Shown here: in pieces, positions 1-16,516 of the stretch | Numbering within the stretch: the first letter of the stretch is position 1 | Layout of the letters: the number at the start of each line of letters is the position of its first letter | Notes under the pieces: generated by a model | Database searches by the model: none | The model's input: the letters and a program-made list of their open reading frames with translations, nothing else | Told to the model about the DNA's origin: nothing | Made by a program: the position numbers and the translations under genes | DNA from: a virus | Lineage: Duplodnaviria > Heunggongvirae > Uroviricota > Caudoviricetes | IMG/VR virus record: IMGVR_UViG_3300010261_000025 | Coordinates: 1 to 16,516 of that record | DNA: 16,516 bases | Direction: 5' to 3' (one strand)

Positions 1-1387
1 AAACGCCAGCAGCAGCAACCCTGCGCATCGCCGCAATGAGATGATGGCCTGTGTTAAAGGTCTGGAGCTTATCGCGGAAATGCGCGGTGACTGCGCCGTT
101 TTCTACACTATCACCTGTCCGTCGCGTTTCCATTCCACGCTAAATAACGGCAGACCAAACCCGACCTGGACAAACGCGACGGTAAGACAAAGCAGCGATT
201 ATCTGGTCGGCATGTTTGCTGCATTTCGTAAGGCGATGCACAAAGCCGGGTTGCGCTGGTATGGCGTGCGGGTGGCTGAGCCGCATCATGATGGCACAGT
301 TCACTGGCACCTGTTGTGTTTCATGCGCAAAAAAGACCGCCGTGCCATCACTGCATTACTGCGTAAGTTTGCCATCCGTGAAGACCGCGAGGAGCTGGGC
401 AATAACACTGGGCCGCGCTTTAAGTCTGAGTTGATTAACCCGCGCAAAGGAACGCCGACAAGCTACATCGCGAAATATATCAGTAAGAACATTGACGGTC
501 GTGGTCTGGCTGGCGAGATCAGCAAGGAAACGGGTAAATCTCTGCGTGATAACGCTGAATACGTGAATGCTTGGGCGTCTCTGCATCGTGTTCAGCAATT
601 CCGCTTCTTTGGTATTCCGGGGCGTCAGGCTTACCGTGAACTTCGCTTGCTGGCTGGTCAGGCGGCAAGGCAACAGGGTGACAAAAAAGCAGGTGCGCCG
701 GTACTGGATAACCCGCGTCTTGATGCCATTCTGGCTGCTGCTGATGCTGGTTGTTTTGCCACCTACATCATGAAGCAGGGCGGCGTACTGGTTCCCCGTA
801 AATATCACCTCATCAGAACCGCTTATGAAATCAACGAAGAGCCGACCGCCTATGGCGATCACGGCATTCGTATTTATGGCATCTGGTCACCCATTGCAGA
901 GGGCAAGATCTGCACTCATGCAGTGAAGTGGAAAATGGTTCGTAAAGCCGTTGACGTTCAGGAGGCGGCAGCCGACCAGGGCGCTTGCGCCCCTTGGACT
1001 CGTGGCAATAACTGTCCCCTTGCTGAAAATTTGAACCAACAGGAGAAAGATAAATCAGCTGACGGGGACACCAGAACTGACATTACCCGCATGGATGACA
1101 AGGAGTTGCACGATTATCTGCACAGTATGAGCAAAAAAGAGCGTCGGGAACTGGCTGCAAGGTTACGCCAGGTGAAACCGAAACGGCGCAAAGACTACAA
1201 ACAGCGAATTACAGACCATCAGCGACAGCAGCTCGTCTATGAACTGAAGTCCAGAGGATTTGATGGCAGCGAGAAAGAGGTCGATTTACTCCTTCGCGGA
1301 GGCAGTATTCCGTCAGGGGCTGGCCTGCGTATCTTCTATCGGAATCAGCGTTTACAGGAAGATGATAAGTGGCGGAACCTGTATTAA
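1..1387 (+). CDS. A: Replication initiation protein GpA (rolling-circle initiator endonuclease), C-terminal part; 5' end lies outside the window (reading frame begins at position 2)
   Basis: Open frame runs from window edge to TAA at 1385-1387. Translation contains an HUH-like motif (VHWHLL) and a tyrosine-containing motif (YIAKYISK) typical of rolling-circle initiators. Position matches P2 gene A upstream of the variable region. Confidence 0.85.
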
Positions 1388-1479
1388 TTACGCGGATTAA
1401 CAATTCGTGCTCTTAATAATACCAGGCATATCAGGCTGATGAACGTAAAAAAACGTTTTACATCAGTAAGATTATTATA

Positions 1480-1499
1480 TACTGTAAATATAAACAGTG
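1480..1499 (+). promoter_or_regulatory. LexA (SOS) box overlapping a putative promoter for the downstream small ORF and dinI-like gene
   Basis: TACTGTAAATATAAACAGTG = CTGT-N8-ACAG with an AT-rich spacer, matching the LexA consensus TACTGT(AT)4ACAGTA. TTTACA (-35-like) at 1457-1462 and TATACT at 1478-1483 overlap it. Confidence 0.6.
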
Positions 1500-1540
1500 G
1501 TCATGTATACAGTATTGCTTGTGGTGTTATAGGAGGAAAG

Positions 1541-1729
1541 ATGCAGGACTATTTTTTGGAGTCTTTGAAGCTCCAGCGCATTGATTTTTTTCTTAAGCTT
1601 GTAGCGGCTAGTGAGTGTAGTGATGAAGAGAAGGGGCTGGCTCTGCAGTGGGTTTCTGAATTGACTGATGAACTCATGGCAAAAATCAGAACCCACGAAT
1701 ACAACCGCTCAATGGATGTCATCAGCTGA
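1541..1729 (+). CDS. Small hypothetical protein (62 aa) under the LexA box; possible Tum-like SOS-induced antirepressor by position (unverified)
   Basis: ATG at 1541 is preceded by AGGAGGAAAG, a strong RBS. The longer ORF-track start at 1439 would overlap the LexA box and promoter, so the internal start is preferred. Located like the 186 tum locus, right of gene A. Confidence 0.5.
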   Translation: MQDYFLESLKLQRIDFFLKLVAASECSDEEKGLALQWVSELTDELMAKIRTHEYNRSMDVIS

Positions 1730-1739
1730 GGTGACTTTT

Positions 1740-1973
1740 ATGCGCATTGAAATAATGATCGATAAAGAGCAGAAGATTAGCCAGTCTACCCTGGATGCCC
1801 TTGAATCCGAGCTTTACCGCAATCTGCGCCCCCTGTATCCCAAAACGGTAATTCGTATCCGCAAAGGTAGCTCTAACGGTGTGGAACTGACCGGACTGCA
1901 ACTGGACGAAGAAAGGAAGCAAGTGATGAAAATTATGCAGAAGGTGTGGGAAGACGACAGCTGGTTACATTAG
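1740..1973 (+). CDS. DinI-family protein
   Basis: Translation MRIEIMIDK...DALESEL...KQVMKIMQKVWEDDSW shares the DinI signature (MRIE start, DAL..EL, C-terminal I.Q..WE..D.W). ATG at 1740 is preceded by GAGGTG. It is 10 nt downstream of the preceding ORF, suggesting one SOS-regulated transcript. Confidence 0.8.
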   Translation: MRIEIMIDKEQKISQSTLDALESELYRNLRPLYPKTVIRIRKGSSNGVELTGLQLDEERKQVMKIMQKVWEDDSWLH

Positions 1974-1979
1974 GGTACG

Positions 1980-2014
1980 TTGCGGACGATAAAACTGGTT
2001 TTTACCGTTCGCAA
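1980..2014 (+). other. Long imperfect palindrome / RNA hairpin just downstream of the dinI-like stop (14-bp stem, one mismatch, one G-U, 5-nt loop); no U-tract
   Basis: TTGCGGACGATAAAAC-TGG-TTTTTACCGTTCGCAA; the arms are reverse complements apart from 1989/2005 and a G-T at 1985/2009. Confidence 0.4.
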
Positions 2015-2099
2015 GGTTGAGCAACGAGCCGTGCGAGGCGTTAGTTATGGATAAATTGGTTGCAGGGTGATATGTAAATAGGTTAATACGTAGCACTCT

Positions 2100-2135
2100 T
2101 CGAATAGTTTCGTATTTTTGTTGTCCTATAATCAT
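2100..2135 (+). promoter_or_regulatory. Candidate sigma70 promoter for the cargo operon (TATAAT at 2127-2132)
   Basis: A perfect TATAAT hexamer lies about 60 nt upstream of the ATG at 2194; the -35 region is weak. AT-rich context. Confidence 0.3.
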
Positions 2136-2193
2136 AAGATGACAGCTTCCATGCACCACAATCCGTGGCGTTTGAGGCATAAGGAGGAAAATA

Positions 2194-2393
2194 TGTCTGA
2201 ACTTCTGCGCAAAGTTCTCTCTGCACCAGGTAAGATTATGCAGGATGTCATCCGTCAGGATGTGCAACAGTCTGATAATAGTAAAATTATCACAGATGCT
2301 AATGGTGCGGCGACCTTAAACATGAACAATAAGCAGGTACGTGAATCAATGCGTGCCAGAATGGAAGAATTGGCTGCAAAACGACAAGGATGA
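2194..2393 (+). CDS. Hypothetical small hydrophilic protein (66 aa), first gene of an AT-rich cargo operon
   Basis: ATG at 2194 preceded by AAGGAGGAAAAT. Its stop TGA (2391-2393) lies 3 nt before the next ATG, indicating translational coupling. No recognisable motif. Confidence 0.5.
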
Positions 2394-2396
2394 GGA

Positions 2397-3179
2397 ATGG
2401 GACCCTTAGTTATCATGGTCGTCCTGGTTTGCGGGTTCTGGTACACCGAAAATCATTACCAGTCCCGCATCAGGCAAGCAAGAAGTAATGGTTGGAATTC
2501 CTATTTTTATGTAGCTATGCATGGTTGTAAGTTTGCTATTCAGGGGTTTACTCTGATGGCTGTTACATTCGTTACCTTGCTAGTTATAAGCTCAGTTATC
2601 AATGTTTTTGGTTATTTTTGGCCTAAGTTACATGTGGACTTTTATTCATGGCTCACAGACGTAAAGATAATGTCTTACCCATTGTTCTTTGTGTTGTCTA
2701 TGCTGCTTGCGGTGTTTATTGCTTATGACCAAGGTAACAATGCGCGAAGAGCAATAGAAAACGAAGAGATTCGTCAATCTGCATATCGCGAGATGGCAGC
2801 TCAAGATGGAATTGAGTCACTGTTAGTTCAGGCTATAGATGAAGGTAAGCTCATCTTTGTTACGCTAAAATCCAGAAAAGTTTACATTGGTTACGTAGCT
2901 GCTCCTCGGATGGAGCATCAGGAAACTCAGCATCTGGCTCTCATACCATACATCAGTGGTTATCGTGATAAAGATACGCTCAGATACCATGAGCAGCATC
3001 GTTACTATGAACTTTACCTTAGTAAAAATATTACAGCAGACTCAACTCCACTGAACTTAAATCATTTTAGGCATGTAATCCCAATGGATCAGGTTGAGAG
3101 TATTTCAATATTTGATACTGAAACTTATAAATCTTTCGAAGATTTTTCTACGCCTGACCAGACCAAAGTCACTGCATGA
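2397..3179 (+). CDS. Hypothetical membrane protein (260 aa): three predicted N-terminal TM helices plus a ~150-aa soluble C-terminal domain; candidate phage-encoded defence/abortive-infection effector
   Basis: Hydrophobic stretches PLVIMVVLVCGFWY, FTLMAVTFVTLLVISSVINVFGYFW and IMSYPLFFVLSMLLAVFIAY. Visibly AT-rich compared with flanking phage genes. Sits in the variable region between gene A and the cos/portal end. Confidence 0.6.
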   Translation: MGPLVIMVVLVCGFWYTENHYQSRIRQARSNGWNSYFYVAMHGCKFAIQGFTLMAVTFVTLLVISSVINVFGYFWPKLHVDFYSWLTDVKIMSYPLFFVLSMLLAVFIAYDQGNNARRAIENEEIRQSAYREMAAQDGIESLLVQAIDEGKLIFVTLKSRKVYIGYVAAPRMEHQETQHLALIPYISGYRDKDTLRYHEQHRYYELYLSKNITADSTPLNLNHFRHVIPMDQVESISIFDTETYKSFEDFSTPDQTKVTA

Positions 3180-3296
3180 CTATGCCGCATGAATATGCAT
3201 GATCGTTCGAGGATCGTTTTTGCTGAGGCCCGCCAGTTCTGGTGGGCTTTTGCTTATGTCATGCACCTGCATGAAAATCGCTACAAAAAGCGGGCA

Positions 3297-3315
3297 GGCG
3301 TGGCGGGGATACGAG
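3297..3315 (+). other. Candidate cos (cohesive end) site
   Basis: GGCGTGGCGGGGATACGAG in a GC-rich non-coding island. As I recall them, the 19-nt cohesive ends of P2 (GGCGAGGCGGGGAAAGCAC) and 186 (GGCGTGGCGGGGAAAGCAT) match in the first 13 nt. The location between the replication side and portal Q is as expected for cos. Confidence 0.35.
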
Positions 3316-3394
3316 CGCGCGCAAACATGTTTACTTGCAATTAATGTAGATATATTCTGAAATTGATAACTTACACATGAAAGGAGACGTGAGA

Positions 3395-3586
3395 GTGGCA
3401 AAATATACACCGGGCCAGAAAGTAAAACATGCAACAGGACATGGTCCAATCATGGTAATTGATCACTACCAATCGGCTACAATGGCAGTTTGTACGTGGT
3501 TTATTGGTGCTAAGAACCAGCGCGGAGTTTTTCATGAAGATACTCTAGTTTTATTTGTTCCAAAAGCTGAGAGTGATGATGAATGA
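3395..3586 (+). CDS. DUF2158 (YodC-like) small protein, ~63 aa
   Basis: GTG at 3395 follows AAGGAGA by about 8 nt; the ATG at 3377 is an alternative start. Motifs GQKVKHATGHGPIMVI and CTWFIGAKNQRGVFHEDTL resemble the DUF2158 pattern (G.KV.LKSGGP.MTV ... C.WF.G ... F). Confidence 0.5.
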   Translation: MAKYTPGQKVKHATGHGPIMVIDHYQSATMAVCTWFIGAKNQRGVFHEDTLVLFVPKAESDDE

Positions 3587-3845
3587 TTCTCTGATAAAAA
3601 TAGTTGACTGGATGGTTAATACCACTCGTTCTAATGGTGTGTTGTATCAGTCCGAGGTTGTTGAATTTCTAATCAATGACTTTGGGGACGAGTTCATCAA
3701 AACTAATGAGAATGGTAATTACGCTATAAGCAGTACTGTGCTAGCAAATTTTAGAAAGGCTAGCAAAGACGATATAGTTTGGGATCGTGAACAGTTAGCT
3801 TGGCGTTTACGCAATGAAAGCGATTTACCCGGACGGATGCAGTAG
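3576..3845 (+). CDS. Hypothetical protein (~89 aa), translationally coupled to the DUF2158 gene
   Basis: Tandem ATG ATG at 3576-3581 overlaps the upstream stop (GATGATGAATGA). The ORF ends at 3845 and is followed by a hairpin terminator. No recognisable domain. Confidence 0.45.
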   Translation: MMNDSLIKIVDWMVNTTRSNGVLYQSEVVEFLINDFGDEFIKTNENGNYAISSTVLANFRKASKDDIVWDREQLAWRLRNESDLPGRMQ

Positions 3846-3862
3846 AGATAATACAGATAATA

Positions 3863-3903
3863 GTGAACAAGCTGATAATTTCAACTTGTTCACTTCTTTT
3901 TTA
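3863..3903 (+). terminator. Rho-independent terminator (possibly bidirectional) between the small-gene pair and portal gene Q
   Basis: GTGAACAAGCTG-ATAATTT-CAACTTGTTCAC hairpin (about 11-bp stem, one mismatch) followed by TTCTTTTTTAT. Confidence 0.6.
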
Positions 3904-4941
3904 TGACTGATTATTTTCTAAGCCATAATATTCAAATTTGACTACCTCTTCATCTAACCATTCATTAATTTCGGCAATGCGTTTTTGTAAAGGCATCAGT
4001 TCATTCCGAACAAATACCCGGCTGGCTTTCTCCACATCCCCAAACCCCCCTACATTATTAGGCATAATCCCCATCATCTGCGGCGGCACTCGGTGTGCTG
4101 CCATCATGTCGTCCCGGCTCACGTTCTTGATATTCAGAAACTCATCCTTCGCCGCGACTTCTGACAACGGGATGATCTGAAGCCCGTCCTTTTTGCCGTT
4201 AGGCGAGTACATAAACAGATTGCGGAAGTTACCTGGTCCTTTGGCGCTTTTCATCGCATTGCGGAGGTTGTTCACATCCTCCTGGTTTTGCGCGGCATCG
4301 GTCATGTACATGATGAAGCCTGCATGACTGCCGTTAATGTAATACTTTCGACGGAACAGCGTGGCGGACTCGTTGAGCAGGGCAGACGGAATGGCAGAAA
4401 GATAACCGGGCAGGCCGTAGATCTCCTGATTAATATCCGGTTCCATTAGATGAAAAATGCTGCCTTTCGTGAACTGATACGGCTGGGTTGTCATACCGTA
4501 TTGCACAAACCAGTAGGTATCCAGGTCTAACCCGCGTCGGGTGTATTTTGCCAGCGCAGGCTCAAGGGCGATAACTTCACCGAATCGGTTCGTGCGTTTC
4601 TCCAGGTAGGCGTTACCAAATACCAGATAGTCCTGCACAAAACGCGAAAAAGCCTGCTGGCTGAGCAGCGGATGAGGGATATAGGTACTGGTCAGAATGT
4701 TGCACTTTACTGCAATCGGGGAACTGTGATGCACGGCGGCGCGGAAGGTGCGCGCCAGTCCGTCAAAGCTGACGGGCGGCTCATACCAACGGTCCATCTG
4801 TACGCATTCCACATAGTCCAGCAGTTCACGGCGGTCCAGAACAGGAACGGGATCGCCGAAGCTGAATGCTTCGGCTGTAGTTTGACTTTTAAGCTGGATC
4901 TGTTTCGTCGCCGCAGCTCGGTTCTTCTTACTCTTTCCCAT
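3901..4941 (-). CDS. Q: Portal vertex protein GpQ
   Basis: 346-aa ORF beginning MGKSKKNRAAATKQ, with the size and gene order of P2 Q. The ATG at 4941 overlaps the stop of the upstream terminase gene; the ORF track extends one codon further to a TTG. Confidence 0.9.
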   Translation of the reverse strand: MGKSKKNRAAATKQIQLKSQTTAEAFSFGDPVPVLDRRELLDYVECVQMDRWYEPPVSFDGLARTFRAAVHHSSPIAVKCNILTSTYIPHPLLSQQAFSRFVQDYLVFGNAYLEKRTNRFGEVIALEPALAKYTRRGLDLDTYWFVQYGMTTQPYQFTKGSIFHLMEPDINQEIYGLPGYLSAIPSALLNESATLFRRKYYINGSHAGFIMYMTDAAQNQEDVNNLRNAMKSAKGPGNFRNLFMYSPNGKKDGLQIIPLSEVAAKDEFLNIKNVSRDDMMAAHRVPPQMMGIMPNNVGGFGDVEKASRVFVRNELMPLQKRIAEINEWLDEEVVKFEYYGLENNQS

Positions 4942-6707
4942 CAAAAAATCTCCACAATATTGCTGGTATTGGCGGATTCGCCCTGCAGCGGTTCGTTAAA
5001 CAGTGCGTGCATCGTTGCCCATGCCAGATCGGCGTGGCTGGCTTCTTCGCTGCGGCTGGCTTCATAGGTCGGGCGGTTGCCACTGGCGGTGGTGGCGCGA
5101 CGGATTGCCATAAATGACTGCGCAATGTCGGTATGTCCGGCGTCAAACTCCAGACGGCGGTGGCTGATAATGTCGTAGGCCTTGAGTACCAGGGCGTTTT
5201 TAACGTTGGGGTTGTAGACAAACTCCCGGACGGCAGGAAAGAACGCTTTCACGTTCTCGTAAACCCCGTGACCAACGCCGGTTGAGTCGATGCCGATGTA
5301 GGTCACGTTGTACTGCTCGGTCAGTTTTTTGATTGCGTCAGCCTGGGCGCGGAAGTCCATCCCGCGCCACTGGTGACGCTCAAGAATGCGAAACTTACCG
5401 CCCGGCACGGCTGGCGGTGCCACCACCACGCATCCGGCGCTGTCGCCGTTCTGCGTACCTTTTGCCGGGTCATAACCGATCCACACTTCGCGCCAGCCAA
5501 ACGGGCGCAGGGCCAGAGCATGAAAGTCGGTCCAGACTTCCCAACTGTCCACCATGCACGTCTGCAGCTCGCTGAGCGGAAACACGGACGCGAGATCGTC
5601 CACAAACTCGCACATCAGTAGGTTCTGGTATTCGTCCGGGCTGTACTCCATGCGCAACTGGTCGAGGTCGAACAGGTTACAGCCGCCGCGCACCGCATCT
5701 TCCACAGTGACTATCTGGCGGTACTGCCCGTCTGCGCACAGCAGGCCGGGGGCCAGATTGCTGTGGGACAGGTCGATGTCCACCTTATCGGCTTTGTTGC
5801 GCCCACGATTGAACAGCGCACCGGACCAGAACGGATAAGCACTGTGAGTCAGGCTGGATGGCGTGGAAAAATAGGTTTGTCGCCATTTTTTGTGAATAGC
5901 CATACCGGAAGCCACTTTGCGCAGCTCCTGGAATTTCGGTATCCAGAAATATTCATCCAGATACAGGTTGCCGTGATAACTCTGGGCCGTGCGGGCATTG
6001 GTGCCGAGGAAGTAAAGCGTGGCCCCGTTAGGAAGCACCATCGGATCGCCTTTCAGCTCCACCTCCACTTCTTTGGCGAAGTCGATGATGTACTGCTTAA
6101 AGACGTGGGCCTGTGCCTTACTGGCGGAAAGGAAAATCTGGTTACGCCCGGTAAGCAGGGCGTCAATCAGGGCTTCACGGGCAAAGTAAAAGGTCGCGCC
6201 GATCTGGCGTGACTTCAGCAGGTTGCGGATGCGGTTGGTTTTTCCGGCTTCCCACCAGTGGCGCTGGTAGTTGAACATGGAGGAATGGAAGATTTCTTCC
6301 AGCTTCTCAATCTGTTCATCGGTGAAGACATTTTTTTCCGGCTGACGGCGCGGGCCTTTGTTGCGGTTGGCGACGTTAGGGTTTAAGTCAGCTTCGTTGC
6401 CGCCATTGTTAAACTTGCCGATCCGCGCGTGGCGCTCAGACTGGCGCGCCAGCAGGTCAATCTCTTTGAAATCTTTCCCTTCTTTGTGCTCCTTCATAAT
6501 GAGCTGGCAGTAGCGTGCGGCGGTGGTGAGCTGCATCTGATCCAGCGGCCCATAGTCACCCCACTTGTCGCGTTTTTTCCAGCTGTGAACGGTTGCAACT
6601 TTCTCGCCCAGCATTTCAGCAATGCGGGCGACGCGGTATCCCTGAAAGTACAGCAGCATGGCCTGCCGACGGGGATCGAGATCTGCGGGTGTCAGTGTGG
6701 TGTTCAT
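4941..6707 (-). CDS. P: Terminase large (ATPase) subunit GpP
   Basis: 588-aa ORF with the size and order of P2 P, co-oriented with Q and divergent from O. Confidence 0.9.
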   Translation of the reverse strand: MNTTLTPADLDPRRQAMLLYFQGYRVARIAEMLGEKVATVHSWKKRDKWGDYGPLDQMQLTTAARYCQLIMKEHKEGKDFKEIDLLARQSERHARIGKFNNGGNEADLNPNVANRNKGPRRQPEKNVFTDEQIEKLEEIFHSSMFNYQRHWWEAGKTNRIRNLLKSRQIGATFYFAREALIDALLTGRNQIFLSASKAQAHVFKQYIIDFAKEVEVELKGDPMVLPNGATLYFLGTNARTAQSYHGNLYLDEYFWIPKFQELRKVASGMAIHKKWRQTYFSTPSSLTHSAYPFWSGALFNRGRNKADKVDIDLSHSNLAPGLLCADGQYRQIVTVEDAVRGGCNLFDLDQLRMEYSPDEYQNLLMCEFVDDLASVFPLSELQTCMVDSWEVWTDFHALALRPFGWREVWIGYDPAKGTQNGDSAGCVVVAPPAVPGGKFRILERHQWRGMDFRAQADAIKKLTEQYNVTYIGIDSTGVGHGVYENVKAFFPAVREFVYNPNVKNALVLKAYDIISHRRLEFDAGHTDIAQSFMAIRRATTASGNRPTYEASRSEEASHADLAWATMHALFNEPLQGESANTSNIVEIF

Positions 6708-6753
6708 GGCACAAACCTACAGCCTTGAATGAAGGCTTTCCCCGCCTGCGGTT

Positions 6754-6771
6754 TGTGTGGTTGTCGGTACA
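6754..6771 (+). promoter_or_regulatory. Late-promoter activator (Ogr/Delta-type) binding site upstream of O: TGT-N12-ACA
   Basis: TGTGTGGTTGTCGGTACA at 6754-6771 in the P/O divergent intergenic region, about 80-95 nt upstream of the O start codon. P2 late promoters carry a TGT-N12-ACA dyad centred near -55. Confidence 0.45.
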
Positions 6772-6849
6772 AATACCGCGCATTGTTTCACTGCCCCCAT
6801 CACCGCAACCATAAGGCTCCAGTAAGTTTTTTCTAACGGAGCACGGCTC

Positions 6850-7683
6850 ATGACAGTGAAAGCAAAGCGTTTTCGCATCGGGGTGGAAGGTGCCACCACC
6901 GATGGACGCGAAATCCAGCGTGAATGGCTGGAACAGATGGCAGCCAGCTACAACCCGGCGGTGTATACCGCGCTGATTAACCTTGAGCACATCAAGTCTT
7001 ATCTGCCGGACAGCACCTTTAACCGCTACGGCAAGGTGACGGCGCTGTTTGCTGAAGAAATCACGGAAGGTCCGCTGGCAGGCAAGATGGCGCTGTATGC
7101 CGACGTTGAGCCAACGGAGTCCCTGGTGGAACTGGTGAAAAAAGGCCAGAAATTATTCACCTCTATGGAAGTCAGCCCGAAGTTCGCTGATACGGGCAAA
7201 GCCTACCTGGTCGGCCTGGCTGCCACTGATGACCCTGCCAGTCTGGGTACGGAAATGCTGACATTCAGCGCCAGTGCAGCCCATAACCCGCTGGCAAACC
7301 GCAAGCAGAATCCTGCCAATCTCTTTACCGCTGCAGAGGAAACGGTGATCGAACTGGAAGAAATCCAGGACGACAAACCGTCCCTGTTTGCCCGCGTCAC
7401 GGCGCTGTTTACCAAAAAAGAGCAGTCCGATGACGCCAGGTTCTCTGATGTGCATAAGGCCGTGGAGCTGGTCGCCACTGAGCAGCAGAACCTGAGCGCA
7501 CACACCGAAAAATCCCTGTCTGAGCAGGAAGAACGTCTGTCTGAGCTGGAGACTGCCCTGCAGGCACAGCAGACCGCCTTTAACGAACTGGTGGACAAGC
7601 TGAGTCATGAAGACAGCCGCCAGGACTACCGCCAGCGTGCAACAGGCGGTAACGCCCCCGCTGACACTCTGACCAATTGCTGA
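6850..7683 (+). CDS. O: Capsid scaffolding protein GpO
   Basis: 277-aa ORF; RBS ACGGAG before the ATG; acidic coiled-coil-like C-terminal region; position between P and N as in P2. Confidence 0.9.
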   Translation: MTVKAKRFRIGVEGATTDGREIQREWLEQMAASYNPAVYTALINLEHIKSYLPDSTFNRYGKVTALFAEEITEGPLAGKMALYADVEPTESLVELVKKGQKLFTSMEVSPKFADTGKAYLVGLAATDDPASLGTEMLTFSASAAHNPLANRKQNPANLFTAAEETVIELEEIQDDKPSLFARVTALFTKKEQSDDARFSDVHKAVELVATEQQNLSAHTEKSLSEQEERLSELETALQAQQTAFNELVDKLSHEDSRQDYRQRATGGNAPADTLTNC

Positions 7684-7699
7684 TGGAGCACAAAACCCG

Positions 7700-8758
7700 A
7701 TGAAGAAGAATACCCGCTTTGCTTTTAACGCTTACCTGCAGCAGCTGGCGCGTCTGAATGGTGTGGCAGTTGAAGAACTGTCCAGCAAATTCACTGTGGA
7801 GCCGTCTGTGCAGCAGACGCTGGAAGACCAGATCCAGCAGTCCGCCGCTTTCCTGACGCTGATTAACGTCACGCCAGTGACTGAGCAGTCCGGTCAGCTG
7901 CTGGGGCTGGGTGTTGGCAGCACCATTGCCGGAACCACTGACACCACCGCGAAAGAGCGTGAACCTGTCGATCCGACGCTGATGGTCGATGTGGAATATA
8001 AATGCGAGCAGACCAACTTTGACACGGTGCTGACCTACGCGAAGCTGGACCTGTGGGCGAAGTTTCAGGATTTCCAGGTGCGTATCCGTGACGCCATCGT
8101 GAAACGTCAGGCACTGGACCGCATCATGATCGGCTTTAACGGCGTGAAGCGTGCGAAAACCTCCAACCGTAGTGAAAACCCGCTGCTGCAGGATGTAAAC
8201 AAAGGCTGGCTGCAGAAAATCCGTGAGGATGCACCGGATCACGTCATGGGCAGCACCACCACGGGCGGTGAAACCACACCGGGCGCGGTGAAAGTCGGTA
8301 AAGGTGGCGAATATGCCAACCTGGACGCCGTGGTGATGGATGCCGTTAATGAGCTTATCGACGTGGTCTACCAGGACGATGACGATCTGGTGGTGATTTG
8401 CGGCCGTGAACTGCTGTCTGACAAGTATTTCCCGCTGGTCAACAAAGAGCAGGAAAACAGTGAAAAACTCGCTGCCGATATGATCATCAGTCAGAAACGC
8501 ATGGGTGGCCTGCAGGCGGTGCGTGCGCCGTTCTTCCCGCCGAATGCACTGCTGATCACCCGTCTGGATAACCTGTCCATCTACTGGCAGGAAGACACCC
8601 GCCGCCGTTCAGTTATCGACAACCCGAAACGTGACCGGATTGAAAACTTTGAATCCGTTAATGAAGCCTATGTGGTTGAGGACTACCGCTGCGCCGCACT
8701 GGTGGAAAACATCCAGATTGGTGATTTCATCGCCGCCGCAGCCGAAACTGGAGCGTAA
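7700..8758 (+). CDS. N: Major capsid protein GpN
   Basis: 352-aa ORF directly downstream of O, with P2 N-like size and order. Confidence 0.9.
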   Translation: MKKNTRFAFNAYLQQLARLNGVAVEELSSKFTVEPSVQQTLEDQIQQSAAFLTLINVTPVTEQSGQLLGLGVGSTIAGTTDTTAKEREPVDPTLMVDVEYKCEQTNFDTVLTYAKLDLWAKFQDFQVRIRDAIVKRQALDRIMIGFNGVKRAKTSNRSENPLLQDVNKGWLQKIREDAPDHVMGSTTTGGETTPGAVKVGKGGEYANLDAVVMDAVNELIDVVYQDDDDLVVICGRELLSDKYFPLVNKEQENSEKLAADMIISQKRMGGLQAVRAPFFPPNALLITRLDNLSIYWQEDTRRRSVIDNPKRDRIENFESVNEAYVVEDYRCAALVENIQIGDFIAAAAETGA

Positions 8759-8761
8759 TCC

Positions 8762-9412
8762 ATGAGCCTGAGTCCCGCACGGCAGCATCGCCTGCGCGTT
8801 CAGGCTGAACAGGCCGCCCGCGAGGGCGGCAGTGTTCGCCACGCATCGGGCTATGACCTGATGCTGCTGCAACTGGCGGAAGACCGCCGCCGTCTCAAGG
8901 GCGTTCAGTCCACGGTCAAAAAAGCGGAAATCAAGGTGGAGCTGCTGCCGAAATATGCCGCCTGGGCGGAGGGAGTCCTGGATGCCGGAGGCGCTCAACA
9001 GGATGACGTGCTGATGTACGTGATGCTGTGGCGCATTGATGCCGGAGATTATGCCGGGGCGCTGGAGATCGGGCGTCATGCCCTGCGTCATGGCTGGGTG
9101 ATGCCGCTGGGTAACCGCAATGTGCAGACCGTGCTGGCAGAGGAAATGGCAGACGCGGCACAGAGCGCAATGCTTGCCACTACCGGGTTTGATGCCGATC
9201 TGTTGCTGCAGACGCTGGAGCTGACAGACGGTCTGGATATGCCGGACCAGTCACGGGCGCGTCTGCATAAAGCGATTGGCGCTGTCCTGAGTGAAAGCAA
9301 TCCGGCTTCCGCCCTTAATCATCTCAACCAGGCGTTACAGCTCGATCCCCGCTGTGGCGTGAAAAAAGACAAACAGCAGCTGGAGCGCAGACTGCGCAAT
9401 GACAGCCGCTGA
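8762..9412 (+). CDS. M: Terminase endonuclease (small) subunit GpM
   Basis: 216-aa ORF starting 4 nt after the N stop; RBS GGAG; P2 gene order N-M-L. Confidence 0.85.
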   Translation: MSLSPARQHRLRVQAEQAAREGGSVRHASGYDLMLLQLAEDRRRLKGVQSTVKKAEIKVELLPKYAAWAEGVLDAGGAQQDDVLMYVMLWRIDAGDYAGALEIGRHALRHGWVMPLGNRNVQTVLAEEMADAAQSAMLATTGFDADLLLQTLELTDGLDMPDQSRARLHKAIGAVLSESNPASALNHLNQALQLDPRCGVKKDKQQLERRLRNDSR

Positions 9413-9507
9413 CAGAACGTGCCCCCGCGCACGGGCGGCACGGGGTGGCGAAAGGCACTGCCACATCAAAACCCCGTCCACCGCCCTCTATTTCAGGAGA
9501 AAGCAGC

Positions 9508-9972
9508 ATGAAGTTTGTTGCGCCAGAACAGGCACCGGAACAGGCGGAAATCATCAGGAATACGCCGTTCTGGCCTGATGTGGACTTGTCGGAGTTTCGC
9601 AGTGTCATGCGCACTGACGGCACGGTGACGCAGCCGCGTTTAAAGCAGGTTGCGCTGTCGGCAATTTCGGAGGTCAACGCAGAGCTGTATGAGTTTCGCA
9701 GACGCCAGCAGATGCTGGGGTATGCCTCGCTGGAAGAGGTTCCGGCAGAACAGCTGGACGGGAAAAGTGAGCGCATTCAGCACTATTTCAACGCGGTTTA
9801 CTGCTGGGCACGCGCCATGCTCAACGAACGATACCAGGACTATGACGCCACGGTATCCGGTGTGAAGCGGGGCGAGGAACTGGCAGAAGCCAGCGGTGAT
9901 TTGTGGCGTGACGCCCGCTGGGCCATCAGTCGGGTGCAGGATGCGCCGCATTGCACAGTGGAGCTTATCTGA
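9508..9972 (+). CDS. L: Head completion/stabilisation protein GpL
   Basis: ATG at 9508 is preceded by CAGGAGAAAGCAGC, a good RBS; the TPFWPDVD motif lies near the N-terminus. The ORF track's upstream start at 9445 is a GTG with no RBS. Confidence 0.8.
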   Translation: MKFVAPEQAPEQAEIIRNTPFWPDVDLSEFRSVMRTDGTVTQPRLKQVALSAISEVNAELYEFRRRQQMLGYASLEEVPAEQLDGKSERIQHYFNAVYCWARAMLNERYQDYDATVSGVKRGEELAEASGDLWRDARWAISRVQDAPHCTVELI

Positions 9973-10175
9973 TGAAAGTGCGTGCGCATCAGTATGACAC
10001 GGTGGACGCGCTTTGCTGGCGTCATTACGGGCGCACGCAGGGTGTCACGGAGCAGGTACTGAAGGCAAATCCGGGGCTTGCCGAATTTGGCCCCTTTTTA
10101 CCTCACGGGCTGCAGGTGGAGCTGCCGGACATTCCGACCACCACTACCGTGCAGACCGTCCAGCTATGGGACTGA
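9972..10175 (+). CDS. X: Tail protein GpX (LysM-like)
   Basis: 67-aa ORF whose ATG overlaps the L stop (TGATG), with the size and position of P2 X. Confidence 0.8.
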   Translation: MKVRAHQYDTVDALCWRHYGRTQGVTEQVLKANPGLAEFGPFLPHGLQVELPDIPTTTTVQTVQLWD

Positions 10176-10178
10176 ATT

Positions 10179-10394
10179 ATGACGCTTGAGCGAATCAGCG
10201 CCTTTATCACGTATTGCATCGCCGTTGTGCTGGCCTGGCTGGGCGATTTGTCCATCAAGGATGCCTCAACGCTGGGCGGCCTGATGATCGGTGTGCTGAT
10301 GCTGGCTATCAACTGGTACTACAAACACAAAGCCTACCAGCTTCTGCGCGACGGGCAGATCTCGCGGGAGGACTATGAATCCATCAATCGTTAA
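10179..10394 (+). CDS. Holin, probably a pinholin (71 aa, two TM segments)
   Basis: Two hydrophobic segments (AFITYCIAVVLAWLG and LGGLMIGVLMLAINWYY) and a charged C-terminus. Lies immediately upstream of, and overlapping, the endolysin gene. Confidence 0.7.
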   Translation: MTLERISAFITYCIAVVLAWLGDLSIKDASTLGGLMIGVLMLAINWYYKHKAYQLLRDGQISREDYESINR

Positions 10395-10890
10395 ACGCTG
10401 CCTTGTCGGGGCTGTGCTGGCTATTGCTGCCACGCTGCCGGGTTTTCAGCAACTTCACACCTCCGTGGAGGGGCTGAAACTGATTGCCGATTACGAAGGC
10501 TGTCGTCTGCAGCCGTATCAGTGCAGCGCGGGTGTCTGGACCGACGGCATTGGTAATACATCTGGCGTCATTCCAGGCAAAACTATTACGGAACGACAGG
10601 CAGCGGAAGGGCTGATCTCCAACGTGCTACGTGTGGAGCGGGCGCTGGAAAGATGTGTGAAGCAACAGCCGCCGCAGAAGGTGTATGACTCGGTGGTGTC
10701 GTTTGCCTTCAACGTGGGAACGGGCAATGCCTGCAGTTCCACACTGGTGAAATTACTCAATCAGCGGCGCTGGGCAGATGCGTGCCGACAGTTGCCGCGC
10801 TGGGTGTATGTAAAAGGTGTTTTTAATCAGGGGCTGGATAACCGCCGTGCGCGGGAGATGGCCTGGTGCCTTAAAGGAGCTGGACTATGA
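10375..10890 (+). CDS. Endolysin, T4-lysozyme-like (GH24) with an N-terminal SAR (signal-anchor-release) domain
   Basis: Gly/Ala-rich weakly hydrophobic N-terminus (CLVGAVLAIAATLPG), then the catalytic E-8aa-D-5aa-T triad pattern (EGLKLIADYEGCRLQPYQCSAGVWTDGIGNT). RBS GGAGG before the ATG. Confidence 0.85.
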   Translation: MNPSIVKRCLVGAVLAIAATLPGFQQLHTSVEGLKLIADYEGCRLQPYQCSAGVWTDGIGNTSGVIPGKTITERQAAEGLISNVLRVERALERCVKQQPPQKVYDSVVSFAFNVGTGNACSSTLVKLLNQRRWADACRQLPRWVYVKGVFNQGLDNRRAREMAWCLKGAGL

Positions 10891-11315
10891 CGCGTGCGCT
10901 GGCAGTAGTGGTGGCGCTGATACTCGTTGCGCTGGGCTGGCAGTCGTGGCGGCTTAACAGCGCCAGCCACACCATCGAAACGCAGCGCGCGGCGCTAGAA
11001 AGTAAAGCGCAGGAACTAACGAAGAAAAATAGCCAGTTGATCAGTCTGTCCATTCTGGCTGAAACCAACAACCGGGAGCAGGCGCGGCTCTATGCCGAAT
11101 CAGAACAGACCAGCGCGCTGCTGAGACAACGACAACACCGGATCGAGGAACTGAAACGTGAGAACGCGGATTTACGCCGCTGGGCTGATATTCCTTTGCC
11201 TACTGACATTATCCGGCTGCGGGAACGTCCGACACTCACCGGAGGTGCAGCTTACCGTCAGTGGTTGTCCGCGAGTGACGCCGTGTCGGCTGGATCAGGC
11301 AACGCCGCGCACTAA
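10887..11315 (+). CDS. lysB: LysB-like inner-membrane spanin (i-spanin)
   Basis: N-terminal TM segment (LAVVVALILVALGW) followed by a coiled-coil-like, charged periplasmic region. Position after the endolysin as in P2 lysB. Confidence 0.7.
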   Translation: MTRALAVVVALILVALGWQSWRLNSASHTIETQRAALESKAQELTKKNSQLISLSILAETNNREQARLYAESEQTSALLRQRQHRIEELKRENADLRRWADIPLPTDIIRLRERPTLTGGAAYRQWLSASDAVSAGSGNAAH

Positions 11316-11448
11316 CGGTGATCTGAACGCGTTGCTGGATGAAACGGAGGCCGCCTGGGCGGTCTGTGCAGACAAAGTGGATATGATTATTGCTTGTCAG
11401 GAGCGAAACAGTGAACAAACCACAATCCCTGCGCCACGCCCTCAATAA
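11158..11448 (+). CDS. lysC: LysC-like outer-membrane lipoprotein spanin (o-spanin), overlapping the 3' part of lysB in another frame
   Basis: Signal peptide with lipobox (LLTLSGC). Starts inside the i-spanin gene and extends beyond it, the overlapped spanin architecture known for P2 LysB/LysC. Confidence 0.6.
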   Translation: MRTRIYAAGLIFLCLLTLSGCGNVRHSPEVQLTVSGCPRVTPCRLDQATPRTNGDLNALLDETEAAWAVCADKVDMIIACQERNSEQTTIPAPRPQ

Positions 11449-11842
11449 AGCGGTGCCTTATGTCCGCAATAACCCGGACAAACTGCATCTGTTTGTGGAT
11501 AACGGTTCGCTGGTTGCCACGGGGGCCAGCTCCATGTCATGGGAGTACCGCTACACCCTGAACGTGGTGATTGAGGATTTCAGCGGCGACCAGAATCTGC
11601 TGATGGCCCCGGTTTTGCTGTGGTTGCGGGATAACCAGCCCGATGCCATCAATAACCCGGCGTTACGGGAAAAGCTATTCACCTTTGAGGTGGATATTCT
11701 GCGCAACGATGTCTGTGATATCAGCCTTAACCTGCAACTGACGGAGCGTGTGCTGGTCAGCACTGACGGCAGTGTGTCGAACGTTGAAGCGGTAGCGGAA
11801 CCTGATGAACCTGAAGAAATGTGGACGGTGAAACGTGGCTGA
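11411..11842 (+). CDS. R: Tail completion protein GpR
   Basis: GTG at 11411 preceded by AGGAG. Translation (HLFVDNGSLVATGASSMSWEYRYTLNVVIEDFSGD ... WLRDNQPD) resembles P2 R. Confidence 0.8.
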   Translation: MNKPQSLRHALNKAVPYVRNNPDKLHLFVDNGSLVATGASSMSWEYRYTLNVVIEDFSGDQNLLMAPVLLWLRDNQPDAINNPALREKLFTFEVDILRNDVCDISLNLQLTERVLVSTDGSVSNVEAVAEPDEPEEMWTVKRG

Positions 11843-12281
11843 ACTGCAGAAGGTGGACGACTGGCTGAGTGCATTATTGGCGAATCTGGAGCCAGCCGCA
11901 AGAAGCCGCATGATGCGCCAGCTGGCGCAGGAACTGCGCCGGACACAGCAGCAGAACATCAGGATGCAGCGCAATCCAGATGGCAGCAGTTATGAGCCGC
12001 GCAGGGTAACAGCACGCAGCAAAAAGGGGCGCATCAAACGTCAGATGTTTGCGAAGCTGCGCACCACAAAATACCTGAAAACTGCCGCCAGCGCCGACTC
12101 TGCCAGCGTGCAGTTTGAAGGCAAGGTGCAGCGCATTGCCCGCGTTCATCACTACGGCCTGCGTGATCGCGTCAGTCGCAAAGGACCTGAGGTCCGTTAT
12201 GCAGAGCGTCGTTTGTTAGGGGGGAATGATGAAGTAGAAACTCGAACTAGGAATATCCTAGTTCGATGGCTTATAAGTTAG
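11835..12281 (+). CDS. S: Tail completion protein GpS; the 3' end runs into AT-rich inserted DNA
   Basis: GTG start overlaps the R stop. P2 S-like size and order. The last ~18 codons are encoded by AT-rich sequence containing a perfect 10-bp inverted repeat. Confidence 0.8.
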   Translation: MAELQKVDDWLSALLANLEPAARSRMMRQLAQELRRTQQQNIRMQRNPDGSSYEPRRVTARSKKGRIKRQMFAKLRTTKYLKTAASADSASVQFEGKVQRIARVHHYGLRDRVSRKGPEVRYAERRLLGGNDEVETRTRNILVRWLIS

Positions 12282-12937
12282 CTCTTATTTTTGGATGAGC
12301 GTAAAAGACTCATTAATTCTATGATGATTTTTTCTTGAAGTAGATTGGGGGTTTTTTCGAAACTTACATTGTGTTCACGTAATGTTTGAATGATTTTGCC
12401 GAACTCATCAGTATCACCTTGCGATAGTAAGAATGCAATTCTCTGGTTGTCATAGTCGTTGCTCATTTGCATGTTGTATTTAATGAACACAATAAATAAC
12501 CGAAGTATATATCCAGTGAATAATATTCCAGATAAGATTAGTAAATAAGGTGCCGCGGTTTCAATGGCTTTTTCAAAGGTGCTTTTAGTATTTAGGTATG
12601 TTGAATTAATACCTGATTCATTTTTTTTGATTATCGGGTTTGAATTTTTTGAAGCGTTGAGGTTTTCTGATGCTTGTGCAAGTTTATCAGTTAACTGTTG
12701 CATGGCGGTGAACTTTTCGAAAGCAGATTCTATTTGCTGAGAGCTCAATCTAAGTGAGGCAAGTGCATTGTCACGCTTATTACTTTCTGCTTTATAAAAA
12801 ATATAAGTTGCAGGAATGCAGAGTACAGCAGTTAATAAAATATATAAAAATAAGAGCGTAGTAATTTTAGAGCGGCTAGCTCGTTTTTCCATTGTTTTCA
12901 ATATTTCGTTATATTTTTGTTCGTCAAGAACCATCAT
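12278..12937 (-). CDS. Hypothetical two-TM membrane protein (~220 aa) encoded by an AT-rich moron between S and V; candidate superinfection-exclusion/defence protein
   Basis: Tandem ATG ATG at 12937-12932 (minus strand) preceded by AAGGA. The ORF-track start at 13039 would overlap the V start, so it is unlikely. TM segments ITTLLFLYILLTAVLCIPATYIFY and APYLLILSGILFTGYILRLFIVFI flank a coiled-coil-like segment. Opposite orientation to the late genes, at the position of P2 orf30. Confidence 0.6.
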   Translation of the reverse strand: MMVLDEQKYNEILKTMEKRASRSKITTLLFLYILLTAVLCIPATYIFYKAESNKRDNALASLRLSSQQIESAFEKFTAMQQLTDKLAQASENLNASKNSNPIIKKNESGINSTYLNTKSTFEKAIETAAPYLLILSGILFTGYILRLFIVFIKYNMQMSNDYDNQRIAFLLSQGDTDEFGKIIQTLREHNVSFEKTPNLLQEKIIIELMSLLRSSKNKS

Positions 12938-12964
12938 CTTAAATTTTATCCTTGGAAGATACAT

Positions 12965-12982
12965 TGTGCCATTTATAGCACA
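12965..12982 (+). promoter_or_regulatory. Late-promoter activator site (TGT-N12-ACA) for a P_V-like promoter upstream of V
   Basis: TGTGCCATTTATAGCACA sits inside a perfect 9-bp inverted repeat (TACATTGTG ... CACAATGTA), about 50-65 nt upstream of the V ATG. P2 has a late promoter upstream of V. Confidence 0.5.
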
Positions 12983-13029
12983 ATGTACCTGATCTACCGT
13001 AGAAGTCGATAATTCATCATCCTTAGTAG

Positions 13030-13608
13030 ATGAACGCACAACTAACAGAAATCATGCGCCTTATCACCAACCTGATCCGCACAGGGGTAGTCACCGAAGT
13101 GGACCGGGAAAACTGGCTTTGCCGGGTGAAAACGGGCGAGCTTGAAACCAACTGGATCAGCTGGCTGACGCTGCGTGCCGGGAATGCCCGCACATGGTGG
13201 CGACCATCGGAAGGTGAGCAGGTGGTGGTGCTGAGTCTGGGAGGCAATCTGGAAACTGCCTTTGCGTTGCCCGCAGTCTATTCGAATCAGTTCGCGCCAC
13301 CTTCGACGTCGGCGGACGCCTGCGTGACAGAACATCCTGACGGTGGCTGGTTTGAATACGAACCCGCCACCGGGCGCTGGTATGTCAGGGGCATCAAATC
13401 CATGGTCATTGAGGCTGCCGACAACATCACCCTGAAAACCAGTGAGTTTGTGCTGGAGGCTGACCGCACGCGTATTAACAGCGAAGTAGTGATCAATGGT
13501 GGCGTTACCCAGGGCGGCGGTGCAATGAGTTCTAACGGAATTGTGGTTGATGCACATCAGCATACTGGCGTCCTGAAAGGCGGCGATACAACCGGAGGCC
13601 CGGTATGA
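13030..13608 (+). CDS. V: Baseplate spike / assembly protein GpV
   Basis: 192-aa ORF with the conserved motif WWRPSEGEQVVVLSLGGNLETAFALPAVYS (compare P2 V TWWAPSVGEQVLILAVGGELDTAFVLPGIYS) and an HTG motif at the C-terminus. Confidence 0.85.
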   Translation: MNAQLTEIMRLITNLIRTGVVTEVDRENWLCRVKTGELETNWISWLTLRAGNARTWWRPSEGEQVVVLSLGGNLETAFALPAVYSNQFAPPSTSADACVTEHPDGGWFEYEPATGRWYVRGIKSMVIEAADNITLKTSEFVLEADRTRINSEVVINGGVTQGGGAMSSNGIVVDAHQHTGVLKGGDTTGGPV

Positions 13609-13964
13609 CGCTTTATAGCGGGATGAACAATACCAGCGGCAAAGTCATTACTGATATTGACCATCTGCGCCAGTCGGTGCGGGACATTCTGCTGACGCCG
13701 CAGGGTAGCCGCATTGCCCGTCGGGAATATGGTTCCCTGCTGTCGGCACTGATAGACCAGCCACAAAATCCGGCGTTACGCCTGCAGGTCATGTCGGCAG
13801 TGTATGTGGCGCTGAGTCGCTGGGAGCCACGGCTGATGCTGGATTCCATCACCATCAACAGCAACTTTGACGGTTCTATGGTGGTGGAGCTGACCGGGCG
13901 GCGGAATAACGGTGTGCCTGTGTCCCTTTCCGTATCAACAGGAGCAGAGAATGGCAGTGATTGA
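13605..13964 (+). CDS. W: Baseplate wedge protein GpW (gp25-like)
   Basis: 119-aa ORF overlapping the V stop (ATGA), with the size and position of P2 W. Confidence 0.85.
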   Translation: MTLYSGMNNTSGKVITDIDHLRQSVRDILLTPQGSRIARREYGSLLSALIDQPQNPALRLQVMSAVYVALSRWEPRLMLDSITINSNFDGSMVVELTGRRNNGVPVSLSVSTGAENGSD

Positions 13965-14859
13965 CCTTTCGCAGTTGCCTGCACCGCAGATTGTGGATGT
14001 GCCGGACTTTGAGACGCTGCTTGCCGAACGCAAGGCTGAATTTGTGGCGCTTCATCCTAAAGATGAACAGGAAGCCGTGATCCGTACGCTGGAATTGGAA
14101 TCTGAACCCGTCACCAAATTGTTGCAGGAGAACGCTTACCGTGAGTTGCTTCTGCGCCAGCGCATTAACGAAGCCGCGCAGGCGGTGATGGTGGCTTACG
14201 CGATGGGCGGCGATCTTGACCAGCTCGCTGCCAACTACAACGTGAAACGCCTGACGGTGACGCCTGCTGATAATGATGCTGTGCCGCCCGTTGCGGCTGT
14301 GATGGAAAGTGATGAAGCGTTACGCCTGCGTGTGCCTGCAGCCTTTGAAGGGCTTTCAGTTGCGGGGCCAACTGCAGCTTATGAATTTCATGCCCGAAGC
14401 GCCGACGGTCGGGTGGCGGATGCCAGTGCAACCAGCCCGGCACCTGCAGAGGTGGTGCTGACTGTCCTTAGCCGCGAAGGCGATGGAACTGCAGAAAAAG
14501 ACCTGCTGGACGTGGTGGAAAAAGCTCTGAACAGTGAGAACGTCCGCCCGGTGGCTGACCGTCTTACGGTTCGCAGCGCAGAAATCATCCCGTATCGCGT
14601 GGAAGCCACCATTTTTCTCTATCCGGGACCGGAAGCAGAGCCGGTAATGGCAGCGGCAAAAGCCAGTCTGCAGAAGTACATTGCCAGCCAGACGAGGCTT
14701 GGTCGGGATATTCGCCGTAGCGCCATCTTTGCTGCTCTGCATGTTGAGGGTGTTCAACGTGTGGAACTGGCTTCCCCGCAGGCGGACGTGGTCCTGAACA
14801 AAACGCAGGCGGCATCATGTACGCAGTGGAGCGTGACCAACGGGGGAACGGATGAATAG
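13951..14859 (+). CDS. J: Baseplate assembly protein GpJ
   Basis: ATG at 13951 preceded by GGAGCAGAGA; about 302 aa, matching P2 J in size and order. Confidence 0.85.
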   Translation: MAVIDLSQLPAPQIVDVPDFETLLAERKAEFVALHPKDEQEAVIRTLELESEPVTKLLQENAYRELLLRQRINEAAQAVMVAYAMGGDLDQLAANYNVKRLTVTPADNDAVPPVAAVMESDEALRLRVPAAFEGLSVAGPTAAYEFHARSADGRVADASATSPAPAEVVLTVLSREGDGTAEKDLLDVVEKALNSENVRPVADRLTVRSAEIIPYRVEATIFLYPGPEAEPVMAAAKASLQKYIASQTRLGRDIRRSAIFAALHVEGVQRVELASPQADVVLNKTQAASCTQWSVTNGGTDE

Positions 14860-15457
14860 TCTGCTGCCACCGGGTTCAACGCCACTGGAGCGCCGACTGG
14901 CGCAAACCTGTAGCGGGATTTCTGATCTGCAGGTGTCACTGCGTGACTTGTGGAATCCGGCAACCTGTCCGGTCAGTTTCCTGCCTTATCTCGCCTGGGC
15001 GTTCTCTGTGGATCGCTGGGACGAGGGCTGGACAGAAAGCGTCAAACGCCAGGTAGTGAAGGATGCTTTTTATATTCATCAGCACAAAGGAACCACCAGT
15101 GCCGTACGGCGGGTGGTGGAGCCGTTCGGCTTCCTGATCCGCATTATTGAGTGGTGGCAGACCGGAGAAACACCGGGCACGTTTCGTCTGGACATTGGTG
15201 TGCAGGACCAGGGCATCACTGAAGATACCTATCTGGAACTTGAGCGACTGATAAGCGATGCCAAACCATGTAGCCGTCATATGATCGGCATGTCCATCAA
15301 TCTGCAGACCAGCGGCCCGCATTGGGTGGGAGCCGCCAGTTATCTTGGCGAAGAAATCACGATCTATCCGTATATCAACGAAACAATTATTTCCGGCGGC
15401 ACCGCGTATGAAGGCGGGGCGGTCCATGTTATTGACACAATGAGAGTGAATCCATGA
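14852..15457 (+). CDS. I: Baseplate / tail-fibre attachment protein GpI
   Basis: 201-aa ORF overlapping the J stop, in the P2 order J-I-H. Confidence 0.85.
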   Translation: MNSLLPPGSTPLERRLAQTCSGISDLQVSLRDLWNPATCPVSFLPYLAWAFSVDRWDEGWTESVKRQVVKDAFYIHQHKGTTSAVRRVVEPFGFLIRIIEWWQTGETPGTFRLDIGVQDQGITEDTYLELERLISDAKPCSRHMIGMSINLQTSGPHWVGAASYLGEEITIYPYINETIISGGTAYEGGAVHVIDTMRVNP

Positions 15458-16516
15458 GCACAAAATTTTATACCCTGCTGACGGATATTGGCGCGGCGAA
15501 ACTTGCCAGCGCCGCCGCGCTCGGTGTGCCGTTAAAAATTACCCATATGGCGGTGGGCGATGGCGGCGGAGCATTGCCGACGCCGGACGCAAAGCAGACA
15601 GCACTGGTAAATGAGAAACTCCGGGCTGCGCTGAATATGCTCTATATCGACCCGCAGAACAGCAGCCAGATTATTGCTGAACAGGTGATCCCTGAAAATG
15701 AGGGTGGTTGGTGGATACGTGAAGTGGGTCTGTTTGATGAGTCCGGGGCATTGATTGCCGTAGGCAACTGCCCGGAAAGCTATAAGCCGCAACTGGCTGA
15801 AGGCAGCGGGCGCACCCAGACCGTGCGCATGGTGCTGATTACCAGCAGCACGGACAATATCACCCTGAAAATCGACCCTGCCGTCGTGCTGGCAACCCGC
15901 AAGTATGTGGATGACAAGGTACTGGAGCTGAAGGTGTTCGTGGATGATAAGATGGCAAAACATCTTGCCGCACCGGACCCGCATTCACAGTATGCACCCA
16001 AAGAAAGCCCGACATTGACCGGAACACCCAAAGCGCCAACGCCAGCGGAGGGGAATAACACCACGCAGATTGCGACCACCGCGTTTGTTCAGGCGGCACT
16101 GATGGCCCTTATTAATGGTGCGCCAGCCACACTGGATACGCTGAAAGAAATTGCCGCTGCCATTAATAATGACCCGAAATTCAGTACCACCATTAACAAT
16201 GCGCTGGCACTGAAAGCGCCGCTGTTAAGTCCGGCACTCACCGGAACGCCAACAGCCCCCACTGCCGCACAGTCAGTTAACAATACACAGATTGCCACCA
16301 CGGCTTTTGTGAAATCGGCAATTGCGGCAATGGTGGGGTCTGCACCTGCTGCACTGGATACACTGAACGAACTGGCTGCGGCGCTGGGGAATGACCCGAA
16401 CTTTGCCACGACAATGCTTAATGCGCTGGCAGGTAAACAACCGCTGGACAATACGCTGACTAATTTGAGTGGAAAGGATGTAGCTGGTCTTCTCGCATAC
16501 CTTGGTTTGGGAGAAG
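15454..16516 (+). CDS. H: Tail fibre protein GpH, N-terminal part; 3' end lies outside the window
   Basis: ATG at 15454 overlaps the I stop (ATGA). The frame stays open to the window edge, which is why it is absent from the stop-bounded ORF track. The conserved N-terminus (MSTKFYTLLTDIGAAKLA) is followed by fibre-type repeats. Confidence 0.85.
   Translation, partial: MSTKFYTLLTDIGAAKLASAAALGVPLKITHMAVGDGGGALPTPDAKQTALVNEKLRAALNMLYIDPQNSSQIIAEQVIPENEGGWWIREVGLFDESGALIAVGNCPESYKPQLAEGSGRTQTVRMVLITSSTDNITLKIDPAVVLATRKYVDDKVLELKVFVDDKMAKHLAAPDPHSQYAPKESPTLTGTPKAPTPAEGNNTTQIATTAFVQAALMALINGAPATLDTLKEIAAAINNDPKFSTTINNALALKAPLLSPALTGTPTAPTAAQSVNNTQIATTAFVKSAIAAMVGSAPAALDTLNELAAALGNDPNFATTMLNALAGKQPLDNTLTNLSGKDVAGLLAYLGLGE
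16020..16445 (+). repeat. Two in-frame ~210-bp tandem repeat units inside the tail-fibre gene (phage tail-fibre repeat)
   Basis: Unit 1 PTLTGTPKAPTPAEGNNTTQIATTAFVQAALMALINGAPATLDTLKEIAAAINNDPKFSTTINNALALKAP versus unit 2 PALTGTPTAPTAAQSVNNTQIATTAFVKSAIAAMVGSAPAALDTLNELAAALGNDPNFATTMLNALAGKQP. Confidence 0.7.

Follow-up and report, generated by a model that had tools for sequence, protein, structure and literature searches.

A predicted LexA-controlled tumA-tumB operon in a P2-like prophage, very probably a split form of the phage 186 p95-tum module

Is the prophage studied here inducible by DNA damage in the manner of phage 186, and if so, which gene would carry the signal? The question is raised by a short region behind the replication gene of the DNA analyzed (16,516 nucleotides in total, called the window throughout). 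The window shares with phage P2 the virion and replication gene backbone, as well as the variable locus between gpA and gpQ; to our knowledge, P2 is not UV-inducible. A preliminary description of the region had noted a LexA box over a promoter-like sequence, followed by a 62-aa ORF and a DinI-family gene, and had predicted 186-like SOS inducibility.

The window belongs to a P2-like (Peduoviridae) prophage. At 1-1387, its plus strand carries the 3′ portion of replication gene A (Pfam Phage_GPA, 3.3e-73), which encodes a rolling-circle replicase and whose equivalent bears the annotation "replication endonuclease" in E. coli prophages with 97-99% identity. An intergenic region of 150 nt separates the end of gene A at 1387 from two short plus-strand genes, the operon as a whole covering 1457-1973, and portal gene Q is found on the opposite strand from 3901. 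Beyond the portal gene, ORFs of intact length are found where 96-98% identical prophages have annotated P2-type terminase, capsid, lysis and baseplate/tail genes. The operon is located immediately 3′ of gene A, at the cos-proximal end of the P2-like genome, and the order of gene A followed by the tum module is common to 186, PSP3, Fels-2 and DuoHS.

Our analysis indicates that this module is very probably an SOS-induction operon of a P2-like prophage of the Fels-2/DuoHS type (Felsduovirus-like), corresponding to a "split tum" form of the 186 p95-tum system. The module is already known and not new, a near-identical copy having been genetically tested in DuoHS. The sole gap that we found is one of annotation, as the small gene is either called "hypothetical" or not called. 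The positions of the individual features are listed in Table 1.

Table 1. Positions of the features of the predicted tumA-tumB operon and of the downstream cargo ORFs in the window.
Feature	Position	Strand	Remarks
-35 hexamer TTTACA of the p95-like promoter	1457-1462	+	5/6 match to TTGACA, 17 nt upstream of TACTGT
-10 hexamer TACTGT, left arm of the LexA box	1480-1485	+	Same hexamer annotated as p95 -10 in the phage 186 record
Predicted LexA (SOS) box TACTGTAAATATAAACAGTG	1480-1499	+	Single such site in the window
Half-box-like TATACAGTAT, right arm only	1506-1515	+	Within the 41-nt leader
Shine-Dalgarno AGGAGG for tumA	1531-1536	+	Read from the sequence
tumA, predicted 62-aa antirepressor, equivalent of the N-terminal half of 186 Tum	1541-1729	+	Remote homology and near-identical relatives
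Shine-Dalgarno GAGGTG for tumB	1728-1733	+	Read from the sequence; overlaps the tumA stop TGA (1727-1729)
tumB, 77-aa DinI-family protein, C-terminal half/truncated form of 186 Tum	1740-1973	+	Pfam DinI, alignment to Tum
Cargo ORF, 66 aa	2193-2393	+	Member of the PHROG 22451/3630 pair, function unlabelled
Cargo ORF, 260 aa, hydrophobic N-terminal half	2397-3179	+	Paired with the 66-aa ORF
Cargo ORF, 69 aa	3377-3586	+	Weakly DUF2158-like
Cargo ORF, 96 aa	3555-3845	+	DUF6953

Both structural elements of the preliminary description were confirmed: a near-consensus LexA box overlaps the -10 hexamer, and the 62-aa ORF and the DinI-family gene follow directly after gene A. The interval it gave (1456-1973) matches exactly the span from the -35 hexamer through the dinI stop. 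Across the 16.5 kb of the window, the pattern CTGT-N8-ACAG was found a single time, at 1482-1497. By itself, this loose pattern is weak evidence, with 0.24 occurrences expected and at least one present in 41 of 200 shuffled sequences. The complete 20-mer TACTGTAAATATAAACAGTG is three mismatches away from the perfect LexA palindrome TACTGTATATATATACAGTA, and a match with three or fewer mismatches was obtained in none of the 200 shuffles.

The 17-nt spacer between TTTACA and TACTGT gives the geometry of the annotated p95 promoter of 186, in whose record the -35 is annotated at the equivalent hexamer and the LexA site starts at the first base of the -10. An equivalent -35 (TTCACA or TTTACA) is present 17-18 nt upstream of the -10 in 186, ESSI2_ev015 and ESSI-2. 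In PSP3 the equivalent is TTCCCA (4/6 match), and none was seen at the corresponding spacing in the Yersinia phage. The promoter at 1457-1485 was not called by a generic promoter scan, because TACTGT matches TATAAT at only three of the six positions.

The upstream region was compared with those of seven relatives (Fels-2, DuoHS, 186, PSP3, the Yersinia phage, ESSI2_ev015 and Cronobacter phage ESSI-2), a set of eight phages that represents five Peduoviridae genera when the Felsduovirus-like type of the window is included. Each of the relative loci (3-49 kb) contains exactly one CTGT-N8-ACAG, located 18-41 nt upstream of the tum or tumA start, and TACTGT...ACAGT is the sole invariant block in the alignment of the eight upstream regions, the rest having diverged. 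Such an operator kept amid diverged flanks is the strongest in-silico argument for a functional site. From the architecture and this conservation, we infer that LexA occupies 1480-1499, which is consistent with the lexA(Ind-) result in DuoHS discussed below.

The same observations bear on the possibility that the match of the box is accidental or decayed, with the module left as an inert remnant in a defective prophage. This reading could draw on the frequency of the bare pattern in shuffled sequences and on the location of the immunity region outside the window. It is nevertheless extremely improbable, given the absence of the 20-mer match from all shuffles, the invariance of the box across diverged phages whose flanks vary, the intact state of both ORFs with their strong ribosome-binding sites, and the ORFs of intact length that occupy the P2-type structural and lysis gene positions in the rest of the window.

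A second LexA box at 1495-1514 was considered and rejected, as only the right arm is present, with GTGG on the left where CTGT would be required. The half-box-like TATACAGTAT in the leader is possibly vestigial. TACAGTAT is kept in Fels-2 and DuoHS, with variation in the bases just before it, and the leaders in the other genera measure 18-28 nt and lack the half-box-like element.

For the 62-aa ORF, the start at 1541 was favored over the upstream ATG at 1439 because of the Shine-Dalgarno sequence AGGAGG at 1531-1536 and because 1439 precedes the promoter. This ORF had been thought to encode possibly a distinct protein. Our comparisons point instead to the separately encoded N-terminal half of Tum: by remote homology to residues 7-43 of 186 Tum, the product is identified as TumA, a homolog of the N-terminal (antirepressor) half. 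In the alignment to Tum relatives that had been proposed as a check, BLASTP found no similarity of the ORF to 186 Tum or PSP3 TumA, the Fels-2 protein STM2728 was 98% identical, and a match to 186 Tum was obtained with profiles and shuffle statistics. The blank BLASTP result is explained by the short, diverged helices, which exceed the sensitivity of that method and make profile and shuffle tests necessary.

By hhalign, the Fels-2/ESSI-type set was matched to the Tum N-terminal set of 186, PSP3 and the Yersinia phage with a probability of 95.3% (E 2.1e-8) over residues 7-43. In Smith-Waterman comparisons of TumA against shuffled sequences, the score was reached in 1 of 5000 cases for 186 Tum and in 0 of 5000 for the Yersinia "tum protein". 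The alignment of TumA with the Tum N-terminal region is gapless and in one register. Among the PHROG families, TumA matches phrog_698 (3.6e-38), phrog_8554 (2.4e-8) and phrog_1993 (2e-3), and 186 Tum matches phrog_1993 (1e-22), phrog_8554 (1.4e-11) and phrog_698 (2.4e-5, residues 7-44). PSP3 TumA falls in phrog_1993, whereas the protein of the window falls in phrog_698, the two being about 15% identical. Identity to the N-terminal half of 186 Tum is about 20%, and the homology depends on profile methods built from few sequences. In a single-sequence AF2 model (pLDDT 91.6), TumA forms a two-helix hairpin (H2-23 and H28-61), with the conserved stretch running from helix 1 through the turn to the middle of helix 2.

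The DuoHS prophage of E. coli HS carries a module that is about 98% identical at the DNA level, with a LexA box, -35 and ribosome-binding site identical to those of the window. The gene order is also the same, with gene A followed by tumA (ECHS_RS04495), a 62-aa "hypothetical protein" directly 3′ of the replication endonuclease, and by dinI (ECHS_RS04500). The two tumA products are identical at 61 of 62 residues, the one change (T51S) being conservative. A few substitutions in the leader and a different cargo downstream of dinI distinguish DuoHS from the window. Induction of DuoHS by mitomycin C is abolished by deletion of ECHS_RS04495 ("tum"), as well as by a non-cleavable lexA(Ind-) allele, and the host SOS reporter still fires in the delta-tum strain (Phollow study, Nat Microbiol 2025, PMC12055606). 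The 186-like SOS inducibility predicted for the prophage of the window is thus backed by the published genetics of a near-identical copy, and would be expected to hold here as well.

These data also help to evaluate whether the 62-aa protein could be another SOS effector (for instance a toxin, an inhibitor of division, or a modulator of RecA or LexA) that merely occupies the position of Tum, with induction proceeding by another route. Besides the blank BLASTP comparison, such a reading would fit the finding that the ORF matches no Pfam, NCBIfam or PADLOC entry and that its PHROG families are labeled "unknown function". We regard it as very unlikely, however, because the profile-profile and shuffle statistics give the same register with the N-terminal half of Tum, and because deletion of the DuoHS gene specifically stops prophage induction and leaves the host SOS response readable by the reporter.

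The product of the second gene matches Pfam DinI above the curated cut-off and over 63 of 63 profile positions (6.6e-23), and also matches phrog_189 (1.5e-29). Its identity to 186 Tum, a protein of 146 aa, is 41% over Tum residues 71-145 (E 3e-24). Residue 71 is annotated in 186 as an internal GTG start that yields a truncated Tum that "modulates SOS induction", so that the separate DinI-like product of 186 begins exactly where the TumB alignment starts. The Fels-2 ortholog of tumB is annotated as similar to PSP3 TumB. Compared with the equivalog for chromosomal DinI (NCBIfam NF007893), the product scored 42.7 bits against a cut-off of 111, and on these scores TumB is classified as a phage DinI-family paralog and not as the host DinI ortholog. 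Taken with the position after gene A and the box over the -10, the 41% identity to the C-terminal half of Tum supports the earlier proposal of a 186-type LexA-controlled antirepressor operon.

The 186 form of Tum, in a single ORF, is not the arrangement found in the window, where the tumA stop (1727-1729) is followed after a gap of 10 nt by the tumB start at 1740, in the +1 frame. The two ORFs are read as the halves of 186 Tum in separate genes because TumA and TumB are homologous to its N-terminal and C-terminal parts, respectively. Lemire et al. (PMC3121763), citing Bunny 2002, describe 186 tum as split in Fels-2 and PSP3, where the upstream gene (tumA) encodes the antirepressor and the downstream one (tumB) a DinI homolog. 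In Fels-2, the two genes (STM2728/STM2726.1) follow gene A with a LexA box upstream, and are 97-98% identical to the window at the DNA level. In PSP3, the split tumA/tumB genes also follow gene A with an upstream LexA box, but they are in the same frame and 3 nt apart, in contrast to the +1 offset and wider gap of the window. The PSP3 record describes tumA as "similar to 5' end 186 tum; UV induction of prophage" and tumB as "similar to dinI and 3' end of 186 tum". A literature search for tumA/tumB returned unrelated papers only.

The dinI frame has no stop in the 25 codons before its ATG (1665-1739) and overlaps the 3′ end of tumA in the window, in Fels-2 and in DuoHS. A slip of the ribosome into the +1 frame, with the A5 run (1681-1685) at the tumA Lys48 codon as one candidate site, would produce a Tum-like fusion of about 143 aa, a size that matches 186 Tum (146 aa); there is no sign that it occurs. 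Chance alone would leave 25 codons open about one time in three, no recognized +1 slippery motif or stimulator was found, and tumB has its own Shine-Dalgarno sequence and ATG. Moreover, the PSP3 genes, which share a frame, are separated by a stop, and ESSI-2 and ESSI2_ev015 carry tumA with no adjoining dinI gene. A fusion of this kind is highly improbable, and was set aside as no signal for it was seen. The in-frame stop of PSP3 and the relatives with tumA only indicate that the two halves work as separate units, as in the split-tum reading that we favor.

Two possible RNA structures were rejected. A hairpin at 1718-1735, covering the tumA stop and the dinI ribosome-binding site, had been flagged as terminator-like, but folds no better than shuffled sequences (z -0.69). 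The stem-loop at about 1977-2016, after dinI, has no U-tract and was not better than shuffles. An Rfam scan of the whole window detected no RNA family.

DNA damage leads, through RecA*, to the self-cleavage of LexA, which is the established SOS pathway. In the lysogen, LexA bound to 1480-1499 would cover the -10 and the start region of the sigma-70 promoter, so that the operon would be off, and self-cleavage of LexA after damage would allow the tumA-tumB operon to be transcribed. TumA would then bind a 186-type CI, itself not cleavable through RecA, and block its binding to the operators. With CI off its operators, the early lytic promoter would fire and the prophage would be induced. TumB would be co-expressed and most likely modulates RecA and the SOS response, tuning the RecA filament and the SOS signal as annotated for the truncated Tum products of 186; the evidence for this role in 186 is at the level of annotation, and the role is not established even in model phages.

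The 186 Tum antirepressor has been described as preventing CI operator binding (Shearwin et al. 1998), and the antirepressor activity of PSP3 TumA is likewise taken from the literature. For the prophage of the window, we infer the contact between TumA and CI from homology, from the relatives and from the deletion phenotype in DuoHS. The immunity repressor gene itself is located outside the window. The nearest full prophage is that of E. coli COL60J, with 97.4% identity over 95% of the window, and it carries CI, CII and Fil genes of the 186 type. Its CI is 87% identical to that of DuoHS and 33% identical to that of 186 (E 3e-38), and with the latter degree of divergence the specificity of antirepressor for repressor has probably diverged also. 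At least three barely alignable clusters of TumA-type genes are found, and their CI partners have diverged as well, which suggests orthogonal antirepressor-repressor pairs.

The near-identical prophages of E. coli HS (L003, 16260-49001) and COL60J (L008, 2250-34212) are integrated beside rcdA (ybjK), and in HS the gene ybjL is on the far side of the prophage. In both, the integrase, CI, CII and Fil genes are found just upstream of the part equivalent to the window.

Compared with the other systems known, the module resembles p95-tum of 186 in its genome position and in the LexA box over the -10 hexamer TACTGT. It differs in that 186 Tum combines both units in one polypeptide where the window has two genes, in the length of the leader (18 nt in 186, 41 nt in the window), and in the DNA that follows, which is orf97 in 186 and an unrelated cargo in the window. 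A like logic is found in GfoA, GftA and FsoA of the Gifsy/Fels-1 phages and in AntC of N15, where a small antirepressor, itself kept off by LexA, inactivates a non-cleavable repressor. The Gifsy phages also have a dinI homolog in the antirepressor operon, as in the window. The Gifsy/Fels-1 systems are nonetheless lambdoid, with dinI first (the reverse order), and are likened here by logic and not by sequence. No record named P2 appeared among the matches listed in the TumA and DNA searches.

Downstream of dinI, the variable hotspot between gpA and gpQ contains a cargo block (2193-3845) of four plus-strand ORFs, with a GC content of 37-47% versus 51-62% in the flanks. The pair formed by the 66-aa and 260-aa ORFs corresponds to PHROGs 22451 and 3630, both labeled "unknown function", and no PADLOC or NCBIfam match was obtained for any of the four. 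These ORFs are candidate accessory or defense genes. Homology of the 260-aa protein to Orf97 of 186 was tested, and the two are not homologous. A perfect TATAAT at 2127-2132 precedes the 66-aa cargo ORF by about 60 nt, with a poor -35 and without a call by the promoter scanner; it may be the cargo's own promoter. An inverted repeat at 3862-3894, with a 14-bp stem (AGTGAACAAGTTGAAATTATCAGCTTGTTCACT), separates the cargo from the stop of the portal gene, which runs toward it, and is probably a terminator for both directions.

No terminator-like site was found on the plus strand over 1973-3507. A precedent for read-through exists in 186, where orf97 is on the p95 transcript past a terminator that is only partial; expression of orf97 blocks infection by 186. 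The hotspot literature that we checked for gpA-gpQ makes no mention of LexA, SOS or DinI. That the LexA-controlled transcript reads past the dinI stop into the cargo is a rather unlikely but plausible extension of the model; if true, accessory or defense-candidate genes of the hotspot would be partly DNA-damage-inducible.

The module predicts prophage induction by DNA-damaging agents (mitomycin C, UV, quinolones) through an antirepressor and not through repressor cleavage. What this means for the release of phage and the transfer of genes under antibiotic stress is already understood from 186, Fels-2, PSP3 and DuoHS. The practical value of the present analysis is the correction of the annotation of the antirepressor gene. 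With an 821-bp query, made up of the module and 227 nt of the flank downstream of it, we detected a DNA match in 1125 of 5426 complete E. coli genomes, or about a fifth, and matching DNA is also present in many phages of Klebsiella, Salmonella and Yersinia.

Several differences in the annotation of the TumA-type ORF were seen. In RefSeq E. coli genomes it is a "hypothetical protein", and in MK416009 it is named "levan regulatory domain protein". The records of ESSI-2 (L006, 1501-1680) and Klebsiella phage 4LV2017 contain the ORF with no annotated feature. Finally, in ESSI-2 and ESSI2_ev015, where tumA stands without a dinI neighbor, the LexA box is present as well.

Follow-up and report, generated by a model that had tools for sequence, protein, structure and literature searches.

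Hotspot cargo of a P2-like prophage: a membrane protein and its small partner from two unnamed protein families

Phage P2 carries old and tin in the slot between gene A and cos, as accessory cargo of low GC content that related phages exchange. This slot is described as a hotspot whose uncharacterized cargo often proves defensive (Rousset et al., 2022, PMC9122126), and PMC13586616 reports protection by six of eight P4 loci of unknown function. Old is a soluble ATPase-nuclease and Tin is a soluble protein. A second relevant system is RexA/RexB of lambda, a prophage-borne combination of a soluble and a membrane protein, neither of them enzymatic, in which RexB, a small membrane protein of four helices, lacks a cytoplasmic domain and RexA has about 280 aa. 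CBASS Cap15-type effectors combine transmembrane (TM) helices with a small cytoplasmic beta-barrel that binds a nucleotide signal, which leads to membrane disruption. MscS channels are heptamers with three TM segments and an Sm-like beta domain.

The feature analyzed here is prophage hotspot cargo that encodes a membrane protein and a small partner from two unnamed families. Like old and tin, the pair is low-GC accessory cargo in the gene A-to-cos slot that is swapped among related phages, but it has no sequence relationship to them (no PADLOC match, Old models included) and it encodes a membrane protein with a 66-aa partner, with no enzymatic domain. The RexA/RexB logic, in which a cytoplasmic partner controls a membrane effector, serves as a working model for the pair; however, the two systems are not homologous, and here it is the membrane protein that bears a large cytoplasmic domain and the partner that is tiny.

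Pfam and PHROG annotation of its genes identified the window (the whole stretch of DNA that was analyzed, 16,516 nucleotides) as a P2-like prophage (Table 1). The window also contains a small ORF of PHROG 698, and its own P2-type lysis genes lie elsewhere, away from the pair.

Table 1. Features of the pair and its surroundings, in window coordinates.
Feature	Position	Strand	Basis or remark
Gene A, C-terminal part	41-1387		Pfam Phage_GPA, E 3e-73
DinI gene	1740-1973		
Putative -10 hexamer	2127-2132	+	TATAAT, read from the sequence; -35 weak, upstream AT-rich
5'-UTR hairpin	2153-2171	+	RNAalifold; followed by UUUG
Shine-Dalgarno of small gene	2181-2187	+	AAGGAGG; AGGAG nearly invariant in alignments
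Small gene	2193-2393	+	encodes a 66-aa soluble protein
Large gene	2397-3179	+	encodes a 260-aa predicted inner-membrane protein, C-terminal domain predicted cytoplasmic
Predicted membrane region of large protein	2397-2735	+	residues 1-113; hydropathy, charge bias
Modeled Sm/LSm/Hfq-like beta-barrel domain	2844-3116	+	residues 150-240; helical linker 114-149 before barrel
Intrinsic terminator	3225-3258	+	11-bp GC-rich stem, 4-nt loop, then UUUUGCUU
cos-like core	3297-3308	+	GGCGTGGCGGGG; single window match vs 0.01 expected
Portal gene	3901-4944	-	
Large terminase gene	4941-6707	-	followed by head, lysis and tail genes

Both reading frames are real genes, and their dN/dS was low against diverged homologues. 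Purifying selection was strong in comparisons with near-saturated synonymous sites: dN/dS lay at 0.015-0.11 in the small gene. In the large gene it was about 0.04, and by region 0 for codons 1-50, 0.09 for codons 51-130 and 0.02 for codons 131-250. The initial annotation had placed the large gene correctly, but it started the small gene at 2194, in a frame that contains stops; the correct start is 2193. Its description of the genes as tightly coupled and AT-rich was borne out. The small gene ends with TGA at 2391-2393, the ATG of the large gene begins at 2397, and the gap is 3 nt. The GC content of the pair is 0.41 (0.43 for the small and 0.40 for the large gene) vs. 0.53-0.57 for the backbone (0.525 for gene A, 0.544 for the portal and terminase genes, and 0.571 for the head and tail genes). 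Low GC content (0.415) extends over the whole of 1400-3900, beyond the pair alone.

The expression signals around the pair were conserved to different degrees. The core of the putative -10 hexamer, (C/T)CTA(T/C)A, recurs in diverged loci of the P2 type, roughly 60 nt 5' of the small-gene ATG. A consensus promoter scan made no call at 2127-2132, where it had no -35 match, and from sequence conservation the hexamer probably acts as a promoter. The leader hairpin has an 8-bp stem, three pairs of which showed compensatory changes among 11 diverged P2-type leaders; it may serve as a stabilizer or an attenuator. The RNA of 3175-3275, which contains the terminator, folded at -37.6 kcal/mol (z = -2.96), and a comparable hairpin with a T-run also lies downstream of the homologue in phage SEN5. 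Given the conserved putative -10, the leader hairpin, the strong ribosome-binding site and the intrinsic terminator, the pair therefore constitutes a self-contained cassette. Together with the divergent base composition, the presence or absence of the pair among related phages and its fixed position between core genes, these signals (the promoter being putative) are those of a moron or hotspot cassette. An Ogr-dependent P2 late promoter was considered and rejected, as the TGT and ACA of the TGT-N12-ACA box were not conserved in homologous leaders; the window leader has TGT-N12-ACG, centered roughly 55 nt 5' of the probable start site. True Ogr-type boxes occur in the window at 6754-6771 and 12965-12982. 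Inspection by eye of 1974-2192, upstream of the pair, revealed no LexA box.

The pair lies between the C-terminal part of gpA and the portal gene and was found at exactly the same place in about 45 diverse P2-like phages and prophages, the gpA identities of which ranged from 31 to 100%. About 50 of the best 80 IMG/VR loci were P2-like, and in all of these gpA lies on one side of the pair and the portal gene on the other; the same location was observed in four GTDB genomes and in CFT073. The 12-nt core downstream of the terminator is presumably the cos core of P2 and 186; only this core matched, and the full 19-nt cos sequences of P2 and 186 had no match in the window within three mismatches. 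Among 44 P2-like loci, 43 have the core 121-150 nt past the end of the large gene, and the remaining one, a Klebsiella phage, has it at 202 nt. The pair is therefore always the last A-side cargo before cos, which is a striking positional rule. The SEN5 record ends 170 nt past its homologue of the pair.

Neither of the window proteins, nor any of their diverse relatives, had a match in Pfam, NCBIfam or PADLOC, consistent with the earlier statement that they resemble neither Old, Tin nor any other recognized family. None of the 5027 models of PADLOC-DB 2.0.0, which include Old and candidate PDC families, matched either window protein at E<=1, and the homologous pairs of phages ST15-OXA48phi14.1, SEN5 and C5a also were without a PADLOC match; on this basis the pair does not belong to a known defense system. 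The large protein falls into PHROG 3630 (E 7e-90) and PHROG 23864 (E 2e-78) and the small protein into PHROG 22451 (E 1e-43), all of which are without functional annotation. A word search placed the large family in 158 clusters at 90% identity, and at 50% identity the family had 2666 representatives with E<=1e-3 and 1518 with E<=1e-10. The members inspected had one architecture throughout and all were called hypothetical, and no fusions to informative domains were detected in the ten representative clusters inspected. An ORF for a partner of about 65 aa ended within a few bases of the large-gene start in 152 of 162 loci, and this pairing extended to relatives that are only 33-40% identical. 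The small and large genes are thus one co-inherited evolutionary unit. The exception is a group of five Erwinia species in which an intact large gene stands alone after an MFS transporter gene. The pair has been catalogued already but is uncharacterized: it is entered as "hypothetical + hypothetical" in Table S5A of Rousset et al. (2022; PMC9122126), its two accessions occur nowhere else in the text-form supplements of that study, and it is not among the defense systems that the main text reports as validated.

The genomic homes of the pair extend well beyond P2-like phages. In lambdoid prophages, it was found in the gap between a Q-like late regulator gene and the holin gene, after RusA or NinG, after the lysis cassette and beside tail genes. 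The Q-like designation is to be read with care, as the Pfam antitermQ match was faint in one such locus (L166) and absent from another (L167). A promoter and terminator resembling pR'/tR' lie downstream of the pair in L167. A Mu-like Aeromonas prophage has the pair between Mor and the endolysin gene, and the pair also was present in Pseudoalteromonas phage C5a, in Pseudomonas phages and, as a distant version, in an accessory region of Salmonella IncC conjugative plasmids, where its neighbors are a mer transposon and a gene for an AAA ATPase. Among E. coli, 29 of 5426 complete genomes (about 0.5%) carry it. Relatives also reside on chromosomes. At least 16 Pantoea species have relatives of 33-39% identity at one syntenic position flanked by housekeeping genes, in the order rsmJ, uspA, uspB, pitA, yhiN, aldo-keto reductase, pair, LacI, SDR, MFS and queH. 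Mean identity among these Pantoea copies was 87% for the large and 85% for the small protein, and that of neighboring proteins was 95% (PitA), 92% (YhiN) and 76% (SDR). The Pantoea copies are vertically inherited and evolve slowly, at ordinary rates and with no arms-race signature. Further fixed contexts were observed in Erwinia (MFS transporter, gene, crcB) and in another Pantoea group (the otsBA region), and relatives of 62-74% identity likewise lie between metabolic genes, with neither phage genes nor a cos motif. Vertical chromosomal copies between housekeeping genes are unusual for defense genes.

The 260-aa protein was modeled by AlphaFold2 (pLDDT 83; 36-sequence alignment) as an N-terminal hydrophobic helix, a juxtamembrane segment, two TM helices, a helical linker and a C-terminal beta-barrel. 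The initial annotation had given it three TM segments. Two of these, at residues 44-76 and 88-113, passed the Kyte-Doolittle threshold, but residues 3-16 fell below it and were modeled as a helix. The TM helices are joined by a short variable loop. The loop at 17-45 has four K/R and one D/E and the loop at 75-93 is neutral, a charge bias that places loop 17-45, and with it the C-terminal domain, in the predicted cytoplasm; the juxtamembrane motif GW..YF.VA..G would accordingly be cytoplasmic. Conservation peaked at residues 1-50, which are nearly invariant (dN = 0 vs. the homologue at locus L090), and at residues 150-240. Residues 51-130 were the most variable, and the variation extends over membrane helices two and three and the loop that links them. 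Other motifs of the family are LVCGxxY, LKSRKVYxG, PxxSGYRD and FR..IP...ES.S.F.

The modeled C-terminal domain has the Sm/LSm/Hfq fold, an N-terminal helix followed by a strongly bent, five-stranded antiparallel barrel. In sequence, however, none of 36 diverse members matched the Pfam families LSM, Hfq or WYL, and the barrel differs from those of the Sm, LSm, Hfq and WYL proteins in its fusion to a membrane anchor and in its own motifs LKSRKVYxG and PxxSGYRD. A membrane-tethered Sm-like domain is unusual. The profile of the large protein had no match among PDB sequences, and Foldseek searches of BFVD returned weak matches only (E >= 0.009, query TM-score <= 0.37). With MscS the protein has in common its gross architecture alone; a test for membership, by a pore helix (TM3) with a beta domain and by Pfam MS_channel, was negative. 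The modeled combination of TM helices with a small cytoplasmic beta-barrel resembles that of Cap15-type effectors, but no signal-producing enzyme is linked to the pair and there was no PADLOC match. The 66-aa protein was predicted to begin with two helices (low confidence), to continue with a beta-hairpin (confident) and to close with a helix at the C-terminus; no structural neighbor was found, nor a DNA-binding fold that would allow autoregulation. Its family motif begins with SP..., followed by (I/L)xxDxxGxxx(V/L)N and then a helix.

The pair is a real, widespread and unnamed cassette and a good but unproven anti-phage candidate. Our favored reading, held tentatively and judged to fall somewhat short of an even chance, is that it is a moron cassette whose two products form a complex in the inner membrane and shield the lysogen from other phages, through either abortive infection or superinfection exclusion. 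The 260-aa protein would insert into the membrane with its C-terminus in the cytoplasm, and the Sm-like barrels could then oligomerize into a ring beneath the membrane, ring formation being typical of Sm and Hfq domains. The barrel's invariant face of basic and aromatic residues and the invariant juxtamembrane segment may together bind a conserved ligand, such as a nucleic acid or a nucleotide. We infer that the 66-aa protein, supplied in fixed proportion by translational coupling, would bind the cytoplasmic part and hold it inactive or tune it. In response to a phage cue, the assembly would shift, and its membrane helices would then disturb the membrane or keep DNA from entering. If the pair is anti-phage, it would add to the known defenses a membrane system of two proteins that works without an enzyme and has an Sm-like barrel at its core, and it would explain the cargo that many P2-like phages keep directly beside cos. 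To our knowledge, no described defense system uses the Sm-like fold in such a membrane-system role, and the literature search yielded no paper that connects Sm-like membrane proteins with phage defense. We further consider, as a speculative and unlikely extension, that membrane-anchored Sm/LSm-like rings with a dedicated 65-aa partner form an unrecognized class that senses nucleic acid or nucleotides at the inner membrane and gates the membrane, a device that phages place by cos and that the Erwiniaceae have domesticated.

Several observations argue for phage exclusion. The predicted membrane anchor with a small barrel of a ligand-binding type (Sm/WYL-like) is an architecture found among known membrane effectors of abortive systems, as in CBASS Cap15 and in RexB-type logic. 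The cassette anatomy and low GC content, the recurrence in one slot before the cos-like core in 44 P2-like loci with diverse gpA, the co-inheritance of two genes under strong purifying selection, the use of classic moron sites in lambdoid and Mu-like prophages and of an accessory region of IncC plasmids, and the AriA/Old/GajA-like ATPases, Drt3b, NsnB and bSEFIR in the cargo across cos all point in the same direction, as do the old/tin position itself, which often holds defensive cargo (PMC9122126), and the protective P4 loci of PMC13586616. The initial annotation had proposed an undescribed defense module; a separable, low-GC two-gene cargo in the A-to-portal hotspot is what was found, but a defense role is plausible only, and the evidence is as yet insufficient to justify labeling the pair a defense system. 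The accessions are missing from the text-form DefensePredictor supplements, and in PMC13586616 no more than 15-32% of the P2 proteins without known function gave an antiviral signal in machine learning. Few E. coli genomes carry the pair, the Erwinia clade lacks the small gene, and carriers usually hold a recognized defense system, so the pair need not be "the" defense cargo. We hold phage exclusion below an even chance because there is no phenotype on record, no defense domain and no homology to PADLOC models, candidate families included, because dN/dS is low everywhere, and because at least 16 Pantoea species have relatives stably fixed amid housekeeping genes. The lack of a defense domain, the slow purifying evolution and the stable chromosomal orthologues are also why we give real, if lesser, weight to a rather unlikely alternative, that the pair is a physiological membrane module for the envelope or homeostasis (a regulated small channel, a scaffold, or a membrane-tethered RNA- or nucleotide-binding ring), carried by phages and plasmids as lysogenic-conversion cargo that adjusts host physiology. 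Vertical synteny in Pantoea, the other fixed contexts in Erwinia and in the Pantoea otsBA group, divergence within the range of neighboring housekeeping genes, strong and uniform purifying selection with invariant cytoplasmic surfaces, and a very large, uniform family that is free of defense-domain fusions in the clusters inspected and matches nothing in defense libraries are what such a module would be expected to show. However, phage-derived sets consistently place the pair in moron or hotspot slots, its distribution within species is patchy, no conserved metabolic or transport partner gene lies alongside it, and the range of its carriers, which comprises conjugative plasmids and three or more mutually unrelated types of temperate phage, is what conflict-related cargo typically shows.

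Lytic-cycle and addiction functions are less likely still. The pair is accessory cargo, it is maintained where phage genes are absent, and one clade has the large gene without the small one. An accessory role in lytic growth or DNA entry, be it antiholin-like control of lysis timing, protection from late secondary infection, or a task linked to whichever genome end enters the capsid last or the cell first, would suit the near-constant distance to the cos-like core, the position near the end of the SEN5 record, and the gene orders Q-like gene/pair/holin and Mor/pair/endolysin in lambdoid and Mu-like prophages. We regard it as quite improbable. The pair is absent from most P2-like prophages (our own count; Table S5A of PMC9122126), chromosomal copies persist without any phage genes, the phage has lysis genes of its own, and the Ogr-type box upstream is not conserved. 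Homology to a lysis or morphogenesis protein, which the initial annotation had named as evidence that would count against defense, was not found: Pfam and PHROGs gave no clear match, including to holins, antiholins and spanins. Adjacency to lysis genes was confined to some lambdoid and Mu-like prophages, and in P2-like phages and chromosomes the pair is far from such genes; in L167, the pR'/tR'-like elements lie downstream of the pair, which need not be a member of the late operon. A small gene translationally coupled to a larger downstream membrane-protein gene, in a two-gene islet that recurs in many unrelated contexts, plasmids included, and that some genomes hold twice, also recalls an addiction pair in which the membrane protein is a toxin, the small protein its antitoxin, and the prophage or plasmid is stabilized. 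In type II-like systems the toxin is never kept without its antitoxin, but the five Erwinia species conserve an intact membrane gene with no upstream partner ORF, and a simple toxin with an obligatory antitoxin is disfavored for this reason. Neither protein resembles a known family of toxins or antitoxins, no DNA-binding fold suited to autoregulation was seen in the small protein, and long vertical conservation under strong constraint in Pantoea also speaks against an addiction role, which we consider very improbable.

Neither protein has a Pfam or NCBIfam model, although the family comprises about 2,700 clusters at 50% identity, so that any function assigned would carry over to thousands of genes. 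The Pantoea and Erwinia chromosomal orthologues provide a natural test of whether these were host physiology genes first or are domesticated phage cargo. Across cos from the pair, the interval up to the portal gene was hypervariable, with 46 protein clusters in 46 loci, and it is there that the recognized defense systems of pair-bearing phages sit. Loci with an identical pair differed in this downstream cargo, and the independent assortment of A-side and Q-side cargo around cos bears on the shuffling of P2 hotspots. A TIR-linked effector was considered and rejected, as most pair loci are without a TIR gene and the one near the homologue in Klebsiella phage ST15-OXA48phi14.1 lies across cos from the pair and encodes a bSEFIR (E 7e-103) that stands alone. 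The corresponding interval of this window holds a DUF2158-like gene and a DUF6953 gene.

The cargo found on one side of cos seems to assort independently of that on the other, a pattern suggesting that recombination is bounded by cos or by its flanks. The stretch immediately 3' of the large gene was matched at about 90% identity in Yersinia phage vB_YpM_MLG42 and in further P2-like prophages of E. coli, none of which carries the gene pair. The far side of the cos-like core, which spans 3297-3308, carried a second cargo unit, whose two genes overlap by 11 nt. The 63-aa protein of this unit was DUF2158-like (E 7e-4, below Pfam's cutoff) and the 89-aa protein was assigned to DUF6953 (E 5e-24); when compared with the PADLOC defence-system models, the latter gave only a weak match to JukA (E 0.03). 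In the Klebsiella phage ST15-OXA48phi14.1 (locus L162), gp15 (6853-7062) is annotated as a 69-aa 'hypothetical protein'. The gene overlaps the cos-like 12-mer at 6961; it may not be a true gene but a false prediction that spans the packaging site.

Features of the window around the cassette, the cos-like core and the tail genes
Feature	Position	Strand	Remarks
62-aa ORF, PHROG 698	1541-1729	+	precedes cassette
DinI homologue	1740-1973	+	precedes cassette
Conserved block, roughly GTAAATAGGTTAA	2060-2100	+	P2-type cassettes
Leader hairpin	2153-2171	+	5' of small gene, followed by UUUG
128 nt 3' of large gene	3173-3300		terminator and flank of cos
Second small cargo unit, two genes	3395-3845	+	between cos-like core and portal gene
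Second AT-rich island	12278-13039	-	GC 0.34-0.36, among tail genes

Two elements upstream of the small gene were shared among P2-type cassettes. The leader hairpin was retained in 11 diverged cassettes of this type, with compensatory changes at three of its eight pairs, and may serve as an mRNA stabiliser or attenuator. The GTAAATAGGTTAA block lies 40-65 nt 5' of the putative -10 element and may be a regulator binding site; its copy in the window, TGT-N12-ACG, is near the Ogr box (TGT-N12-ACA) but is not an exact match. Farther upstream, the PHROG 698 ORF and the DinI homologue accompanied the cassette in many, but not all, P2-like loci.

The AT-rich island among the tail genes lies where P2 has its Z/fun hotspot and is more AT-rich than the cassette region. 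Its 253-aa product belongs to PHROG 2611, a family without an assigned function, and matched DUF3112 weakly and nothing in PADLOC.

Homologues were also detected outside P2-like phages. An intact large gene (about 7001-7780) was present in a subclade of loci from Erwinia and related species (L022, L032, L046, L052 and L060), directly 3' of an MFS transporter gene and with crcB next; the small partner ORF was not found beside it in these loci. A distant homologous pair (68 aa and 262 aa, 22% identity) was detected at 5791-6789 of the Salmonella IncC plasmid NZ_CP016864.1, where it adjoins a gene for a 547-aa AAA ATPase and a mercury-resistance transposon. Many plasmids of Salmonella carried pairs of this type; most of these plasmids are conjugative, and those that were checked belong to IncC.

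Follow-up and report, generated by a model that had tools for sequence, protein, structure and literature searches.

The 152-bp island at positions 3173-3324 of the DNA analysed here (the window, 16,516 nt in full), together with the 19-nt motif that it carries at 3297-3315, very probably represents the genuine cos site of a Fels-2-like prophage of the P2 family, as judged from sequence comparisons. This reading is well supported because the island is homologous to the cos junctions of P2, 186 and P4 and because its 19-mer is the published 19-mer of phage SEN8, which supports the proposal, made earlier from the sequence alone, that a motif resembling the P2 and 186 cohesive ends could be cos. 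The cos identity of exactly this 19-mer is thus already in print, and the finding is correct but ordinary. The features that we did not see singled out in the literature examined are incremental: a sharp-edged 152-bp module between two variable slots, a conserved pair of GATC sites, and conservation that is one-sided around the cut.

By its gene content and closest matches, the window comes from a temperate P2-family prophage of Escherichia coli, of the Fels-2-like or Felsduovirus type (Fels-2/186 type). Pfam searches identified the C-terminal part of gpA, a DinI-like protein, the portal protein, a gpP-type large terminase, a gpO scaffold, a P2-type major capsid protein and a gpM-type small terminase, and the order of genes is gpA, DinI, cargo, cos, cargo, portal and large terminase, which places the motif at the syntenic position. 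The large terminase is expected to be the enzyme that cuts cos, and the small subunit the one that recognises it (Table 1). The top DNA matches of the window are P2-like phages of Klebsiella and Escherichia, with ~96% identity across 84% of its length. A prophage in the chromosome of E. coli COL60J matches positions 2050-3950 at 99.9% identity, and its annotation includes integrase, CI, CII, Fil, Dam and gpA and continues to the tail tape-measure gene, where the stretch that was fetched ends. Beyond this interval the two sequences diverge, for example through many substitutions in the gpA region (109-946). The window therefore derives from a mosaic relative, and for the same reason the intactness of the COL60J prophage is indicative rather than decisive for the window's own.

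Table 1. Features of the cos region and of the neighbouring packaging genes, in window positions.
Feature	Positions	Strand	Basis or detail
Left-slot cargo, 66-aa ORF and 260-aa ORF	2193-3179	+	phrog_22451, phrog_3630
Conserved block read as cos, 152-bp gap-free island between unrelated variable cargo	3173-3324 (profile ~3172-3323)	+	conservation profile
Distal cluster, three (T)GCATG boxes	3173-3202	+	direct repeat family, inverted repeats
Two GATC (Dam) sites 11 bp apart in direct repeat GATCGTT	3201-3218 (3201-3204, 3212-3215)	+	
GC-rich inverted repeat, followed by TTTTGCTT	3225-3250	+	-21.7 kcal/mol, z = -4.2
Proximal palindromic box pair, TCATGCA nn TGCATGA	3258-3274	+	inverted repeat
Equivalent of the 55-bp P2/P4 cos core: TGCATGAAAA..AAAGCGGGCA, 19-mer, CGCGCGC	3268-3322	+	alignment
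Probable 19-nt cohesive-end sequence GGCGTGGCGGGGATACGAG	3297-3315	+	exact, once in window; homologous P2/186 annotation
First cargo gene, 63 aa, weakly DUF2158-like	3395-3586	+	GTG start 8 nt past AAGGAG
Second cargo gene, 89 aa, DUF6953	3576-3845	+	Pfam DUF6953 E = 5e-24
Hairpin common to the converging cargo and portal transcripts	3862-3894	.	position of tQ (P2) and tW (186)
Portal gene, homologue of P2 Q and 186 W	3901-4944	-	Pfam Phage_portal; annotation of relatives
Terminase large subunit, homologue of P2 gpP	4941-6707	-	Pfam Terminase_5, Terminase_6N, Terminase_6C
Terminase small subunit, homologue of P2 gpM	8762-9412	+	Pfam Phage_term_smal E = 1e-40

The circular cos junctions of P2, 186 and P4 were rebuilt by joining the right and left ends of each genome and were aligned to window positions 3150-3400. 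The alignment with P2 and 186, which the sequence-only reading had put forward as a check, revealed homology directly. All four sequences display, in the same order, the distal TGCAT/GCATG boxes, a GC-rich inverted repeat, TCATGCA-nn-TGCAT, AAAA, AAAGCGGGC(A/G), the 19-mer and (T/C)GCGCGC, and beyond this point they are unrelated. Identity over the 152-bp block is 62% with P2, 70% with 186, 70% with P4 and 89% with SEN8, and over the 55-nt core it amounts to 41/55, 43/55, 43/55 and 52/55, respectively. On the strength of this alignment we take window positions 3268-3322, from TGCAT to GCGCGC, to be the counterpart of the conserved 55-bp cos core known from the literature. That core is credited to Ziermann & Calendar 1990 in PMC9594776, PMC3931495 and PMC5694545, and the extent of the functional P2 cos is taken here from these secondary citations. 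The location is also alike, since cos lies in P2, 186 and P4 between gpA-side accessory genes and the portal/terminase operon, and the homology with the window stops 7-9 nt past the 19-mer, as it does between P2 and P4.

The 19-mer has the form GGCG(A/T)GGCGGGG... of the GC-rich P2-family cohesive ends. It agrees with 186 at 15 of 19 positions and with P2 at 14 of 19, the window having ATACGAG in place of AAAGCAT or AAAGCAC, so that it differs at 4 and 5 positions, respectively. The 19 nt homologous to it are labelled cosL/cos in the GenBank records of P2 and 186, and the P2 ends are 19-nt 5' extensions, as cited in PMC3931495. SEN8 and other Fels-2-like phages (Felsduovirus) have a 19-mer identical to that of the window. 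In SEN8, a plaque-forming Salmonella phage, it has been published as cos, assigned by annotation rather than by end mapping (PMC5427200), and the GenBank record begins at the 19-mer with the feature "putative cos site". We found the exact 19-mer in 102 of 138 unique related sequences, the carriers spanning many enterobacterial genera, among them Escherichia, Enterobacter, Citrobacter, Klebsiella, Pantoea, Tatumella and Erwinia. In the window it is intergenic, located after the 260-aa ORF that ends at 3179 and before both the plus-strand two-gene operon and the converging portal gene. The portal stop codon starts at 3901, which puts the 19-mer 585 nt from the portal gene, in agreement with the distance of about 600 bp given earlier.

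A similar breakpoint is displayed by the hotspot of P4 satellites, which lies directly beside cos (PMC9122126). There the variable region starts right after the 19-mer and GCGCGC, on the same side of the cut as in the window, although this hotspot is carried by a satellite and not by a helper phage and is bounded by an integrase instead of a portal gene. In 75 P4-like loci with a recognisable cos, divergence sets in immediately past GCGCGC, the same breakpoint as in the window. No 19-mer of the ATACGAG type was found among 80 loci with P4 Psu; the test offered by satellites, which keep only what packaging needs, applies to 19-mers of the P2/186 type. The satellite cos blocks, located ~165 nt after psu, carry the 19-mer variants AAAGCAC, AGAGCAT, GGAGCAT and AAAGCAT.

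The extent of the block was established on relatives drawn from 160 loci with a portal homologue (80 from GTDB species representatives and 80 from IMG/VR), in which the cos core was sought downstream of the portal gene. The boundaries can be read directly from a column profile of 102 unique relatives: the frequency of the top base is 0.8-1.0 within the block, which is free of gaps, and ~0.4-0.6 outside, with conservation dropping at both edges to the level of unrelated sequence over a few bases. Complete E. coli genomes display the same edges. Some of them, including CFT073, match the window at 99.7% over 2050-3324 and then diverge, while others match 3173-3950 at ~98% and diverge leftward; the sharing of either one or the other interval points to recombination breakpoints at the block edges. 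The 19-mer sits at the right-hand end of the block. About 124 of the 152 conserved bp are located upstream of the cut, on the side that would become the right end of virion DNA, and conservation towards the portal gene is limited to ~7-9 bp (CGCGCGC). Invariance is highest in the 19-mer and its immediate flanks, not in the hairpin, and outside the core the TGCAT boxes come next.

The island had also been described as non-coding, and this held in the relatives: no reading frame is kept across the block, the best frame being open in 29 of 107 relatives, and variability in the same 107 sequences lacks 3-nt periodicity. Three ORFs in the block (3189-3344, 3199-3360 and 3180-3449 on the minus strand) were rejected as merely mechanical, no frame being conserved in relatives. 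A short "hypothetical protein" CDS is annotated over the cos block in Yersinia phage MLG42 (3017-3160) and in several Klebsiella phage records; going by the comparison of frames, such calls are probably spurious. An Rfam search over 3100-3950 gave no match to the block, the sole match being a sub-threshold snoRNA within the cargo. The description of 3180-3376 as a GC-rich island stood in part. The interval is GC-rich (46.7%) when compared to the left (40.0%) and right (37.8%) cargo but not when compared to the window mean of 52.5%, and only its left part belongs to cos, since the right third (3325-3376) is an AT-rich leader of the cargo. The block proper has 53.9% GC, and a 37-nt core within it (3287-3323) reaches 73%.

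Several elements can be distinguished within the block. The density of TGCAT/ATGCA is 32.9 per kb in the block versus 2.5 per kb in the whole window. The distal boxes are kept in P2, 186 and P4 and are nearly invariant in 107 relatives, and the proximal pair is kept in 186 and P4 and across the relatives. We infer that these TGCAT/GCATG boxes are putative recognition or binding repeats for the small terminase subunit. Of 107 relatives, 98 have both GATC sites, which are spaced by one helical turn, with the 7-nt spacer between them in 35 different forms, whereas the blocks of P2, 186 and P4 have no GATC at all. A phage dam gene lies beside gpA in 80 of the 94 relatives that could be assessed. 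Cleavage at the pac site of P1 is under Dam control, and by analogy the conserved GATC pair could possibly make packaging Dam-sensitive.

The GC-rich inverted repeat has a counterpart at the same place in 186 (CGCCAGAGCTGGCG) and in P4 (GCGCC..GGCGC). In 107 sequences, 91% of cells are paired, and cells with a double change number 10 versus 2.0 expected. The repeat could be an intrinsic terminator for rightward transcripts of gpA, DinI and the cargo, a putative role for which the double changes are few; alternatively it could be a protein-binding site.

By analogy with P2, the terminase, made of the subunits encoded at 8762-9412 and 4941-6707, would recognise the block and introduce staggered nicks on either side of 3297-3315. 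The nick positions are carried over from P2: the top strand would be cut before 3297 and the bottom strand after 3315, giving 5' overhangs, and virion DNA would bear 19-nt 5' cohesive ends with a left end starting GGCGTGGCGGGG. Because only ~7-9 bp are conserved downstream of the cut, the DNA beyond is free to vary, and the interval from cos to the portal terminator is a cargo slot, the contents of which are probably swapped by recombination anchored in the cos block and the portal gene. A second slot lies across cos, between DinI and the block. In the window, the right slot is occupied by a small two-gene operon, directed from cos to the portal gene and closed by the shared hairpin. Such a site would work like lambda cos (cosQ-cosN-cosB), with a nicking site next to a cluster of terminase-binding repeats. 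Lambda cos nevertheless has no sequence homology to the window and its overhang is 12 nt; moreover, its binding repeats are beside the first-packaged end, next to the terminase genes, whereas those of the window lie across the cut from the packaging genes.

The alternative that best withstands these data is that the block is a genuine cos homologue which is functionally dead, surviving by descent only in a cryptic or defective prophage. Close relatives in the databases do carry frameshifted gpA or cargo genes, and an IS1 insertion is found in one E. coli copy of the cargo. Against this, the 19-mer is identical to that of the plaque-forming SEN8 and the core agrees with it at 52 of 55 positions; the gpA reading frame of the window is open across the part covered, its portal, scaffold and capsid genes and those of both terminase subunits are full length, and the prophage of COL60J, which shares 2050-3950, has genes annotated from the integrase to the tail tape-measure protein. 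We therefore regard a dead site as improbable. Still further behind comes the possibility that the island is kept mainly for another role, as a terminator or insulator, a site for a regulatory protein or a small ORF, with the packaging site elsewhere. The strong terminator-like hairpin in the block and the short hypothetical protein in some GenBank records would speak for such a role, which is nonetheless very improbable: no ORF is conserved across the block and Rfam finds nothing there, the 19-mer and its flanks rather than the hairpin are most invariant, the region to which the block is homologous in P2, 186 and P4 is known from experiment to be cos, and a scan with the P2/186-derived pattern GGCGWGGCGGGGAWANNA, allowing up to 3 mismatches, revealed no second cos-like sequence in the window. 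Finally, a chance resemblance to the P2/186 cohesive ends in a GC-rich spacer has been refuted by the alignments and is next to impossible: although the degenerate pattern with 3 mismatches has at least one match in 74 of 200 shuffles and is not improbable by itself, its sole match in the 16.5-kb window is 3297-3315, without any mismatch, the significance of the 19-mer lies in this exact match and its homologous flanks and not in the degenerate pattern, and the motif shows ordered homology over 152 nt to three reference cos regions, a syntenic position and conservation in more than 100 relatives.

The window cargo at 3325-3900 fills the space from the cos core to the stop codon of the portal gene, within the gpA-gpQ interval and adjacent to cos. 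Canonical P2 had been thought to have nothing at this position, and it indeed has a cos-to-portal distance of 167 nt containing the terminator tQ and no genes; 186 likewise has 176 nt with the terminator tW. However, the further suggestion that the insertion site is unusual did not hold. Where a cos could be recognised (142 loci), the portal stop codon and the cos core are 94 to 5,345 nt apart (median 1,548), and the right slot is shorter than 250 nt in 13 loci (9%) and occupied in the other 129. SEN8 also has cos-to-portal cargo, encoding a 333-aa hypothetical protein and a putative HNH endonuclease in ~2.1 kb, whereas the window has the 63-aa protein and DUF6953 in 0.58 kb.

The variability of the slot was seen directly in the surveyed loci: 139 of the 142 right-slot sequences are unique, the content is hypervariable among syntenic relatives, and E. 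coli genomes share the flanks of the slot but not what it contains. Most of the larger right-slot ORFs (106 of 122, counting those of 110 aa or more) point from cos to the portal gene, like the two genes of the window. PADLOC and Pfam searches with 95 representative cargo proteins revealed known anti-phage systems among them, including AbiL, PARIS AriA/AriB, Old, AbiU, Septu PtuA and an Ec67-type retron (RT-Toprim, type I-C), besides TIR, PIN, AIPR, GmrSD, DprA, Cap4-type nuclease, SieB and Fic proteins. By these matches, the accessory genes of the right slot in relatives appear to be mostly anti-phage defence.

Variability extends to the opposite flank of cos, where 0-4.4 kb separate the DinI stop codon from the block; 25 of 90 loci have fewer than 250 nt there, and the old and tin genes of P2 are located on this side as well. 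The 66-aa and 260-aa ORFs that fill the left slot of the window have no match in Pfam, PADLOC or NCBIfam. The same left-slot DNA (2050-3324, 99.7% identical) occurs in CFT073, APEC O78 and other E. coli strains with different right-slot content, which indicates that the two slots reassort independently.

The cosL-gpQ position has been known as a hotspot since 1996 (PMC5694545, with Dodd & Egan 1996 and Nakayama 1999 as its sources; also PMC7826664). Dodd & Egan 1996 is cited for retrons Ec67 and Ec86 inserted in 186-related prophages at the cos-to-portal hotspot, with which the RT-Toprim retrons of the surveyed slot fit, and the hotspot literature (PMC5694545, PMC7826664) also describes, for phiRSY1-like phages of Ralstonia, extra ORFs located between cosL and the homologue of gpQ. 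Rousset et al. 2022 report 1,650 gene arrangements in 18,150 E. coli loci at gpA-gpQ, which they place "adjacent to the cos site" and describe as a defence hotspot (PMC9122126); a 2026 study repeats this (PMC13586616). The window shows the same locus and the same behaviour as the known cos-Q hotspot, with unrelated cassettes exchanged in the interval that the fixed cos core and the portal terminator delimit. Both PMC9122126 and PMC13586616 treat gpA-gpQ as one locus, whereas in the lineage of the window cos splits it into two independently variable slots. On the basis of these comparisons, the insertion site is the known hotspot, divided by cos into two slots in this lineage.

The location of cos fixes the ends of the virion genome for this prophage family and has little significance beyond annotation. 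The division of the locus has a more practical side: the gpA-gpQ defence hotspot is really two slots, and the 152-bp packaging module that parts them has very sharp boundaries of recombination. This could be used in automated hotspot mining, to delimit cargo, and in the design of cos-plasmid or phagemid vectors for Fels-2-like phages.

The two small genes at 3395-3845, said earlier to lie between cos and Q, are real, and RefSeq annotates the same two ORFs in COL60J, naming the second a DUF6953 family protein. The end of the first gene, with its stop codon, and the start of the second share 11 nt, which suggests translational coupling. The 63-aa protein matches Pfam DUF2158 with E = 7e-4, below the gathering score, and phrog_3261 with E = 8e-8. 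Neither protein matches a known defence family in PADLOC or NCBIfam. The AlphaFold model of the DUF6953 protein (mean pLDDT 80.6) is a small helix/beta-hairpin domain without a significant match in the PDB, the best hits being winged-helix regulators (E 0.27, TM-score ~0.25-0.3); the model of the 63-aa protein has a pLDDT of 56 and is unreliable, and its sequence has no match in the PDB.

A promoter scan of 3325-3395 revealed no convincing sigma-70 promoter for the operon, the best candidate by eye being an 8/12 match (TTTACT-17-TATTCT). The hairpin downstream of the operon folds at -15.9 kcal/mol on the plus strand, where it is followed by TCTTTTTT (z = -5.7), and at -19.7 kcal/mol on the minus strand (z = -6.4); the terminator scan reported it on the minus strand.

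The cassette is rare, being present in 8 of 5,426 complete E. coli genomes. A Klebsiella homologue occupies the same slot of another P2-like prophage, with 86% identity for DUF6953 and 89% for the 63-aa partner. The DUF6953 family comprises 639 cluster representatives at E <= 0.001, some of which have N-terminal extensions. Among distant homologues of 240 aa and 329 aa, one is a TIR-DUF6953 fusion with DUF6953 at the C terminus and one has a weak, sub-threshold HEPN match. These domain contexts hint that DUF6953 may serve as a sensor or adaptor in immune proteins.

It is possible, if rather doubtful, that the 63-aa DUF2158-like protein and DUF6953 form an undescribed minimal anti-phage or counter-defence module. 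Such a module would be consistent with a slot that is mostly filled with defence genes in relatives, with movement of the cassette as a unit between E. coli and Klebsiella, and with the TIR-DUF6953 fusion seen in other bacteria. Going by location and the fusion, our guess is a small defence, counter-defence or regulatory module, and a defence screen could reasonably include this rare pair of genes. One of the eight E. coli carriers, strain KL53, has the cassette interrupted by IS1B (NZ_CP030919.1, 2602004-2603355).

What the first reader, a model, noticed from the sequence alone, without database searches (positions are those of the whole stretch)
12242..13029. Opposite-strand AT-rich moron between tail genes S and V encoding a two-TM coiled-coil membrane protein
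A ~220-aa ORF (12278-12937, minus strand) is inserted antisense to the late operon exactly where P2 carries the orf30 moron. The DNA is strikingly AT-rich. The protein has two strong TM helices flanking a coiled-coil-like segment and no recognisable motif. Its stop overlaps the S stop, so the insertion appears to have replaced the native 3' end of S. A lysogen-expressed membrane protein at a moron site is a classic candidate for superinfection exclusion or defence.
Basis: partly seen in the sequence, partly recalled or inferred. Interest (0 to 1): 0.7.

Follow-up and report, generated by a model that had tools for sequence, protein, structure and literature searches.

The report
Membrane-protein moron at P2 orf30 site
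A P2-like prophage carries, between tail genes S and V, a real AT-rich backwards-facing gene for a small inner-membrane protein of an uncharacterised family found only at accessory-gene sites of temperate phages; it is a reasonable but untested candidate for protecting the lysogen against other phages.

Summary
A 219-aa ORF (12278-12937, minus strand) lies in a 33-34% GC island between gpS and gpV of a P2-like prophage whose flanks are about 57% GC. No shuffle of the region gives an ORF that long. The site is the same as P2 orf30, between the O-operon end and the pV activator box, but the protein is unrelated to Orf30.

It belongs to a small uncharacterised family: PHROG 2611, no Pfam, NCBIfam or PADLOC model, and 94 clusters in 1.8 billion representatives. 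It has two TM helices, a variable outward helical loop, and a strongly conserved TM2 plus about 65-aa cytoplasmic tail. dN/dS of 0.07-0.2 shows purifying selection.

In all 31 IMG/VR loci from the first scan, homologues down to 33% identity sit antisense between S and V. More distant members sit next to cI/cII, next to integrases, or after tail fibres in other prophages. All of these are typical accessory-gene positions.

In a 60-row sample of E. coli genomes, about 44% of the rows that join both flanks have the site occupied by single AT-rich genes. These include a TIR protein and an FRG/PDC-S15 defence candidate.

Function is inferred only. I favour membrane-level phage exclusion (about 0.35). 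There is no structural or sequence link to SieA, SieB, Imm or HK97 gp15. It is a new member of a known kind, of moderate interest.

The parts
12212..13029 (.). Exchangeable cassette, boundaries approximate. It comprises a cassette-specific gpS tail, the antisense gene, and a cassette-specific version of the pV promoter region. It takes the place of about 138 nt in 'empty' relatives.
   Evidence: Alignments to phage 500465-1 and Cartapus lose nucleotide similarity after about 12211 and regain it at the V ATG, 13030. GC drops to 0.33. There are no flanking direct repeats.
12278..12937 (-). CDS of the 219-aa two-TM protein (WP_000989498.1; PHROG 2611 family).
   Evidence: dN/dS is 0.07-0.20 in homologues.
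12857..12937 (-). Residues 1-27: N-terminal cytoplasmic helix rich in K/R, with the conserved motif L..L.KRA..S+.
   Evidence: K+R density is 0.21 here against 0.12 in the loop, over 71 sequences. Invariant residues are L13, K18, R19 and S23. pLDDT is 88-95.
12785..12856 (-). Residues 28-51: TM helix 1.
   Evidence: Hydropathy peak of 2.0-2.3 centred on residues 32-39. Lies within AlphaFold helix 6-94.
12551..12784 (-). Residues 52-129: variable, probably periplasmic loop. It consists of an amphipathic helix (52-94), a disordered Ser/Asn-rich stretch (95-115) and a short helix leading into TM2.
   Evidence: Least conserved region (majority-residue frequency 0.58) and usually the region with the highest dN. 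Loop length ranges from 61 to 135 aa across the family, and some members carry an NlpC/P60-like fragment here.
12467..12550 (-). Residues 130-157: TM helix 2, with a conserved basic residue (R146) and the motif FIVFIKY.
   Evidence: Hydropathy peak at residues 140-143. dN is about 0. The invariant residues are listed.
12281..12466 (-). Residues 158-219: conserved cytoplasmic C-terminal module, with the motif NMQ..DY.NQ.I..LLS.G.T..F....R.HN..FEKTP.L.QEKII. It is predicted as three helices.
12242..12266 (-). 11-bp-stem hairpin 12 nt downstream of the antisense gene's stop and inside the gpS coding sequence. It is a candidate terminator for the antisense gene, and possibly acts in both directions.
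   Evidence: Terminator scan. RNA fold gives -16.3 kcal/mol, z = -4.9, with 0 of 200 shuffles folding as well. It is specific to this allele; other alleles have different hairpins or none.
11835..12281 (+). gpS (tail completion / virion morphogenesis), intact at 148 aa. The last ~18 codons are cassette-specific.
12966..12983 (+). TGT-N12-ACA dyad (TGTGCCATTTATAGCACA), 50 nt from the V ATG. This is the Ogr/Delta-type activator box of late promoter pV. It is part of a 26-bp near-palindrome at 12961-12986.
   Evidence: The dyad is 49-51 nt from the V ATG in every related locus and cargo type that has one; no exact TGT-N12-ACA was found in P2 itself. P2's annotated activator site occupies the same position. 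The inverted repeat is I1.
12943..12990 (-). Zone that must contain the antisense gene's promoter. Candidates are TATAAA preceded by TGC inside the dyad, CACAAT at its edge, and ATGGCA-18-TAAAAT (12972-12943), which would give a leaderless mRNA. It overlaps the pV activator box.
   Evidence: Promoter scan and sequence inspection. Inference only; no transcript data.
13030..13608 (+). gpV (baseplate spike / assembly protein), first gene of the V operon.

Best explanation
Shown:
- This is a one-gene accessory cassette (moron) at the orf30 site of a P2-like prophage.
- It lies in the gap between two late operons: the end of the O operon at S, and promoter pV.
- It is exchanged by recombination within the S 3' end and at the V start.
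- It encodes a 219-aa protein under purifying selection, from a small uncharacterised family found in the loci examined here at accessory-gene positions of temperate phages.

Inferred:
- The protein is an inner-membrane helical hairpin with both ends in the cytoplasm.
- The N-terminal helix and the conserved C-terminal helices probably form a small bundle under the membrane.
- A variable helical loop faces the periplasm.
- The gene is transcribed leftward from a sigma-70 promoter that overlaps the Ogr box of pV. It would then be made, possibly at low and H-NS-damped levels, in the lysogen, and shut off when Ogr and late transcription take over.

Proposed function, not shown: it protects the lysogen from incoming phages at the cytoplasmic membrane. 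The most likely route is interference with genome entry or with a membrane component needed for it. This is how the unrelated small membrane proteins T4 Imm, P22 SieA and HK97 gp15 act (from my own knowledge).
For: Real gene:
- ORF length beats all 20,000 shuffles.
- dN/dS is 0.07-0.20, with TM2 almost invariant.
- The ORF is intact in 28 of 30 loci.
- There are 94 representative clusters, with a sharply conserved C-terminal motif.

Cassette:
- The site is empty in close relatives.
- GC is 0.33 against 0.57.
- The same site as P2 orf30.
- The site is occupied by unrelated single AT-rich genes in about 44% of the sampled rows that join both flanks (21 of 48).

Fixed position:
- All 31 IMG/VR loci have the homologue antisense between S and V.

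Not a P2-specific assembly function:
- Relatives lie next to cI/cII, next to integrases, and after the tail fibres at prophage ends.

Topology:
- Two hydropathy peaks, a K/R-rich N-terminus, and NlpC/P60-like fragments in the loop of distant members.
- AlphaFold pLDDT 79.

Regulation:
- The TGT-N12-ACA box is 27 nt from the start codon.
- The identical 18-mer TGTGCTATAAATGGCACA is kept next to alleles only 42-48% identical in protein. L009 has a second copy adjacent to the gene.
- Hairpin z = -4.9.

Defence context:
- A TIR protein and an FRG/PDC-S15 protein are alternative cargo at the same site.
- A distant homologue lies near a type I restriction enzyme and a patatin gene.
Against: There is no functional or expression data of any kind.

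There is no hit to any PADLOC model. There is no sequence or fold relation to SieA, SieB, HK97 gp15 or anything in PDB or BFVD.

The best conserved parts are cytoplasmic and TM2, not the periplasmic loop where an entry blocker might be expected to contact phage parts. Loop dN/dS never exceeds 1, so there is no signature of an arms race.

Another AT-rich cargo gene at this very site is reported as H-NS-silenced in BL21.

One distant homologue sits in an ordinary chromosomal neighbourhood.

The gene is rare in E. coli: 7 of 5426 complete genomes. Most cargo genes at the site have no known function, so guilt by association is weak.
Confidence: 0.35

Rival explanations
1. Abortive-infection effector. 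The conserved cytoplasmic bundle senses a phage product. The TM hairpins, which carry a conserved basic residue in TM2, then oligomerise into a pore that depolarises the cell and aborts infection.
For: Conservation is concentrated in TM2 and the cytoplasmic parts, with a conserved R/K inside TM2. It is a single gene at a site that also carries TIR and PDC-S15-type cargo. Transmembrane effectors are common in abortive systems (Rousset et al., PMC9122126).
Against: There is no recognisable sensor or enzymatic domain, and no partner gene. There is no match to SLATT or other 2TM effector families in Pfam or PADLOC. No toxicity data exist.
Confidence: 0.15
2. Lysogenic-conversion factor unrelated to phages. 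It would be an envelope protein that alters membrane or cell-wall physiology, for example tolerance to colicins, tailocins, antimicrobial peptides or stress.
For: It occupies typical moron positions in several prophage types. The loop is periplasmic and some relatives carry peptidoglycan-hydrolase-like (NlpC/P60) fragments. One distant homologue lies in a non-phage, non-defence chromosomal context.
Against: Nothing specific points to any such phenotype. There is no signal peptide or lipobox as in Bor, Lom or Cor. The family is overwhelmingly phage-borne in the sets examined.
Confidence: 0.2
3. Accessory function in the phage's own cycle, for example tuning lysis timing or membrane events at injection or assembly, or interplay with P4-type satellites. 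This would explain the fixed place next to pV.
For: It keeps the same site and orientation across diverged P2-like genera, and its start lies within about 30 nt of the pV activator box.
Against: It is absent from most P2-like phages, so it is dispensable. The site is interchangeable with unrelated cargo. Relatives occur in lambdoid and other prophages at unrelated sites. It is antisense to the late operons, and the box is too close (about 36 nt from its centre to the ATG) to serve as an Ogr-activated promoter for it.
Confidence: 0.1
4. Silent or decaying passenger DNA with no current function.
For: It is very AT-rich and likely H-NS-bound, as reported for DUF6216 cargo at the same site. It is rare in E. 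coli. Two of 30 loci have truncated or frameshifted copies.
Against: dN/dS is 0.07-0.20 over dS up to about 1.5. TM2 and the C-terminal motif are nearly invariant, and the ORF is intact in 28 of 30 loci.
Confidence: 0.03

Closest known systems
Bacteriophage P2 Orf30 (NP_046770.1), and the DUF6216 cargo of E. coli B/BL21 P2-like prophages
   Same: They occupy exactly the same genomic slot and orientation: minus strand, between the S/O-operon end and the pV activator box. Each is a single gene of 33-34% GC, non-essential, of unknown function and predicted to be a membrane protein.
   Different: There is no sequence relationship (hhalign probability 0.5%). Orf30 and DUF6216 have three TM-like segments and are 261-268 aa, whereas this protein has two TMs and a conserved cytoplasmic tail.
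HK97 gp15 moron (superinfection exclusion; Cumby et al. 2012, from my own knowledge)
   Same: It is a moron embedded in a tail-gene cluster with its own terminator, and it encodes a small inner-membrane protein made in the lysogen (annotation).
   Different: gp15 is 62 aa, lies on the same strand as the tail genes, and is not homologous (hhalign probability 5%). Its exclusion activity is demonstrated; none is demonstrated here.
P22 SieA and P22/lambda SieB
   Same: P22 sieA is also a small membrane-protein gene placed antisense at the end of a late structural operon, with its own promoter. The proposed role is the same.
   Different: There is no homology: SieA probability is 11% over a TM segment only, and SieB is 0.3%. 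There is no Pfam SieB hit.
T4 Imm (Pfam Imm_superinfect)
   Same: It is a small inner-membrane protein that blocks DNA entry (from my own knowledge).
   Different: There is no Pfam hit. Imm is 83 aa and belongs to a virulent phage.
P2 hotspot cargo: old/tin (gpA-gpQ) and Z/fun
   Same: These are AT-rich, horizontally exchanged single or few-gene cassettes in P2-like prophages that exclude other phages (PMC9122126, PMC9519451).
   Different: The site is different. The S-V (orf30) site is named as a variable region (PMC3091744), but the passages I searched in the defence-hotspot papers do not name it.

Membership tests
Uncharacterised two-TM prophage protein family (PHROG 2611) | Significant full-length profile match | tested here: met
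   phrog_2611 matches at E=1.9e-29 over residues 6-210, covering profile positions 4-216 of 230.
Uncharacterised two-TM prophage protein family (PHROG 2611) | Shared architecture: K/R-rich N-terminal helix, TM1, variable loop, TM2, and a conserved tail with the motif F(I/V)(K/R)Y..Q...Y..Q..A...S.G.......FxKTP...EK | tested here: met
   Alignments A1, A4 and A6 show Y154 invariant and F151, P197 and K203 at 90% or more over 71 sequences.
Moron (autonomous accessory cassette in a prophage, as defined by Hendrix and colleagues; from my own knowledge) | Present between two genes that are adjacent in related phages | tested here: met
   S and V are about 68 nt apart in phage 500465-1 and in 27 of 48 sampled E. 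coli rows that join both flanks.
Moron (autonomous accessory cassette in a prophage, as defined by Hendrix and colleagues; from my own knowledge) | Base composition distinct from the surrounding genome | tested here: met
   GC is 0.33 against about 0.57.
Moron (autonomous accessory cassette in a prophage, as defined by Hendrix and colleagues; from my own knowledge) | Own terminator | tested here: inconclusive
   There is a strong hairpin at 12242-12266 (z = -4.9), but its T-tract is poor and it is not conserved in other alleles.
Moron (autonomous accessory cassette in a prophage, as defined by Hendrix and colleagues; from my own knowledge) | Own promoter, active in the lysogen | not testable with these tools
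   Only consensus-like hexamers overlapping the pV activator box were found. No transcript data were available.
P2 Orf30 / DUF6216 | Sequence homology to Orf30 or a match to PF19723 | tested here: not met
   hhalign probability is 0.5%. There is no DUF6216 hit in the Pfam scan.
P22 SieA | Sequence homology | tested here: not met
   hhalign probability is 10.9% over 36 columns confined to a TM helix.
SieB (PF14163) and T4 Imm (PF14373) | Match to the Pfam model, or homology to P22 SieB | tested here: not met
   Neither appears in the Pfam scan at E<=1. hhalign against P22 SieB gives probability 0.3%.
HK97 gp15 | Sequence homology | tested here: not met
   hhalign probability is 5.3%.
Known or candidate anti-phage systems (PADLOC-DB 2.0) | Match to any of the 5027 models | tested here: not met
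   The window protein matches 0 families at E<=1. Distant members P0036 and P0045 match none, and P0020 gives only a weak partial hit to a Type I specificity-subunit model (E=4e-4), which I treat as spurious.
Superinfection-exclusion or defence protein (functional class) | Expression reduces infection by other phages | not testable with these tools
   Plating, adsorption and DNA-entry assays are required.

The most novel reading that the evidence does not exclude
The PHROG 2611 family is a previously unrecognised, self-contained, single-protein membrane immunity module of temperate phages. The S-V (orf30) gap, whose cassettes carry their own gpS tail and their own pV promoter with the cargo promoter nested in the Ogr box, would then be an overlooked defence hotspot of P2-like phages. 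It would be switched off automatically when the prophage enters its own late phase.
Probability: 0.3. Interest if true: 0.6.

Novelty: new member of a known kind. Interest (0 to 1): 0.4.

Why it matters
P2-like prophages are among the best-mined reservoirs of anti-phage genes, but that work has centred on the gpA-gpQ and Z/fun sites.

This analysis shows that the old 'orf30' slot is occupied in roughly four of ten sampled E. coli rows by interchangeable single AT-rich genes. These include TIR and FRG/PDC-S15 proteins and several membrane proteins.

One of these membrane-protein families is conserved, under purifying selection, and spread over several prophage types. If it does exclude phages, it adds a compact one-gene membrane module to the defence catalogue and a cheap new site to mine.

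The arrangement of the cargo promoter inside the late-activator box would also be a neat example of a moron wired to be lysogen-only.

If it has no phage phenotype, it remains an ordinary moron of unknown function.

Tried and rejected
- **Domain searches.** Pfam, NCBIfam and PADLOC scans gave nothing above threshold. The DUF3112 hit (21.8 bits, cut-off 23.3) is a fungal membrane family, and I treat it as a TM-composition artefact.
- **PDB profile search.** Best E was 0.02, on an unrelated protein.
- **AlphaFold.** The second, from 71 sequences, reached pLDDT 79.
- **Fold searches.**
  - Foldseek against PDB and BFVD gave nothing at E<=0.001.
  - AFDB50 was not available.
- **Known exclusion proteins.** Homology to P2 Orf30, the Cartapus cargo ORF, P22 SieA/SieB and HK97 gp15 was rejected by hhalign.
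- **Positive selection in the loop.** Regional dN/dS was at most 0.64 in pairs with dS of at least 0.16, and it exceeded 1 only in one near-identical pair with dS about 0.02.
- **Transposition or site-specific insertion.** There are no flanking direct repeats; only a 12-nt inverted match was found, which is probably chance in AT-rich DNA.
- **RNA genes.** Rfam found none in the window.
- **Ogr activation of the cargo gene.** Rejected on geometry, because the box centre is about 36 nt from the ATG.
- **Genome-collection scans.**
  - The GTDB species-representative scan found only one locus, in Providencia.
  - The first attempt, with the broad alignment, failed for lack of a conserved stretch.
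- **Literature.** Searches for the accession and for a P2-like inner-membrane exclusion protein found nothing specific.
Full report
**What is in the sequence**

The window is the replication-to-tail part of a P2-like (Peduoviridae) prophage. It contains:
- the gpA C-terminus;
- an accessory region;
- Q and P on the minus strand;
- O, N, M, L, X, holin, lysozyme, LysB/C, R, S, V, W, J and I on the plus strand.

This gene order matches the RefSeq annotation of an E. coli prophage that carries the same insert at 99.8% identity.

Between gpS (11835-12281) and gpV (13030-13608) lies a minus-strand ORF, 12278-12937. It encodes 219 aa and is annotated elsewhere as WP_000989498.1, 'hypothetical protein'. 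GC falls to 0.33-0.34 over 12300-13049, against about 0.57 on both sides.

In such AT-rich DNA, stop codons are frequent. The longest stop-free run in 20,000 shuffles of 12242-13029 was 183 codons, against 249 observed. The S stop (TAG, 12279-12281) and the ORF stop (TAA on the complement of 12278-12280) share two bases.

**Boundaries and anatomy of the cassette**

Close relatives (Escherichia phage 500465-1, Klebsiella phages KP12 and Kp48xx) match both flanks at 94-96% but lack about 680 nt. In them S and V are only about 68 nt apart. Phage Cartapus has an unrelated 176-aa antisense ORF in the same place.

Nucleotide similarity to these relatives ends at about 12211, inside S, and resumes at the V start codon. 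S is not truncated. It keeps its normal 148 aa, but the last ~18 residues after the conserved RRLLG differ with every cargo type examined.

The ~70 nt upstream of V is likewise cassette-specific in sequence. It nevertheless keeps a TGT-N12-ACA dyad 49-51 nt from the V ATG in every related locus where one was found. That is the place where P2's record annotates the activator binding site of late promoter pV.

The exchangeable unit is therefore roughly 12212-13029. It carries its own S tail, the cargo gene and its own pV promoter. No direct repeats flank it. This fits exchange by recombination in the conserved flanks rather than transposition.

An 11-bp-stem hairpin at 12242-12266 lies 12 nt past the cargo stop, inside the S coding sequence. 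It folds at -16.3 kcal/mol with z = -4.9. It is the obvious terminator candidate, but its T-tract is weak and other alleles lack it.

P2's record places the O-operon terminator and the V-operon start on either side of orf30. The site is thus a gap between two late transcription units, which explains why insertions are tolerated there.

**The promoter question (inference)**

The cargo start codon is only 27 nt beyond the dyad. Any sigma-70 promoter for it must therefore overlap the activator box or the pV core. There are three candidates:
- TATAAA preceded by TGC, in the centre of the dyad;
- CACAAT at its edge;
- ATGGCA-18-TAAAAT (12972-12943), which would give a nearly leaderless mRNA.

The 18-mer TGTGCTATAAATGGCACA is identical next to alleles whose proteins are only 42-48% identical to this one. 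In locus L009, where an S fragment separates the gene from V, a second copy of the 18-mer sits directly upstream of the cargo gene, while pV keeps a different dyad. This suggests that the element belongs functionally to the cargo gene as well.

The box centre is about 36 nt from the ATG. That is too close for the -55 geometry of Ogr-activated promoters (from my own knowledge). I therefore read it as a lysogen-type promoter that would be occluded when Ogr and RNA polymerase occupy pV. None of this is shown.

A caution: a preprint reports H-NS ChIP peaks on, and delta-hns/stpA derepression of, the DUF6216 gene of the BL21 P2-like prophage (10.64898/2026.09.05.749240). In a BL21 derivative that gene occupies this same S-V slot. 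This cargo, at 33% GC, may likewise be damped by H-NS.

**The protein**

Hydropathy gives two clear TM segments, with 19-residue window maxima centred at residues about 34-38 and 141-143.

With a 71-sequence alignment, AlphaFold reaches pLDDT 79 and pTM 0.57. It predicts the following:
- one long helix, 6-94, comprising the N-terminal cytoplasmic helix, TM1 and an extension;
- a disordered Ser/Asn-rich stretch, 95-115;
- a second long helix, 120-171, comprising TM2 and an extension;
- two short helices, 176-187 and 200-218.

The N-terminal segment is the most K/R-dense region: 0.21, against 0.12 in the loop, over 71 sequences. Five distant members also carry NlpC/P60-like fragments in the loop. 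Both features favour an N-in, loop-out, C-in topology, but no dedicated topology predictor was available.

'Coiled coil' is only a plausible description of residues 52-94.

Conservation is strikingly uneven. TM2 and the C-terminal ~65 residues are nearly invariant, with the motif FIVFIKYNMQ..DY.NQ.I..LLS.G.T..F....R.HN..FEKTP.L.QEKII. The loop varies in sequence and in length, from 61 to 135 aa.

**Family and distribution**

The protein has no Pfam, NCBIfam or PADLOC match. It matches PHROG 2611, 'unknown function', at E=2e-29.

A word-indexed search of 5.8 billion proteins found 19 clusters, all from Escherichia, Enterobacter and Klebsiella where a source name was given. An exhaustive profile search of 1.84 billion representatives found 94 at E<=1e-3 and 19 at E<=1e-30.

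The exact cassette occurs in 7 of 5426 complete E. coli genomes.

Pairwise Nei-Gojobori estimates give whole-gene dN/dS of 0.07-0.20 for pairs with dS of 0.27-1.5. dN is about 0 in TM2 and usually highest in the loop. Loop dN/dS reaches about 0.4-0.6 in pairs with dS of at least 0.16, and it exceeds 1 only in one near-identical pair whose dS is about 0.02. The ORF is intact in 28 of the 30 loci where it was extracted.

The gene is therefore maintained by selection. The refutation criterion 'degraded remnant lacking conservation' is not met.

**Genomic context of relatives**

In all 31 IMG/VR loci recovered with the family profile, the homologue (33-100% identity) lies antisense between gpS and gpV. 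This holds in phages whose gpS and gpV are only 58-88% identical to those here. A second scan added three more P2-type loci, in one of which the S flank lies beyond the contig end.

More distant members occur in non-P2 prophages:
- next to a CI-like repressor and a CII-like activator (L047);
- after the central tail fibre and side tail fibres at a prophage end next to smpB (Providencia L005, L048);
- next to integrases (L051, L065).

These are the classic positions of lysogenic-conversion and exclusion genes. They argue against a P2-specific virion or assembly role.

Two metagenomic homologues are chromosomal. One lies near a type I restriction enzyme and a patatin gene. The other lies in an ordinary metabolic neighbourhood.

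**The site as a cargo slot**

I searched 5426 E. coli genomes with joined R+S and V+W flanks and sampled 60 of the 1058 matching records. Of the 48 rows that joined both flanks, 27 had the empty spacing and 21 carried an insert.

The inserts examined are all single genes of 31-37% GC:
- DUF6216 (E. coli B/BL21 lineage and others);
- a TIR_2-domain protein on the plus strand, with weak hits to PADLOC PDC-S66 and SpbK;
- an FRG-domain protein matching the PADLOC candidate PDC-S15 at E=9e-32;
- hypothetical proteins of 250, 288, 307 and 381 aa.

About half of these have TM-like segments.

P2 Orf30 itself is a three-TM-like protein unrelated to this family.

The literature already lists orf30 as one of three regions of P2-like phages where horizontally acquired genes are found (PMC3091744, citing Nilsson et al. 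2004). The defence-hotspot studies I could search describe the gpA-gpQ, Z/fun and integrase-side sites. Their searched passages do not name the S-V gap (PMC9122126, PMC9519451, 10.1101/2024.10.15.618418, PMC13586616). The 2026 paper's 'within the tail genes / downstream of GpL' category might include it. I could not resolve that from the text.

**Comparison with known proteins**

Profile-to-sequence comparisons gave the following hhalign probabilities:

| Known protein | hhalign probability |
|---|---|
| P22 SieA | 11% (one TM helix only) |
| P22 SieB | 0.3% |
| HK97 gp15 | 5% |
| P2 Orf30 | 0.5% |

The fold and solved-structure searches gave no meaningful match:
- A profile search of PDB sequences gave nothing meaningful.
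- Foldseek against PDB and BFVD gave nothing at E<=0.001.

The protein is therefore not a member of any characterised exclusion family. The resemblance to Imm, SieA and gp15 is one of kind only: a small prophage-encoded inner-membrane protein at a moron site.

**Most likely function**

Established:
- a real, selected, horizontally exchanged single-gene cassette;
- a membrane protein of an uncharacterised, essentially phage-borne family;
- located at lysogenic-conversion positions.

Inferred:
- N-in/C-in topology;
- a lysogen-type promoter nested in the pV activator box;
- termination at the hairpin in S.

Proposed:

| Hypothesis | Probability |
|---|---|
| Protection of the lysogen against other phages at the cytoplasmic membrane, most likely by interfering with genome entry or a membrane factor needed for it | about 0.35 |
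| Sensor-pore abortive mechanism | about 0.15 |
| Envelope or fitness function unrelated to phages | about 0.2 |
| Role in the phage's own cycle | about 0.1 |
| Non-function | about 0.03 |

The first two together make about 0.5. The remainder is unassigned.

The fact that conservation sits on the cytoplasmic side and in TM2, rather than in the periplasmic loop, counts mildly against a simple periplasmic entry blocker. It keeps the abortive model alive.

**Verdict**

The finding is real and correctly located. Its interpretation is reasonable but unproven.

It is a new member of a known kind: a moron at the known orf30 variable site, from an unnamed protein family. The added points of interest are:
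- the fixed association of a fast-diverging family with one slot;
- cassettes that carry their own gpS tail and pV promoter;
- the evidence that this slot is a fairly busy, little-mined cargo site that includes defence-type genes.

Interest is moderate, at 0.4.

Noticed in passing
window 1400-3900: The classic gpA-gpQ (old/tin) hotspot of this prophage holds a DinI-like gene (1668-1973), an unknown 260-aa ORF (2397-3179) with no Pfam or PADLOC hit, and a DUF6953 gene (3555-3845), at GC 0.37-0.43. E. coli UC4224 has the identical S-V cassette but a DUF262 protein at this hotspot, so the two cargo sites assort independently.
   Followed up: partly
L009 5549-6001; L010 and L013 about 4700-7530; L024: Klebsiella-type P2-like contigs carry a second copy of gpR-gpS, or a gpS fragment, between gpV and the homologous membrane-protein gene. 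The cassette is therefore bracketed by duplicated tail-completion genes, which looks like a footprint of unequal recombination.
   Followed up: no
P0035-P0039; L005 7539-8309 (Providencia huashanensis): Distant family members have an NlpC/P60-like fragment (GDLVFF...HVGVYLG, best Pfam E = 6e-8) inserted in the loop between the two TM helices. It apparently lacks the catalytic cysteine region.
   Followed up: partly
window 12213-12281, and the equivalent gpS 3' ends in L001, L002, L004, L037, L043-L045: The last ~18 residues of gpS, after the conserved RRLLG, differ with every cargo type at the S-V site, while the rest of gpS is 84-92% identical among the E. coli-type phages compared. The tail of this essential protein seems freely replaceable.
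   Followed up: partly
window 12957-12990: The pV activator box is part of a 26-bp near-palindrome, ACATTGTGCcatttataGCACAATGT. The 18-mer core is 100% identical in loci whose cargo proteins are only 42-48% identical to this one.
   Followed up: partly
L043 1308-2108; L066 748-1683; L044 1134-1940; L045, L067-L069: Other E. coli P2-like prophages carry different cargo at the same S-V site. These are a TIR_2-domain protein (plus strand), an FRG-domain protein matching PADLOC PDC-S15 (E=9e-32), DUF6216, and four unrelated hypotheticals of 250-381 aa. All are 31-37% GC. About 44% of the sampled rows that join both flanks (21 of 48) are occupied.
   Followed up: partly
L037 940-1725 (P2 orf30) versus L044 1134-1940 (DUF6216): P2 Orf30 and the DUF6216 cargo have the same three-TM-like layout and similar length, although Orf30 does not reach the Pfam DUF6216 model. 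They may be distant relatives.
   Followed up: no
L023 and L027, downstream of the homologue's stop: In the most divergent P2-like group, a GC-rich intergenic hairpin (GCTGGCTA...TAGCCAGC) separates the cargo gene from gpS, in place of the in-gene hairpin seen here. It looks like a bidirectional terminator.
   Followed up: no
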